The position numbers and the translations under genes are program-made. The notes beneath the pieces were generated by a model, which saw nothing but the letters and a program-made list of their open reading frames with translations, had not been told where the DNA came from and did not search any database. From positions 2,592,001 to 2,656,000 of the forward strand of contig OZ243961.1 in assembly GCA_965214605.1 (NCBI GenBank): a DNA stretch of 64,000 nt, given 5' to 3'. The stretch comes from an uncultured Candidatus Binatia bacterium (GTDB lineage Bacteria > Desulfobacterota > Binatia > Bin18). Numbering within the stretch: the stretch's first letter is position 1; the number at the start of each line of letters is the position of its first letter. Below, in pieces: positions 1 through 64,000 of the stretch.

Positions 1-350
1 AAGCCGCCGACTGTAACCTGTTCGGGGTTGGGCGGATCGAGCGGCAGCCACTGACTGTTCTTACCCAAAATGGCCTGGAGTTGCGAGACACGCATACCCG
101 CCTCGACCGTGATCGTCATATCGGTCGGTTGGTAATCTCGCAGCTGATTCAGCCGCTCCAAACACAGCGCGAGATCATAGCGGCGTGGGCGAGCGCCCAG
201 GTGCAAAAACGCTCCTACCCCAACCGGAGCGACCGCGAGTTTGCGCTCTCCGGCATTCCGCAACACCGACGCCACCTGCTCAACCGAGGTTGAAAACACC
301 ACTTCGTGCGGCGCAGTGCCGTCAATCGCAAACCGTCCTCCACCCTCCAT
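1..350 (-). CDS. glcE: FAD-binding oxidoreductase, glycolate oxidase GlcE-like (5' part; runs off window start)
   Basis: Manual translation from ATG 350: MEGGGRFAIDGTAPHEVVFST...DYQPTDMTITVEAG...WLPLDPPNPEQVTVGG; directly downstream of glcD. Confidence 0.8.
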   Translation of the reverse strand, partial: MEGGGRFAIDGTAPHEVVFSTSVEQVASVLRNAGERKLAVAPVGVGAFLHLGARPRRYDLALCLERLNQLRDYQPTDMTITVEAGMRVSQLQAILGKNSQWLPLDPPNPEQVTVGG

Positions 351-369
351 GACCCACCCCTCTTCTCGC

Positions 370-1797
370 TCACAACGGGACTTGGCGGCGCGGTGCCCTC
401 ACATCGATACAGCCCGTCCCGGGCGTGGGAATAATCTTATGTGGGTTACACCGATTGTCGGGATTAAACACCGCCCGCAGCTCGCTCATACACAGCAGGT
501 CCTCAGGGCTAAAGATCAATGGCATTTGGGCCCGCTTCTCAACGCCAATGCCGTGCTCGCCGGTCAGGCTCCCACCGAGATCAACGCACGTTTTTAGAAT
601 TTCCTGGCCGGCCTGCACCACTCGCTCGGCCTCACCCGGATTGCGCTCGTCGTACATCAGAATGGGATGAATATTGCCATCTCCGGCGTGAAAGACGTTG
701 GCAATGCGCAAATTGTATTTCTCGGCGACCGCGGCAATGGCACGCAGGATATCCGCCACCTTGGTACGCGGCACCACGCCGTCCTGGGTACAATAATTGG
801 GGGCTAAGCGACCCACCGCACCAAACGCCCGCTTACGGCTGGTCCACAGCGCCACACGCTCAGCATCGTCCTTGGCCACCCGCACTTCGCGGGCGCTGTT
901 GTGCCGACAGATGTCCATAATCCGGTGTGTTTGGGGCTCAAGGCCTGCCTCTAAGCCGTCTAGCTCAATAATCAGAACCGCCTCGGCATCGGTCGGAAAC
1001 CCAAAATGAAAGGCGGCTTCAACAGCCTGAATAATAAGCCGGTCCATCATTTCTAAGGCTGCCGGCACAATACCGGCGGCAATAATGTCCGATACGGTCT
1101 GGGTCGCCTGGTGGACCGACTCAAAGACGCCTAGAAACGTGCGGTAGGCCTGAGGTTGCCGGGTCAGGCGCAGCGTGGCCTCAGTCACCACTCCGAACGT
1201 CCCCTCGGCCCCGATCGTGATCCCTCGCAGATCATAGCCCGGCATGTCTTCGATCGCCCCGCCGAGTGTGGCGAGTTCCCCGTTCGGTAGTACCAACTCC
1301 AGGCCCAGGACATGGTTGGTCGTCACGCCATATTTCAGAGTGTGGGGTCCGCCCGAGTTCTCAGCCACATTGCCGCCGATGGTACACGCCTGCTGGCTCG
1401 ACGGATCGGGCGCGTAGTGCAGCCCCTCGTTTTTGACAGCGTTGCTGACCCACAGGTTGACGACTCCAGCCTCGGCAACAATATAGCGGTTGGTCAGATC
1501 AATGTGCTTGATCGTGTTCAAGCGGCTAGTGCCGATCATGACCGGCGCCTCGACGGGTAGACACCCCCCGCTCAGCCCGGTGCCCGCCCCGCGCGGGACA
1601 AAGGCGATGTTCTCTTTGTGCAGGAATTTGACGACCGCGACCGTTTCTTGGGTCGAGCGTGGCAGCACGACCACCTCGGGAACCGACTTCTCCAGGGTGT
1701 AGCCGTCGCACTCATAAGTCGCTAAGGCCCGCGAGTTGACCACTAGCCCGTCTGACCCAACAATCTCGCCCAGACGCTTAACCGTACTCGCATCCAT
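370..1797 (-). CDS. glcD: Glycolate oxidase subunit GlcD / FAD-linked oxidase
   Basis: PRGAGTGLSGG, YAPDPSSQQACTIGGNVAENSGGPHTLKYG, HAGDGNIHP, GEHGIG motifs. Confidence 0.9.
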   Translation of the reverse strand: MDASTVKRLGEIVGSDGLVVNSRALATYECDGYTLEKSVPEVVVLPRSTQETVAVVKFLHKENIAFVPRGAGTGLSGGCLPVEAPVMIGTSRLNTIKHIDLTNRYIVAEAGVVNLWVSNAVKNEGLHYAPDPSSQQACTIGGNVAENSGGPHTLKYGVTTNHVLGLELVLPNGELATLGGAIEDMPGYDLRGITIGAEGTFGVVTEATLRLTRQPQAYRTFLGVFESVHQATQTVSDIIAAGIVPAALEMMDRLIIQAVEAAFHFGFPTDAEAVLIIELDGLEAGLEPQTHRIMDICRHNSAREVRVAKDDAERVALWTSRKRAFGAVGRLAPNYCTQDGVVPRTKVADILRAIAAVAEKYNLRIANVFHAGDGNIHPILMYDERNPGEAERVVQAGQEILKTCVDLGGSLTGEHGIGVEKRAQMPLIFSPEDLLCMSELRAVFNPDNRCNPHKIIPTPGTGCIDVRAPRRQVPL

Positions 1798-1806
1798 ACA
1801 CGCTCC

Positions 1807-2266
1807 TTAGCGATCAGTCTGTGGCCTGCGCTGAATCATTCGCTTGACCGTATAGCGCAGCAATACCTCATCTTTGGCGTTGACCACCTGCTGCGCAAAG
1901 GTGATGACGCCTCGGTCAGGTTTGCTCGTTTCCCGCTTGGACAAGACCTTGATCTTAACCCGTACCGTATCCCCGCAGCGCAGCGGAGCCGCTATTTGCA
2001 TCTCTTCAATCCCCCAACAGGGCCAGTCCGCCCCGCGCTAAGCCAGCCTGAATCATCAGGCCTTCCGACAGCGAAAAGGTAAACGCGCCTGGGGCGATCC
2101 GGCTGCCAAAGAGGCTGTGGTGCTTGACAAATTCCATGTCGATGAACAGCGGCTCGGTGAAGCCAAACAGATTCACGAAGTTGATGATGTCGGTCTCCGT
2201 CACGGTACGCGAGGCGGTCTCGTATTCGGTCCCCAGCTCGTACTCTTCGTAATACTCGACGGCCAT
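1807..2266 (-). pseudogene. MaoC-family dehydratase split by a +1 frameshift (possible sequencing error)
   Basis: ORFs 2006-2266 and 1807-2001 join into one hot-dog fold (SRTVTETDI...LLG|IEEMQIAAPLRCGDTV) if one base is removed from the C5 run at 2011-2015. Confidence 0.8.
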
Positions 2267-2366
2267 GGCCCCTCCTTACCCGAGTCGCAAGTGTTATGGG
2301 TTCCGGTGGGGAAGTCAACAGGGCGGGAGTTGACAAAAATACCCGGCTCCCGCTTATTACAATGCT

Positions 2367-3446
2367 ATGAAAAAGCGAGTCGCTGTTGTCGGGGCTACCG
2401 GTATTGCGGGACAGCAATTTCTGGTTGCTCTCGAAAATCATCCCTGGTTTGAGGTACGTCTCTTAGCCGCCTCACAGCGATCAGCCGGGAAAACCTACGC
2501 TGAAGCAATTCGGGATGCGAAGACGGGTGCCCGACAGTGGTGGTGCCAGGAAGAACCGCCACAGCAGATGCTGTCGCTACAGGTGCATGAGGCGTCGTCA
2601 ATCGATCTGAGCGGCATTGATCTGGTATTCTCCGCAGTCGAGTCAGGACCGGCCCAGGAACTAGAGCCCTTGTATGCTGCCACCACACCGGTCGTCAGTG
2701 CCGCTTCCGCCTTCCGCTATGAAGCCGACGTACCGCTCCTGATTCCAGGCATCAACCTGAATCATATCCGCCTGATCGACAGCCAGCAAAAAAACCGGGG
2801 CTGGGCCGGCTATATTGCGACCCAACCCAACTGTACCACGATTGGCTTGGCGATTACGCTCAAACCCTTGTGTGACGCTTTTGGCCTGCAAAAAGTCATT
2901 ATGACCTCGATGCAGGGCTTGTCTGGGGCTGGACGCTCGCCCGGCGTCATCGGGCTCGACGTTGTGGATAACATCATCCCTTTTATCTCAGGCGAAGAGG
3001 AAAAGGTTGAAAAAGAAACCCAAAAGATTCTGGGCAGCTTGTCGGCCGTTACGATCACACCGGCGGATTTTTCGGTCAGCGCTACCTGCACTCGGGTAGC
3101 CGTACTTGAGGGACATACCGAATCGGTCCTGGCCGTGATGGACAGGCCATGCTCGGTTGACGAGGCGCGGGCAGCCATGCTCGCCTTTGGCCGCGAATTT
3201 GGCAATCTGGGCCTTCCCTCAGCGCCCAAGCAGATGATTATCCTCCATGACGACCCGTTCCGGCCCCAGCCCCGTTTAGACCGCGATGCCGAAGACGGCA
3301 TGGCGACCTCAGTTGGACGGTTTCGGGCTGATAATGCGCTGGACAATGCGGTCAAATACCTGCTCGTCAGCCATAATACCAAAATGGGTGCAGCCAAGGG
3401 GGCGGTGTTGACGGCCGAGTATCTCCATCAGCAGGGTTACGTCTGA
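2367..3446 (+). CDS. asd: Aspartate-semialdehyde dehydrogenase (archaeal/fungal-like type)
   Basis: VGATGIAGQ, catalytic PNCTT, QGLSGAG, RVAVLEGHTE, HNTKMGAAKG. Confidence 0.92.
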   Translation: MKKRVAVVGATGIAGQQFLVALENHPWFEVRLLAASQRSAGKTYAEAIRDAKTGARQWWCQEEPPQQMLSLQVHEASSIDLSGIDLVFSAVESGPAQELEPLYAATTPVVSAASAFRYEADVPLLIPGINLNHIRLIDSQQKNRGWAGYIATQPNCTTIGLAITLKPLCDAFGLQKVIMTSMQGLSGAGRSPGVIGLDVVDNIIPFISGEEEKVEKETQKILGSLSAVTITPADFSVSATCTRVAVLEGHTESVLAVMDRPCSVDEARAAMLAFGREFGNLGLPSAPKQMIILHDDPFRPQPRLDRDAEDGMATSVGRFRADNALDNAVKYLLVSHNTKMGAAKGAVLTAEYLHQQGYV

Positions 3447-3467
3447 TCGGAATTTTTTCCCTCCCGC

Positions 3468-4874
3468 ATGCCGCCAGCTTACCAATCTGCAGACCTGCCC
3501 CCCAAGTCGGCCAGCTTCTGGCATCTGGCCGGGCCCGGCGCCGTCCTAGTCGGTCTGTCTATTGGTGCCGGTGAACTGGTTGTCTGGCCCCGCAATACCG
3601 CCCAGTTTGGCGCCAGTATGACCTGGGCGGCTGTACTGGGGGTGTTTGTTCAGCTGTGGATCAACTGCGAGGTTGGCCGCTATACGCTCGCCACGGGCGA
3701 GAGTATTTATGGCGGTTTTGCACGTATCTCCCGCCACTTTGCCTGGATCTTTCTGATACTCAATGTGTGCAGCTGGATTTTGCCCGGCTGGGCGCGGGCG
3801 TGTGGCGGAGCACTCAAAGTCCTCATTGTCGGTCCCCAGGGCTGGGGAGATCCCTGGGTGTGGACAACGATTACCTTTATCGGAGTCACAGCAGTCCTGT
3901 TTGGGCCAAAGCGGGTGTATGCTTCGCTGGAGCATACGGTTGAAGCCCTGGTGATCGTCATTACGGTCGGGCTGATTGTAATTGCGTTTTCGGTTGGCGG
4001 GGCGGCAACCTGGAAAGAGCTGGGTTGGGGGATGCTGAATATTCCGTATAAGGATCCGGATATGGCGGTGTACGCCCTATTCTCGTCGATCGTTTTTGCC
4101 GGGGCGGGAGGAACCGCAAATTTGTTCTTCTCATTTTATATCCGGGACAAGGGCTGGGGAATGGGCGCGCTGGTGCCAACAGTGCTCAACCCGCTGCGCG
4201 AACGCCAGGAGGCAACAGTCGAGCGGGCGTTTCAGGTCACGATCAGCACGCGCAATCTGCAACGCTGGAGGGCCTGGTTTCAGCATCTACAACTCGACCA
4301 GACACTCTTTTTCTGGCTGCTCAACACCCTCACCATCCTACTGTTCATCTACGGCGCGCTGGCCGTTCTCCACCCCCGCGGCATTATTCCCAATCAGGAG
4401 TTGTTGGTATGGCAGGAAGCCGAAATTCTGGGGAGCTTATGGGGATCGTCCGGCAAGCTCCTCTTTCTGTTGGTCGGCACCGCCTGCCTGTTTAGTACCC
4501 AGCTGACGCTGATTGACGGGGTCGCCCGTTCATGCGCGGATATTCTGCACACCAACTATACTTGGGCGCAGAAAAAACCGCTCAGTTGGTGGTATGCCAC
4601 AATTGCCCTAGCCTGGATTGTCGTTGGTATTGCCCTCACCTATGCTTATGAGAGCCTCCCACCCATCCTGTTCCTGTTGGGTTCAGCGTTTTTTGGCGGG
4701 ATTGCTATGGCTATCTACACACCGCTGGCCCTGGTCCTGAACCGAACCCGGCTGCCAGCCGAGTTACGACCCGGCCCACTACGATGCCTCCTTCTTGGGG
4801 CGATCAGTGCCTTCTATATTCTCTTCGCAGTGAGCTCAGTCATGCTGCTCGTCCACCGACTGTTCGTGCAGTAG
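3468..4874 (+). CDS. Nramp-like divalent metal / APC-superfamily transporter
   Basis: ~11 hydrophobic segments; GPGAVLVGLSIGAGELV, EVGRYTLATGES. Confidence 0.7.
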   Translation: MPPAYQSADLPPKSASFWHLAGPGAVLVGLSIGAGELVVWPRNTAQFGASMTWAAVLGVFVQLWINCEVGRYTLATGESIYGGFARISRHFAWIFLILNVCSWILPGWARACGGALKVLIVGPQGWGDPWVWTTITFIGVTAVLFGPKRVYASLEHTVEALVIVITVGLIVIAFSVGGAATWKELGWGMLNIPYKDPDMAVYALFSSIVFAGAGGTANLFFSFYIRDKGWGMGALVPTVLNPLRERQEATVERAFQVTISTRNLQRWRAWFQHLQLDQTLFFWLLNTLTILLFIYGALAVLHPRGIIPNQELLVWQEAEILGSLWGSSGKLLFLLVGTACLFSTQLTLIDGVARSCADILHTNYTWAQKKPLSWWYATIALAWIVVGIALTYAYESLPPILFLLGSAFFGGIAMAIYTPLALVLNRTRLPAELRPGPLRCLLLGAISAFYILFAVSSVMLLVHRLFVQ

Positions 4875-4881
4875 CCCATAG

Positions 4882-4912
4882 AAAAAGGGCGACCCCGGTG
4901 GTGGGCCGCCCT
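4882..4912 (-). terminator. Rho-independent terminator after atpE (possibly bidirectional)
   Basis: Minus strand AGGGCGGCCC-loop-GGGTCGCCCT followed by TTTT, between convergent genes. Confidence 0.7.
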
Positions 4913-4938
4913 CTGTTCATGGGTTCACTTTGGCCGAC

Positions 4939-5253
4939 TTAGACGCTGCCCGACAGGGTAAAAGCGATCACCAGGGCATAGATGGCCAGCGCCTCAATAA
5001 AGGCGATACCGATAATCATCGGCGTCTGAATCCGGTCGGCCGAACTCGGGTTACGGCCGATGGATTCCATCGCCGCAGCAACTGCCCGTCCCTGCCCCAA
5101 GCCAGCTCCAACCGCGGCAATGCCAACAGCGAGTCCTGCGGCTAGGGCAATCATGCCGCGCGATGAGTCGCCCCCCTCCGCGGCAAACGCCACACCGCTT
5201 GTGCTCAGCACCACGAGTGCCGCCAAGACGCCAAGACACCATACTCTCTTCAT
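4939..5253 (-). CDS. atpE: ATP synthase F0 subunit c with N-terminal leader
   Basis: GAGLGQG, IGRNP loop, FIEALAIY carboxylate; ATG at 5253 with AGGAG upstream. Confidence 0.93.
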   Translation of the reverse strand: MKRVWCLGVLAALVVLSTSGVAFAAEGGDSSRGMIALAAGLAVGIAAVGAGLGQGRAVAAAMESIGRNPSSADRIQTPMIIGIAFIEALAIYALVIAFTLSGSV

Positions 5254-5381
5254 ACCTCTACTCCTTTCTTTCCCCCCTAGCGGCAGAAACCTGGGCACGC
5301 CTCTCTTATCCTCCTCTCCCGTCCTCGCCCCTCCGCCGTCAGGATGGCTGGTTGGTAATCCTGTTTTTTCCTTAATCTGCC

Positions 5382-6083
5382 CTAGTGGCCGTCGTCATGG
5401 GCTACAGCCAGGGAGACGTACACCAGACTGAGCAGGGTGAACACAAAGGCCTGGACCAGGGAGACAAATGCCCCAAGAGCGTAGAATATCACCGGGATGC
5501 CGACCTTGGTCAGATCGGTGAAGATCTCCAAAACAACGTGATCACCGGTCATATTCCCGAACAGCCGCAGTCCCAGGGAAAAGGGCCGAACAAAGTTGTC
5601 AATCAGCTCCAGCGGAACCATCAGAAACCCGAGCCACCAGATCGGCCCGACAAAGTGTTTCAAATAGGCTAGGCCCTGTTCTCGAAAAGCGAAAAAATTG
5701 TAGGCCGTAAATGATAGCACACCAAGGGCGAAGGTGACATTAAAGTTGCTCGTTGGCGGAGAAAAGCCCGGCACGAGGCCAGTCAGATTGGCACAGAGAA
5801 TGAAGAGGAAAAAGCTGCCGTAGAGGTGGATATAGCGCCGGGCCTGGTGTCCGAGAACACCTTCCGCCATACCTGAGACGCCCTCAACCAACAGTTCGGC
5901 CATGTTCCGCAGGGTGAGCGAATCATCCGGAATGTTCGGGTCTGGGGCAGCGTCCATCTGTCGCTTGGCCCGGTAGGCCAAGAAAATAAGCAGGACGGTG
6001 ACAAGGAGAGAGGTGGCAATATGTCCTGGCAGGAGATTCAGCCCGGGAATAACAGAAACCCAGGTAAAGGGGTGATGATCCAT
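5382..6083 (-). CDS. atpB: ATP synthase F0 subunit a
   Basis: RPFSLGLRLFGNM and VQAFVFTLLS motifs. Confidence 0.95.
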   Translation of the reverse strand: MDHHPFTWVSVIPGLNLLPGHIATSLLVTVLLIFLAYRAKRQMDAAPDPNIPDDSLTLRNMAELLVEGVSGMAEGVLGHQARRYIHLYGSFFLFILCANLTGLVPGFSPPTSNFNVTFALGVLSFTAYNFFAFREQGLAYLKHFVGPIWWLGFLMVPLELIDNFVRPFSLGLRLFGNMTGDHVVLEIFTDLTKVGIPVIFYALGAFVSLVQAFVFTLLSLVYVSLAVAHDDGH

Positions 6084-6092
6084 GTCGCTCGC

Positions 6093-6476
6093 CTATGGGC
6101 ACGCTGTCTTAGATTTTTGTTCGGACAGGCCAACTATCACGCAGGCCAACAACAGTAAAGACACCCCTACGGCGAAGCTCTGCCCATGCACCGGATAGTG
6201 CAGCAAAAGGGCACCCAACAAAGCCAGAAAAAACACGCTCTTGGCCGCAAACCACAGGGCGGCGTGAGATTTTCCGGCCCAACCCTTGGGAGATGCAGAA
6301 AGCGCGCTGCGCACCAGCTTTTTGAGCAGCCAGAAATTGCCCTGCATAACGATCCCGCCCAGAATGAGGCTGAAAATATGTCCATATCCGACTAGCCAGC
6401 CAATCCCAGCGCTCAGACCGACAAGGAGGAGATTGAGCCGCTCAATTTTTTCTATGGTAGTGTGGTTGGTCCGCAT
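6093..6476 (-). CDS. atpI: ATP synthase protein I-like membrane protein
   Basis: Four hydrophobic segments, immediately upstream of atpB; start approximate. Confidence 0.65.
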   Translation of the reverse strand: MRTNHTTIEKIERLNLLLVGLSAGIGWLVGYGHIFSLILGGIVMQGNFWLLKKLVRSALSASPKGWAGKSHAALWFAAKSVFFLALLGALLLHYPVHGQSFAVGVSLLLLACVIVGLSEQKSKTACP

Positions 6477-6684
6477 GCCGAGACAAATGTTGGAGGACAA
6501 GAATCAGTCGATAGATCGCCCCGGCCATACCACCGACCGCGCCAAGAACGAGCAAGAGGGGAGCTGTTCCAAATAGGCCATCAAGGTAACGTCCTAGAAA
6601 GATTCCGGCCAGGACTGCTCCGGCAAACTCAAAACCCAAAGCGCCATATCGGCCGTAACTTAGAAGGGTGGTGGGAGAGGGCAT
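6442..6684 (-). CDS. AtpZ/AtpI-family small membrane protein
   Basis: GIFLGRYLDGLFGTAPLLLVLG motif; first gene of the F0 operon. Confidence 0.75.
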   Translation of the reverse strand: MPSPTTLLSYGRYGALGFEFAGAVLAGIFLGRYLDGLFGTAPLLLVLGAVGGMAGAIYRLILVLQHLSRHADQPHYHRKN

Positions 6685-6705
6685 ACCGAATTCCGTTTGG
6701 TAGTA

Positions 6706-7239
6706 AGTTATTCACACCTGTGGATAACCTGCTAACCCCTTATCATAAAACAAGTTTTTTGATCTTTTCCACAGGGTTTTCCACAGGATAGAAACACCAC
6801 ATCCGCCGGACTTCGCAAGGACGAGGGAGGAAGGTCATTTGTGGCGTTTTTCACCCAGTTATTCACACCTGTGGATAACCTGCTAACCCCTTATCATAAA
6901 ACAAGTTTTTTGATCTTTTCCACAGGGTTTTCCACAGGATAGAAACACCACATCCGCCGGACTTCGCAAGGACGAGGGAGGAAGGTCATTTGTGGCGTTT
7001 TTCACCCAGTTATTCACACCTGTGGATAACCTGCTAACCCCTTATCATAAAACAAGTTTTTTGATCTTTTCCACAGGGTTTTCCACAGGATAGAAACACC
7101 ACATCCGCCGGACTTCGCAAGGACGAGGGAGGAAGGGTCATTTGTGGCGTTTTTCACCCAGTTATTCACACCTGTGGATAACCTGCTAACCCCTTATCAT
7201 AAAACAAGTTTTTTGATCTTTTCCACAGGGTTTTCCACA
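6706..7239. repeat. Tandem repeat, 151-bp unit x ~3.5, four DnaA-box-like 9-mers per unit
   Basis: Units start at 6706, 6857, 7008, 7160; each has TTATTCACA-CC-TGTGGATAA...TTTTCCACA-GGG-TTTTCCACA; near identical (one extra G in unit 3). Confidence 0.95.
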
Positions 7240-7314
7240 AGCCCAGAGCTCACAAGGGGGACGGTGAGGTATAGACGAATTTTTTGATGATCTCGACAGC
7301 TGCAATGCCGAACT

Positions 7315-8601
7315 TCAAACCGCTCCAAGCCGCTGCATGACTTCTGTAGCGGCAAAGAGTGTTTCGTCAATCTCGGCCTCGCCATGGGCTAAGGAGACAA
7401 AAGCGGCCTCAAACTGGGAGGGAGGCAGATAGATGCCACGCTCAATCATCCCGTGAAAATAGCGGGCAAATGTCGCGGTGTCGCAACTGACGGCGCTGGT
7501 GTAATCCCGGACTTGGTCGATGCCAAAGAAGACGGTGATCATTGAACCGAGCTGATTGATGCAGGCCTGAACGCCAGCGTCCTGAACAGCCTTGCGTAAC
7601 CCTTCTGCTAGGCGGGTCCCCATTTCGTTTAAGCGCGCATACGCCCCTGGGGCGTTTATGAGTTTGAGCGTTTCAATGCCAGCCGTAACCGCTAAGGGGT
7701 TTCCCGACAGAGTCCCGGCCTGGTAAACCGGTCCGAGCGGGGCAAGACAGTCCATGATGTCCCGCTTGCCGCCGACCGCCGCCAGAGGCAGTCCACCGCC
7801 AATAACTTTGCCAAAACAGCTCAGGTCGGGATCTATACCGTACAGCTCCTGCGCTCCGCCGCGCGCTAGGCGAAACCCACTCATGACCTCGTCAAGGATG
7901 AGGACTACTCCGGCCTCTCTAGTCAGGCTTCTCAGGTCGGCCAAGAAACTCGGTTCGGGCAAGACAAGGCCCATGTTACCGGGAACGGGTTCGACAATAA
8001 CGGCGGCAACCGCGCCGGGATTGGCATTGATGTGCGCCTCAACGCTGGCAAGGTTGTTGAACTCAGCAATCAGGGTCTGACTGGCAAAGGCTTCGGGGAC
8101 CCCTTTGCTGTCAGGCTGGCTCAAAGTCAGCGCTCCCGACCCAGCTCGGACTAGCAGGGCGTCGGTATGTCCGTGGTAGCAACCGGCGAACTTGATAATT
8201 TTAGTCCGTTCCGTGTAGCCCCTGGCAATCCGCAGCGCGGTCATAGTCGCTTCGGTTCCAGACGAGGTGAGGCGAACCTTTTCAACTGAGGGAACGGCAT
8301 CAACGACCATCCGGGCCAGCTCAATCTCTTTGGCGGTTGGCGCGCCAAAACTTGTCCCACGTTTGACCACGTCCTCAAGGGCACGCACGACCTGGGGATG
8401 GGCATGGCCAGCAATCAGGGGGCCCCACGACCCAATATAGTCGATGTACTCTTTGTTATCGGCATCAACCACCCGGCAGCCATAACCACGCTGAATGAAG
8501 CACGGCGTTCCGTCTACCGCGCGCCAGGCGCGTGCCGGACTATTGACTCCGCCTGGTATGATTTCTTGGGCCTGGCGAAACAGCTTATCTGACGTGGACA
8601 T
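7315..8601 (-). CDS. hemL: Glutamate-1-semialdehyde 2,1-aminomutase
   Basis: PGGVNSPAR, SGTEATM, DEVMSGFR, FGKVIGGG, YQAGTLSGNP. Confidence 0.96.
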   Translation of the reverse strand: MSTSDKLFRQAQEIIPGGVNSPARAWRAVDGTPCFIQRGYGCRVVDADNKEYIDYIGSWGPLIAGHAHPQVVRALEDVVKRGTSFGAPTAKEIELARMVVDAVPSVEKVRLTSSGTEATMTALRIARGYTERTKIIKFAGCYHGHTDALLVRAGSGALTLSQPDSKGVPEAFASQTLIAEFNNLASVEAHINANPGAVAAVIVEPVPGNMGLVLPEPSFLADLRSLTREAGVVLILDEVMSGFRLARGGAQELYGIDPDLSCFGKVIGGGLPLAAVGGKRDIMDCLAPLGPVYQAGTLSGNPLAVTAGIETLKLINAPGAYARLNEMGTRLAEGLRKAVQDAGVQACINQLGSMITVFFGIDQVRDYTSAVSCDTATFARYFHGMIERGIYLPPSQFEAAFVSLAHGEAEIDETLFAATEVMQRLGAV

Positions 8602-8892
8602 AGCTCGTTTTCTGACCTCACGATGGGTTACTGTGTGCTAGCACTGGGCGGATGACGCGTCAAGGTAAAAAAATATTGTGCTGGAAAATCAGCGACTTCT
8701 CGCCCCCTACACTGCTTTGCTTGCATTGCTCATCAAAAAGGTCTAAACACCCTGAATTAACACCGAACTCATTCTCTTTTTTGAACAGACAATAGTGATG
8801 CTGTAGCAAATGGTCTTCTCCTTTCCTTCTCATTCCCATGGCTTGACGAGCCAGGATTCTCTGGGATGAGAGAAAGGGGGTGGGGAAGAAAT

Positions 8893-8976
8893 ATGTGGAA
8901 AAACGCGTGGAAATTGGAGGGAATTCCTTTTAAGGAATAGGGGGTTAGCAAGTTACTCACAGGTGTGGATAACTTG
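8893..8976. promoter_or_regulatory. DnaA-box cluster upstream of dnaA
   Basis: TGTGGAAAA, CGTGGAAAT, TTACTCACA, TGTGGATAA; inverted homologue of the first ~80 bp of the 151-bp unit. Confidence 0.8.
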
Positions 8977-9002
8977 CCGACAACCCGGGACGAGCATGTG
9001 GT

Positions 9003-10424
9003 ATGGATCGGGTATGGGAAAACGTATTGGACGTTGTTGAGGAAAAGATTGGGAAGACCAACACTGAGACCTGGCTGAAACCAACCCGTCCGATTGGACT
9101 GCGAGGGGACACTTTTCATCTGGAAGTTCCGAGTCCACTGTTCCGTGAGTGGCTCCTCAGCAATCTCCTTGAACCGCTTGAAGCCTCGCTCACCTCTGTC
9201 CTCGGCCAAACGGCGCAGGTGATGATTCACGTCAACAGCGGTCAGCAGGGCGAGCTGTTTCCGGCCGATGATGACGCGTCAGCCGGAGTCCAAGATACGG
9301 GTCAAGACGCGGCGGACGCCAAGGACACCTCTCAGCCGACTTTCAAATCGATTCCGCAGGTAATCAAAAATAAAGCGCGTCCGACCAAGAAAAACGGGCT
9401 GTTGCAGAGCTTTACCTTCTCTAGCTTTGTGGTTGGAGGTGGTAATCAGTTTGCCCACGCTGCGGCCCGGGCGGTAGCCGATCATCCTGGCAATCACTAC
9501 AATCCGCTGTTTATCTATGGAGGGGTTGGACTGGGCAAAACGCACCTGATCAATGCCATCGGGCATGAGAGCTTAGTCAAACAGGGCAAGAGCAATGTGT
9601 TTTATTTGTCCTCTGAGTCTTTTACCAATGAGTTGATTTCTCACATCCGTCGGGACCGGATGGATGACTTCAAAACGAAGTTTCGCCAGGCTGATGTGCT
9701 GATTGTTGACGACGTCCAGTTTATGTCTGGTCGAGAGCGGACCCAAGAAGAATTTTTTCACACGTTCAACACCTTATACGAGTCTCATAAACAAATTGTG
9801 ATCACGTCCGACAAGTTTCCGAAAGAAATTCAGGGCCTGGAAGAGAGGCTGCGCAACCGGTTTGAGTCTGGTCTGATCACCGATATTCAGCCGCCCGATC
9901 TGGAAACGAGAGTAGCAATTCTGCAAAAAAAGGCCCAGGCCAGAAAGATCAGGGTTTCGTCCGAGGTCGCGCTATTTATTGCCTCAAACATCACTGCCAA
10001 CGTCCGGGAACTGGAAGGCGGACTGAATCGGCTTGGCGCCCTCTCAAGTATGAATAAGATGCCTATTACGGTCGATTTTGCCCGCCAGGTTTTGCATAAC
10101 CTCGTCAAGGATAAGGGTCCAAAGGTGACGATCGAAATGGTCCAGCAGGCCATCGCCGAATACTTTGACGTGCGAATAAATGACCTGATCTCCAAAAAAC
10201 GGACCAAACTAGTAGCTTTTCCCCGTCAGGTGTCCATGTACTTATGCCGGAAACTGGCCAATGCCTCCTATTCGACGATCGGCATTCGGTTTGGTGGCAA
10301 AGATCACACCACCGCCTTATACGCCTGCAATACGATCGAAAAACGCCTCAAAGAGAACGAAGAGCTCCGCTCTATCCTGGACCGGATTGAAAGCACGATC
10401 TACGGCCAACAGGTCAAGGACTAA
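9003..10424 (+). CDS. dnaA: Chromosomal replication initiator DnaA
   Basis: YNPLFIYGGVGLGKTHL, IVDDVQF, QEEFFHTFN, GGKDHTT. Confidence 0.98.
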   Translation: MDRVWENVLDVVEEKIGKTNTETWLKPTRPIGLRGDTFHLEVPSPLFREWLLSNLLEPLEASLTSVLGQTAQVMIHVNSGQQGELFPADDDASAGVQDTGQDAADAKDTSQPTFKSIPQVIKNKARPTKKNGLLQSFTFSSFVVGGGNQFAHAAARAVADHPGNHYNPLFIYGGVGLGKTHLINAIGHESLVKQGKSNVFYLSSESFTNELISHIRRDRMDDFKTKFRQADVLIVDDVQFMSGRERTQEEFFHTFNTLYESHKQIVITSDKFPKEIQGLEERLRNRFESGLITDIQPPDLETRVAILQKKAQARKIRVSSEVALFIASNITANVRELEGGLNRLGALSSMNKMPITVDFARQVLHNLVKDKGPKVTIEMVQQAIAEYFDVRINDLISKKRTKLVAFPRQVSMYLCRKLANASYSTIGIRFGGKDHTTALYACNTIEKRLKENEELRSILDRIESTIYGQQVKD

Positions 10425-10460
10425 TACACCCTTCGGTCCCTGCTCTAAGCCCCTGAAACC

Positions 10461-10596
10461 TGTGGATAACTCGCGAATAATTGTGGATAACTCGCGAATA
10501 ATTGTGGATAACTCGCGAATAATTGTGGATAACTCGCGAATAATTGTGGATAACTTAGGGGGGGGTGTGAATAACTTTTAGGGGGGGTGTGAATAA
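10461..10596. repeat. 21-bp tandem repeat of DnaA boxes
   Basis: TGTGGATAACTCGCGAATAAT x4 (10461, 10482, 10503, 10524), further boxes at 10545, 10566, 10588. Confidence 0.92.
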
Positions 10597-10720
10597 GTAC
10601 CTGAGTTATCCACAGGGGGTGTGAATAACTTTTCCTTTAAAATCAATGACTTAAGTGAGTTATCCACATATTCACATTCCCTACTACTACTAGTCTTAAT
10701 ATATTTATATATTATAAAGA
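10461..10720. promoter_or_regulatory. oriC unwinding region (dnaA-dnaN intergenic)
   Basis: ~11 DnaA boxes; IHF consensus AATCAATGACTTA 10641-10653; overlapping boxes TTATCCACATATTCACA 10660-10676; DnaA-trios CTACTACTACTA 10681-10692; AT-rich tract 10696-10718. Confidence 0.88.
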
Positions 10721-10744
10721 AGAAGAAGAGAGGGCAGGCCCGAC

Positions 10745-11974
10745 ATGGAATGTCTGGTAAAAAAAGCGGACTTATTGCGTTGTTTATATCTGGTACAGGG
10801 CGTGGTCGAGAAACGTTCCTCACTGCCCATTCTCGCCCATGTTTTGCTTGAGGTAACGGACAAACAGGCCAACGCTGAGGCAAGTGCTTTGTCGCTTGGT
10901 GCTACCGATCTTGAGGTCGGAATCCGACAACACTGTAAAGCACGTGTCAAGCAAGCAGGCGCGATTACCACTGACGCGCGCAAGTTGTATGAAATTGTCC
11001 GTGAGCTGCCGAGTACGGGCAGCGGCTCCTCCGACCCAACCGTTATCACACTGCGATCAGCCGGCAGTGGCTGGATAGAGGTCAGCAGCGGAACATCTCG
11101 GTTCAGGATGGCTAGCTTGGATCCTAAAGAGTTTCCGGCCATCACCCCCGCTTTAGAGACGAACAAGGATACAACATCTACAGCTGCGTCGTGTCAGGGC
11201 AAAGTCTTGCGGGATATGATTGAGAAAACGCTGTTTGCCACCTCGCCAGATGAATCGCGTCTCAGTCTAAGTGGCGTGTCTGTCGAAGCCCTCGACTCGG
11301 GTAAGCTGCGGATGGTGGCCAGTGATGGTCATCGTTTGTCGCTGATCGACCGTCAGGCCAACATATCCGACCTCTCAGCCTGGCCTAAAGTCATTCTGCC
11401 CCGCAAAGGGGTGATTGAGGCCCGCAAGATCCTGGAACGGAGTGAGGGTGAGGCTCGATTCTCAGTGCAGGGCACGACGGCAGGGCTACACGCAAAGACT
11501 GCCGACCTGTCGGAGTCTGAGGACTCGCCTGAGCAGAGCACGACGACGGAAACCACCGCGCTGTCGATGCGACTGGTTGAGGGGAAATTCCCGGATTATC
11601 AGCAAATTCTCCCCACCGAGCAAAATGTTGTGATTCCTTTCTCCCGCGACGCGTTGCTGAGCGCGCTGCGCCGGCTGCTGATTCTCACTACCGAACGGGC
11701 GCGCGGGATCAAGATTGAGGTCGAATCGGAGAAAGTCGAAATCTCGGTCAATACCCCCGACCTTGGCGAGGGGGTTGAGCAGATCGCAACCGACTACCGC
11801 GGAGACCGCATAGCCGTCGGCTTTAACGGACGCTATCTGGTGGAGGCCTTGTCCGTGATGGGGGATGGGCAACAGATTACACTGTCGCTCACAGACGAGA
11901 TGAGTCCGGGCTTGCTCAAAATGAACGATGATCCGGACTTCTCCTATGTGATTATGCCGATGCGCATCTTTTAA
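10745..11974 (+). CDS. dnaN: DNA polymerase III beta sliding clamp (with loop insertions)
   Basis: LPILAHVLL, GATDLEVG, ASDGHRLS, LVEGKFPDY, GFNGRYL, YVIMPMR. Confidence 0.95.
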   Translation: MECLVKKADLLRCLYLVQGVVEKRSSLPILAHVLLEVTDKQANAEASALSLGATDLEVGIRQHCKARVKQAGAITTDARKLYEIVRELPSTGSGSSDPTVITLRSAGSGWIEVSSGTSRFRMASLDPKEFPAITPALETNKDTTSTAASCQGKVLRDMIEKTLFATSPDESRLSLSGVSVEALDSGKLRMVASDGHRLSLIDRQANISDLSAWPKVILPRKGVIEARKILERSEGEARFSVQGTTAGLHAKTADLSESEDSPEQSTTTETTALSMRLVEGKFPDYQQILPTEQNVVIPFSRDALLSALRRLLILTTERARGIKIEVESEKVEISVNTPDLGEGVEQIATDYRGDRIAVGFNGRYLVEALSVMGDGQQITLSLTDEMSPGLLKMNDDPDFSYVIMPMRIF

Positions 11975-12106
11975 TTTTTCGAATCCGATGGGATTATGCC
12001 AATAGGCATCTTTAGATTTTACAAAAACGTTTTAAAATCTCTATTTTATCCTGCCTACGAGTTTACTTCGCAGCCAGAAAATGCTACAAAGCAAGCAGAA
12101 AAATGA

Positions 12107-14548
<2,442 letters not shown>

Positions 14549-14575
14549 CCCTTTCCCCAAGACTTTCTGACTGTC

Positions 14576-17056
14576 ATGGAAGAAGCGCAGCATCCACACG
14601 CTGTCAACATCGAACAAGAGATGCGTCAGTCCTATATGGACTACGCCATGAGCGTCATTATTGGGCGGGCGCTGCCCGACGTCCGAGACGGTCTCAAGCC
14701 TGTTCATCGACGCGTGCTGTACGCCATGTCCGCCCTGGGCAACGACTGGAACCGGCCGTATAAAAAGTCGGCCCGTATCGTCGGTGATGTGATCGGCAAA
14801 TACCATCCGCACGGAGATACCGCGGTCTACGATACCATCGTGCGCATGGCCCAAGAGTTCTCGCTGCGCTATCCCTTGGTTGACGGACAGGGAAACTTTG
14901 GATCGATTGACGGGGACCCGCCCGCGGCCATGCGCTATACCGAAATTCGCATGACCCGTATGGCCGCAGAGCTATTGACAGACATTGATCGAGACACGGT
15001 TGATTTTATCGCCAATTACGACGATTCAAGCCAAGAACCTGTCGTTCTGCCGGCTAAACTTCCAAATCTGCTCATTAACGGCTCGTCGGGCATTGCGGTC
15101 GGCATGTCGACCAATATCCCGCCTCATAATCTGGGGGAAGTGGTCAACGCGCTCGGGGCCCTGCTCAAGGACCCGACGCTGAGCAGCAGCCAGCTCATGC
15201 AGTATGTCAGGGGGCCAGATTTCCCAACCGGCGGGTTTATTTATGGTCTAACTGGCATCCGGAAGGCGTATGAAACCGGCAAAGGCATTATCAAAATACG
15301 GGCCCGGACCTCGGTTGAGGAAAATAAGCGAACGGGCAAGAACAGCATCATTGTTGAAGAAATTCCGTTTCAGATCAATAAAGCGCGCCTGGTTGAACAC
15401 ATTGCCGACCTTGTCAATGAGAAGCGTCTTGAGGGCATCTCCGATCTGCGCGACGAGTCGGACCGCGAGGGCATGCGGGTCGTCATTGAGCTCAAAAAAG
15501 ACGCCATTCCCGACGTCGTCCTCAATCAGCTCTACAAGATGACCCCAATGCAAGACTCCTTTGGGGTGATTCTGCTGGCGATTGTTGAGGATCGCCCGCA
15601 ACAGCTGACGCTCAAAGACAGCCTGGTCCATTTTTTGAGCCATCGTCGGGCCGTGGTACGGCGACGGACCGCTTTTAATCTCGACAAAGCCCAACAACGT
15701 CTGCATCTGCTCGACGGACTGAAGATCGCCCTGGATAACCTTGATACGGTGATCCGGCTCATCCGTAGCGGCGATAATCCGGTGAACGTGCGCCGCCAGC
15801 TCGGCGCACGCTTTGCGCTGAGCGAGATCCAAGCTCAGGCTATTCTGGATACGCGATTGCAGCGCCTCACCCAGCTGGAGCAGGGAAAAATCGTCGCCGA
15901 GCACGCCGAGACGACCACATTGATCCACAAGCTGGAGAACATTTTGGCCGATCCGAGCGAAATTGACGCGCTCATCGGTCAGGAATTACAAGAGATCAAG
16001 ACACGCTTCGCCGATGAACGCCGCACAGAGATTATCGCTGCCAGTGCCGAGCTGTCTGTTGAAGACCTGATTGCTGAAGAGGACATGGTCGTCACCATTT
16101 CCCATGCCGGCTATATCAAGCGTACTGCGGCCTCGCTGTACCGCTCGCAGCGGCGCGGGGGACGCGGTATTGTGGCGGCGACCACACGTGATGAGGATTT
16201 TGTCGAACACCTGTTTGTGTGTTCGACCCACGCCTACCTGCTGGTTTTTACCTCCTTGGGGCGGGTCCACTGGGTGAAGGTACACGAGATTCCGCAGGCC
16301 AGTCGGGCCTCAAAAGGCAAGGCCATCATCAACCTGTTGCCGCTTGGAGCCGAGGAAACGATCTCTGCCTTTCTCCCCGTGCGTGAGTTCAAGCACGACA
16401 TCTCCGTCATCTTTGCCACCCGAAACGGCCTGGTCAAAAAGACCGATCTGATGGCCTACTCCAACCCGCGTCAGGACGGCATTCTTGCCATATCCTTGAA
16501 GAATAACGACGAGGTTATTGGCGTGCGGCTGACCAGTGCTGAGCAGGAGATTATGCTGTCGACTCGGCGTGGCCAAGCCATCCGCTTTTCCGAGCATGAT
16601 ATCCGTCCAACCGGCCGGGTTACCCAGGGAGTGAAGGGGATCCGTCTGAAGGCGGGCGACGAAGTGGTCTCCCTGGCCGTTCTTAACCCTGACGAAACCC
16701 TGCTGACAGTCTCGTCTTTAGGCTACGGCAAGCGTAGTAGAGTGGACGAATACCCGCTACAGTCGCGGGTTGGTACGGGAGTCATCACTATGCGGACGAC
16801 CGACAAGACGGGCGAAGTCGTTGGCGTGTGCCAGGTGACCGACGAGGACCACCTCATGCTCATCGCCGATGGCGGCCGGGTTATTCGGCTACGTATGCGG
16901 GAGTTGCGAACCATCGGACGCTCCTCCCAAGGGGTACGGCTGTTTGATCTTGACCCTCAGGAGCGGGTCGTCAGTCTCGCTCTGCTGGCAGAAGACGAGG
17001 AAGAGGAGGACACTAAGCAGATCGAAGCTGAGCAGGGCAACGGCCGACAAACATAG
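14576..17056 (+). CDS. gyrA: DNA gyrase subunit A
   Basis: [22 protein letters not shown], GyrA-box QRRGGRG. Confidence 0.97.
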
Positions 17057-17101
17057 AGTGCGGTCTGTCGAACAGGCCAGGCTTAAGACACAGGAGGACA
17101 T

Positions 17102-17572
17102 ATGAGCATACAGGTTGGGCAAAACGCCCCGGATTTTACCCTCAAGACGAGTAAAATGCAGGATTTCGCCCTGAGCGAACAGAAAGGCAAGAAAAACGTG
17201 GTCCTGCTCTTTGTTCCGCTGGCCTTTACCGGTGGTTGAACAAACGAATTTGGCTCCGTGCAAGCCAATCTCGACAGTTTACAGAACGATGACACGCAGG
17301 TTGTCGGCATCAGCGTTGACAGTCCGTTTTCTCTAGACGCGTGGGCCACCAAAGAGGGCTATGAGTTCCCGTTGCTGAGCGATTTTAATAAAGAGGTCGC
17401 CGCCGCCTATGACTCCCTCTATCCTAAGCTGTTAGTGTTCAACGGGGTGGCCAAACGGACGGCTTTTGTGGTCGACAAAAATGGCGTGATCCAGTACGCT
17501 TGGCTGAACGATGACCCAGGGACGCTGCCCAATCTTGACGAGATCAAAGCCTGTTTGCAGCAGTTGAGCTAA
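17102..17572 (+). CDS. Peroxiredoxin (AhpC/TSA, AhpE-like), probable selenoprotein (UGA codon 46)
   Basis: AGGAGG RBS, ATG 17102: MSIQVGQNAPDFTL...VLLFVPLAFTGG-TGA(17237-39)-TNEF, in frame with ORF 17258-17572 (GISVDSPFS, FPLLSDF, KRTAFVVDK). Confidence 0.88.
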
Positions 17573-17574
17573 GT

Positions 17575-17868
17575 CTAGCTAGGCGGGCGGCAGTTTCCGA
17601 CCAACTTGAAGCCGCCCGCGTTAGACTGCTGCGGACGCTTCCAAAAAACCGGAAAAACGATCAGGCTCAGGACCGCCCAGCCCCCGCAGATCAGGCCGTA
17701 GAGCGTCCACAGATTTTTGGAAGATCCGTTTTGACTGGCGAAGATCCGGCACACGATAGCATCAAGCACATGAATAAAGACAGCGGTATGGACCAGCCGC
17801 TGAAAATCAATATCAAGGGCGAGAAACCGCAGACCAGTAAAATATCCGAGAAACACCTCAACATTCAT
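17575..17868 (-). CDS. Small hypothetical membrane protein
   Basis: MNVEVFLGYF...WTLYGLICGGWAVLSLIVFPVFW hydrophobic; fills the gap between flanking genes. Confidence 0.5.
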   Translation of the reverse strand: MNVEVFLGYFTGLRFLALDIDFQRLVHTAVFIHVLDAIVCRIFASQNGSSKNLWTLYGLICGGWAVLSLIVFPVFWKRPQQSNAGGFKLVGNCRPPS

Positions 17869-17890
17869 CCATTTCTTCCTTTTGCGCGCA

Positions 17891-18232
17891 ATGGCTGAAG
17901 AGAAAACATTATTTGAGAAGCTCTGTGAGGTTGGCGAAGAAAACCTGACGCGGTTTGTTGAAGAGATTCGCTCTAGTCCGGTTTTTGCTGAAGGGGTCGA
18001 CCATACCCTGCGGAACGCGGCGGAAACCAGGGAAAAATTTGACCAGAACATAGCCGCCCTTCTCTCCCTTCTCAACCTCCCATCTAAGGCTGACTACAAC
18101 CGGCTGGTGGAACAGGTGGAAACCATCCATGGCAGTGTGGTGAATCTGAATATCAAGCTTGACCGCCTGCTGGCCGCACAGAAAAAAAAGACGCGTCGGA
18201 CCGCAAAGAAAAAGTCCGATGCCAAACGCTAA
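17891..18232 (+). CDS. Hypothetical helical protein, phasin/PHA-granule-associated-like
   Basis: LLSLLNLPSKADYNRL...KLDRL plus Lys/Arg-rich tail. Confidence 0.5.
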   Translation: MAEEKTLFEKLCEVGEENLTRFVEEIRSSPVFAEGVDHTLRNAAETREKFDQNIAALLSLLNLPSKADYNRLVEQVETIHGSVVNLNIKLDRLLAAQKKKTRRTAKKKSDAKR

Positions 18233-18244
18233 GCCGTCCGTTGA

Positions 18245-19312
18245 ATGCGCATGAACCCTCACCTGCTGCCTATCTTTTTGGGGCTCAGTCTGCTCCTTTT
18301 GGCCACATCAAGCTTTGCTTGGGACGAGACACGCTTTGCCCAGAAAAAAACCAAGGCCTACTCCTATGCGCCGCCCAACGGCACGAGAGATGGACGGACA
18401 AAAACGATAATCGGCTCTCCGCGCACGTATACGGTTCAGACCAAAGACACTCTGCTCGACATCGCTCGCTACTTTGATCTGGGTTTTAACGAGATCCGTG
18501 CCGCCCATCCAGACCTTGATCCCTGGCTCCCCCCGGTGGGGCAAGAGATCAGCCTGCCCACCTTCTGGGTACTGCCCAAAAGTCGCTCCACCGGAGTCGT
18601 CGTCAATATTCCGGAAATGCGTTTGTACTATTTCCCGCCCCAGATAAAAGACGAGTGGCTCGTGGTGACCTATCCGGTTGGACTTGGCCGGGAAGACTGG
18701 CCGACACCCCAAACGCCGTTCCGGATTCGGGGCAAAACGGCTAACCCAACCTGGGTGATTCCCGAGTCTATTCGACAAGAACGGATCAAAGAAAAGGGCT
18801 GGTCGGAAACCAGCCTGCCGGGTGGGTCGCCAGACAATCCGCTGGGGAAGTATCGGCTGGAATTGAGTCTGTCCCAGGCGTCCGGCGCGTATGCCATCCA
18901 TGGTACGAATAATCCCTGGGCAGTCGGCAGAATGGTCACCCACGGCTGTATTCGGCTGTATCCCGAAGACATTGAGCGCTTCTTTGACCTCGTTCAGGTT
19001 GGTAGTCCTGGCGAGCTGACCTACCAGCCGGTCAAGATCGGGATACAAAACGGACGGGTCTATGTTGAAGTCCACGCCGATATTTATGGTCTGGTTAACG
19101 ACCCGTGGGGAGACGCCCAGCGCGTTGTTCAGGACAGCGGTTGGGCCCACCTTGTTGATCCGGTCTTGCTCGTGCAGGCGCTGCGTGAGCAGTCCGGTGT
19201 TCCGGTCGATGTGACGGCCACAGACGGGGTGGTCTCCCTACCTCAGCTTGGGGAAACAAGCGGAGGGAGAGGTGAGCAACAGTATGGAGTGCAGAGTACG
19301 GACCCAACATAA
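18245..19312 (+). CDS. L,D-transpeptidase (LysM + YkuD)
   Basis: LysM YTVQTKDTLLDIARYF, VVNIPEMRLYYF, AIHGTN, THGCIRLY. Confidence 0.9.
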   Translation: MRMNPHLLPIFLGLSLLLLATSSFAWDETRFAQKKTKAYSYAPPNGTRDGRTKTIIGSPRTYTVQTKDTLLDIARYFDLGFNEIRAAHPDLDPWLPPVGQEISLPTFWVLPKSRSTGVVVNIPEMRLYYFPPQIKDEWLVVTYPVGLGREDWPTPQTPFRIRGKTANPTWVIPESIRQERIKEKGWSETSLPGGSPDNPLGKYRLELSLSQASGAYAIHGTNNPWAVGRMVTHGCIRLYPEDIERFFDLVQVGSPGELTYQPVKIGIQNGRVYVEVHADIYGLVNDPWGDAQRVVQDSGWAHLVDPVLLVQALREQSGVPVDVTATDGVVSLPQLGETSGGRGEQQYGVQSTDPT

Positions 19313-19679
19313 AAACGACGTAGTTGATCTGACCCGGCAAATCGAGGAGTTCGTTCGACAGGCCGATATTGAGCAGGGGCTGTGTCATGTCTATGTGCCC
19401 CATGCCACCGCTGCGATTATTGTCAATGAAAACGACGATCAGCAGATTGGCCAGGACTTGCTCAAAGCTCTCGATGGTCTCATCCCCGAAGGCATCTGGC
19501 TGCACGATAAGGTTGACAAAAATGGCGCGTCTCATCTAAAAGCGACTATCCTGGGTCCAAGTGAGACCATTCCCGTCCAACGGGGCCGCCTGGCACTCGG
19601 TACCTGGCAGGCCATTATGCTGGTAGATTTTGACGGACCGCGTGACCGGACGGTCATTGTTACCCTCACCCGAGCCTAA
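19284..19679 (+). CDS. yjbQ: YjbQ (UPF0047) family protein
   Basis: PHATAAIIVNEN, NGASHLKA, LGTWQAIMLVDFDGPR. Confidence 0.9.
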   Translation: MECRVRTQHKNDVVDLTRQIEEFVRQADIEQGLCHVYVPHATAAIIVNENDDQQIGQDLLKALDGLIPEGIWLHDKVDKNGASHLKATILGPSETIPVQRGRLALGTWQAIMLVDFDGPRDRTVIVTLTRA

Positions 19680-19683
19680 AGTC

Positions 19684-20379
19684 ATGGTACGGTCAATCAA
19701 AGACTGGCCGGAGTCGGACCGCCCCCGAGAAAAGCTGATCGAAAAAGGCCCCGGTTCTCTCTCTAATGCCGAACTGCTGGCCATCATCCTGCGGACCGGA
19801 AATGCCAGCAGTGGACAGACCGCGCTCGACCACGGCCGCGACCTCGTCCAACAGTTCAGCGACTCCTTCCGCCGCCTGGCCGAGGCCAGCATAGCGGACC
19901 TGTGTCAGGTCAAAGGCATTGGTCCGGCCAAGGCCGCCCAGATTCAGGCGAGCCTGGAAATCGCTAGACGGTTTGCCAGCAATGAGATGAGACAGGGCGA
20001 TCAGTTCCGCTCTTCGCAGGATGTCTTTTCCCACTATCAGGAGCGACTGGGCAGTCTCAAGAAAGAAGAATTCCACGTCCTGCTGCTGGACGCCAAGAAC
20101 CGCAAGCTTAAAGATGTCCGCATCTCAGAGGGATCCCTGACCTCATCCCTGGTCCACCCCCGCGAAGTCTTTGTCGCAGTGGTTCGCGAGTCCGCGGCCG
20201 CGGTGATTCTGATCCACAACCACCCTAGTGGTGATCCGGCTCCGAGTCACGAAGATCTCCAGCTAACGAGGCGCTTACGAGAGGTTGGCGAGCTTATGGG
20301 CGTCCACGTCCTTGACCATCTGATTATCGGGAAAGGCCGCTATGTGAGTTTTGTGGACGACGGCTATTGGGAGGCATAA
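19684..20379 (+). CDS. radC: RadC-family JAB-domain protein
   Basis: RPREKL, ELLAIILRTG, GIGPAKA, VHPREVF, HNHPSGD, LDHLIIG. Confidence 0.93.
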   Translation: MVRSIKDWPESDRPREKLIEKGPGSLSNAELLAIILRTGNASSGQTALDHGRDLVQQFSDSFRRLAEASIADLCQVKGIGPAKAAQIQASLEIARRFASNEMRQGDQFRSSQDVFSHYQERLGSLKKEEFHVLLLDAKNRKLKDVRISEGSLTSSLVHPREVFVAVVRESAAAVILIHNHPSGDPAPSHEDLQLTRRLREVGELMGVHVLDHLIIGKGRYVSFVDDGYWEA

Positions 20380-20387
20380 CAAACGAG

Positions 20388-21233
20388 ATGGGTCTCAACC
20401 GCGCGCTGGTCGGCAAACAGTATCCGGCTCAGGACTACGGCGTTACGGCTGAAGCTGTGCGCAAATACGCCAGAGCTTATAATGAGGATAACCCGCTCTT
20501 TTTTGACAGTGGCTGCCCCTCCGGGGTGCTTGCTCCGCCGATGTTCGGGGTAGTGACAGGCTGGCCGTCGGTTATGGCGGTGGTGACCGATGGCCAGCTT
20601 AACGTCGATGTGCTGCGGCTCCTGCACATCGAGCAGGATATTCGCTTTGTACTCCCCGTTGTATCGGGCGACATTATTACGAGCACGGCGCGCCTGGTGA
20701 GCATTGAGGACAAGACGGGCGGTGAGGCGCTCATGCTTGAGGTGGACAGCATAAACCAGCGCGGACAGGCTATCCAACACATGCGTTTTGGAGCCTTTAT
20801 CCGGGACAAACAGCGCCGGGGAAGAGGGCTTGAAGCCTTTGGGCCGTCACCTCAGACTCAGCCGCTCCTACGCGCAGAGCAGTCCATCGACCCTGATCAG
20901 ACCTTTCGCTATGCCGAGGCCTCAGGCGACCATAATCCCATCCACCTTGATGATCAGGTCGCCAGAATGGCCGGTCTGCCGGGGATTATCGTCCATGGTT
21001 TGTGCACCATGGCGTTTACCTCAAAAGTGGTGATTGATCACCTGTGTGATCATGAGCCGCGACGCTTAAGACGGCTGCGCGCGCGTTTCTCACGCCCCGT
21101 CTTTCCGAGGCAGACCATTACCACAGCCGTGTGGCAGTCCGATCAGCAGACCGGCATCTATATCTACGAGACGTATAATCCGGATGGAAAAGCGGTCATT
21201 AAGGACGGAGTTGCCGAAATTGCTCCGGCCTAG
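20388..21233 (+). CDS. Double hot-dog MaoC-family dehydratase
   Basis: [30 protein letters not shown]. Confidence 0.85.
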
Positions 21234-21667
21234 AACGGCACGTCATCATCGTCCGATTGGGGCGCTTGCCCACTCAAGCCCTCATAGCTCCCGCCTGAAT
21301 CAGCGGACTCGTACTGTCCGGACCGGCCCTCACCTCCCCTAGTACTGAGGAATTGGACTCGTTGGGCGATGATCTCGGTAATATAGCGTTTGTTGCCGTC
21401 TCGGTCTTCGTAGCTGCGGGTCTGAATTCGGCCCTCAACATAGACCTGTCCGCCTTTGGAGAGATATTGCCCGCAGGATTCGGCCTGCTTGCCCCAGACA
21501 ACGATATTGTGCCAATCGGTGCGTTCTTGGCGTCCGTGTTCCTGGTCTACCCAGGAGTCTGTCGTTGCCACTGAAAAGTTGGCCACCGCGCGTCCGCTTT
21601 GGGTAAACCGCACCTCTGGGTCTCTGCCCAGATTGCCTATAATAATCGCTTTATTTACCGCAGCCAT
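21230..21667 (-). CDS. ssb: Single-stranded DNA-binding protein
   Basis: [15 protein letters not shown]-terminal DDDVPF. Confidence 0.97.
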
Positions 21668-21813
21668 GGAGTGTCCCTCCTTACTTCAAAGCCTACCAGC
21701 CGCCTCTTTTCAAATCAAGTGGGAAAGGGCGGCGGGCAGACCCCTTGGCCGCGACGTCCGTTGCCGAGCGCCCGGGGCTTGCGTATACTCCGCTACATGG
21801 AGGGTATTGCACT

Positions 21814-23565
21814 GTGACAAACGCACTCTTCTCCCGAACCGTGTGGGCCGTGCGCCTGACCATCTGTGTGCTGCTCGTCGGTGTCCCGGTCCGAGCCGAG
21901 CTCTCTCACCACGCCCCGTTTGTTGAGAGAGCTCGGCAGGGTATGGTCGTGACTGCCAATGTCCAGGCCAGTCAGGCCGGATTGGAAATGCTGCGCCGGG
22001 GGGGCAATGCGGTGGACGCCGCGGTGGCGGCTTCGTTTGCGATCAGTGTGACTCGCCCGCAGTCCACGGGCGTTGGCGGCGGTGGGTTTCTGCTGCTGTA
22101 TCTAGCTGAGGACAAGACCGTTCTGGCGCTTGATTTTCGGGAACGCGCCCCACGCAGAGCCACGCGTGATATGTTTCTGCGGGATGGCAAGGTCGTGCCG
22201 GGGCTAAGCCGAACCGGCCCGCTGGCCGTTGGCGTGCCGGGCCTAGTGGCCGGTCTGGTCGAGACGCACGAAAAGTATGGGAGCCTGCCGCTTGCAGACG
22301 TGATGGCCCCGGCGATCAACTTGGCCGACAACGGCTTTCCGGTCTATCCGTTCCTGGCCAGGGCCTTGGCCTACCGAGAGGAAATGCTGGGGAGCTCTGC
22401 GGCCACTCGGGCCGTGTATTTCCGGCAGGAGCGCCTCCTAGGCGAAGGCGATCTGCTGATTCAGAAAGACTTGGCCAACACCCTGCGGGCCATTGCCGTC
22501 GGGGGCAAAGACGCGTTTTATCGCGGCCCGATTGCCGCCGCGATTGCGACCGAAATGGAGGCTCGGGGCGGACTCATCACCGCGGCCGACCTAGAGCACT
22601 ATACCGTCCTGGCCCGCCCCCCTCTCTCCACAAGCTTTCAGAACGCCGAGATCTACTCCATGCCGCCGCCGAGCTCGGGCGGAGTGCTGATCATCCAAAT
22701 GCTAAAAGTGCTGGCCGGTTTTCCGATCCAAAAGTTCGGCTTTCAGACCCCCACCGCTACCCATGTATTGGCCGAGACCCTGCGGCTGGCCTTTCGGGAT
22801 CGGGCGCGCTACTTGGGCGATACCGATTTTGTTGAGGTGCCGGTCGAGATGCTGATTTCAGACGACTATAGCAATGCGCTGCGGGCCAAGATTGATCTGG
22901 CCAAAGCCAGCCCTAGTCGCGATATTCCCAACGCTCCGGGAAAGATTGAATCGACTAGCACGACCCACCTGTCGGTCATTGACGCCGCCGGCAACGCCGT
23001 GTCAACAACTCAGACCGTGAATCTGTTCTTTGGCAGCGGAGTGATGGTGCCTGGAACCGGCATTCTGCTTAACAATGAGATGGACGACTTCAATGCTCAG
23101 CCTGATGAGCCGAACGCATTTGGGCTGCTCGGCAAAACCGATGCCAACGCCATTGCGCCGGGAAAGACTCCGCTGAGCAGTATGAGTCCGACGATTGTGA
23201 CCCGCGACGGACAGGTCCGCCTAGTGGTGGGCGGTCCGGGCGGATCGCGGATCATTAGTTCTGTGTTGCAGATCCTGCTGGGCGTTTTGGCCTATGAGCA
23301 GTCTCTGCCACAGGCTATGTTTGCGCCGCGTATTCATCATCAGTGGTTCCCCGACCGGCTTGATGTGGAAGTCTGGGACGGCGAGCAAGACGAGGAATTG
23401 AGCGAAGCGCTGAGACGGATGGGCCATACGGTGCGGGTGCTCGAATCCGGTCCGGGCAAGTTCTCCCGCTTTGGCAATATTCAGGCGATTGGCGTTGATC
23501 CGGACTCGAAACTCATCACCGGGGTTGCCGATCCTCGGGCCGGCGGACGACCGCGCGGCTTCTGA
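21814..23565 (+). CDS. ggt: Gamma-glutamyltransferase (periplasmic, signal peptide)
   Basis: GGNAVDAAVA, DFRERAP, S|TTHLSVID, NNEMDDF, PLSSMSP; GTG start after GGAGGG. Confidence 0.92.
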   Translation: MTNALFSRTVWAVRLTICVLLVGVPVRAELSHHAPFVERARQGMVVTANVQASQAGLEMLRRGGNAVDAAVAASFAISVTRPQSTGVGGGGFLLLYLAEDKTVLALDFRERAPRRATRDMFLRDGKVVPGLSRTGPLAVGVPGLVAGLVETHEKYGSLPLADVMAPAINLADNGFPVYPFLARALAYREEMLGSSAATRAVYFRQERLLGEGDLLIQKDLANTLRAIAVGGKDAFYRGPIAAAIATEMEARGGLITAADLEHYTVLARPPLSTSFQNAEIYSMPPPSSGGVLIIQMLKVLAGFPIQKFGFQTPTATHVLAETLRLAFRDRARYLGDTDFVEVPVEMLISDDYSNALRAKIDLAKASPSRDIPNAPGKIESTSTTHLSVIDAAGNAVSTTQTVNLFFGSGVMVPGTGILLNNEMDDFNAQPDEPNAFGLLGKTDANAIAPGKTPLSSMSPTIVTRDGQVRLVVGGPGGSRIISSVLQILLGVLAYEQSLPQAMFAPRIHHQWFPDRLDVEVWDGEQDEELSEALRRMGHTVRVLESGPGKFSRFGNIQAIGVDPDSKLITGVADPRAGGRPRGF

Positions 23566-23582
23566 TACAGAAAGGATCGTGT

Positions 23583-24758
23583 ATGAGCATCGACGTTGAC
23601 TACTACAATCTGGAAGAACTGCTCACTCAAGAAGAGTGTCTGGTGCGGGACGTGGCACGGCGTTTTATTGAGGAGGAGTTCATGCCCCGCATCCAGGGCT
23701 GCTTCCGTGAGGGCCGTTTTCCTACGGAGTTGATCCCCCGCTTGGGCGAACTCGGCTTTTTAGGCATGACTCTGCCAACCGAGTATGGCTGCGCCGGACT
23801 CAACAACATCGCCTATGGCCTGGTGAGCCAAGAGCTGGAACGGGGAGATAGCGGTCTGCGATCTTTTGCCAGCGTGCAGTCCTCTCTGGTCATGTATCCC
23901 ATTTTTCAGTTTGGTTCAGACCAGCAGAAGACCTTGTGGCTGCCACGCCTGGCCACGGCAGAAGCGATTGGCTGCTTTGGGCTGACCGAGCCGGACTTTG
24001 GCTCGAATCCGGGCGGGATGCTCACCCGGGCACGCCGGGAGCGGGGCGGTTATGTGCTGAACGGGACCAAGCGCTGGATCACCAACGGTTCGATCTCCGA
24101 CCTTGCCGTGGTGTGGGCCAAGCTTGAGGAAGACGGCACGGATGTGATACGCGGTTTCCTGGTTGAGAAAGAGCGCCAGGGCTTCATCCGCCGCGACATT
24201 GCGGGCAAGTTCAGCTTCCGGGCGTCGGTCACCTCTGAGTTGATCTTTGAAGATTGCTGGATCCCTGAGGACAATCTGCTGCCCAAAAGTGGCGGCCTCA
24301 AATCTCCCCTCAGGTGCCTGACCCAAGCGCGGTATGGGATTGCCTGGGGGGCGCTCGGCGCGGCCATGGCATGTTATGAGTCCGCCGTGGACTATGCCAA
24401 AAACCGTGTCATGTTCTCTAGGCCAATTGGTGGCTATCAGCTCGTACAGGCTAAGCTGGTCACCATGATCACTGAAATCACCAAGGGCCAACTGCTTGCC
24501 CATCGTCTGGGGACGCTCAAAGACGCCGGGACCATGCGCCCTCAGCATGTGAGCATGGCCAAGATGAATAACGTCTCAGCCGCCCTCCACATTGCGCGTC
24601 TGGCTCGGGACATCCTGGGAGGCAACGGGATCACCGATGATTATCCGGTCATTCGGCATATGTTGAACTTGGAGACGGTCAATACCTATGAGGGAACGGA
24701 AGACATCCATCGTCTGACCATCGGGCGGGATGTGACGGGACTGAGCGCGTTTGAGTAA
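23583..24758 (+). CDS. gcdH: Acyl-CoA dehydrogenase, glutaryl-CoA dehydrogenase-like
   Basis: ELERGDSGLRSFASVQSSLVM, GCFGLTEPDFGSNP, ARYGIAWG, NLETVNTYEGT. Confidence 0.8.
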   Translation: MSIDVDYYNLEELLTQEECLVRDVARRFIEEEFMPRIQGCFREGRFPTELIPRLGELGFLGMTLPTEYGCAGLNNIAYGLVSQELERGDSGLRSFASVQSSLVMYPIFQFGSDQQKTLWLPRLATAEAIGCFGLTEPDFGSNPGGMLTRARRERGGYVLNGTKRWITNGSISDLAVVWAKLEEDGTDVIRGFLVEKERQGFIRRDIAGKFSFRASVTSELIFEDCWIPEDNLLPKSGGLKSPLRCLTQARYGIAWGALGAAMACYESAVDYAKNRVMFSRPIGGYQLVQAKLVTMITEITKGQLLAHRLGTLKDAGTMRPQHVSMAKMNNVSAALHIARLARDILGGNGITDDYPVIRHMLNLETVNTYEGTEDIHRLTIGRDVTGLSAFE

Positions 24759-25407
24759 AGCCGGATACAAGACGGAGTCCATTGAACGGACGATCGGAAC
24801 GCGTCGGCTGACGCTCCGACAAGTCAAGGACCTGCAAAACTGGATAGACCGAGACGCCCTGCTGCGTGACGACACACCGGAGCCCCCGTATTGGGCTCTC
24901 ATATGGACTGGTGCGCAGAGTCTGGCCCGCTACGTTGAGGCATCCGTCGAGTGTACCGACCGGACCGTTCTCGACCTCGGCTGTGGGCTGGGCCTGACCG
25001 GGATCGTGGCCAGCCTCAAGGGCGGCCGGGTGACCTTTGCCGATCTGGAGCCCCAGGCCCTCGCATTTGCCCGCGTGAATGCCGCCTTGAACGGCTGCGG
25101 TGGCTATCGCACCCAGCAGCTCGACTTCAGGTACGACACGCTCGACGGGCGCTTTTCGCTCATCCTGGGGGCCGAGATCGTGTACGATCGCCCGCTGTTC
25201 CCGGCCCTGATCGATTTTCTGCTGCGGCATCTGTCTGTGGATGGAACCGCGCTGCTAGCCGACGCCCATCGAACCAATACCGACGGGTTTTATCGGCAGC
25301 TTGATGCACGGGGGATGGTGTGGACCCGGACGGCCGTGCAGGAGCGCGAAGACAATCTTCCCCTGACCGTCCACCTGGTGACAGTGCGAAAGGGCTCGGC
25401 ATGGTAA
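24751..25407 (+). CDS. Class I SAM-dependent protein-lysine methyltransferase (METTL20/METTL21-like)
   Basis: PPYWALIWTGAQSLARY, VLDLGCGLGL, ILGAEIVYD; start overlaps the gcdH stop. Confidence 0.75.
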   Translation: MSKAGYKTESIERTIGTRRLTLRQVKDLQNWIDRDALLRDDTPEPPYWALIWTGAQSLARYVEASVECTDRTVLDLGCGLGLTGIVASLKGGRVTFADLEPQALAFARVNAALNGCGGYRTQQLDFRYDTLDGRFSLILGAEIVYDRPLFPALIDFLLRHLSVDGTALLADAHRTNTDGFYRQLDARGMVWTRTAVQEREDNLPLTVHLVTVRKGSAW

Positions 25408-26060
25408 GCCAGCGCACGATCCATAGGGTGTTTCAGATCTTACGGCGCGAGGCGCCAAGCTGGAACGCTCCGGTTGTGACTCACATGGCCGCCCTGTCGC
25501 GTGATCCCTACCAGGTGCTCATTGCCTGCCTCCTCAGCCTGCGGACCAAAGACGAGACCACCGGTCCGGCCGCCCGGCGTTTATTCTCGCTCGCCGACAC
25601 GCCCGCCCAGATGCTGCGCTTAGCGCCCGACCAGATTGAGCGCGCCATCTATCCGGTCGGCTTTTATAGAACCAAGGCCCAGACCGTCATCGACGTTTCG
25701 CGTCGGCTTGTCAATGAGTACGGCGGGCAGGTCCCGGATGAAATCGAAGAGCTGGTGCGCTTCAAAGGAGTTGGTCGCAAGACGGCCAATTTGGTCCTAA
25801 CCCAAGGTTTTCAGAAGCTCGGTATCTGTGTCGATACCCACGTCCACCGGATCTCAAACCGCTGGGGCTATGTCTGCACAAAAACTCCCGAACAGACCGA
25901 GATGGCACTCCGCCAAACACTGCCCACACAGTACTGGATTGAGATCAACGACCACCTCGTCGCTTTGGGCCAGACCATTTGCCACCCAACGTCGCCGAAG
26001 TGCAGCCAGTGTCCACTGGAACGCTACTGTGCCAAGCTGGGGGTCGTACGCAGTCGCTAA
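25401..26060 (+). CDS. nth: Endonuclease III
   Basis: HhH GVGRKTAN, VDTHVHR, CHPTSPKCSQCPLERYC Fe-S motif. Confidence 0.93.
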   Translation: MVSQRTIHRVFQILRREAPSWNAPVVTHMAALSRDPYQVLIACLLSLRTKDETTGPAARRLFSLADTPAQMLRLAPDQIERAIYPVGFYRTKAQTVIDVSRRLVNEYGGQVPDEIEELVRFKGVGRKTANLVLTQGFQKLGICVDTHVHRISNRWGYVCTKTPEQTEMALRQTLPTQYWIEINDHLVALGQTICHPTSPKCSQCPLERYCAKLGVVRSR

Positions 26061-27283
26061 ATCCCCCCCCACGACCGCCCCCGACCCGTCGCAAGCTGAC
26101 CTGGGTTGCGGTGCTGTATTTTGCCCAAGGTCTGCCTTTTGGGCTGCTGTTTGAAGCCCTGGCGGTCTACTTTCGCACCCACGGCCTGGGCCTCACAGAG
26201 ATTGGGCTGCTCAGCCTGGCAGGCCTGCCGTGGACGTGCAAGTTTTTGTGGGCGCCGGCCGTCGACCTGTGGGGAAAACGGCGGACCTGGATCGTGACTT
26301 GCCAGGCTCTGCTGGGGCTGGAGCTGTGTCTGCTGCTGGTGTTCGATCCGACTCGGATGAGCGGCCTGACCTGGCTGCTGCTGCTCACCTTCGCCTTTGT
26401 GGCCGCCACCCAAGACATTGCAATTGATGCGTACACGATTGAGCTGCTTGATGAAGAGGAGATGGGTCCGGCCAACGGAATCCGGGTTACGACGTATCGT
26501 TTGGCCCTGATTGTTGCCGGTGGGCTCGTGGTGGCGCTGGCCGGGCTGATCGGCTGGCAAGCCGCCTTTGGAGGGGCAGCGGTCCTGCTTGCCGCTGTCG
26601 CGCTTTTTACCACCCAGGCTCCTGAGGTGAAGCGGCCACGTCCGCAAACGGCCGGCTGGGGAGCTCAGCTCCGGCGTGGCTTCGTTGGCCCGTTGCAGAA
26701 CTTCTGGCACCGTCCCGGCGTTGTTTATGTCCTGCTCTTTATTCTGAGCTTCAAGTTGGGCGATATGGCCTTAGGACCGATGGTGCGTCCCTTTTGGGTT
26801 GATCGGGCCTTCACGCCCGTCGAGATCGGAGCGGTGCCCGGAACAGTTGGGGTGGTGGCGACAATTGTGGGGGCCCTGCTAGGCGGCAAACTCACCCAGC
26901 AGTGGGGATTATTTCGCGCCCTGTGGACACTCGGTGCCGTTCAGGCTGCCTCCAATCTGGTCTACGCCGCTGCCGCCGCCCTGCCGCCGTCCACACCGCT
27001 CATGTACACGGCCTCAGTCGTTGAATCCCTGTGTGGCGGGCTGGGGACCGCGCCGTTTCTGGCGTTCCTGATGCGCGTGTGCGACAAGACCCGCGCCGCC
27101 ACCCAGTACGCGCTGCTGAGCGCCATATTTGGCCTCAGCCGGGCGGTCTCAGGCGCGTTTTCCGGTGTGCTGGCCCACAGCTTTGGCTATGCGGCGTATT
27201 TCACAGCGACCTTTTTCTTGGCCTGGCCCGCATTTTTGCTCTTGCCGTGGGTGCGAAAGTGGATTAGGCAAGAGAGAACATGA
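25979..27283 (+). CDS. AmpG-like MFS permease (true start probably near 26060)
   Basis: LYFAQGLPFG, KFLWAPAVD, ATQDIAIDAY, ATQYALLS. Confidence 0.82.
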   Translation: MPPNVAEVQPVSTGTLLCQAGGRTQSLNPPPRPPPTRRKLTWVAVLYFAQGLPFGLLFEALAVYFRTHGLGLTEIGLLSLAGLPWTCKFLWAPAVDLWGKRRTWIVTCQALLGLELCLLLVFDPTRMSGLTWLLLLTFAFVAATQDIAIDAYTIELLDEEEMGPANGIRVTTYRLALIVAGGLVVALAGLIGWQAAFGGAAVLLAAVALFTTQAPEVKRPRPQTAGWGAQLRRGFVGPLQNFWHRPGVVYVLLFILSFKLGDMALGPMVRPFWVDRAFTPVEIGAVPGTVGVVATIVGALLGGKLTQQWGLFRALWTLGAVQAASNLVYAAAAALPPSTPLMYTASVVESLCGGLGTAPFLAFLMRVCDKTRAATQYALLSAIFGLSRAVSGAFSGVLAHSFGYAAYFTATFFLAWPAFLLLPWVRKWIRQERT

Positions 27284-27633
27284 GAGACCTACTCGTCCGT
27301 GTTTTTGCAGGACTCGGGTTGGTGCTGACACTGCTCCTCATCGGTGGCGCGGTGATTGATCTCGCCTCGTTTGACCGTACCAGGGGTGGCTATGAACCGC
27401 CCTATACCGCATACACCGGCCAGCCCATTGATTGGGACAGAGCTGATGTGACAAAAACCGGCGTGGTTCGCCGGGGGTACGTGCTGCACACCTTGTTTAA
27501 TTGTACGACTGGGATGATAAGTTTTGAGATATTCGGGCAGCAAGTCCGGTTTCGCAAAGTGTCGCAGCGGGGGATTATCGTCCATAAGCCGCGCGAAGCG
27601 TGCATGGAAAGAGGGTTCCGGCCGGAATTTTAA
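27280..27633 (+). CDS. Hypothetical membrane-anchored protein
   Basis: N-terminal TM helix; ATGA overlap with the MFS stop. Confidence 0.6.
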   Translation: MRDLLVRVFAGLGLVLTLLLIGGAVIDLASFDRTRGGYEPPYTAYTGQPIDWDRADVTKTGVVRRGYVLHTLFNCTTGMISFEIFGQQVRFRKVSQRGIIVHKPREACMERGFRPEF

Positions 27634-27656
27634 GACGCACGGACTAAGGAGCAATC

Positions 27657-28325
27657 ATGAATCTGATTCACACGGTATACGAGCCGCCGGGCGACGGGCC
27701 ACATCCAACCCTGCTGACTCTGCACGGCTGGGGCGCCAACGCGCTTGACCTGTTAGGCTTGGCCCCCCATTTGGGCGGCGGTAAGTTTCTGCTCCTCTGC
27801 CCCCAAGGCCCGCTCCAGACCCCCATTGGCGGCGCCATGGTTGGCTACGGCTGGTTTCCCATTACCGGAACCGGGCCGGTCGATATCCCGGCTGTCCTTG
27901 AGGCCCGGGAGCAGGTTCAGACGTTTCTGGCCGATGCGCTCCAGCGCTATCCCATCGATCAACACAAACTGGCGCTCCTCGGGTTCAGCCAAGGCGGGGT
28001 CATGGCCTACAGCCTGGGCTTGAGTGAGCCTGAACGGTATGCCGGATTAGCCGCCCTGAGCTCATGGTTGCCCAAAGATCTGTTGAGCATCTTTCCCGAT
28101 GTTCCGGCCACCGAACAGCTGCCCGTCCTCATTCAGCACGGCAGTCAGGACGAGCTCGTCGACGCCGGCCGTGCCCGTCAGTCGGCTGAAATTCTGCGAA
28201 ACGTGAGTGTGCCCCTCACCTACCGCGAGTATGAGATGGGACATCAGATTAATGCCGAGAGCCTGCGCGACCTCTCGAACTGGCTGCAAGAGAAGGTCGT
28301 GGCGCCGATTCAGCTGGTCTCCTGA
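27657..28325 (+). CDS. Phospholipase/carboxylesterase
   Basis: LHGWGAN, GFSQG, HGSQD, MGHQI. Confidence 0.88.
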   Translation: MNLIHTVYEPPGDGPHPTLLTLHGWGANALDLLGLAPHLGGGKFLLLCPQGPLQTPIGGAMVGYGWFPITGTGPVDIPAVLEAREQVQTFLADALQRYPIDQHKLALLGFSQGGVMAYSLGLSEPERYAGLAALSSWLPKDLLSIFPDVPATEQLPVLIQHGSQDELVDAGRARQSAEILRNVSVPLTYREYEMGHQINAESLRDLSNWLQEKVVAPIQLVS

Positions 28326-29200
28326 GCCAGGAAACGTCCGACCTCGCGCACAAACAGGTCGAGCTGATCATGATGGACCCAGTGACCGGCATTGGGGATG
28401 GTCACGATTGTGGGCTGCTGAAAGGCGCGGGCCCGGCCGTCCTTTTCCGGATCTGACGCCCATGAGTCGGCTCCCCGCAGGAGCAAGGTTGGGCAGCGAA
28501 TACGCCCCCAGATATCCTGGGCATCAGTCAGATTAAAGCGGTATGGCGACTGGGCCCGGACATAGTTATCGAACTTCCAGATATACGTGCCGTCCTCGTT
28601 CCGATTCGCACCGTAGAGCGTCAGATGGCGGGCCTGCTCCTGGCTGAGCCGCGGGTTAGCCCCGCGCATCCGTTCGACAGCCTCCTCAAGGGTTTTGTAG
28701 CGACGCGGCAGCCGACTGGCAAAATCGCGCATCTGCGAGATCCACACCCGCATACGCTCTTGGGCGTTTTTCGGCTGTTCTGCAACCATCTGGGGCGGCG
28801 GGCCCAACCCTTCGATAGCGACGACTTTGTTGACCTGGTCCGGATACACCCCGGAGTACTGGAGCACGACCCCGCCGCCGAGCGAGTGGCCGATCAGGGT
28901 CACTGGAAACCGGTCGGTCTGGGCCAACAGCTGGGCGATATCGACCACATGTTCAATCATGGAGTATTCGCTGCCACGGGCCCACTCAGAGTCGCCGTGT
29001 CCGCGCAGGTCTGGGGCAATGATGTGATAGTCCTCACGAAAGGCTTGGGCGACCCAGTCCCAGTTGCGGCAATGGTCCCGCCCGCCATGAATAAGCGCCA
29101 TCAGCGGCTTCTCTGGATTACCCCAGTCGACGTAGTGCAGTTTGAGGCGTTGGGAGTAGAAATAGTGGGAGGTCGGTCCGATGATATTTTGTTTTGGCAT
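28310..29200 (-). CDS. Alpha/beta hydrolase
   Basis: IHGGRDH, DLRGHGDS, GHSLGG, AGHWVHHD. Confidence 0.88.
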   Translation of the reverse strand: MPKQNIIGPTSHYFYSQRLKLHYVDWGNPEKPLMALIHGGRDHCRNWDWVAQAFREDYHIIAPDLRGHGDSEWARGSEYSMIEHVVDIAQLLAQTDRFPVTLIGHSLGGGVVLQYSGVYPDQVNKVVAIEGLGPPPQMVAEQPKNAQERMRVWISQMRDFASRLPRRYKTLEEAVERMRGANPRLSQEQARHLTLYGANRNEDGTYIWKFDNYVRAQSPYRFNLTDAQDIWGRIRCPTLLLRGADSWASDPEKDGRARAFQQPTIVTIPNAGHWVHHDQLDLFVREVGRFLAQETS

Positions 29201-29439
29201 AGGGGTTCCTCTCGCCTCTGGACAGGGATGGGTTGGTATAGAGGGGGGCTCTCTTATTGTCTTGAGATTGTATCCAGAGCACGGGACGGGTCGCAACTCC
29301 GGGGGATGGGAGCAGAGTGCTGCCCTGATTTTTCCCTGCAATGCTGCGGTTTGCAGTATGCAGCGTGACGGAAAGGTTTTGGGTGCCGACCCTGGACTTC
29401 ATAAGGAAAACAGATGATCTACGCTCATCACGTGTCCCG

Positions 29440-30029
29440 GCGAACGTTATCCTCGACGCCTTCGCCGGATCCGGTACGACCGCGCAGGCGATCTTGGGCG
29501 CTCAACAAAGAAGACGGAGGCAACCGGAAGTTCTTCCTAGTGGAGTGCGAAGACTATGCCGACACGATTACCGCCGAGCGCGTCCGCCGCGTGATAAATG
29601 GGGTGCCAACGGTGAAGGACGAAAACCTGAAAACGGCCTGGGCGGCAGCTTCACCTATTGGACGTTGGGTGACGAAATCAGCGTTGAAAAGATGCTCAGC
29701 GCAGAGAACCTGCCAGACTACGAAACCCTGGCGCGTCACCTCGTCTACACAGCCACCGGCCAAGGCCCAGAGACCGTCCACAAGACAAAGACTCGGGACG
29801 GCTTTTTCTATGAGACGGACGATCGGCTTATCTGATCTACGAGACGGCTCTCGCTTTCCTGCGCAGCGCCGATTCCGCCCTGACCGGCGACTGCGCTGAA
29901 CGTATCGCAAGCCAGGCAAAGAAGAAGCAGAAGAGCGCGATCGTGTTCGCCACGCATAAGTTCATGGGACAAAAGGAATTGAGCGGAACGGGAATCGTGT
30001 TTTGTGGGCTGCCGTATGGGACGGGATAG
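29440..30029 (+). pseudogene. Type III R-M methyltransferase (Mod) C-terminal remnant, frameshifted
   Basis: VILDAFAGSGTTAQA, ALNKEDGGNRKFFLVECEDYADTITAERVRRVI, GGSFTY, LPDYETLA spread over several frames. Confidence 0.8.
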
Positions 30030-30207
30030 GGAGAAGATGCCTCCCGAGGAAGCAATCAGAACACAGGCTGGGGAAAATGGCTGCGCCCTGTGTCCCTAAA
30101 AAATCGCCAAGAAGTTGCCACACGAACTCCGAGAATTCGTGCGGTCGCCGGTCTTCCTGTCGATGAATTGCTCGCGGGCGTCTCACTTGATGCCTACGGC
30201 GCATGCA

Positions 30208-31330
30208 ATGCAGCTCAAAACCTATTAGCAAAACGCACACTTGAGCAGCTCGACCGTTGGCTTGACGCGCTCAATGCGAGAGGGCCGCAAATGCGCTTGA
30301 AGAGAGCGGCGTCAATATTCCGGAAGAGCTTGGGAACTATCCGCTTTCGGCCTGGAAAAGCCTGAAAGAGCAGAGCGTTCCTCCAGCCGTTCAGACTCAA
30401 GACGGCGCCGCCGAAGTCCCTGACTACATCTCTCGTCTCGAACGGCAGCGGCTGGGGAGCCGATTCCGCACGTTTGCCTCAAGGTCCCGACCGGTGGCGG
30501 CAAGACACTCCTCGACGTTGCCGTGCTTGAGCGCATCAAGTAGGATGCTGGCTTTGTGCTGCGGATCTCTCCCACAAAGGCGATCTAGAACAGACACTCA
30601 GGTGGAGAGGGCAGCACGGCAACTCCGGTCAAAGGAGAATCACTACACCCGCCCCATTGCCCTGGTCCGAGTGCAGAGAACGGGCAGGGATCAGCAGGGC
30701 CTGGGAAACATTTATTGCGAGGATGTGCGCGCATACTTGAGACGGAATCTTTCCGTACCGGAGGCGCGGATAAGAGTGCAGTCGTCAGAGAACAAGGAAC
30801 TCGCACGCGAAGATCTATTGAGTGAACATAGCCCTGTCCGCTGGATTCTCACAAAAGACGCGTTCAAAGAAGGCTGGGATTGTTCGTTTGCGTATGTGTT
30901 AGCCCTGCTGGATAACACAACGGCGACGACCACCATAACGCAAAGGAAGAGAGAATCCTGGAGGGTGGTACGCCAGACAGATACAACGCCGCCTGTTTGA
31001 GCCTTTGTTTGAAAGCGGGTTCACTGGTCTGGAAAGGACTTTGCACTCTATCTGGGAAAGAGCAACGCGATATATTGGCGGCACAAGAATAGCCGCCCGC
31101 CAGGACTACAGGGCTGGCGTTGCCAGCGGGTGTATCCCGATTTCGTGGCCTGTCGTAGGGAGGACGGAAAGCTGTTGATTTTGGAAACAAAAGGGATTCA
31201 CCTGAAAGGAAGCGAAGACGCGGGCAAAAGCTGCTGGCACCCCTTGAGGATGCATACGCGGCCGCTCTTGAGAGGGGACAAATAAAATTTAACCAGCCGC
31301 TGTCCGATGAAAGACGTCCGGGCGTACGGA
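30208..31330 (+). pseudogene. Type III R-M restriction subunit (Res) remnant
   Basis: MQLKTY*, CLKVPTGGGKTLL then stop, WILTKDAFKEGWDCSFAYVL, YPDF...LILETKG; stops, frameshifts and deletions. Confidence 0.78.
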
Positions 31331-31595
31331 CACAAAGCTGTCCCTCTTGAAAAATGACGCCCGGCTCATGCGAGGGGAGTTTGAGGGACCGCCGTGCCGG
31401 ACGTGAAGAAGACGATGAGCCGGGATAACTTCTCGTCAGGGGTTTCCGGTGGTAAGCGGTGTTGATAGAGGTTCAGGGCGCGACCGAGCCGTGGAAAGGA
31501 CCGGGAGGGGCTGAGCAGCCGCCTGTGATGCTCGGGCTGGGACAGCCCCTCGGACGGGCGGAAAAGCGACATCAAAAGACGAAAGGAAGATTGTT

Positions 31596-32345
31596 ATGGC
31601 AGGACGACTCGACGGAAAAGTCGCGCTGATCTCCGGCGCCGCCCGGGGGATGGGCCAGGCTGAGGCAGAGCTGTTTGCCCAAGAGGGGGCAAAGGTGGTG
31701 CTGGCCGACGTCTTGGACGACCAGGGTGAACAGGCGGCCCGGGACATCGCTGGGCACGGCGGAGACGCGCGCTACGTCCACCTAGACGTCACTCTAGAGA
31801 GCGATTGGCAGCGCGCCGTTGAAACGGTCGAACAAACCTACGGGAGGCTCTCTATCCTGATCAATAACGCCGGCATTGTCCGGATGGCGCCACTGGACGA
31901 GACGAGTCTTGAGGCCTGGCATGAGGTCATTAATGTGAACCAGACGGGGGTGTTCTTAGGTATGAAACACGCAATTCCAGCCATGCGCCAGGCGGGCGGG
32001 GGATCAATTGTCAATATTTCATCGGTCGCCGGGCTGGTCGGGCTGCCGAACATCCCCGCTTACCAGGCCAGTAAGGGCGCGGTGCGGCTGCTGACCAAAA
32101 ATGCCGCCGTCCAGTACGCCCAGGATAATATTCGGGTGAACTCTATTCATCCAGGCCGAATTGAAACCCCGATGACCGCCCCGTTGGCGTCCGAACGCCG
32201 GGAGATGGTGCTCAATCTGACCCCGCTCAAACGGGACGGGAAACCCCGAGAGGTGGCCTACGGCGCTCTGTTTCTGGCGTCTGATGAGTCTTCGTACGTG
32301 ACCGGGGCGGAACTGGTCATCGACGGGGGCTTCACCGCTCAATAG
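31596..32345 (+). CDS. Short-chain dehydrogenase/reductase (3-alpha-hydroxysteroid/cyclopentanol DH-like)
   Basis: SGAARGMG, NNAG, YQASKG, VTGAELVIDGG. Confidence 0.9.
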   Translation: MAGRLDGKVALISGAARGMGQAEAELFAQEGAKVVLADVLDDQGEQAARDIAGHGGDARYVHLDVTLESDWQRAVETVEQTYGRLSILINNAGIVRMAPLDETSLEAWHEVINVNQTGVFLGMKHAIPAMRQAGGGSIVNISSVAGLVGLPNIPAYQASKGAVRLLTKNAAVQYAQDNIRVNSIHPGRIETPMTAPLASERREMVLNLTPLKRDGKPREVAYGALFLASDESSYVTGAELVIDGGFTAQ

Positions 32346-32357
32346 GAGGCAGGCAAG

Positions 32358-33104
32358 ATGACGCCCAGAGTATTCTTCCGACCCGGCTGAAGCTCGTGCG
32401 CCAAAACGAAAGAGTTGCTTTCGTCGTGGGGAGTTGCTTTTGAGGAGATCAATGTTGAGCAAGATCCGCAGGCAGGAGCCGAGCTCAAACGCCGCCAGGT
32501 CCCGCTCGTCCCGGCTGTTGCGCTTGGTGATCAGATTGTGCACGGCTGGGACCCGCCCGCCCTCGCCGCCTTGGTTGGCGTGGCTTATTCAGCTCCCCCA
32601 CAGCTTTCACCGCCGGAACTTGCCGTACAGCTTGACCGGATTCTGGAAGCCGCCCAACGGGCACTTCGGCCCCTCTCTGTCGAACAGCTGCAGACCACAG
32701 CTCCTGACCGCGCCCGAACGCTGCGTGATATCGGGTATCATATCTTTCGTCTCAGCCTCGGCTTTCACGACGCGGCCCAACAAGGACGCTTCCCGGCGGC
32801 CTGGCTGCTGGAAGCCGTGCCGACCGATATGGGCGATGGAGCAGCCCTGGCACGCTATGGAGAAACGGTGCGGGCCCGTCTGTCAGGCTGGTTTGCCACA
32901 CACCCCGGCCAGCCGTTTTCTGTCCCGGTGCAAACCTACTATGGACCTCAGTCTCTCCACGCCCTGTTGGAGCGGACCAATTGGCATGCGGTCCAACATC
33001 TGCGCCAGGTGTACGCCCTGCTAGAGACGGCTGGACTGACTCCCGAGCGGTCCCTCGGCGCCTGGGATTACGTTGGCCTGCCGCTGCCGGATTCGATTTG
33101 GTAA
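32358..33104 (+). CDS. Glutaredoxin (UxxC)-DinB fusion, probable selenoprotein (UGA codon 11)
   Basis: AGGAGG RBS, ATG 32358: MTPRVFFRPG-TGA(32388-90)-SSCAKTKELLSSWGVAFEEINVEQDP; Grx VP motif; DinB-like RDIGYHIF and WHAVQHLRQ. Confidence 0.85.
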
Positions 33105-33123
33105 GAGAGGCAACGTCGTATCC

Positions 33124-34143
33124 ATGATCAGTGTTCTTGTCCTGTTCAAACGCATCATCAGAACGCTCCGCAAGGATAGACTGGACCGCGTCGTGCTGGC
33201 TCTGGTGGTGATCACGCTTGTCGGCATGCTGGGCATGGCCTACTTTGACTCTCTGCCTTTGGCCGACTCGCTCTGGTGGACAATTGTGACCATTACCACT
33301 GTTGGCTACGGGGATATTTCTCCGGCATCTCTGGGCGGGAGGATTGTTGGCGTGTTGCTGATGCTGTTTGGCATTGGCTTTCTGGGCCTGTTGACGGCGA
33401 CCCTGGCCAGTAGCTTTGTTGAGGAACGACGGCAGGAGGGAAAAGGCGTGAATCCGGTACATGTGGCTCAGCATCTGCTGCTGTGCGGCTGGAGTTATAA
33501 AGCTAAGGAAATTGTCGAAGAGGTCCGGGCCGATGATGCAGTCCAGATCCGTCCGGTGGTCCTGATCGCCGAGTTGACGGAAAAACCCCTGGAAGATGAC
33601 CAGGTGTACTTTGTGACTGGAGCGGTCACGCAGCAGACCCTGTATAAGGCGAACGCTGGGCAGGCCCAGGCGGCCATTGTCTTATCCGATGAGAGTATTG
33701 AGGCCCATACCAGAGACGCCAAGACCATTCTGGACACACTGACGATCAAGTCGACATATCCAGACCTATACACCAGTGTGGAGCTGGCCGACTCCAAAAA
33801 TGTCGAACACTGCCGGTTGGCCAAGGCCGATGAGATTATTGTCTCGGGCGAGCTGAGTACCAATCTTCTCGTGCGAGCCAGCTTCGACCACGGCGTGACG
33901 CAAATTATTACCGAGCTGGTGAGCAACCGCTTTGGGAGTGAAATTTATAAAACCGTACCGCCCCCCAAATGCGTGGGCCGACCTTTCCTTGAGGTGTTGA
34001 CCCTGTTGAAGATGGACCACAATATTATTGTTGTGGCGGTTGAGAGCGCCAAACAAGGACACTTTCTTGCGAACCCTCCGAATAGCTATATAATTGACGA
34101 AAGAGATCGTCTCGTCGTGGTTGGCAAAGATCGTCAGGCGTAG
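33124..34143 (+). CDS. Two-TM potassium channel with RCK/TrkA domain
   Basis: TITTVGYGD filter; HLLLCGWS RCK start; C-terminal TrkA-C. Confidence 0.92.
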   Translation: MISVLVLFKRIIRTLRKDRLDRVVLALVVITLVGMLGMAYFDSLPLADSLWWTIVTITTVGYGDISPASLGGRIVGVLLMLFGIGFLGLLTATLASSFVEERRQEGKGVNPVHVAQHLLLCGWSYKAKEIVEEVRADDAVQIRPVVLIAELTEKPLEDDQVYFVTGAVTQQTLYKANAGQAQAAIVLSDESIEAHTRDAKTILDTLTIKSTYPDLYTSVELADSKNVEHCRLAKADEIIVSGELSTNLLVRASFDHGVTQIITELVSNRFGSEIYKTVPPPKCVGRPFLEVLTLLKMDHNIIVVAVESAKQGHFLANPPNSYIIDERDRLVVVGKDRQA

Positions 34144-34156
34144 GAGGAAAGCAGGT

Positions 34157-34555
34157 ATGTCCTCAGAGTATTTTGAGACGGTAAAGACATTTTTGTTAGA
34201 CTTGGGTTATGCGGTGACAGAGGAAGACCCGGACCAGCAATTGGTACTTGTCCGGGATGAAGAAAATGGGATTACCGATCTGATCGTGGATTGTGAAGAT
34301 CCGATTCTCATCCTTGAGCAGATGATCTTGCCGGTTCCGAGCAATCCGGGCGCGCTGTTTGAGCGGTTGCTCCAAATGAACCGGACGCTCGTCCATGGCG
34401 CGTTTGTGTTGGACGAGACCAGCAAAATGGTGTTGTTTCGGGATACGTTGCGCCTAGAAAACCTGGATATGAACGAATTAGAAGGCTCTATTGAAGCGCT
34501 CAGCTTGGCCCTGGCCGAAAATGCCGACGAGTTGTTGGCCTTTAGCAAACAATGA
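34157..34555 (+). CDS. YbjN/CesT-like chaperone-fold protein
   Basis: LLQMNRTLVHGAFVLD...FRDTL; position before pspA. Confidence 0.72.
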   Translation: MSSEYFETVKTFLLDLGYAVTEEDPDQQLVLVRDEENGITDLIVDCEDPILILEQMILPVPSNPGALFERLLQMNRTLVHGAFVLDETSKMVLFRDTLRLENLDMNELEGSIEALSLALAENADELLAFSKQ

Positions 34556-34567
34556 GGGAGACCACCT

Positions 34568-35287
34568 ATGGCAAGTGTTTTTCAGCGACTGTTTAAGTTC
34601 GGACAATCCGAGGCGCACGCGGCTCTCGATAAATTTGAAGACCCGATAAAAATGACCGAGCAGGGGATCCGCGATCTCAAGCGTGACCTCCAGGCAAGTA
34701 TGAGCAGTTTGGCCGAGGTCAAAGCCATTGCCATCCGGCTCAGACGGGACACCGATAACAATAAAAGCATGGCCGCCGAGTACGAGCGCAAGGCCATGAT
34801 GCTGCTCCAAAGAATGCAAAACGGCGCGCTTGACCAGACCGAGGCGGAGCGCTTGGCCGGGGAAGCCCTGCGGCGCAAAGAAGAGTGCCTGGAAAAGGCC
34901 ACTCGTACACAAAAGGACTGGGAAACGCAGGATACCATGGCTTCCCAGCTCCAGGGGAAAATCGAGAAGCTCAAATCAACCGTCTCAAAGTATGAAAACG
35001 ATCTGGTCACCCTCAAAGCGCGGGCCAAAACCGCGGCTTCGACCAAGAAGATCAATCAGCAGCTGTCCAAGATCGATTCATCTGGCACGATCGCCATGCT
35101 GGAAAAGATGCGCACCAAGGTTGAAGAAGACGAGTCGCTAGCCCAGGCTTACGGCTCAATAGCCGATGCCGACCAGACCATTGAGGACGAGATTGACAGC
35201 GCGCTGACCTCCAAAACCGCGCCGGCGACCAGCAGCGCCCTGGCCGACCTGAAGGCCAAAATGGGGATTATCGCCGCCGGCTCATAG
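34568..35287 (+). CDS. pspA: PspA/IM30 family protein
   Basis: VFQRLFK...EDPIKMTEQGIRDL, long coiled coil, LADLKAKMG. Confidence 0.9.
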   Translation: MASVFQRLFKFGQSEAHAALDKFEDPIKMTEQGIRDLKRDLQASMSSLAEVKAIAIRLRRDTDNNKSMAAEYERKAMMLLQRMQNGALDQTEAERLAGEALRRKEECLEKATRTQKDWETQDTMASQLQGKIEKLKSTVSKYENDLVTLKARAKTAASTKKINQQLSKIDSSGTIAMLEKMRTKVEEDESLAQAYGSIADADQTIEDEIDSALTSKTAPATSSALADLKAKMGIIAAGS

Positions 35288-35304
35288 CACAAAGGAGAAC
35301 GCTG

Positions 35305-35856
35305 GTGGCATTCCGGGACTGGTTAAAGGGCTTGTTTGCCGACAAAGAGCCAGAGCTAGATCCACTTGAGCTTTCCCTGGCCGACCTGAAAAAGGGCTAT
35401 CTGGTCGACTACGACCTCAAAACCTGGCAGGTCGCCAGTCACAATACCTATGACTTTGACGGTGACCGAGCCGAGGAGTGGGAACTGTTCTCGGGTGATG
35501 ACCGCTGCTATCTCGGCGTTGAGCGGGACGACGAGGACGAGTGGTCAATCAGCCGCAAGATTGCGTTTTCGGCGCTCGGCACAGAGATTAAAGACCACTT
35601 GATCAAGCACGACGACCCGCCTGGGACAATTGTGTACGATGGGACCCGTTACACCCTTGAAGAGAGCGGCGCAGGGCATTTCTTTGCCGATGGCCGGGTA
35701 GCGGGCGATGAGATGATCTACTGGGATTACACGGACGAGACGGGTGAGAAACTACTTACCCTCGAACAGTGGGGCGAGACCGAGTTTGAAGCCTCTGTTG
35801 GCAAGACGGTTCAGGCCTACGAATTTCGGAATATTTTGCCCAAGCACCAGGGGTGA
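35305..35856 (+). CDS. DUF4178-like protein
   Basis: LKKGYLVDYDLKTWQV, YWDY, LTLEQWGETEFE; context after pspA. Confidence 0.7.
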   Translation: MAFRDWLKGLFADKEPELDPLELSLADLKKGYLVDYDLKTWQVASHNTYDFDGDRAEEWELFSGDDRCYLGVERDDEDEWSISRKIAFSALGTEIKDHLIKHDDPPGTIVYDGTRYTLEESGAGHFFADGRVAGDEMIYWDYTDETGEKLLTLEQWGETEFEASVGKTVQAYEFRNILPKHQG

Positions 35857-36305
35857 CGAGGGGATGTCGAAACGGCGGCCCATCATCTCGGTGCGCTTCC
35901 CCGGAAAATGAATGCCCCTGGGTTCTTGGAGTTTTTCCAGCGGAACTCGGCGTAGCCCCCCAGACCCCGTCATGCCACCAACGGGTGGGGAAACAGGCCG
36001 TCGAACCTTCCCCCTGATCGGATTCACGCGCGCTCCCCAGCGGCGCCAAACGCCCGCCTGCCCTCACCCGGCTCACACTTGATGGAAGACGGGGGTGAAG
36101 AATCTCTGCCGCTCTCCTCAAGATTGGGTGGGAGAACTGCAAGCCGTGTTGACGTCCCTAGGCCGTAAGAGTCTCTCGACAATGGGACCCGGCTGCCCCC
36201 CAAGAGAGCAGAGCACACGATCTCCCCCATCCTCAGACCGAGGTGGGGGGTCTGGACAATCCGACGACGAGCTGCGGTGGACCGCGGGGAGTGCTTGGAG
36301 AGCTC

Positions 36306-37850
36306 TTAATACACCTCCCAGCGGCCGCGTCTATAATACTCGTGTAGAACCGGCTGGAGTTCGTTGTTCACACTGATCTGAGTGCTGTCGTCAAAAACAC
36401 CCTTGCCAAAGTGGGTCATGGACAGGAGTGCCTCTTGGTTGAGAAAGCGCGTCTCAAGATGATCAAAGGACAGCCCTAAGAGGGCCTCCTTGAGGGCCTT
36501 GTGCTCCATCAGGCTTGCGTCCACCCCCAACACAAATCCCCACTCCCCCATCGTTGGAATGTGGTTGTGGTAGGCCAGCGGACTCAGGCCGGCCGCTTGG
36601 AACGTCTTGTAGATACACACAAACGCCTTACGGGTAAACGATGGACTCGTTGCCTGGGTTACAACCACCCCGCCCCGTTTGAGCTGTTTTTTGCACAGGC
36701 GGTAGAAGTCGAGCGAGTACAGACGCGCCAGAACAACGGAATTTGGATCTGGCAGGTCAATGATAATCACATCAAAGAGCCGCCGGGCCGTCTGTAAAAA
36801 GGTGAACGCATCGGCGTGCACAATTTCAACCCGGGGATCGCTCAGGGCGTTGTCGTTGAGCTGGACGAGGACCGGATGCGAAGCTGCCAGTTCAGTCATG
36901 GCCGGGTCGAGATCAACAAGGGTGAGGCGGCTGACCGCCGGATATTTGAGAACTTCCCGCGCCGCCAGTCCGTCCCCCCCGCCCAGAATCAGCACCTCGT
37001 ATCCATCGGTCATCAACGATTTGCCGACGAGGCTCAGAGCGGGGTGAACTAAGGGCTCATGATAGCGCTCCTCGTCATAGCTGCTGAACTGCTGGTTGCC
37101 GTTGATGTACAGCCAGTAATACTCTCGCCAGCGCGTCATGACCAGCCGCTGGTAGGTCGTCTGTTTCACTAAGATGATGGTATCTTTGTAGAGCGCTTGC
37201 TCGCCAAACAAGACAATCGGTTTGGCCCACGCAGCAAGGATGAAGAGACCGCTGCTCACCCCGACCCACAGCCCCAACATGAGTCGCGGGCGGGCAAACA
37301 CGGACCGAAAGCGAAACACAAACACGGAGGCGACGACAAAATTCACCACTCCTAGCGCAATCGGGGTATAGGTCAGGCCGAGATACGGCAGGGCTACAAA
37401 GGCAAAGACGAGGCCACCCACCAAGGCTCCGTAATAGTCCTTTTCCAGGACCGAGGAGATATTCACCCGCAGTTCTTCATAGCCGGCGTTGACACGGGTG
37501 ATGAGCGGGATTTCCATGCCGATCAACAGGCCAATAGCAATCGCCAAGGGGTAGATCACGACCCCGGCATTGTTCACAAACGCAGAGAGGGCATAGCTGG
37601 CGGCGGCCGCACTCGCGCACAGGAGCGACAGGCCGAATTCGATAACGGTAAAGGTATCAAGCAGCGCAGCGCTAAAGGAGCGGCTCAGACGGCTTCCCAC
37701 CCCCATAGCAAACAGCATCAGCGACATCAGCAGGGTCCACTGAAGCGTGGCATTGCCGAGAAAGTAGCTGGCCAGGGTACACAGCACAAACTCGGCCACA
37801 ATGCCTGCGCAGCCAGTGGCAAACAGGCACAGCTTCAGCAGGCTAGACAC
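36306..37850 (-). CDS. speE: Membrane-anchored spermidine synthase-like aminopropyltransferase
   Basis: N-terminal multi-TM domain; YHEPLVHP, LILGGGDG, IIDLPDP. Confidence 0.85.
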   Translation of the reverse strand: MSSLLKLCLFATGCAGIVAEFVLCTLASYFLGNATLQWTLLMSLMLFAMGVGSRLSRSFSAALLDTFTVIEFGLSLLCASAAAASYALSAFVNNAGVVIYPLAIAIGLLIGMEIPLITRVNAGYEELRVNISSVLEKDYYGALVGGLVFAFVALPYLGLTYTPIALGVVNFVVASVFVFRFRSVFARPRLMLGLWVGVSSGLFILAAWAKPIVLFGEQALYKDTIILVKQTTYQRLVMTRWREYYWLYINGNQQFSSYDEERYHEPLVHPALSLVGKSLMTDGYEVLILGGGDGLAAREVLKYPAVSRLTLVDLDPAMTELAASHPVLVQLNDNALSDPRVEIVHADAFTFLQTARRLFDVIIIDLPDPNSVVLARLYSLDFYRLCKKQLKRGGVVVTQATSPSFTRKAFVCIYKTFQAAGLSPLAYHNHIPTMGEWGFVLGVDASLMEHKALKEALLGLSFDHLETRFLNQEALLSMTHFGKGVFDDSTQISVNNELQPVLHEYYRRGRWEVY

Positions 37851-38688
37851 ACCAGATGATCAGGAAAGATGCGCCCACATAGGAGAACATCTCCAGACAG
37901 GCCACGCCGAGATGGGGCTGGTCTTGTTCGACGAGCTTGGCCGAGATGCTAGTGCCGGGCAGCAAGATCTTGTCCGTTGCGAAACGAACCACGGGCAGGA
38001 AGAGGAGCCCGACTAGGGCATAGCTGCCAAAGGCCATAAAATTGCTCTGCCAGGAGAAGAATTCCTCGCTAGCGGCAAAGCCTAAGATGTTGCCCATTGC
38101 AATGAGGGCTCCGGCAAAGCTGACCCCAACCGCGACATTATCACGCTCAATCTCGCTATGAATGCTATAGGGGGTAATCCACTCGTACATCAGCCCGGTG
38201 AGTATCAGCCCGAGCTGCCCCACGCTCCAGAAGGCCAGCGCGGTCCAGATCGTTCCGGTTTCACCGGACAAGGCGCCAAACAGGATGAGACCAGTGGCAA
38301 TATATATCCCGGCTTCGGTTATGCCGGTGCCCGCATTATGGTCGTGGATGATTTCCTTTTCGTTCTCGAACTGAAACAAAATCAGCTTATCGCTGACCAC
38401 GGTTGAGATGTTGAGGAGGACGATGCCCAAGGGACCGTATAGGAGGATATCGACCACATCTTCCACTAGACCGTGTGACGGACCGCTGAGCACCCCGCCG
38501 ATGGTCAAAATCAGTCCCAAGTAATAGCCGACCAGCGCCAAAGCCAGGGCAACATTATCGTTGTCCACGAGCTCTTCTTTGACACGGAACCCACGGTGCA
38601 GCAGATCAAAAACCCGCTTGCCAAGCCAAAACAAGGCGTAGGCACAGAGGAGATAGAAAAAGGCGAGGATGAGGGAATCGAGAGTCAT
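37843..38688 (-). CDS. DUF350 (duplicated) membrane protein
   Basis: Repeated EL/EI..DNVA(L/V) motifs in a multi-TM protein. Confidence 0.75.
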   Translation of the reverse strand: MTLDSLILAFFYLLCAYALFWLGKRVFDLLHRGFRVKEELVDNDNVALALALVGYYLGLILTIGGVLSGPSHGLVEDVVDILLYGPLGIVLLNISTVVSDKLILFQFENEKEIIHDHNAGTGITEAGIYIATGLILFGALSGETGTIWTALAFWSVGQLGLILTGLMYEWITPYSIHSEIERDNVAVGVSFAGALIAMGNILGFAASEEFFSWQSNFMAFGSYALVGLLFLPVVRFATDKILLPGTSISAKLVEQDQPHLGVACLEMFSYVGASFLIIWCV

Positions 38689-38703
38689 GGCCTATTGAGT
38701 CGT

Positions 38704-39411
38704 CTATTTACCAGAACCGAAGCTGCGGGAGCGAAACGAGGAGCTGCTGCTGCGCCCTACCCGGCTTTGGAACTTTTGGCGAAACCGCTGCTGACTCGCC
38801 ACCTCGCGCGTTTGGCGGCGCTCAAAAAAATCCGGGTTGCTCTGTTTGGTTCTCGTGCCGTTGGTGCCGTACTCGCGACCGGTCCGGCCGTAGTAGGGAC
38901 GCCTTTGGTCCCGGTAACTGCGGTATCGGTCATAATCCCGGCGAAAGATAGATCCTCCGGCCAAACCGAGCACGTCTCTGAGCAGCGCGTATTTGCCATA
39001 AAACTCCCAAAAGGAGCTGCCGCTGCTATCGGTCTTCCACTGCCCGTATTTTTCGTTGCCAACGTAGTGGTAGGGGGCCGGATGGGGGGTGGTATTCTCT
39101 TGCTCCTTGTTCTTTGAAGCTAGGCTCAGGCCGAGGAAGTTTTCATTTCTTCGATAGAACTGTTCGGAAATCTCAAGCCATTTGGTTGACCAGACCTGCT
39201 CGCCCTGCAAGACCTTGTATTTATGGTAATATGCTGGAAAGAAGATGCCCTCCTCACGCATATCCTCCAAGATGATAGTGTACTCGGGCGCGTCGCGCAG
39301 TTGGGCTTTAAGATTGTCGAGAGGAGACAAGGAGCTAGAACAGCCTGACGACACCAGGCCGATGATCAGGAACAGGCCGAGGAGGCTCGGGGTGGAGAAG
39401 ATACGACGCAT
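38704..39411 (-). CDS. Putative lipoprotein with Arg/Ser/Gly-rich tail
   Basis: Lipobox-like VSSG-C; YVGNEKYGQW, SFWEFYGKY; tail RSRSFGSGK. Confidence 0.7.
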   Translation of the reverse strand: MRRIFSTPSLLGLFLIIGLVSSGCSSSLSPLDNLKAQLRDAPEYTIILEDMREEGIFFPAYYHKYKVLQGEQVWSTKWLEISEQFYRRNENFLGLSLASKNKEQENTTPHPAPYHYVGNEKYGQWKTDSSGSSFWEFYGKYALLRDVLGLAGGSIFRRDYDRYRSYRDQRRPYYGRTGREYGTNGTRTKQSNPDFFERRQTREVASQQRFRQKFQSRVGRSSSSSFRSRSFGSGK

Positions 39412-39516
39412 TGTGTGTCCTTGTCACCGGCCATACTTAGGATGAACAAACTTGGGGTCGGCGTCAAGCTGAAGGGACACGAGGAATGACGGAGCATTCC
39501 TCGTTCTACCAAGACC

Positions 39517-39876
39517 ATGTCTAAAATAGGAACCCATCTGCTGGCCGACCTGTATGGGATAGACCTGGCTCTGCTGAGAGACGAGGGAGTGCTGCTCGGC
39601 GTCTTTCGCGCCGCGCTTGACAACGCCGGTTTTACCGTGCTCTCCCACCTCAGCCACCGCTTTGCCGACGGCGGACAAGGCGTGACCGGTATGTTTCTGT
39701 TGTCCGTATCCCACGCTACCTTCCACACCTTCCCTGAACACGGCTATATGGCGGTGGATATTTTTTCGTGTGGCAGCGCCGATCCACACGCGGTGCTCGG
39801 CGTCCTGACCAAGACCTTTGCGCCCCACACCGTGCGCACCCAGCGGGCGGACAGGGGGAAGAAAGACGGGGCGTGA
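39517..39876 (+). CDS. speD: S-adenosylmethionine decarboxylase proenzyme
   Basis: GTHLLADLYG, GVTGMFLLSVSHATFHTFPE, AVDIFSCG. Confidence 0.82.
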   Translation: MSKIGTHLLADLYGIDLALLRDEGVLLGVFRAALDNAGFTVLSHLSHRFADGGQGVTGMFLLSVSHATFHTFPEHGYMAVDIFSCGSADPHAVLGVLTKTFAPHTVRTQRADRGKKDGA

Positions 39877-39912
39877 CCAAGACCGGGCCGAGGTGCGCCG
39901 GGACCCGCCTCC

Positions 39913-40884
39913 CTAGTCGGCTTTGATCTTCTTAATCTCCTCGGTCAGCTCTGGCACGGCCTGAAACAGGTCAGCCACTAAACCGTAATCGGACACATTG
40001 AAGATCGGGGCTTCAGGATCTTTGTTGATTGAGACAATGATCTTGGAGTCCTTCATCCCCGCTAAGTGCTGAATGGCCCCGGAGATACCGACCGCAAAGT
40101 ACAGCTCGGGCGCAACCACCTTCCCGGTCTGGCCGACTTGCAGGTCATTTGGCACAAAGCCGGCATCCACCGCCGCCCGACTAGCCCCCATGGCGGCGCC
40201 CATGGCGTCAACGAGGGGCTCAAGATACTCTTTGAAGTTCTCTCCGGACTTCAGGCCTCGACCGCCGGAAATCACAATACTCGCGTCGGTGAGCGTCGGC
40301 CGGTCAGAGGTAATCTCGTTAAAGGCAACAAATCGCATCTGCTGGTCGGCCGCCTCGAAGCGTACCTCAACCCCTTCAACTGGCGATTGGTCGCCCGGCT
40401 GGGCGGCGTCAAATGCCGTGCCACGCACAGATACGACCTTGACCGCCCCGTCCAGAGATACCCTTGCGATGGCATTGCCAGCATACATCGGACGCTGAAA
40501 CGTCCCGTCGTCATGAATCCCCACGATGTCGCTGGCCATCCCGACACCAAGACGGGCGGCGACACGGGGAAGCACATCTTTGCCCTGAGCGGTGGATGTT
40601 GCGAGCAGGAGCGAGACATCGTGGCGAGTGATCAGCTGTTCGAGTGCGGCGGCATACACATCGGCCAGATAGGTGACCAGTGCCGGGTCGTCCGCGGCCA
40701 GGACTTTGGCCGCGCCATAGCCGGCCGCTTGTTGCGCCACCCCATCCACCTCAGAGCCCAGGACCGCGACTAGCACGTCTCCGCCGAGTTTTCCGGCCGC
40801 CTCTTTGCCGGCCTGAATAGCGATCAGCGTGCTCTTTGGTAACTGTCCGTTTTTTGTTTCGGCATAGACAAGTATATTCCCCAT
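39913..40884 (-). CDS. etfA: Electron transfer flavoprotein alpha subunit
   Basis: [33 protein letters not shown]. Confidence 0.96.
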
Positions 40885-40894
40885 GAGAGGCTCC

Positions 40895-41650
40895 TCAGAT
40901 CGCTTTTGCTTCGGTGTGCAGCAGCTCGACAAGTTCTTGAACCGACTCGACAATTTTGCCGGCCTCTTTCTTAGGTGGCGGCTGCATGGACTGCACGCTG
41001 AGGTGCAGAGTGGTGTCCGTGCCAAGGTCCGCCAGCGGAATCTCTTTGATCTCTTTTTTGCGCGCCTTCATAATACCCGGCAGCGAGGCGTAGCGCGGCT
41101 CGTTGAGGCGCAGGTCAGCGGTGACCAGACCCGGCAAGGCAAAGGCGATGGTTTCTAAACCGCCGTCCACCTCACGCACCACCTCGACCGACTGTTGATC
41201 GTCGGACACGTTGACCTCAGAGGCAAACGTCGCCTGCGGCCAGCCCAGCAGGGCGGCTAGCATCTGTCCGGCTTGATTTGAGTCGTCGTCAATCGCCTGT
41301 TTGCCCATGAGGACGAGGTCTGGGCTCTCGCTGTCGACGAGCTTGGCCAGCACCCGCGCCACGCCAAGGGGGTCGAGATCTTGATCGGTCAGCACCAACA
41401 GGGCTCGGTCGGCTCCCATTGCCAGCCCAGTCCGGAGCTGTTCGGTATTGACCTTTTGGCCAATGCTGGCCAGGATCACTTCACTGCCGCCGACTTGTTC
41501 CTTGAGTCGGAGTCCTTCCTCAATCGCGATTTCATCAAAAGGGTTGATTACATACTTCACATTATCCGTGACAATTCCCGAGTTGTCGGAATTGATCCGA
41601 ATCGTGGTCTCTGGGTCGGGCACCCGCTTGACTGTAACAAGTATCTTCAC
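40895..41650 (-). CDS. etfB: Electron transfer flavoprotein beta subunit
   Basis: [42 protein letters not shown]. Confidence 0.96.
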
Positions 41651-41681
41651 CGATTCATTCCTCCTCAGAAGAGCATGCCGT

Positions 41682-42458
41682 TTAGTTAGGATAGCCCAAG
41701 CGGCTTGATAACTCGTGGCCGGCCCTTATCGCCAGTGGGATGATCTCGCGTTCCGTCCGCTCAGGGGGGATACGATAGGCGGGCCCACTGACCGCCAAAC
41801 TGCCGACGACCGTACGCGTATAATCCTTGATTGGGACGGCGACGCTGCGGATGTCGGCCACATATTCGCCATTATCGACCGCGTAGCCGTTGCTGGCAAT
41901 CGCGCCTAACTGCTCAATAAGAACCGGCCGGTCAGTAATCGTCCGTTGGGTGTGCTGGGGCAGCTCGTCGAGCAGGACGCGTTGGATCTCTTCGGCCGGC
42001 TCAAAGGCGAGATGGACCTTACCCACCGCCGTACAGTGTAAGGGGAGGTTTTCGCCGACCTGCGACACAATCCGAATCGGCTGGTCGGATTCAACCATAT
42101 CAAGCGGCACGACTGTTCCTTTACGCATGACGGCCACGTAAGCACTCTCTCGACAGTCTCTCACCACCTCGGCCATGATCGGCCGGGCTTGTTGGAGCAA
42201 GCCCATATGCTGAATATAGGTCTGACCCAACTGGAGACACTTTGTTCCCAAACGGTAGTTCTCAGTTGAGCGATTCTGTTCTATATAGTCACGGGATTCC
42301 AGAGTTGCCAGAATACGGAAAACATTGTTTTTGTGCAGATTCAGCCGTTTGCTCAGCTCGGTAACGCCCAGCTCTCCATCGTTATGGAACTGTTCCAACA
42401 CATCCAAAGCCCGTATCACGGCTTGGATGATGTAGTTGCTTTTTTCACGGAGAACCAT
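41682..42458 (-). CDS. IclR-family transcriptional regulator
   Basis: N-terminal HTH (GVTELSKRLNLHKNNVFRIL), PLHCTAVGK, SVAVPI. Confidence 0.92.
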   Translation of the reverse strand: MVLREKSNYIIQAVIRALDVLEQFHNDGELGVTELSKRLNLHKNNVFRILATLESRDYIEQNRSTENYRLGTKCLQLGQTYIQHMGLLQQARPIMAEVVRDCRESAYVAVMRKGTVVPLDMVESDQPIRIVSQVGENLPLHCTAVGKVHLAFEPAEEIQRVLLDELPQHTQRTITDRPVLIEQLGAIASNGYAVDNGEYVADIRSVAVPIKDYTRTVVGSLAVSGPAYRIPPERTEREIIPLAIRAGHELSSRLGYPN

Positions 42459-42560
42459 GCTTCCTCCTGACACCACGGACTATAAGCAAATAACGTTCTA
42501 CTTTAGTAGATGTCTTTTCCTTTTGTCAACACGGTCCGGTCCCTGAGCGGGAGAGACGCA

Positions 42561-43322
42561 ATGGGGGCTGATGCGGCTTTTACCATTCTCAATCCGGACG
42601 GGCGTTTTCCGCTTGTGCTGACCTGTGAACACGCCTCGTGTCGTGTCCCGGCCGGGTACCAGAATCTGGGCCTGAATACGGCCGCTCTGCGCCAACATAT
42701 TGGCTGGGATATTGGCGCCCGGGCGGTTCTTGAGGCCGTTGTGCAGAGGCTCGATGCTCCGGCCGTTTGCTCGGGCTATTCGCGTCTGCTCATCGACTGC
42801 AACCGGGCGCTGCACGCTCATGACCTGATCGTGACCCACAGTGACGGGACACTCATCCCCGGCAATCAGGGCCTCTCGTCGACCGAGCGGCACAAACGTA
42901 TCACGGAGTTCTACCAGCCCTACCATGACGCGATTGATATGACCCTGAGCCGGCTGCTGGCTAGACGGAGCGCTGTCCGGCCAGCCCTCCTCAGCCTGCA
43001 CAGTTTTACACCGGCGCTACGTGGCCAAGCCGAGAATGGGCGCGCGTTTGATATTGGGATTCTGTTTGATCGTTACCAAAACCTGGCCACTGCCCTTGGC
43101 CGGCGGTTGCACAGGGCGGGCTATCGGGTGCGCCATAATGAGCCGTATTCCGGCTATGAGGGGATGATTTTCAGCGTTCACAGTCATGGCCGGCGGCATC
43201 GGCTTGTGTATATGGAGCTGGAAATGAATAATGGTCTGCTCACGCAGTCCGACAGTATTGGCCGGATGGCTGAGGCTATCAGCGAGGCGTGCAGCACGCT
43301 GTTTCCCTCGCCCGACGGGTAA
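42561..43322 (+). CDS. N-formylglutamate amidohydrolase family
   Basis: CEHAS, HIGWDIG, SRLLIDCNR, FYQPYH, SLHSFTP, NEPY. Confidence 0.88.
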   Translation: MGADAAFTILNPDGRFPLVLTCEHASCRVPAGYQNLGLNTAALRQHIGWDIGARAVLEAVVQRLDAPAVCSGYSRLLIDCNRALHAHDLIVTHSDGTLIPGNQGLSSTERHKRITEFYQPYHDAIDMTLSRLLARRSAVRPALLSLHSFTPALRGQAENGRAFDIGILFDRYQNLATALGRRLHRAGYRVRHNEPYSGYEGMIFSVHSHGRRHRLVYMELEMNNGLLTQSDSIGRMAEAISEACSTLFPSPDG

Positions 43323-43344
43323 GGACAGCCGAAAAGGGGAGTGT

Positions 43345-44265
43345 ATGCGTATCATTTTGATTGGCCAAGCCGCGTTTGCCGAAAAAACGCTTGAGAAGCT
43401 CGTTGAAAAAGGTGAGGAGGTGGTTGCCGTCTTTTGCCCGCCTGATGCGGCCGAAGGGAGACTCGATCCGGTTAAACAACGGGCGAGTGCGCTCGGTATT
43501 CCCGTTCACCAACACAAGTCAATGAAGAGGGAGCAGGCCGAGGTGGTCAAGAAATTTGAGGAGCTCGACGCCGACCTCGCGATCCTCGCATTTGTGACCC
43601 AGATCGTGCCGCCGGCCGTCTTTAACGCCCCGAAGTGGGGGAGTATCTGTTTCCATCCTTCGCTATTGCCCAAGTATCGTGGGCGGAGCGCGATGAACTG
43701 GGCCTTGATCAACGGGGAAACCAAGACCGGCTTAACCCTGTTCTGGGTTGATGAGGGGATCGATACCGGACCGATTCTGTTGCAGAAAGAAGTCGCGATT
43801 GATCCCGACGATACCACCGGTACGCTGTATTTCAACAAGATCTTTGCGCTCGGCGTTGATGCGATTGCCGAGTCGGTTGACCTGATCAGGGCCGGCAACC
43901 CGCCCCGTCTGGTTCAGGACGAGTCTCGGGCAAACTATGATCCGCCGTGCGCGGATGAGCACGGACAGATCGACTGGTCCAAGCCCGCCCAGCAAATTTA
44001 CAATCAGATCCGGGGCTGTGATCCACAGCCCGGTGCGCATACCGCCTGGCAGGGACACCTGCTCCGCCTCTATGACTGTCGACTTCAGCCCGCCAGCGTG
44101 ACAGGGGCGGCTGGACAAGTCATTAAAGTGGGCCAGGAAACCGTCAGCATTGCCGCTTCTGGAGGCACGCTGGTGGCCAAGAAAATGCGCGGCCAGGGTA
44201 AGAAGCTGGCCGCCGCAGAAGTGGCCGCCCAGAGCGGCTTTGGGGTGGGGGATAGGCTGGAATGA
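43345..44265 (+). CDS. Formyltransferase / 10-formyl-THF hydrolase-like protein (Fmt fold)
   Basis: HPSLLPKYRG, DEGIDTG; N-terminus IGQAAF instead of FMGTP. Confidence 0.8.
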   Translation: MRIILIGQAAFAEKTLEKLVEKGEEVVAVFCPPDAAEGRLDPVKQRASALGIPVHQHKSMKREQAEVVKKFEELDADLAILAFVTQIVPPAVFNAPKWGSICFHPSLLPKYRGRSAMNWALINGETKTGLTLFWVDEGIDTGPILLQKEVAIDPDDTTGTLYFNKIFALGVDAIAESVDLIRAGNPPRLVQDESRANYDPPCADEHGQIDWSKPAQQIYNQIRGCDPQPGAHTAWQGHLLRLYDCRLQPASVTGAAGQVIKVGQETVSIAASGGTLVAKKMRGQGKKLAAAEVAAQSGFGVGDRLE

Positions 44266-44295
44266 GGAGAGACAGAGGGGCCGGCTGTGACGTCT

Positions 44296-44805
44296 CTAGA
44301 TTTGGGAGGCAAGCGGCTCTAGTTCAATCAACACCTGACCAAGTTCGACCAGCTCTCCGGGTGCGACGTGGATCGTTTTCACCCTGGCCCTTTCTTCGCT
44401 GGCCAGGGCATTTTCCATTTTCATGGCTTCGAGTACCAGGAGGGTCTGGTTGGCTTCGACCTCATCGCCCTGTTCAGCCCGCACTTCAAGAATTTTGCCC
44501 GGCATAGGAGAGCGGATTTCGGGCTCCCAGCCGCCTGCCCGGCTTCTACGCCTGCGGGCGTGGGTGTCCTGAGCCCTGCTAAATTCATACACCCGCCCCT
44601 CAACGGCGACCAAAATGCGGGAGCCGTGGGTGGCGACATGGGCCTTAACGGCCTGGCCGTCGACGAGGAGCGTGACCGCTCCGTTCCGGGCCGAGATCAG
44701 ACGGGCCTGCCCAGTCTGCTCGTTCAGGCTGAACTCGCACAGGTCCCCGCTCAGGGTGTAGGTGAGGACTAACGGCTCGTCCTGGACGTACAGGGTGGTC
44801 TTCAT
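44296..44805 (-). CDS. Biotin carboxyl carrier subunit
   Basis: SPMPGKI, EAMKMEN. Confidence 0.88.
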   Translation of the reverse strand: MKTTLYVQDEPLVLTYTLSGDLCEFSLNEQTGQARLISARNGAVTLLVDGQAVKAHVATHGSRILVAVEGRVYEFSRAQDTHARRRRSRAGGWEPEIRSPMPGKILEVRAEQGDEVEANQTLLVLEAMKMENALASEERARVKTIHVAPGELVELGQVLIELEPLASQI

Positions 44806-46301
44806 CGGCGACTCTGTCCTAAACGCCAGCCGCCGATTTGGGTCCACGGGCTTGGCCGAGGGGTGTGGACATCCGCCGCCTGGGCCGACCCGCGCTGGGC
44901 TTGGCCGAGCGCCGCAGCCAAGACGGCAGCGGTCCGATGGGTGGTCGTATCTGGATGCCAGTCTTGGAAATATTCGGTCAGAAAGCCGGTATGGGTGTGT
45001 CCGGCAATAAACGCCGGATGGGCTAACAGGTCGAGCAGAAACGGCCCGTTTGTGATCGGGCCAAGTACCACACACTGGCGGAGGGCGGCCTGCAGGCGTT
45101 GGCGTGCCTGCTCGCGATCTTGACCCCAGGTTGAGAGCTTGGCAATCAGCGGATCGTAATACACGCTGACTTGGCTCTCTAACTCCACTCCCGCATCGAC
45201 CCGAACGCCGGGCCCGCTCGGTGGCCGCCAGGCCAAGACCGGGCCAGGAGCGGGTAGGAAGCCGTGAGCCGGGTCTTCGGCGTACAGCCGACACTCACAG
45301 GCGTGGCCGCTGGGCTGTATCGCGTCCTGACCGAAGCCGAGGGTTTCGCCAGCGGCAATACGAATCTGTTCGCGGACAAGATCAAGGCCGGTGACGAGCT
45401 CCGTGATTGGGTGTTCGACCTGCAGTCGCGCATTGACCTCCAGGAAGTAGAAACGGCCCTGGTTATCGAGGATAAATTCTACCGTGCCCGCGTTATGATA
45501 GCCCGCGGCTCGGGCTACAGCCAGGGCGGCTTGGGTCATTTCCGCCCGCAGATGCTCTGAGACCGCGGGTGAGGGCGTTTCTTCAAAAATTTTCTGATAG
45601 CGGCGCTGAATTGAGCACTCCCGCTCGCCCAAGTGGACCAAGGTCCCGTGTTGGTCGCCTAGCACTTGGACCTCAACGTGGTGGGGGTTTTCCAGATAGC
45701 GCTCAATATAGACCGTCCCTTCGCCAAAGGCCGCGGCCGCTTCACGCCGCGCGGTCGCCAGGGCCTCGTCTAGCTCGTCTTGACTGCGGACAATGCGCAT
45801 GCCTTTACCACCGCCCCCGGCCGCGGCTTTGATCAGCAACGGATAGCCGAGCGAGCTAACCTGTTCTTTGAGTACCGCGGGCTCGGCGGACGGGTGTTCC
45901 AGAGCCGGAATGACCGGCACGCCAAGCGAGGAAACGGTTTGGCGGGCAAAGATTTTATTGCCGACGGCTGACAGGGATTGGGGGGCCGGGCCGATAAAGG
46001 TCAAGCCGGCCTCTTGCACCCGGGTGGCGAACATGGCGTTTTCCGAAAGGAAACCATAGCCTGGGTGAATAGCCTGGGCGCCGGTGTGCCGAGCTGCGGC
46101 AATAATTGCCTCGCCGTTCAGATAACTTTCGGTCGCCTGAGCTGGGCCGATACACACCGCCTCGTCAGCCGCGTGCAGGTGGGGAGAAGACAGGTCGGCT
46201 TCGGAGTACACCGCAACGGCCGCGATTCCCATCTCGTGGCAGCTGCGTGCGACGCGGGCGGCAATCTCGCCGCGATTGGCAATCAGGATCTTTTTGAACA
46301 C
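44802..46301 (-). CDS. Biotin carboxylase (acyl-CoA carboxylase alpha)
   Basis: IANRGEIA, HPGYGFLSEN, GGGGKGMR, RECSIQRR, RLQVEHP. Confidence 0.93.
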   Translation of the reverse strand: MFKKILIANRGEIAARVARSCHEMGIAAVAVYSEADLSSPHLHAADEAVCIGPAQATESYLNGEAIIAAARHTGAQAIHPGYGFLSENAMFATRVQEAGLTFIGPAPQSLSAVGNKIFARQTVSSLGVPVIPALEHPSAEPAVLKEQVSSLGYPLLIKAAAGGGGKGMRIVRSQDELDEALATARREAAAAFGEGTVYIERYLENPHHVEVQVLGDQHGTLVHLGERECSIQRRYQKIFEETPSPAVSEHLRAEMTQAALAVARAAGYHNAGTVEFILDNQGRFYFLEVNARLQVEHPITELVTGLDLVREQIRIAAGETLGFGQDAIQPSGHACECRLYAEDPAHGFLPAPGPVLAWRPPSGPGVRVDAGVELESQVSVYYDPLIAKLSTWGQDREQARQRLQAALRQCVVLGPITNGPFLLDLLAHPAFIAGHTHTGFLTEYFQDWHPDTTTHRTAAVLAAALGQAQRGSAQAADVHTPRPSPWTQIGGWRLGQSRR

Positions 46302-46393
46302 AGCCGGGGCCTCGGATATGCGGAGTCTCGGATCGTCTGGCCCTGCCAGCAGTAGTCTGATCGGGGAGCTTTGTCTACTCCCCGGCGGTCGAG

Positions 46394-47401
46394 TTACTGA
46401 ACCTTCTGATACTTGCGATAGTCATAGCCGGTGGCCATGGCCAGCAGCAGCTTGTCCATACCGCCCGGCCGCTCGCGGCGCAAGACGCGCAGGCACGCCA
46501 GAAAGCCTTGGTAGTCGGTCTGGACCGGCAGCTTACGGTCTGCGCTGCGAAAGAGAAAATCTCTGAGCCGGGTGACGGTGAAACGCAGGGCGGAAAACCG
46601 CAATTCATTAGGAAAGGCGTCCCACTCAACCAAAGATAAGGACCGAACTTCTTGATAGCCGTCAATCAGGGCGTTAAAGCGGTCAAGATGATAACGGTCG
46701 TCGAGGTAGCACAGGACGTTGACCGCTGTCGCGAGGTCGGCAATCAGTTTTCCCTGGCCCGCCGCTTTAAAACCGAGAATACCGGACACCTTTCTCCCGC
46801 GGAAGAGCAGGTTGTCGGCAAACACGTCGCCATGAATGATGCCTTTTGGCAGCCGCTCTTCGAGATACTCTTCATGGTGGGCGAGCTCGTCGTCCAAGAT
46901 GTGTTTGATCTGTTTCAGATGGGACGGGATGCGCAGGTGGAGGTAGAGGTCTCGAATGCGGGCAAAGCTAAACCGGTTCTCCAGACCAGGTTTATAGTCT
47001 TGTCCGGCTCGGTGGAGGGTGCCCAGTGTTTTGCCGACCTGATACACATGCTCAGGACTCATTTGGTCTGCAGTGCGTTCTTTTCCGGACAGGGCGGCGT
47101 AGACGGAAACCGCTTTGCCTTTGTACTCGCGCAGGAAGTGGCCGTTTTGGTCGGCAATCGGCCTAGGACATGCGATGCCCTTGGTCCGCAGAAAGACCAA
47201 CAGCTCAATCTCGCGCTGCGCCTGCTCGGCGTCCTTGACCTCGTCTATCTTGAGAAAGAATTTCCCCTTGCCAAATTCGAGACGATAGTAGGTGTTGACC
47301 GACCCGGCCGGAACGCCGCTGACATCGGAGAGTTCGCCCAGCTGATAGGGCTTGAGGATGCGCTCCAGAGTTCTTCGATGGAGGACGGTATAGACCGCCA
47401 T
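46394..47401 (-). CDS. thrB: Homoserine kinase type II (APH fold), DF motif altered
   Basis: GSVNTYY, PKGIIHGDVFADN, LRFTVTRL. Confidence 0.75.
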   Translation of the reverse strand: MAVYTVLHRRTLERILKPYQLGELSDVSGVPAGSVNTYYRLEFGKGKFFLKIDEVKDAEQAQREIELLVFLRTKGIACPRPIADQNGHFLREYKGKAVSVYAALSGKERTADQMSPEHVYQVGKTLGTLHRAGQDYKPGLENRFSFARIRDLYLHLRIPSHLKQIKHILDDELAHHEEYLEERLPKGIIHGDVFADNLLFRGRKVSGILGFKAAGQGKLIADLATAVNVLCYLDDRYHLDRFNALIDGYQEVRSLSLVEWDAFPNELRFSALRFTVTRLRDFLFRSADRKLPVQTDYQGFLACLRVLRRERPGGMDKLLLAMATGYDYRKYQKVQ

Positions 47402-47531
47402 GATTCCGCCCTAAACATGGATGGTGTTACGACCCACAACCCTGAGAACAGGACAATAAACTGGCCCAGCCTACCTCCTGCCCCCCGTTATGTCAAGAAA
47501 AATGAGCGCACCCATGTCGCCCGCTCGCAGT

Positions 47532-49286
47532 CTACCAGCCAATAACATACGACGGCATGCGTTTGCTCAGTTCCCCGCGTGGATCTGCCCCGCCTTTGAT
47601 GATGCCGCGCTCCGGGTCAACACAGAGACCGAGTACGTCGCCCTCACTCCAATCTGCTTTGCTCTCGACGCTATGGCCTCGGGCCTCAAGCTGGCGGTGG
47701 ACCTGGCTTGGGATACGGCCTTCTAGGCGCAGCAGACCTGACACGGCCTTATGCGGAAAGAAGCTCGACGGAAAATGGGCTGAGGAGAAACGCGGGGCCT
47801 CAATCGCGTCCTGGACTTCCATGCCAAAGTCAACCACATTCAAGAAAAATTGCAGGGTCCACTGATCTTGCTGGTCGCCTCCGGGCGTGCCAAAGACCAT
47901 ACACGGTTCACCGTTGCGCAGCACCAGGCTCGGCGTCAGGGTCGTACGCGGTTGTTTGCCCGGAAGTAGAGCGTTGGGATGGCGCGGGTCAAGAAAGAAG
48001 GTTTGAACCCGGGTTCCCAGCGGGAAGCCGAGACCGTCAATCACTGGAGAAGACGGAATCCAGGCTCCGCTTGGGGTAAAAGAGGCCATATTGCGCTCCG
48101 TATCGACCACCGTGACATACACGGTCCCCGGTCCCCAGTTCCGGGCGGCAAAAATCTCCTCCCCCTCCAGCAGTGCCACCCCGGTATGGGGATTACCGGG
48201 GCGTTGGTCGTGGGAGGCGTGGTGGGGGTCGATCAGAATGCGCCGTTGCGCCGCATACTCTTTGGAGAGCAGGCTGTTGAGTGGGACATCGACAAATTTT
48301 GGATCGCCGTAATACTGTTCCCGGTCGGCAAAGGCGAGCTTCAGACTTTCGATGACGGTATGGATATAGTCGGCGCTATTATGGCCCAAGCTGGCGAGGT
48401 CATAGCCCTCTAGGAGCGCGAGCTGTTGCAGAAACACCGGTCCTTGACTCCACGGGCCGCATTTATACACCTCGTAGCCGCGGTAAGTATACGAGACCGG
48501 CTCCTCGACCGTGGTGCGAAACTCGGCCAGGTCGTGCGTGCGTAACAGCCCGCCGTGGGCTTTGCTGTGCTCCTCAATGATCTGCGCAATTTCTCCGCGA
48601 TAAAAGGCATCCCGGGCTGCCTCCAGACCAGCCTCACGACCCTGTCCTTGGGCGTTCTGCTCGGCGTCCATCAGACGCCGGAAGGTGTGGCCTAAGTCCG
48701 GATTTTTGAGAATTTCTCCTACATCGGGGAGCCGGTCCTCAGGCAAATAGACTTTGGCCGAAGACGGCCACTCGGTGCGAAACCGTTTCGCATTGCCCGC
48801 AATTGAGAAATCCATCTGCATGTACGCCGGGGCAGGACCGCGTAGCGCGCGATGGAGCGGAAAGCCGCCTTCGGCCAGTTCAAGGGCCGGTTCCACAACC
48901 TGGCGGAAACTCAGGGTGCCAAAGCGTCGGAGAACACCAATCAGCGCATCAGGCACAGCACAAGGACCGGCGGCTTCAACGCCGTTGAACGGAATCAGCG
49001 GAATATCCTGTTCCTGAAACCACTCAATCGTGGCCGCTCGGGGTGCAGCCGTATTGCCGTTGATGGCCGCCACCCGCCCATCGGCTGCGGTGTACACGAG
49101 GGCCGAGATCTCTCCGCCAAAGGTATGCATATGCGGGTTCAGCACCCCCTCGGCCAGAGTTGCCGCGACGGCCGCGTCAAACGCATTGCCTCCGGCTTGC
49201 AGAATACGCAGTCCGGCTTGGGTTGAGAGATAATGTTCGGTGGCAACCATGCCTCGCGTGCCCATCAGGGTCGGACGATAGCCCAT
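47532..49286 (-). CDS. Gamma-glutamyltransferase-family Ntn hydrolase (cytoplasmic)
   Basis: GGNAFDAAVA, G|TVYVTVVD, PRTTLTP, GTPGGDQQDQW. Confidence 0.88.
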   Translation of the reverse strand: MGYRPTLMGTRGMVATEHYLSTQAGLRILQAGGNAFDAAVAATLAEGVLNPHMHTFGGEISALVYTAADGRVAAINGNTAAPRAATIEWFQEQDIPLIPFNGVEAAGPCAVPDALIGVLRRFGTLSFRQVVEPALELAEGGFPLHRALRGPAPAYMQMDFSIAGNAKRFRTEWPSSAKVYLPEDRLPDVGEILKNPDLGHTFRRLMDAEQNAQGQGREAGLEAARDAFYRGEIAQIIEEHSKAHGGLLRTHDLAEFRTTVEEPVSYTYRGYEVYKCGPWSQGPVFLQQLALLEGYDLASLGHNSADYIHTVIESLKLAFADREQYYGDPKFVDVPLNSLLSKEYAAQRRILIDPHHASHDQRPGNPHTGVALLEGEEIFAARNWGPGTVYVTVVDTERNMASFTPSGAWIPSSPVIDGLGFPLGTRVQTFFLDPRHPNALLPGKQPRTTLTPSLVLRNGEPCMVFGTPGGDQQDQWTLQFFLNVVDFGMEVQDAIEAPRFSSAHFPSSFFPHKAVSGLLRLEGRIPSQVHRQLEARGHSVESKADWSEGDVLGLCVDPERGIIKGGADPRGELSKRMPSYVIGW

Positions 49287-49833
49287 GAGATTCTCCTTTG
49301 CGTCGGTGCTGCGCACTCTGCGCGCGGTTGTGGGTCCACAGCAGCTTCTTTATCAACCTCGGCGGGCTCTGAGAGCCGGGCAGGGTAATTTCCTGCATGA
49401 AAAATATCAGGAAGGTATCACACGACCGCCTCCGCACGGCTCCAGGCCCGACGCACATAGCCGGCACAGGCCCCGAGTCCGGCTTCTCTGTTTTTTTGTC
49501 CAGGAGAGATATTTTCCATGAACTTTCACCTGAGGATACCAGGCCAGGCGGGCTGCCGGCTTCTCCTCACCGGGTCAGCCCGCAGCGGAAGGCCAAGGGC
49601 CGTCCGAAGCCACTGACCGGAGGTCTGCGCTGAACAGCCGCCTCGCCACAGACGGGACGACAGTCTCTGGCACTATACGCGAAAAGCTGAGCGGGAATAA
49701 AGCCCGTCGGCCGGGGATTATTCGAAGCATGGCGATAGTCACGTTTGGCAATCTGGGCCGTGATCCCCCTTGATGAGCGAGCACGCCATTTCTATAGTCG
49801 GCAAGATACTGCAGAATTTAAGGAGGGTACCCT

Positions 49834-51228
49834 ATGTCTTTTGTACGCTTGACAAGCTTGGGACTAGCTGTGGCGCTCGCGCTCATTGCAGGTCCGGTCT
49901 TAGCCGAGCTCAATCCAGGCGATAAGCTCGACAGCTCAAACTGCGAGGAAGCCCGCAGCATGCTGCCGGACTTTGTTACTGAAAAGTTCTGTGCCGGCGA
50001 CTACGCCGCAGAGATCATTGAGGTGACGGACGAGCAGTTCCAGTACAGCACCAAGTTCAAATCCGGCTCCGAGACCAACGCCGGAAAGTACTATGTGACC
50101 GATTCGGGTCACATGTACGAGACCGAGAGCCAAACCTGGCCGAAGTTTTGGTACGGCTTTCCGTTTCCGGGTCTCAGCTCCGCGCTCTCCCAAGACAACT
50201 GGCAAGGTGAGCTGTCCAAGGATCGTACGATCCCCTACAAAATTATGTACAACCACCAAGTCGCGCGCTTTCAGATCGACGACGTGTACTGGTTTCTGTC
50301 AATCAAGTGGTGTACGCCGGAGGGGTTTGACCGTTCGGTCGAATTTGGCGCCTACGCAACCTGGTATATCGGTCGGCACTCGGGCCCAATGGAAAATCCC
50401 GATGAGACCTACCTCAAAGACATCATTTTTGGGGTTGCTCCCTACGACGTGGTCGGGGTCTCGACCCTCGAATACTGGTTCACTGACCCGGAAAAATGGC
50501 AGTCCATCTGGGCCTTTGTGCCGACCATTCGTCGTGTGCGGCGTCTGACCGCCTCGAACTCGTCCGAGGGGCTGTTCGGCTCAATCATCGCTCGTGATGA
50601 TCCCTATGGCTGGGCCGGAAAAATCCAGTATATGAACTGGAATCTGATCGGTATTCAGGACATGCTCGTCCCGATTGCGCCAACCGGCATAGAAAAAGCT
50701 ATGCTGCCGGGTGAGGCTGCGCCGAAAAAATTGCCCTCCGACGATGCGAATATCACCAACAAGGGACAGATCCCGTCGGGTCAGGTCGCTCGCATCTCCT
50801 GGTCGCCGGAAGAGCGGATTATGCACGGCTACGAAACGCCGGGCTGGACCGGGAAGGCTTGGGCGCCGACCAACCTCAAGCTGGCCAAACGGACCTGCTG
50901 GGTTGTCGAAGCAACGCCCAAGGATCCCTACTACGCCTATGGCCGCCGGATTCTCTATATCGACAAGCACGCCTACTGGGCCTACTGGACGACGCTGTAC
51001 GACCGGGCTGGTGAATACTGGAAGACCATCATCTGGATGGACAAGATGGGCTACACGCCGGGTCGGGACATGACGGTCCGCCATCCGTTCTGGGGTGTTG
51101 GCGAGGACGTCCGGCAGAATCGGGGCAGCTTCTTTGACGTGCAGTCCAAGGGCTACTACACCGAGTATGAGCTGGGCTTTCCGGATTCCACTTATACAAC
51201 GAGTAACTTAGCCGCCCTGGGGAAATAA
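49834..51228 (+). CDS. DUF1329-like secreted protein
   Basis: Signal peptide; WAFVPTIRRVRR, VVEATPKDPYYAYGRRILYID, YDRAGEYWK. Confidence 0.78.
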   Translation: MSFVRLTSLGLAVALALIAGPVLAELNPGDKLDSSNCEEARSMLPDFVTEKFCAGDYAAEIIEVTDEQFQYSTKFKSGSETNAGKYYVTDSGHMYETESQTWPKFWYGFPFPGLSSALSQDNWQGELSKDRTIPYKIMYNHQVARFQIDDVYWFLSIKWCTPEGFDRSVEFGAYATWYIGRHSGPMENPDETYLKDIIFGVAPYDVVGVSTLEYWFTDPEKWQSIWAFVPTIRRVRRLTASNSSEGLFGSIIARDDPYGWAGKIQYMNWNLIGIQDMLVPIAPTGIEKAMLPGEAAPKKLPSDDANITNKGQIPSGQVARISWSPEERIMHGYETPGWTGKAWAPTNLKLAKRTCWVVEATPKDPYYAYGRRILYIDKHAYWAYWTTLYDRAGEYWKTIIWMDKMGYTPGRDMTVRHPFWGVGEDVRQNRGSFFDVQSKGYYTEYELGFPDSTYTTSNLAALGK

Positions 51229-51251
51229 GGGCGTTATCCCAACGTCCCGCC

Positions 51252-51288
51252 GGGAAGAGGGGGTGGGTTTTCCCACCCTCTCTTTCCT
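51252..51288 (+). terminator. Stem-loop terminator after DUF1329
   Basis: GAGGGGGTGGG-TTTT-CCCACCCTCTC followed by TTT. Confidence 0.6.
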
Positions 51289-51331
51289 TGTGCGGGACGT
51301 CGAACGTGCCAACGGACAGGGGCGCTGAGAG

Positions 51332-52081
51332 AGGCGTATCTTAGTCGTCGAAGATGAAGCCAAGGTCGCCAGTTTTATTCGGCGCGGTCTTGAAGCTGAG
51401 CACTACCAGGGTGACGTCGCGACCGATGGTCAGAGCGGTCTGGAGCGCGTTTTTGAGGAAGACTATGACCTGCTGATTCTTGATGTCATGCTGCCCGAAC
51501 GGGACGGCTTCTCAGTGCTACAAGAACTGCGCCGCCACCGGCTTTCCCTTCCGGTCTTGATGCTCACCGCCCGCGATACGGTAGCTGACCGGGTGGCGGG
51601 ACTCGATGGCGGGGCGGATGACTATCTGACCAAACCGTTCGCCTTTGAGGAATTCGTCGTCCGGGTCAGAGCCCTGCTGCGCCGCGGCGGGCCGGTCCAG
51701 CCGCCGATTCTGCACCTGGCCGACCTGAAGCTCGACCCGGTCAGCCGAGAAGTGACGCGGGCCGGACGACCCATCACGCTGACCGCCAAAGAGTTCGCCC
51801 TGCTGGAATTTTTCCTGCGCCAGCCCGGCCGGGTCTTGAGCCGCGTCCTTATTGCCCAGCACGTCTGGGGAGTGGATTTTGATACCTTCACCAATGTGAT
51901 TGATGTGTACGTGAACTATCTGCGCAAGAAAATTGATGCTGATTTCAGTCCCAAACTCCTCCACACCGTGCGCGGTGTCGGCTATGTGCTCAAGGACGGC
52001 TATACGCGGCCCTTCCCCCTCGCCCTCTCCTTCAATGGCGAGAGGACGAAGGGGAGGGAAAAACCCGAACACGACCAATGA
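51332..52081 (+). CDS. OmpR/CusR-family response regulator (start codon reads AGG)
   Basis: (M)RILVVEDEAKV...LILDVMLP...LTAR...GADDYLTKPF...HTVRGVGY; in-frame TGA just upstream. Confidence 0.8.
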   Translation, partial: RRILVVEDEAKVASFIRRGLEAEHYQGDVATDGQSGLERVFEEDYDLLILDVMLPERDGFSVLQELRRHRLSLPVLMLTARDTVADRVAGLDGGADDYLTKPFAFEEFVVRVRALLRRGGPVQPPILHLADLKLDPVSREVTRAGRPITLTAKEFALLEFFLRQPGRVLSRVLIAQHVWGVDFDTFTNVIDVYVNYLRKKIDADFSPKLLHTVRGVGYVLKDGYTRPFPLALSFNGERTKGREKPEHDQ

Positions 52082-53508
52082 CCCTCCGACCCCGCACCCT
52101 CAGAGCCCGCCTGACCGTGTGGTATACCGCCCTGCTGTCGGGCATGCTGGCCATGCTCGGACTGGCCACCCTCGTGCTGTTGGAGCGCGGCTTGCGCCAG
52201 AATATCGACGCCTCGCTGGATTCCGTGGCCCGTTCCATTGTCGAAACCACGCAGACCACTCCTCACCGCCGCTTGGGACCGGGCCTTGACGAAATCCTTG
52301 AGTCCTTCTTCTTCCCGAGTTTGTCTCGCCGCTCGTTTCGGATGCTTGACCCGCTTGGTCGGCCCGACCCTCGTGTCGCGCCGCGTGGACGGCTCCAGTT
52401 TCCGATCAGCCCCCAGGCCCTGGAAAACGCCAAACATGGCCGCTCCACCTATACCACCATCAGCCTGCCCGACGTCTCGCTCTCCCCGGTCCGGCTGCTG
52501 ACCGTGCCCGTGTTTGAGCGCGGTCGGCTGCGCAACTTCATTCAGGTCGCCATGTCGCTGGAAAGCGCAGAAGCGGCCCGCTCACGTTTCCTGCTCGTCC
52601 TGACTCCGCTGGCGCTCGGTGGAGCCGGTCTAGGCGGCTGGTTTCTGGCTGGCCGCGCCCTGGCCCCGGTCGATGCAATGGTTGAGGCCGCCCGCCGAAT
52701 TGAAGCCGAAGACCTCTCACGCCGGCTTGAGGCCAACGACAACAACGATGAACTCGGCCGGCTGGCAACCGTGCTCAACGATATGCTGGCCCGCCTGGAG
52801 CGCTCCTTCAGCGCGGTCCGCCACTTTAGCGCTGACGCCGCCCACGAGCTGCGTACCCCGCTGACCATTCTGAAGGGGGAGATGGAAGTTGCGCTGCGCA
52901 CCTCGCAGACCGGCGACGAGTATCGGCAGGTGTTGGGCAGCTGCCTCGAAGAGGTAGACCGGCTGATCACCCTGGTCAATGACCTGCTCTTCCTCGCCCG
53001 CTCGGACAGCGGCCATCTCGAACTCACCCGCACGACGGTCAATCTAGCCGAGGTGCTCGAAGATGCCCGCCCGGCCCTGCTCGCCCTGGCCGAGCGTCAG
53101 ACCGTGGACTGCCACATCTCCGACCCGCCGGCGGTGTGGGTCAGCGGCAACGCCGCCCTGCTGTTTCGCCTGGTGTTCAATCTTGGCGAGAACGCCATCA
53201 AATACACCCTGGCCGGTGGCCGGGTCGAACTGCGCTTGAGTCAGTCGGCGGACGAGGCCAGGCTTGAGGTTCAGGACACCGGGCCAGGCATTGCCTCTGA
53301 AGACCAGGCCCAGATTTTTGAACGCTTCTACCGGGCCGACCCGGCCCGGACACGGGGTGGGACCGGCCTCGGTCTGGCCCTGGCCCGCTCCATCGCCGGC
53401 CTGCACAACGGGCGGATCTCGCTCACCAGCCAACCGGGACAGGGCAGCTGTTTTCAGGTCACCTTGCCGGCAAACCCTCAGCAGGCCACCGAACGGGAGA
53501 GCCGCTGA
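52078..53508 (+). CDS. Sensor histidine kinase (CusS-like, HAMP)
   Basis: AAHELRTPL, ENAIKY, DTGPGI, FERFYR, GTGLGL. Confidence 0.93.
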   Translation: MTLRPRTLRARLTVWYTALLSGMLAMLGLATLVLLERGLRQNIDASLDSVARSIVETTQTTPHRRLGPGLDEILESFFFPSLSRRSFRMLDPLGRPDPRVAPRGRLQFPISPQALENAKHGRSTYTTISLPDVSLSPVRLLTVPVFERGRLRNFIQVAMSLESAEAARSRFLLVLTPLALGGAGLGGWFLAGRALAPVDAMVEAARRIEAEDLSRRLEANDNNDELGRLATVLNDMLARLERSFSAVRHFSADAAHELRTPLTILKGEMEVALRTSQTGDEYRQVLGSCLEEVDRLITLVNDLLFLARSDSGHLELTRTTVNLAEVLEDARPALLALAERQTVDCHISDPPAVWVSGNAALLFRLVFNLGENAIKYTLAGGRVELRLSQSADEARLEVQDTGPGIASEDQAQIFERFYRADPARTRGGTGLGLALARSIAGLHNGRISLTSQPGQGSCFQVTLPANPQQATERESR

Positions 53509-53574
53509 ATCCAGGCGTGTCCATTGATTTTCTGTGGTCTTCTCTCCACAATGGCACGATGCTGAGGGAACTCC

Positions 53575-54018
53575 GTGCTTGAAACCGTTCTGCTGCTGGC
53601 CGGCTGCGCGCTGTTTGGGGCCGCGGCCGTGTGTGACCTATACAGCCGCTCCATTCCCGACCGGGTGCCGCTCGGGTTGCTGGCGGTGTTTGGCGTGTAT
53701 GCCGCAATCGCCCAGGTGGCCCCGCTGTGGACTCATCTGGTCACCGCCGCGGTTCTGCTGTTGGTCGGCTTTGGCCTGTTCGTCGCCGGCGCGCTTGGCG
53801 GAGGCGACGGCAAGCTGCTGGCCGTTGCCGGCCTGTGGATCGGCCCGTTCGATATCAGTCTGTTTCTGGTCGGCATGGGACTGCTCAGTCTCGGCCTTGG
53901 CCTATTCAGCCTACTGCCGTTTGCCGTCACCCGCCGATTGCGGTCGAATCTCCCACTGGCGTTGGCCATTGCCCCACCGGCCGTTGTCGTGTTGACATCG
54001 CGCGCCTTTTTCGCCTGA
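53575..54018 (+). CDS. cpaA: Prepilin peptidase (A24, TadV/CpaA)
   Basis: DLYSRSIPD and GGGDGKLL aspartate motifs. Confidence 0.85.
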   Translation: MLETVLLLAGCALFGAAAVCDLYSRSIPDRVPLGLLAVFGVYAAIAQVAPLWTHLVTAAVLLLVGFGLFVAGALGGGDGKLLAVAGLWIGPFDISLFLVGMGLLSLGLGLFSLLPFAVTRRLRSNLPLALAIAPPAVVVLTSRAFFA

Positions 54019-54025
54019 GACGCCT

Positions 54026-54895
54026 ATGCGACGCTATCGTTCCGTGCTCCTGATCGTGCTCCTGGTGATCGTCCCGATCAGCGCTCTAGCAGTCAGCGTG
54101 TGGCTGTATTTGGGCCAGCCGGACGAGACGGAGGGGGAACCGCCGCCTCCGCCGCCTCCGCCGCCTCCGCCGCCGCTGGTCGATGTGTGGGCCGCAGCCG
54201 GTGACCTGGATGTCGGCGTCCTGCTTGTCGCCGACGATATTACCACTGTCCCGCTTGAGGCCGAGGCCATCTTTCCAAACTACCTACGGCAGGACCAGAT
54301 TGATATGTCGGAGGTGGCCGGCTCGGTGGTCCGCACCCCGCTGTTGGCCGGTATGCCGCTCACCTGGGCACAACTGGTGCGGTCCGGCCAGGACGGTTTT
54401 CTGGCTGCGGTCCTTGTCCCCAACCACCGGGCCGTCACCATTACGGTCGATCAGGAGACGAGCCACGCCGGCCTCATCTCGCCGGGCGACCGGGTCGATG
54501 TCATCTTCACCACGCAGACCGACGCCAACGGCCAGCTCAGTACTGTCAGCCGGACGGTCCTGGAGAATATCCGGGTGGTGGCTGTCAACCGGCGGATTGA
54601 GCAGCGCGCCAGCGAAGCCCAATCCCAGGAGGGCGAGGGCGGCCAGCAAGATACCGCACAGACGGTGACGCTCGAAGTGTTGCCCCTAGAGGCCGACCAG
54701 CTCGTGCTGGCCACGAGCCGGGGCAGTCTGTCGCTGGCTCTGCGTCCTCTCAGCCGGGCTGGCGGTTTTGGCCGGCGGCCAGCGGTCGGCGTCACAATGC
54801 TCCTGCAACCGGAAGCGCCGGATCCGGTCCGGGTCCAGATCTACCGTGGCACCAGTCGGGAAGAAGTGCTGATGACCGAAAGGCTCTCTGACTAG
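54026..54895 (+). CDS. cpaB: Flp pilus assembly protein CpaB/RcpC
   Basis: TM + SAF domain, RAVTITV, GLISPGDRVDVI, LSLALR. Confidence 0.88.
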   Translation: MRRYRSVLLIVLLVIVPISALAVSVWLYLGQPDETEGEPPPPPPPPPPPPLVDVWAAAGDLDVGVLLVADDITTVPLEAEAIFPNYLRQDQIDMSEVAGSVVRTPLLAGMPLTWAQLVRSGQDGFLAAVLVPNHRAVTITVDQETSHAGLISPGDRVDVIFTTQTDANGQLSTVSRTVLENIRVVAVNRRIEQRASEAQSQEGEGGQQDTAQTVTLEVLPLEADQLVLATSRGSLSLALRPLSRAGGFGRRPAVGVTMLLQPEAPDPVRVQIYRGTSREEVLMTERLSD

Positions 54896-55857
54896 CCGCC
54901 GCTGATGCTGCGTAGCGCATCAAGCGTCATCAAGAAGCTCGGGCCGGCGACCAGGAGAACCGTGCCCGGCGTCACCATCAGCAGCATGGGCATACTCATC
55001 AGCACCGGTAAACGCTCAATCTGGCTGGCGATACGGGCTGCCCGCTGGGCTCGTTCACTGCGGGCAATGTTCTGCATCGACTGGGTGAGCGGCGTACCGT
55101 AGCGCTCGCCCTGGATAATAGTGGTGGCCAGGTCGCGTAAACCCTCTACTTCAGTCCGGGTGTATAGGTTTTGCAGGACGGTCCTGCGCTCAGCCCCAAT
55201 GCGGAGTTCGGTCTCAACCTGGCCGAACTCCCTGGCCAGATCAGGGGCCAGCGGTACGAGTTCCTGGGCGACTCTGGTCAGGGAGCGCTCAAAGGTGAGA
55301 CCGGATTCAAGACACAGGGACAGCAGGTCGAGGGCATCGGGGAGGGCGGTGACCATTCTGGTGTGCCGGCGAGTTACCAGGTAGCGCAAACCCGTCTCGG
55401 GCATTATTCCGCCAACCACCGCTCCGACCAGCCCGGCTACTACAATCAGCCCCGTATAGCTTCCCAGAAGATCGGTCTGGGCCGCCTGGAAGCCGGCCAG
55501 CAGGCCGCCGGCCAGGGTACCAACGAGCTTGGCGGACATGAACACCGCCAGAGCATCGGTTTGGTGGAAGCCGGCCTTGCGGAGGAGATGATTGAGCTTG
55601 GCGCGCTCGTCGGTCCCGACCGGGACCAGCAGAGAGGCAAACTTGAGTACGCCGACCGAGACTCTCAGATGCAGAGGGCGGCCCGAGGCTTGACGGCGGG
55701 TGCGGGGCTCGGGTTCTCCATAGACCGCCGCTGCCCAGGCCCGTACCTGGCTCAGTCGTCGGTCAAGTACCTGGACGCGGCGGGTTTCCTGCAACACCAG
55801 ACGGACCAGCACGGCGACAATGGGCAGGGCCATAACAAGGGTCAGCAGTATGAGCAT
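54892..55857 (-). CDS. tadC: Tad pilus protein TadC
   Basis: LPDALDLLSLCLESG, QGERYGTP. Confidence 0.88.
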   Translation of the reverse strand: MLILLTLVMALPIVAVLVRLVLQETRRVQVLDRRLSQVRAWAAAVYGEPEPRTRRQASGRPLHLRVSVGVLKFASLLVPVGTDERAKLNHLLRKAGFHQTDALAVFMSAKLVGTLAGGLLAGFQAAQTDLLGSYTGLIVVAGLVGAVVGGIMPETGLRYLVTRRHTRMVTALPDALDLLSLCLESGLTFERSLTRVAQELVPLAPDLAREFGQVETELRIGAERRTVLQNLYTRTEVEGLRDLATTIIQGERYGTPLTQSMQNIARSERAQRAARIASQIERLPVLMSMPMLLMVTPGTVLLVAGPSFLMTLDALRSISGG

Positions 55858-55871
55858 GCCTCTTCTCCGTC

Positions 55872-56903
55872 TCAGCGGATGACACGGGCGGCCAGATTGC
55901 GGGCAATCAGCAGCCCGACAACTATGAAGCCAATACCGTAACGCAGCAGGCCTGCGCCCGATTCAGTATAGAACAGAGTCTCAACTGCCTTCGGGTTGGT
56001 GAATTTCTGTATCGACAGCACCACTATCGGAAGTATGGCGATGATTATCAGGGTCAGCCGGGTCTGGGCCGTTGCGCTCTGGGCCTTGAGAGCGCTTTCA
56101 CGGCGGGCACGCAGGGTGGCCGACAGATTGGTGAGTGCGCCCGAGATAGCTCCGCCGGTTGTCCGTTGCAGGCAGACGGCGGCGGAAAACAGGGTGAACT
56201 CAGAGATGCGGACACGGGCTGCGGTGCCGCGGATAACTGTCTCTGGGTCAAGTCCGGCATCCGTGCCTTCCTTGATCGCTCCCAACACATTGCTGACCGG
56301 CGGCCGGGCCTCCCCCGCCACAGCGGAGATGGCTTCCGTCGAAGGCAGACCAGCCCGCATGAGGCGCACCACATGGTCTACAGCCTCGGGAAAGATCCGC
56401 AAAAACTCGGCCCGTTGACGGGAGTCTTTGATAGCCAGCACAGAATAGCTGGCTCCCAGCCAGCCGACCAGCGCCAGCAGCAGGCTGAGGACTAGCCCGA
56501 ACCGGGTAAAGAACAGCCCGATAAAGGTCATGACCGCGGCCAGCCCGGCCAGCCCGAGTGCTTTTGGCACGGCTTTGTCGGCCTCCAGCATGGAGAACTT
56601 GTGCTCAATCCGGTCGAGCAGCCAGGAGTTGGCCCGCCGCTGGCGGAAGACGCTGATCTCGACCGTGGCCTCGCCATCGGCTGGAGTCTCGCCACTCAGC
56701 AGGGCGGCCACCCGTCGCAACCGACGGTCAAGTGCCTTGCGCTCTTTGCGGGTATCAAGCCACAGCATGATGACGAGGGATTCGACGAGCAGAGCGGCTA
56801 GAGCGCTGATTATACTCATCAGCACACTGCCGGCCAACGCCAGGGCGACCACTGCCGGGATCAGAACGCCCACGACACAAGCGATAATCAATATCGGGGT
56901 CAT
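55872..56903 (-). CDS. tadB: Tad pilus protein TadB
   Basis: [22 protein letters not shown]. Confidence 0.85.
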
Positions 56904-58309
56904 GCCGCAGCCTCCACCTCGTTGCCGCTCTCTTGGAGCACTTCCATGAGTTCGGCCCGTAGGCCCGCGGCCTCAATCGCCTCAATCCAGGAAGGTTGGC
57001 GACCCGTGCCCTCAAACACATGGGCCTCGCCCGGTAGCCGCCTCCACATCTCCTCAGTCGTTACCACCTCGCCCTCTAGCCCGGCCACATCGGTAATACT
57101 GGTCACGCAGCGGTGGCCGGAGCGCAGCCGGGCCATCTGGACGATGACATCGAGGGCCGACACAATCTGCCGACGGATAGCCATTAGCGGCATGTCGGTT
57201 GCGGTCATCATCAGCATGTTCTCAAGCCGCATCAGCGCGTCGCGGGGATTGTTGGCGTGGACCGTACACATTGAACCGGGGTGGCCGGTGTTCATTGCCT
57301 GCAACATTTCGTTGGCTTCTTCGCCCCGGACCTCGCCGACAATGATCCGGTCGGGCCGCATCCGCAAAGCGTTGATCAGCAGCTCCCGGATCGTCACCCG
57401 GCCGGTGCCCTCGCTGCTCACTGTGCGCGTTTCCAGCCGGACGACGTGCGGTTGCTGGAGCTGGAGTTCGGCCGAGTCTTCGATTGTTACCAACCGCTCC
57501 GTATTGTTGATCTCGCGCGACAGGGCGTTCATGAAGGTCGTCTTGCCGGCCCCGGTGCCCCCGGCGATCAGAATGTTCAGGCGGGCTTTGACGCAGATCC
57601 GGAGCAGCTTTGCCATGACTGGGGTAAAGCTCTGACGGTCGGCCATGTCTTCTAGGCCGATGCCCTTGACCACAAAGCGGCGGATTGAGATGGCTGCCCC
57701 GTCGATCGCCAGCGGGGGGATGATAATATTGACTCGGCTGCCGTCGGGCAGACGGGCGTCCACCATCGGGCTGGCCTCGTCCACTCGTCGGCCAACCCAG
57801 CCGGCGATGCGCTGGGCAATGTTCAACAGGTGTTGCTCGTCGCGAAACCTGATGTCGACCTGCTCCAGCTTGCCCCGACGTTCGATATAGACCGATTTGG
57901 TGCCGTTAACCAGGATGTCGGAGATATGTGGGTCACTGAACAGCGGCTCCAACGGACCGAGCCCCTTGATGTCGTCCACTAACCGGTTGACGACCTTCTG
58001 GCGGTCAAGCGGAGTCAGGTCGGAGGCAACAGAATCCTCAGTATCGAGAAAGGCCCGGAGCTGAACAGCCAGGTCGTCACGGTCCAGCTCAGCCGCCTTG
58101 GCCATGTCAAGGTTCTCGACAATGACCGGGTGCAGCTTGGTTGCCATGTCGGCGATCAAGGTCGAGGCGGTCCGGGTGCGGACCGGGGCGATGGATTCGA
58201 CCGGCTCGGCAACCGTCGGCGCTTCGCGGCGGTCCTGGGGTGCTTCGCGGTGTTTCGGGGCCGGCTTTTTGGCTGCCTTGGGGCGGCGTCCAAAAGGACT
58301 GCGTGCCAT
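56900..58309 (-). CDS. tadA: Tad pilus ATPase CpaF/TadA
   Basis: [37 protein letters not shown]. Confidence 0.95.
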
Positions 58310-58352
58310 GGGCTATCCTTTCCTGGTGAGTTGGGATCGCGCTCCCCTCTCA

Positions 58353-59492
58353 TCACTCTCGTCCGCTCTCTTCTACCAGCGAGACTGTCTGGTGTATTAA
58401 GGTGTCGGTCAGCTGGCTCAGTGCGGTTCGGTATTTTTTGCTCAGGTTGCGCTCCGGCCAGCCGTGGTTGGTGGCTGTCGGCAGGGCCGGCTCAAATGGT
58501 ATGGTCACGTCGGGGGTACGGCCGGCTAGAGCGTAGCTGATCTCATCCGAGGCCAGCGCGCCTTTCTTTGCCCGGGTGTGGCTCTCGACCAAGATGACCG
58601 GGCGCTCCTTGCCCAGCAGGGCGAGACGATGGACCGCTCGGTTGAGGCTGACCAGGGTCGGTTCATAGACCAGCACCCGATCGTCGGCGTGCTCAAAGAT
58701 GGAGAACAGCGTATCAGTATCGGTCGCGCCGTCTACGATAACGAGGTGCGAGCGGTTGGCAAGCTGCTCGATCAGCCATTGGACCGCGTCGGCGGCCGGT
58801 TGCGGGGGCAGACTGTCGCCGACGCGGTAGCCGTAGACCGAGATGCGGGGCGAGACCGTGGTCCGTACGCCGTCGATCAGGTCTGGGTTGGGCTCGGCAG
58901 TGGCGGCGATCTCAAGGAGTTCTTCCAGACCCTGGGCCGGCTCGACATCGAGCATCAGCGGCAGCGCCCCGGAGGTCCGCTCTAGGTCGAGCGCCGAGAC
59001 ATAGCTGCCCCGGCTGGCCGCGGTCCGGGTTGTCACCGCGGCCAGGGTTGTGGCTCCACTCCCGCCGCAACTAGCAAAGGCGATGACCCGCCCGGCATAC
59101 AGCCGGGCCGGACCGTCGTCGTTTTTGAGGGCGGTTGTCACCGCGTCGTGAATATCGTTGACGGTCACCGGCTTAGGCAGGTAGTCGCTGACCCCGTAGG
59201 CGAGCAGTTCACGGGTGAAGCGGGCGGTGTCGTTGGAACTGATGGCTACTACCAGGGTCCCCAGCTCGCATACGCCCGCCAACTCGTGGATACGGCCGGT
59301 GGGGAACTCGCTGCCATCGAGATCGACGAATATCAACCGGGGCGAAGCGGCGGTGGCCAGGGTCTTGATAGCCGCTGTAATATCGCTGCGCTGCACCTGC
59401 GCGCCGCGGCCGGCCAGGGCCTCGCTTAGGACTTTTTCGGTTGCCGCATCTACGGCAAAGGCGCGGATCTCGTTATTGTCTGTGGCTTCCAT
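58353..59492 (-). CDS. cpaE: CpaE/TadZ (receiver-like + MinD-like)
   Basis: GVSDYLPKP, GGSGATTLA. Confidence 0.82.
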   Translation of the reverse strand: MEATDNNEIRAFAVDAATEKVLSEALAGRGAQVQRSDITAAIKTLATAASPRLIFVDLDGSEFPTGRIHELAGVCELGTLVVAISSNDTARFTRELLAYGVSDYLPKPVTVNDIHDAVTTALKNDDGPARLYAGRVIAFASCGGSGATTLAAVTTRTAASRGSYVSALDLERTSGALPLMLDVEPAQGLEELLEIAATAEPNPDLIDGVRTTVSPRISVYGYRVGDSLPPQPAADAVQWLIEQLANRSHLVIVDGATDTDTLFSIFEHADDRVLVYEPTLVSLNRAVHRLALLGKERPVILVESHTRAKKGALASDEISYALAGRTPDVTIPFEPALPTATNHGWPERNLSKKYRTALSQLTDTLIHQTVSLVEESGRE

Positions 59493-59828
59493 ATCAGGCT
59501 TGGAGGATTACCGGATTGACTAGGCCGGTGCACTCAACGAGGGTGCGCAGAGCGGTCAGAGTTTCGTCCTGCTGTTGTCTTTTCATTGCTTTCACCGTGA
59601 CCTCATGCTGCTCTCGGGGCGTTGGTGCTTCGGCAAAGGCGGTTATGATTTCTTTGCCGCCTGTACGATGGTCGGCAGAGGAACGTATCGGAGGCTCCGG
59701 GCCAGACGATGCTTATGAATAGAGGGCGGCGACTTCTCAATGGCTTCGATGACTCCCCGGTACTCCTCAAGGCCCAGCGCTCGCTTTTCTAAGGGGGCTG
59801 TTCGGCCATGTTTTTTTGTCATGAGCTT

Positions 59829-60122
59829 CTACTCGTCAATGACCATGGTTGCGACCTCGGGCAGTTCCTTGGCCTCGTCATTTGACCAGCGGCTGTAGGC
59901 CCCGGAGACCGAGCCGTGGGCATCTTTCGGCCGACCGCCGGCCGCGGCCTTCACATTCCTGTTCCGTACGGTCTCGGCAGTATCAATCAGGTGCTGGGCT
60001 TCTTCGAGTTTGACGAGGACGGAACGGCTTGACGGAAGGGTGGTGCGGTCAAGGGCCAGCGGCAGCACCGCGCAGCCTGTGGCGGCAAGGGTCAGACAGA
60101 GGGCCGGAATTATAGACGTCAT
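59829..60122 (-). CDS. Small lipoprotein in the Tad cluster
   Basis: Lipobox LAATG-C; directly downstream of the secretin gene. Confidence 0.5.
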   Translation of the reverse strand: MTSIIPALCLTLAATGCAVLPLALDRTTLPSSRSVLVKLEEAQHLIDTAETVRNRNVKAAAGGRPKDAHGSVSGAYSRWSNDEAKELPEVATMVIDE

Positions 60123-60169
60123 GTGCCTTTTCCTCATTTTGGTGCATAAGGCCGGCATACTCTCTCCAT

Positions 60170-62101
60170 CTAATAATAATAGCCTCGGAGGCGAAGGCCG
60201 GTAGTCGGCTGCTCACGATTTTCGGCCAGCGGTATGCTTGTGGCATCGGTCAGCCGGGCGGTGACAACGATGATGAGTTCGGTGGCGTTGGAGCGGACCG
60301 AACGGCTGCCGAATAGTAGATTGACGAAGGGAATGTCTTTGAGAAGCGGCATGCCGGATTCGCGCGATTCGCTCTGGTCACGGTACAGGCCGGCGATGAC
60401 GATGGACTCGCCGTTCCCGACCTCAACGGTGGTCTCGGCCCGCCGGCCGTCAATGACCGGAATATCCAGCCCTTCGGCCCGGAGCGATTCGGTCTCGGAG
60501 CGTTGCGAGACCTCGGAACGGACGGTCAGGACGATCCGTCCGGCGTTTACCACGGTCGGCACGAAGTCGAGCAGTACGCCGAATTTCTTGTAGACGAAGG
60601 TAATCGCGCCGTCCCTAAAGCCGGCCGGAAGCGGAAACTCGCCGCCGGAAAAAAAGCTGGCGGTTTCGCCGGAGATGGCGGTCAGGCTGGGCCGGGCCAG
60701 AATGCTGACGAGGCCGGCGGTGGCCAGGGCGTCAAGCAGAGCGGTGACCCGGGTGCCGTTAATGAACTGGCTTGTGCCCAGGGCGACGGCTTCGCCGCCG
60801 GGTAGAATAGCCCGTACGAGCGTGCCGGTCTCCTCGTCAATAAAGTTGAAGCGGCCGATCTGGAAGCCGGTGAAGCCTCCCGGTCGGTGGGGTTCGATAG
60901 CTTCCCAGTTGATGCCCAGGGCTTCACTGACGCTGCGGCTCATCTCGGCGATCTGGACCTCAAGGTTGACCTGTTGTGCGCCCGAGACGACGAGTCGGTT
61001 GGTGACCGGAACCTCGTCGGGCAGGGCGGCCGCGGCCAGCCGGACGGCTAGGTCGGCCTGGGCTGAGGAGGTCACCTCGCCGCTGAGTTCAACCCCTTTG
61101 CTGAGCTGGCGTACACTGACATCCTTGAGTTCTTGTGTGCCTTCCAGGGCGCTCTGTACCGGGCCGACATCAATCACGGTGGCCACGGTCCAGGCGGCGA
61201 TCATCTCGCCGGCGGCGTCAAGTGCGGCGACTGAGGTACGGCCAATGGCTTTGCCGACAAGGTGGAGGATGCTGGGGGAGACGAGACTAACGTCGGCGAT
61301 GTCGGGATCACCGACAAAAATGGATCCGGCCGTGGTGTCAAGGCGGAGGAGGTGGCTATGGCCGAGGGGTAGGGTGAGGAGGGGGGCGGAAGGGGGCGAT
61401 TGTAGACGAGTGGCAGTGGGCTGGGCTGGTTGCGCCGGGGTCTGGGAAATCTGGGGCGGTTGTGGGTTTGGCCGGGCGGTTTGCCTCTCTCCTTGATCCT
61501 CTCTCTGGGGGAGCAGAACAGGGGCTTGAGAGTGGGTTTTTGCAGTCTGTTCTTCCTCCTGGGTTGACCGCTCACTGGTCATGGGTCCCTTGTTTTTTTG
61601 CATGTCGAGCACGATCTTGGTCATGCTGCCCTGGCGTAGAGGGAAGGTGTGCAGGTGGTAGTCGCCGGTGAGGGTAGCGGTGAGGGTGCGGCCGTCAGGA
61701 GCAAGGACGACTTCGCTAATGTATGCGCCGAGGTACTGTCGGACCTGCTCAAGACTGGTGTTCATCCGGCGATCGAACTCCACGGTCAGGAGTCTGTCGT
61801 CTATGCCGGCGGTGTAGCCGACGGCTTGAGGCCAGTCAAAGACGATGCGGCCGTAGTCGTCATGCGCCCAGGCACGGATGATGACCTGCTCGGCGGTCTG
61901 TCTCTCTCTCCGGCCCTCCTCCTCAAGGGAGGGAGGGACTGCTTGTGGCTGATCGGTCGATCCGAGGTCTGCCGGCTGAGCGCAAGCGGGTCTGTCGCCC
62001 CCCACCGATAGCGAAAGGGCGACAAGGGTTCCGCATGTGAGCTTGAGTATTGGCTGTAGCGCATCAAACACTGTGCCTGAGTACCCTACAGCCTGAAACA
62101 C
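60170..62101 (-). CDS. rcpA: Tad secretin RcpA/CpaC with N-terminal extension
   Basis: IFVGDPDIADV, QVNLEVQIAE, SGETASFFSGGEFP, PLLKDIP, ELIIVVT; start uncertain. Confidence 0.88.
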   Translation of the reverse strand: MFQAVGYSGTVFDALQPILKLTCGTLVALSLSVGGDRPACAQPADLGSTDQPQAVPPSLEEEGRRERQTAEQVIIRAWAHDDYGRIVFDWPQAVGYTAGIDDRLLTVEFDRRMNTSLEQVRQYLGAYISEVVLAPDGRTLTATLTGDYHLHTFPLRQGSMTKIVLDMQKNKGPMTSERSTQEEEQTAKTHSQAPVLLPQREDQGERQTARPNPQPPQISQTPAQPAQPTATRLQSPPSAPLLTLPLGHSHLLRLDTTAGSIFVGDPDIADVSLVSPSILHLVGKAIGRTSVAALDAAGEMIAAWTVATVIDVGPVQSALEGTQELKDVSVRQLSKGVELSGEVTSSAQADLAVRLAAAALPDEVPVTNRLVVSGAQQVNLEVQIAEMSRSVSEALGINWEAIEPHRPGGFTGFQIGRFNFIDEETGTLVRAILPGGEAVALGTSQFINGTRVTALLDALATAGLVSILARPSLTAISGETASFFSGGEFPLPAGFRDGAITFVYKKFGVLLDFVPTVVNAGRIVLTVRSEVSQRSETESLRAEGLDIPVIDGRRAETTVEVGNGESIVIAGLYRDQSESRESGMPLLKDIPFVNLLFGSRSVRSNATELIIVVTARLTDATSIPLAENREQPTTGLRLRGYYY

Positions 62102-62248
62102 AATCAGGCAACGATGCCCGGATATCCGTGCCTAGACGCTTGGTTTCCAGCAGCACCAAATGGTATCATTTGGTGCTGCCACTGTCGGCAGTATCGGGAT
62201 TTAGATCAGAAGCAGTAGGGCAACGCGGTTTAATCGTTGCCGCCCCGA

Positions 62249-62485
62249 CTAGTCAGCAGTATCGGGCCCTAGATCAGTAACAGTAGGTGCCGTGATATCG
62301 ACCGTCCCCAGACTCTCCCCTATGTTGTCTAGCAGAAGATCCATATCTTCGACAAATGTCGCCACCCCTGCTCCTATGCCCGCAACGACTACTCCCGTCA
62401 GAATCGCGTATTCGATGGCAGAGACGGCTTTGGTGTTGCGCAGATAGTGGCGGAATTCCTTCGTGTAGTGTCTGAGTGTAGTCAT
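62249..62485 (-). CDS. flp: Flp family type IVb pilin
   Basis: KA|VSAIEYAILTGVVVAGI hydrophobic helix. Confidence 0.8.
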   Translation of the reverse strand: MTTLRHYTKEFRHYLRNTKAVSAIEYAILTGVVVAGIGAGVATFVEDMDLLLDNIGESLGTVDITAPTVTDLGPDTAD

Positions 62486-62622
62486 GGTCTTTCTCCTTTC
62501 CTGGAGGGTTAAGGTTTATCGTATCGTACGGCTGGGTTGCATTTCCAATGGCATTCAGTGCATGGAGTCCTCCTGATCGGTTTGGGCTGGTAGTTGTCCC
62601 GTTTGTTGTTCATGGCTCTGTT

Positions 62623-64000
62623 CTAGTAGATACGACGGAAGCGCTTCAGCTGTCGGCCGATTTTGCGAAAGGCTTCTTCTAGTTCCTCGTTCGTGGTGTT
62701 ATTGATAAAAACATAAGTGCCCTCCGGGTCGTCGGCTTGACTTGAGCACCGCTCTAGGTGAACCCCCAAATTGTCGTCTGGATTCTTGTCGTCTGCTATC
62801 CGGCTTGGGTCCATAGCCGCAATGGTAAACACCTTGATGCCGGCGGCCTTGGCTTCGCTACACGCCCTTTGTCGATGTGCCACCACAGTCTTACGAAGGA
62901 GATGGCTGTCATCGCCGTCAGTAAGCAGGATGAGGGCTTTCTGGACGTGTCGTCGTGCCGACGGGTCTATGGGGTGAATCTGGTCGCCCCACACGGATCG
63001 CCAGGCAGGTGCCAGCAGCCGGTGTCCCCAAACCACGCCGAGTGTCGAATAGGTGGCCGCCCCACCCGGACCGAGTCCCCGGATTGCGGCCTTGATTGTG
63101 TTGGTATCGGTTGTCAGTGGTATAATTGGGGGGAGGGTGCAGTCGTACTGGGGAGTTTCGAATCTGAATCGACTCTTATCAATATTGTTGGGGTTGCTAT
63201 AGCACACGTCCCGTGGTTTATGGTCCACATGACACTCGAAATTAACGCTATGGTCTTTTGGATAGTTTATAGTTGGGGAATAAAACCCCATCATAAATGG
63301 CGCCTGCGTAGGTAGCACCGTTGAAAGGCCAGGCGGAGTCGTACCGATCGGTAGGGGGAGTTCAGGAATAGTACGCTGGTCGGGACAGCCTTGCCACTCC
63401 TCATCCGGTGCCGGGAGCATATGCGTTTCGCCGGTGGTGCTGTCCGGGTAGGGGTTGGGGTAGTAGCGCTCGGTCGGGTAGAAGGCCCAGCCGTTGTCTT
63501 CCCAACGCTGCGCCATCGCGGAGTCGAAACGCACGCGGTAGTGCCAGGGAACCAGTCCGATGGCAGCCGAATCGTCGCTGCCGTTGTTCAAGAGGTCGAC
63601 CAGCTCCAGGGCGGCCCGCTTCACAATAGCCATCTTATTATCACTCGAACGGCGGCCCTGGAGATCATATGCCATTGAGCTGGTGGAATCAATCGCCAGG
63701 GCGACCTCGGTCAGCCTGTTGATCTGCTCAAAGCCACTGCGGGCCGCGGACGCGGTATCCAGGTCGTCCCACAGCCATCTTCCAAAGACGACCCCGCCGA
63801 GATCCGCTTGGGCTCGGACGCCGGCCGTGCCTGCGGTGCAGTCGTGGGTGATGGCGATCTCTAGGGTTTCGTTGGCTTTGGCACGTTTGCCCTCGGGCAG
63901 GTTGGCCAGGATGTAGCGTCTGGCTATTGGTTGTAGGACGGTGTTGATCTGGGCGTTGGTCATGGTATTGCAGTTGAAATCGTCCAGGGTGTTCATCAGA
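62623..64000 (-). CDS. tadG: TadG-like vWA protein (5' end outside window)
   Basis: MIDAS-like ALAIDSTSSM, LILLTDG, CSEAKAAGIKVFTI. Confidence 0.8.
   Translation of the reverse strand, partial: LMNTLDDFNCNTMTNAQINTVLQPIARRYILANLPEGKRAKANETLEIAITHDCTAGTAGVRAQADLGGVVFGRWLWDDLDTASAARSGFEQINRLTEVALAIDSTSSMAYDLQGRRSSDNKMAIVKRAALELVDLLNNGSDDSAAIGLVPWHYRVRFDSAMAQRWEDNGWAFYPTERYYPNPYPDSTTGETHMLPAPDEEWQGCPDQRTIPELPLPIGTTPPGLSTVLPTQAPFMMGFYSPTINYPKDHSVNFECHVDHKPRDVCYSNPNNIDKSRFRFETPQYDCTLPPIIPLTTDTNTIKAAIRGLGPGGAATYSTLGVVWGHRLLAPAWRSVWGDQIHPIDPSARRHVQKALILLTDGDDSHLLRKTVVAHRQRACSEAKAAGIKVFTIAAMDPSRIADDKNPDDNLGVHLERCSSQADDPEGTYVFINNTTNEELEEAFRKIGRQLKRFRRIY

Follow-up and report, generated by a model that had tools for sequence, protein, structure and literature searches.

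A predicted selenocysteine-containing glutaredoxin-DinB fusion in Binatia and its lineage-specific position beside a K+ channel/PspA module

Does a TGA codon within a glutaredoxin motif of an uncultured Candidatus Binatia bacterium code for selenocysteine (Sec), and is the gene carrying it functionally tied to the K+ channel and PspA genes that follow? The window analyzed is a 64,000-nucleotide stretch of contig OZ243961.1. In a table 11 ORF list the gene opens, annotation-style, at TTG 32415 and gives a 229-aa "DinB protein". The initial annotation of the window had pointed to this start and proposed a longer frame, with a ribosome binding site and ATG at 32358, that runs through a UGA in a glutaredoxin UxxC motif. 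Direct reading of the sequence confirmed the frame, the TGA, the hairpin, and the gene spacing it described. The ATG is at 32358-32360 and the TAA stop at 33102-33104. Translated with TGA as U, the gene, termed here Grx(Sec)-DinB, encodes 248 aa (MTPRVFFRPGUSSCAKTKELLSSWG...), and the UGA occupies the first Cys position of the glutaredoxin CxxC (G-U-S-S-C). The features of the gene are:

31596..32345, + strand: short-chain dehydrogenase (SDR) gene, directly 5' of Grx-DinB with a 12-nt gap (Pfam); stop codon TAG at 32343-32345
32344..32349, + strand: Shine-Dalgarno-like AGGAGG, 8 nt 5' of the ATG and overlapping the SDR stop codon
32358..33104, + strand: full Grx(Sec)-DinB coding sequence, 248 codons and TAA (Pfam domains; translation with TGA as U)
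32370..32540, + strand: glutaredoxin/NrdH-like thioredoxin-fold domain (Pfam residues 5-61; fold to about residue 78)
32388..32390, + strand: UGA for residue 11, predicted to be selenocysteine and taking the first Cys place in the redox motif G-U-S-S-C (aligned TGA in homologues)
32401..32429, + strand: SECIS-like hairpin, upper stem 7 bp, 5-nt loop, lower stem 3 bp (folding and comparison)
32628..33011, + strand: DinB_2 four-helix-bundle domain, residues 91-218 (Pfam, AF2 model, Foldseek)
32739-41 (H128), 32985-87 (H210), and 32997-99 (H214), + strand: His codons of the DinB triad

In genome contigs, 119 relatives of the gene were found, and 80 loci were kept for the counts given here, with the other 39 outside them. 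These loci come from several phyla with protein identities of 47-80%. An in-frame TGA is present at the aligned codon in all 80, with a start codon 24-63 nt 5' of it, bearing out the proposed UxxC and upstream start. The residues on either side of the UGA are also conserved, as (R/K/Q)(P/Q)G-U-(S/T)SC, so that both the codon and its flanks are retained in other organisms as in a selenoprotein gene. Among 151 genomes of the window's own class there were six matches and each had exactly one TGA, including versions of 31-36% identity. By their record titles the relatives are Binatia, Rokubacteria/Methylomirabilota, Terriglobia/Blastocatellia, SAR324, and others, and some of these bins may be mislabelled. 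The Grx(Sec)-DinB family is found in at least 119 species-level genomes.

As in other bacterial selenoprotein genes, the UGA aligns with a Cys of homologues. Three full-length homologues (P0063, P0066, and P0070) have CSSC, and full-length CxxC forms make up 50 of the best 150 representatives, with one SxxS form. The initial annotation had asked for such Cys homologues and they exist. The Sec forms are closer kin to one another than the Cys forms are.

The window's genome also codes for the Sec machinery that the initial annotation called for. It encodes SelA (6.3e-155), SelB, whose wing domain was found, and SelD (3.2e-116), itself with one in-frame TGA. A tRNASec with the anticodon tca sits beside selA. 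Independent assemblies read TGA rather than TGT or TGC at the codon: the contigs of four public runs from three studies, two of which may be the source sample, have no differing letter in the stretch across 32388-32390.

The TGA could instead be an ordinary stop codon. The real gene would then be the 229-aa ORF from TTG 32415, encoding a DinB protein that retains the decayed remains of a glutaredoxin, and its translation would not include the 10 upstream codons. Table 11 yields this ORF and nearly all public gene calls are alike: of the 120 matches listed, most are shortened at a single point to 229 aa with 92% coverage. However, the upstream codons, the starts at ribosome binding site distance, and the U-x-x-C register are conserved in all 80 loci at protein identities of 47-80%. 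A start at 32415 would in addition delete strand 1 and the redox motif of what is modeled as a confidently folded thioredoxin fold. Full-length Cys forms exist and the Sec machinery is present. We therefore regard an ordinary stop as very improbable.

Near-cognate or reassigned decoding that reads the TGA as Cys or Trp, or an assembly error, would also produce the reading frame, and the presence of selenium in the protein is deduced from sequence comparison. TGA terminates the gene itself in 40 of the 79 complete homologues, so it is an ordinary stop in those organisms too and has not been reassigned in those genomes. A complete Sec system including a Sec-type SelD is kept, a SECIS-like hairpin with frozen synonymous sites lies 3' of the codon, and the contigs from the three studies agree on the TGA. 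Read-through or an assembly error is hardly credible.

The initial annotation had described the hairpin as ACGAAAG-AGUUG-CUUUCGU extended by CCA/UGG, and its coordinates hold. The stem arms are at 32406-32412 (ACGAAAG) and 32418-32424 (CTTTCGT) around the loop at 32413-32417 (AGTTG), and CCA 32401-32403 pairs with TGG 32427-32429 outside them. Published bacterial SECIS rules ask for a loop of 3-9 nt, an upper stem of 4-16 bp, a G within the first two loop positions, a distance of 16-37 nt from the UGA, and a minimum free energy of -7.5 kcal/mol or lower (PMC13188914, Fig. 2 legend). The hairpin at 32401-32429 conforms to all of them, with a UGA-to-loop distance of 22 nt and an AGUUG loop in which G at position 2 is followed by U. 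For the 29-nt hairpin, the folding energy is -10.1 kcal/mol (z = -3.07), and 2 of 200 shuffles are equally stable. The wider 66-nt stretch is ordinary (z = -0.31; 69 of 200 shuffles as stable), which would fit a TGA that is merely a stop. The version from SAR324 folds weakly (-8.0 kcal/mol, z -1.48).

Across homologues, the hairpin positions pair in 92.1% of 680 cells compared with 36.9-56.8% when the pairing is slid, and none of 500 shuffles reaches 92.1%. Compensatory changes from AU to CG are found in 10 and from AU to GC in 16 distinct sequences, linking K>R (CGG/AGA) with S>A (GCG) and CTT>CTC. Synonymous sites are frozen, with Thr+6 encoded by ACG in 81 of 81 and Ser+11 by TCG in 63 of 63 sequences, while other four-fold codons nearby use three to four different third bases. 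In the 50 Cys forms, the amino acids that the 3' arm specifies vary. RNAalifold alone finds only three consensus pairs, since 22 of 68 distinct sequences have an A.C mismatch at pair 23-33. Changes on both sides are seen in only two of the 10 hairpin pairs, a count matched by 477 of 500 shuffles. Part of the conservation is at the protein level, as the stretch that holds the hairpin codes for a helix and is strongly conserved, and the Sec forms are close kin. The comparative data are the decisive evidence against chance. By this comparison, the UGA at 32388-32390 is shown to be a predicted Sec codon, its decoding directed by the hairpin at 32401-32429. Taken together, the conserved TGA, the CxxC homologues, the rule-fitting hairpin, and the Sec machinery indicate that the gene, wrongly called as a 229-aa DinB protein, is a real selenoprotein gene.

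The N-terminal domain of the protein matches Pfam Glutaredoxin (PF00462) at residues 5-61 (3.3e-13; 50.1 bits versus a cut-off of 22.9). An AF2 model of the 248-aa protein (pLDDT 92.4, pTM 0.85) gives this domain the order strand-helix-strand-helix-strand-strand-helix, with U11-C14 preceding helix 12-23. The Pfam score above the gathering cut-off, the CxxC-type motif where helix 1 begins, and an invariant Pro at the cis-Pro position (P52) are those of a glutaredoxin/NrdH-like redoxin. Pfam DinB_2 matches residues 91-218 (6.5e-7; 30.3 versus a cut-off of 24.8), and Foldseek relates the model to the DinB fold with probability 1.00 for 1rxq, 6iz2 (TMt 0.84), 2f22, and 3di5. The DinB-like His triad of the initial annotation is present: YHIF holds H128 and WHAVQH holds H210 and H214, all invariant in 49 of 49 aligned sequences. 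Three conserved His are characteristic of the DinB_2/S-transferase-like superfamily, and the metal site is a prediction. Named matches of the model in Foldseek were YfiT, DR0053, NrdH, and cGrx1, with TM scores of 0.88-0.90 normalized to target for the N-terminal domain. Of the NCBIfam redoxin families tried (YruB, NrdH, Grx3, and Uxx-star), none had its curated cut-off reached by that domain (YruB, the best, 49.3 versus 88.55; NrdH 36.7 versus 85.75; Uxx_star 33.9 versus 66).

Among solved structures, the best sequence match is 'cGrx1' 7c10 (1e-12; Foldseek TMt 0.90), which we take to be the Cys variant of a Clostridium oremlandii selenoprotein. Sec glutaredoxins (PF00462, UxxC) are experimentally verified (PMC13188914, Table 1). 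Like them, Grx(Sec)-DinB has a thioredoxin fold, Sec first in a UxxC motif at the N-terminus of helix 1, a conserved cis-Pro position (P52), and a bacterial SECIS right after the UGA. Sec glutaredoxins are stand-alone proteins of about 80-90 residues, whereas Grx(Sec)-DinB, whose motif is U-S-S-C, has a DinB domain of 170 residues and is found in Binatia, Rokubacteria, Acidobacteria, and SAR324-type genomes. The NrdH-redoxins (1h75, 4hs1, and 1r7h; TIGR02194) share the small glutaredoxin-like fold with CxxC (E-values from 2.6e-10 for 1h75 to 1e-8; TMt 0.88). Grx(Sec)-DinB differs from them in its NCBIfam NrdH score, in having no ribonucleotide-reductase context, and in that its domain is fused and contains Sec. 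NrdH is reduced by thioredoxin reductase rather than glutathione, and by analogy the likeness suggests the same for Grx(Sec)-DinB.

S-transferases that act with bacillithiol or mycothiol, depend on a metal, and have a 3-His site belong to the DinB superfamily (PMC10950700). Like Bacillus subtilis YfiT (1rxq) and Deinococcus radiodurans DR0053 (6iz2), Grx(Sec)-DinB has a four-helix bundle in which helices 2 and 4 carry three conserved His (H128, H210/H214). Sequence identity to them is only 12-19%, and the thiol used by the known members, which lack a fused redoxin, is a free one of low molecular weight. Cys-form glutaredoxin-DinB_2 fusions have the same two domains, the motif (W/Y)xPG-C-(S/T)-S-C...K-E-(F/L)-L, and 30-40% identity (some 50-52%). 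They differ in having Cys in place of Sec and variable residues over the hairpin 3' arm. Atlas clusters of these fusions carry PF00462 and PF12867, and among the few members for which a record exists, Pseudomonadota is the most frequent phylum. They are annotated as 'DinB family protein' or 'glutaredoxin domain-containing protein', and a literature search found no characterized one.

The product is thus predicted from sequence to be a two-domain enzyme, an NrdH/glutaredoxin-like redoxin with G-U-S-S-C joined to a DinB/YfiT-type bundle with a putative 3-His metal site. We know of no characterized enzyme with this architecture. Its substrate and chemistry are our inference. The substrate, for example an electrophile, thiol conjugate, or oxidized sulfur compound, would bind the DinB metal site, and the Sec11 selenolate would then attack or reduce it. 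Cys14 would resolve the intermediate to a selenenylsulfide, which a thioredoxin-reductase-type system would re-reduce as for NrdH-like redoxins. Within the 'S-transferase-like' superfamily, the enzyme may accordingly act as a self-contained reductase or transferase that depends on a selenol. A bolder and rather unlikely reading is a new 'cofactor-free' S-transferase/reductase, in which the tethered selenolate stands in for the free thiol, be it bacillithiol, mycothiol, or glutathione, that other enzymes of the DinB fold supply to the metal site. In it the family is widespread, has been missed entirely by catalogues and annotation pipelines, and is in this lineage maybe co-expressed with the PspA module. 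If true, such an enzyme would provide self-contained detoxification or reduction to bacteria lacking or sparing these thiols, and would represent a widespread selenoprotein family of soil, groundwater, and marine phyla.

The initial annotation had further proposed that the enzyme might be wired to K+ flux and PspA membrane repair, loosely like the Kef system. The genes concerned, and a segment relevant to their history, are:

29214..33144, no strand assigned: segment of ~3.9 kb with two ORFs without a Pfam family, SDR, and Grx-DinB, missing from the same-genus genome G229
33124-34143, + strand: K+ channel with Ion_trans_2 and RCK (Pfam), not part of the selenoprotein unit
34157-34555, + strand: CesT_Tir_1/YbjN-like protein (Pfam), not part of the selenoprotein unit
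34568-35287, + strand: PspA (Pfam), not part of the selenoprotein unit
35305-35856, + strand: DUF4178 protein (Pfam), not part of the selenoprotein unit
36306-37850, - strand: spermine/spermidine-synthase-like protein, divergent half of the same PspA module
37843-38688, - strand: DUF350 protein, divergent half of the same PspA module

The six genes from SDR to DUF4178 are on one strand with gaps of 12-19 nt, as first described: 12 nt from SDR to Grx-DinB, 19 nt to the channel ATG at 33124, 13 nt to the CesT/YbjN-like ATG at 34157, 12 nt to PspA, and 17 nt to DUF4178. Both the order and the tight gaps are kept in three related genomes (the window, L007, and L008/G305), so in this lineage Grx-DinB and the PspA module may be expressed together. 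No convincing terminator was found at the Grx-DinB/channel junction; the sole terminator-like site nearby is inside coding sequence, and the total of six sites compares with a shuffle mean of 5.7. Given this and the 19-nt gap, co-transcription in this one genome is possible. The channel's RCK domain senses an intracellular ligand (Pfam; excerpt of PMC11237479). A selenoenzyme sensing thiol or electrophile stress and gating K+ flux and membrane repair would fit these observations.

Its distribution argues otherwise. The channel, CesT, PspA, and DUF4178 genes lie 3' of Grx-DinB in only two of the 80 loci, both the closest relatives, although 61 of the 80 have at least 3 kb of downstream DNA. SDR adjoins the gene in four, the most similar ones. 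One locus (L009) with 63% identity and 6 kb of downstream DNA has the SDR but neither channel nor PspA. All four relatives examined (G229, G220, G110, and G273) keep channel-CesT-PspA-DUF4178 with the spermine synthase and DUF350 intact and have no Grx-DinB nearby. G229 is collinear with 27648-29213 and 33145-35851 with about 255 nt between, going from the hydrolase genes straight to the channel gene, a clean 3.9-kb difference. No flanking repeats were found at this segment. The position of Grx-DinB before the K+ channel and PspA probably arose from a lineage-specific 3.9-kb insertion or deletion. The analogy to Kef fares no better. Kef has a K+/H+ antiporter domain and an ancillary protein, whereas the channel here has Ion_trans_2, RCK/TrkA_N, and TrkA_C domains but no Kef-type Na_H_Exchanger domain (Pfam).

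CesT/Tir-PspA neighborhoods with DUF4178, 7TM-spermine-synthase, and DUF350, one group of them with a ligand-sensing K+ channel, are described in the excerpted part of PMC11237479. The window genes at 33124-38688 match them domain for domain, but pair the third-group K+ channel with the second-group DUF4178 and spermine synthase. The same excerpts mention no glutaredoxin, DinB, or selenoprotein component. The channel/CesT/PspA/DUF4178 block is this published autonomous PspA module, a stand-alone neighborhood type separate from the selenoprotein gene, and with two of 80 loci and the module intact without it in four of four relatives, Grx-DinB is not a recurrent member of the CesT/Tir-PspA envelope-stress operon. 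We consider the proposed wiring improbable; tight spacing on one strand is insufficient to infer a functional link with the PspA and K+ channel genes. The selenoprotein half of the initial annotation therefore stands while the K+ flux and PspA half, its adjacency not conserved, does not. Very probably, 32358-33104 is a genuine selenoprotein gene encoding a two-domain enzyme, with hairpin-directed Sec insertion at 32388-32390 by the genome's own machinery, and its adjacency to the K+ channel/PspA genes is a lineage-specific juxtaposition and not a functional module.

UxxC thioredoxin-fold selenoproteins are a known kind. The two-domain Grx-DinB family is absent from the 119-family list of a 2026 selenoprotein review (PMC13188914, Table 1) and reaches no NCBIfam cut-off. 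Recognizing it corrects the annotation of many metagenome-assembled genomes and enlarges the selenoproteomes of Rokubacteria/Methylomirabilota, Binatia, and others. To the DinB superfamily, which is poorly understood, it adds a branch in which the chemistry is tied to a redox-active pair of Sec and Cys and the function can therefore be tested.

The gene for the glutaredoxin-DinB_2 fusion (Grx-DinB), window positions 32358-33104 on the forward strand, is very probably a real selenoprotein gene that has been mis-annotated. Its features, read directly from the sequence, are as follows.

Features of the Grx-DinB gene
32343-32345, + strand, stop codon TAG of the short-chain dehydrogenase (SDR) gene
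32344-32349, + strand, AGGAGG
32358, + strand, start codon ATG of Grx-DinB
32388-32390, + strand, in-frame TGA, after MTPRVFFRPG and followed by SSCAKTKELLSSWG...
32406-32424, + strand, hairpin ACGAAAG-AGUUG-CUUUCGU, extended by CCA/UGG pairing
33102-33104, + strand, stop codon TAA of Grx-DinB (248 codons)

The initial annotation had proposed that an RBS and the ATG at 32358 open a frame reading MTPRVFFRPG-UGA, and the sequence is as it described. Under translation table 11 the gene is called from a TTG at 32415 and codes for 229 aa; the start at 32415 was also as described. Most other public gene calls among the matches listed likewise begin just 3' of the motif (for example 229 aa, 92% query coverage), as gene callers do when they meet a Sec codon. 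The six consecutive forward-strand genes are separated by 12, 19, 13, 12, and 17 nt, within the 12-19 nt first reported.

Scanning one genome per species brought up 119 relatives, of which the best 80 were kept. All 80 loci have TGA at the aligned codon (a first pattern picked up 73, a looser one six more, and locus L012 was identified by eye). This is the codon that the initial annotation had put at the N-terminal Cys of a glutaredoxin CxxC. The surrounding context, (R/K/Q)(P/Q)G-U-(S/T)SC, is conserved, and in every locus a start codon precedes the TGA by 24-63 nt. In a sample of 151 genomes from the window's own class, six encode the gene, each with exactly one TGA. Four of the six are versions with only 31-36% identity; two of these read U-S-S-C and U-A-S-C. 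These four distant versions (loci L089-L092 in G316, G233, G215, and G202) come from another family of the same class, of which eight genomes were sampled, and the two motifs in fuller context are ...QPG-U-SSC-LRTKEFL and ...RKG-U-ASC-ARTKEFL. The Sec form thus covers a wider range of sequences than the 80 close loci do.

Of 79 complete homologues, 40 terminate in TGA. TGA is thus a normal stop codon in these bacteria and the internal TGA is context-specific. Contigs from four public runs in three studies have no differing letter across the TGA, though two of these runs could themselves come from the source sample. Cys counterparts also exist, with three full-length CSSC proteins among the first matches and 50 full-length C-(S/T)-(S/A/G)-C proteins among the top 150 of 877 representatives. 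One of the same 150 has S-T-S-S. This full-length protein, P0215, is a redox-dead variant or a sequencing or gene-call oddity.

The genome encodes the Sec machinery that the initial annotation had suggested looking for: SelA, the SelB wing domain, SelD, and one tRNA-Sec are all present. The selD gene at C1:1899798-1900954 (loci L002 and L003; C1 belongs to the window's own genome) has one in-frame TGA and so codes for a Sec-type SelD. The SelB wing-domain match directly adjoins selD on the same strand, and the tRNA-Sec gene at C1:3624480-3624574 adjoins selA.

The hairpin reported downstream of the UGA, with its CCA/UGG extension, is present and falls within the published bSECIS consensus. According to Fig. 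[quoted passage not shown] The window's hairpin combines a 5-nt loop (A-G-U-U-G) with a 7-bp stem, its loop lies 22 nt from the UGA, and its energy is -10.1 kcal/mol. As a 29-nt unit it has a z of -3.07, with two of 200 shuffles folding as well; the wider 66 nt are no stabler than shuffles (z = -0.31). We counted pairs across 81 sequences, 68 of them distinct. Standard pairs fill 92.1% of 680 pair cells, a share that drops to 36.9-56.8% once the 3' partners are slid, and no shuffle out of 500 attained either the pairing or the covariation score observed. Ten distinct sequences have CG in place of AU at pair 22-34, and 16 have GC in place of AU at pair 23-33, across the amino-acid replacements K-E-L-L-S to R-E-L-L-A. 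Against the hairpin, covariation is found in only two of 10 pairs, a count reached by 477 of 500 shuffles, 22 distinct sequences have A.C at pair 23-33, and RNAalifold alone retains only three consensus pairs. We relied on the explicit pair counts and on synonymous-site counts in place of RNAalifold. The usual Rokubacteria form instead adopts a 12-bp bulged stem (-16.2 kcal/mol, z = -4.84), and one form from SAR324 folds weakly (-8.0 kcal/mol, z = -1.48).

The strongest single line for a putative SECIS element is the freezing of synonymous sites. Thr +6 is ACG in 81 of 81 sequences, Ser +11 is TCG in 63 of 63, and the G of alignment column 36 is invariant (residues are numbered from the Sec). 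At other four-fold codons in the same stretch, the third position takes three or four different bases. The residues over the arms (+6 and +11 to +13) are variable in the 50 Cys forms, though these are also mutually more divergent than the Sec forms.

Sec-containing UxxC glutaredoxins are a known, experimentally verified family (PMC13188914). DinB_2 proteins and Cys-form Grx-DinB fusions are already annotated, without a characterised member. Table 1 of PMC13188914, with its 119 families, does not include the fusion in its Sec form, nor was this form found in the table of PMC9312934, and the Grx-DinB protein reached no NCBIfam cut-off. Literature searches on selenoproteins or selenocysteine with DinB found nothing relevant among the papers listed, though the protein may be listed in supplementary tables or in Deng et al. 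2026, a groundwater MAG selenoproteome cited in PMC13188914. Searches combining selenoprotein with maleylpyruvate isomerase, YfiT, Rokubacteria, and Binatota also found nothing relevant, and those on DinB, glutaredoxin, and S-transferase fusions found no such fusion described.

By record title, the 80 loci come from Binatia, Rokubacteria/Methylomirabilota, Terriglobia, Blastocatellia, SAR324, Thermodesulfobacteriota, and others. Four titled 'Enterobacteriaceae', 'Nitrosocosmicus', Verrucomicrobiia, and Actinomycetota (L010, L049, L065, and L034) are probably mis-binned contigs, as their genes are near-identical to Binatia or Rokubacteria versions. In a phylum-wide sample only one of 201 genomes, the window's own, encodes Grx-DinB. 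Together with the six of 151 in the class, this indicates a patchy distribution.

We also took the 708 ORFs that lie no more than 2.5 kb from the gene across the 80 loci and clustered them by all-against-all comparison with a codon-periodicity filter. An FGE-sulfatase-domain ORF (40 of 80), an aminotransferase (35), an enoyl-CoA hydratase (35), and a GAF histidine kinase (34) recur. Because nearly all loci with these neighbours have Rokubacteria/Methylomirabilota titles, the recurrence is within-phylum synteny. With the FGE ORF moreover on the opposite strand, we rejected these neighbours as functional evidence and kept them as a lead. The FGE-sulfatase-domain ORF is stand-alone, about 290 aa, and convergent, 1.2-2 kb downstream of Grx-DinB in its 40 loci (within L013-L082; for example L075:7250-8122, - strand). 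The window's genome has two FGE-sulfatase genes, about 89 kb and 598 kb from Grx-DinB. EgtB-type sulfoxide synthases combine DinB_2 with an FGE-sulfatase domain, so a split relationship of Grx-DinB to the neighbouring ORF is conceivable, though that ORF is limited to a single phylum.

Downstream of Grx-DinB lie genes for an Ion_trans_2 and RCK K+ channel, a CesT_Tir_1/YbjN-like protein, PspA, and DUF4178, with genes for a spermine-synthase-like protein and a DUF350 protein divergent from them. The stretch 33124-38688 is a complete CesT/Tir-PspA envelope-stress module.

Features of the PspA module and the upstream segment
within 33124-38688, + strand, K+ channel with RCK, CesT_Tir_1/YbjN-like protein, PspA, DUF4178
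within 33124-38688, - strand, spermine-synthase-like protein, DUF350 protein, 235-aa ORF without a Pfam family
29214-33144, extra segment with two ORFs without a Pfam family (29341-29835 and 30494-31000), SDR, Grx-DinB

Ravi et al. describe CesT/Tir-PspA operon classes that include DUF4178, 7TM-spermine synthase, and DUF350, one class having a ligand-sensing K+ channel (PMC11237479). The window's PspA block agrees with these classes and draws on both the second and the third operon group outlined there. The initial annotation had suggested that the enzyme may be wired to K+ flux and PspA membrane repair. Such a coupling is not supported and is very unlikely. Among the best 80 of 119 relatives, with at least 3 kb of downstream flank in 61 loci and at least 800 nt upstream in 75, Grx-DinB adjoins the PspA block in only two, L007 and L008, its closest relatives; the SDR gene adjoins Grx-DinB in four. 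The entire block is also present in four relatives that lack Grx-DinB, one from the same genus and three from the same family. The module is conserved in all five family members examined. The linkage is a lineage-specific juxtaposition, and co-transcription of Grx-DinB with the block in the window's genome is possible. G229, a genome of the same genus, is collinear with window 27648-29213 and then with 33145-35851, so the window has an extra segment of about 3.9 kb. This segment is present in diverged form in G305 (locus L008) and absent from G229. Around it we saw no flanking repeats beyond short, chance-level ones, and no tRNA or integrase gene.

The protein itself matches Pfam Glutaredoxin (residues 5-61, 3.3e-13) and DinB_2 (residues 91-218, 6.5e-7), both above the gathering score. 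An AlphaFold2 model from a 49-sequence alignment (pLDDT 92.4, pTM 0.85) has a thioredoxin fold over the N-terminal 78 residues. This domain is nearest in sequence to 'cGrx1' 7c10 (1e-12) and NrdH-redoxins, with fold matches at TMt 0.88-0.90. The remainder of the chain folds as a four-helix bundle of the DinB/YfiT kind, with matches to 1rxq, 6iz2 (TMt 0.84), 2f22, and 3di5. Whole-chain matches to GST, at an rmsd of 11-15 Å, are not meaningful. G10, U/C11, S13, C14, P52, G63, W64, H128, H210, and H214 are invariant in 49 of 49 sequences, bearing out the DinB-like His triad first noticed in the C-terminal part, as are R120, R131, R206, R216, and the motif G-L-P-x-P...W in the C-terminal tail. Among the enzymes with a DinB fold are bacillithiol and mycothiol S-transferases, which are metal-dependent and have a three-His site (PMC10950700). 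From the domains, fold, invariant residues, and these S-transferases, we infer that Grx-DinB is a selenol-dependent reductase or transferase. The DinB metal site would hold a substrate on which the redoxin domain would act, and a thioredoxin-reductase-type system may recycle the selenenylsulfide.
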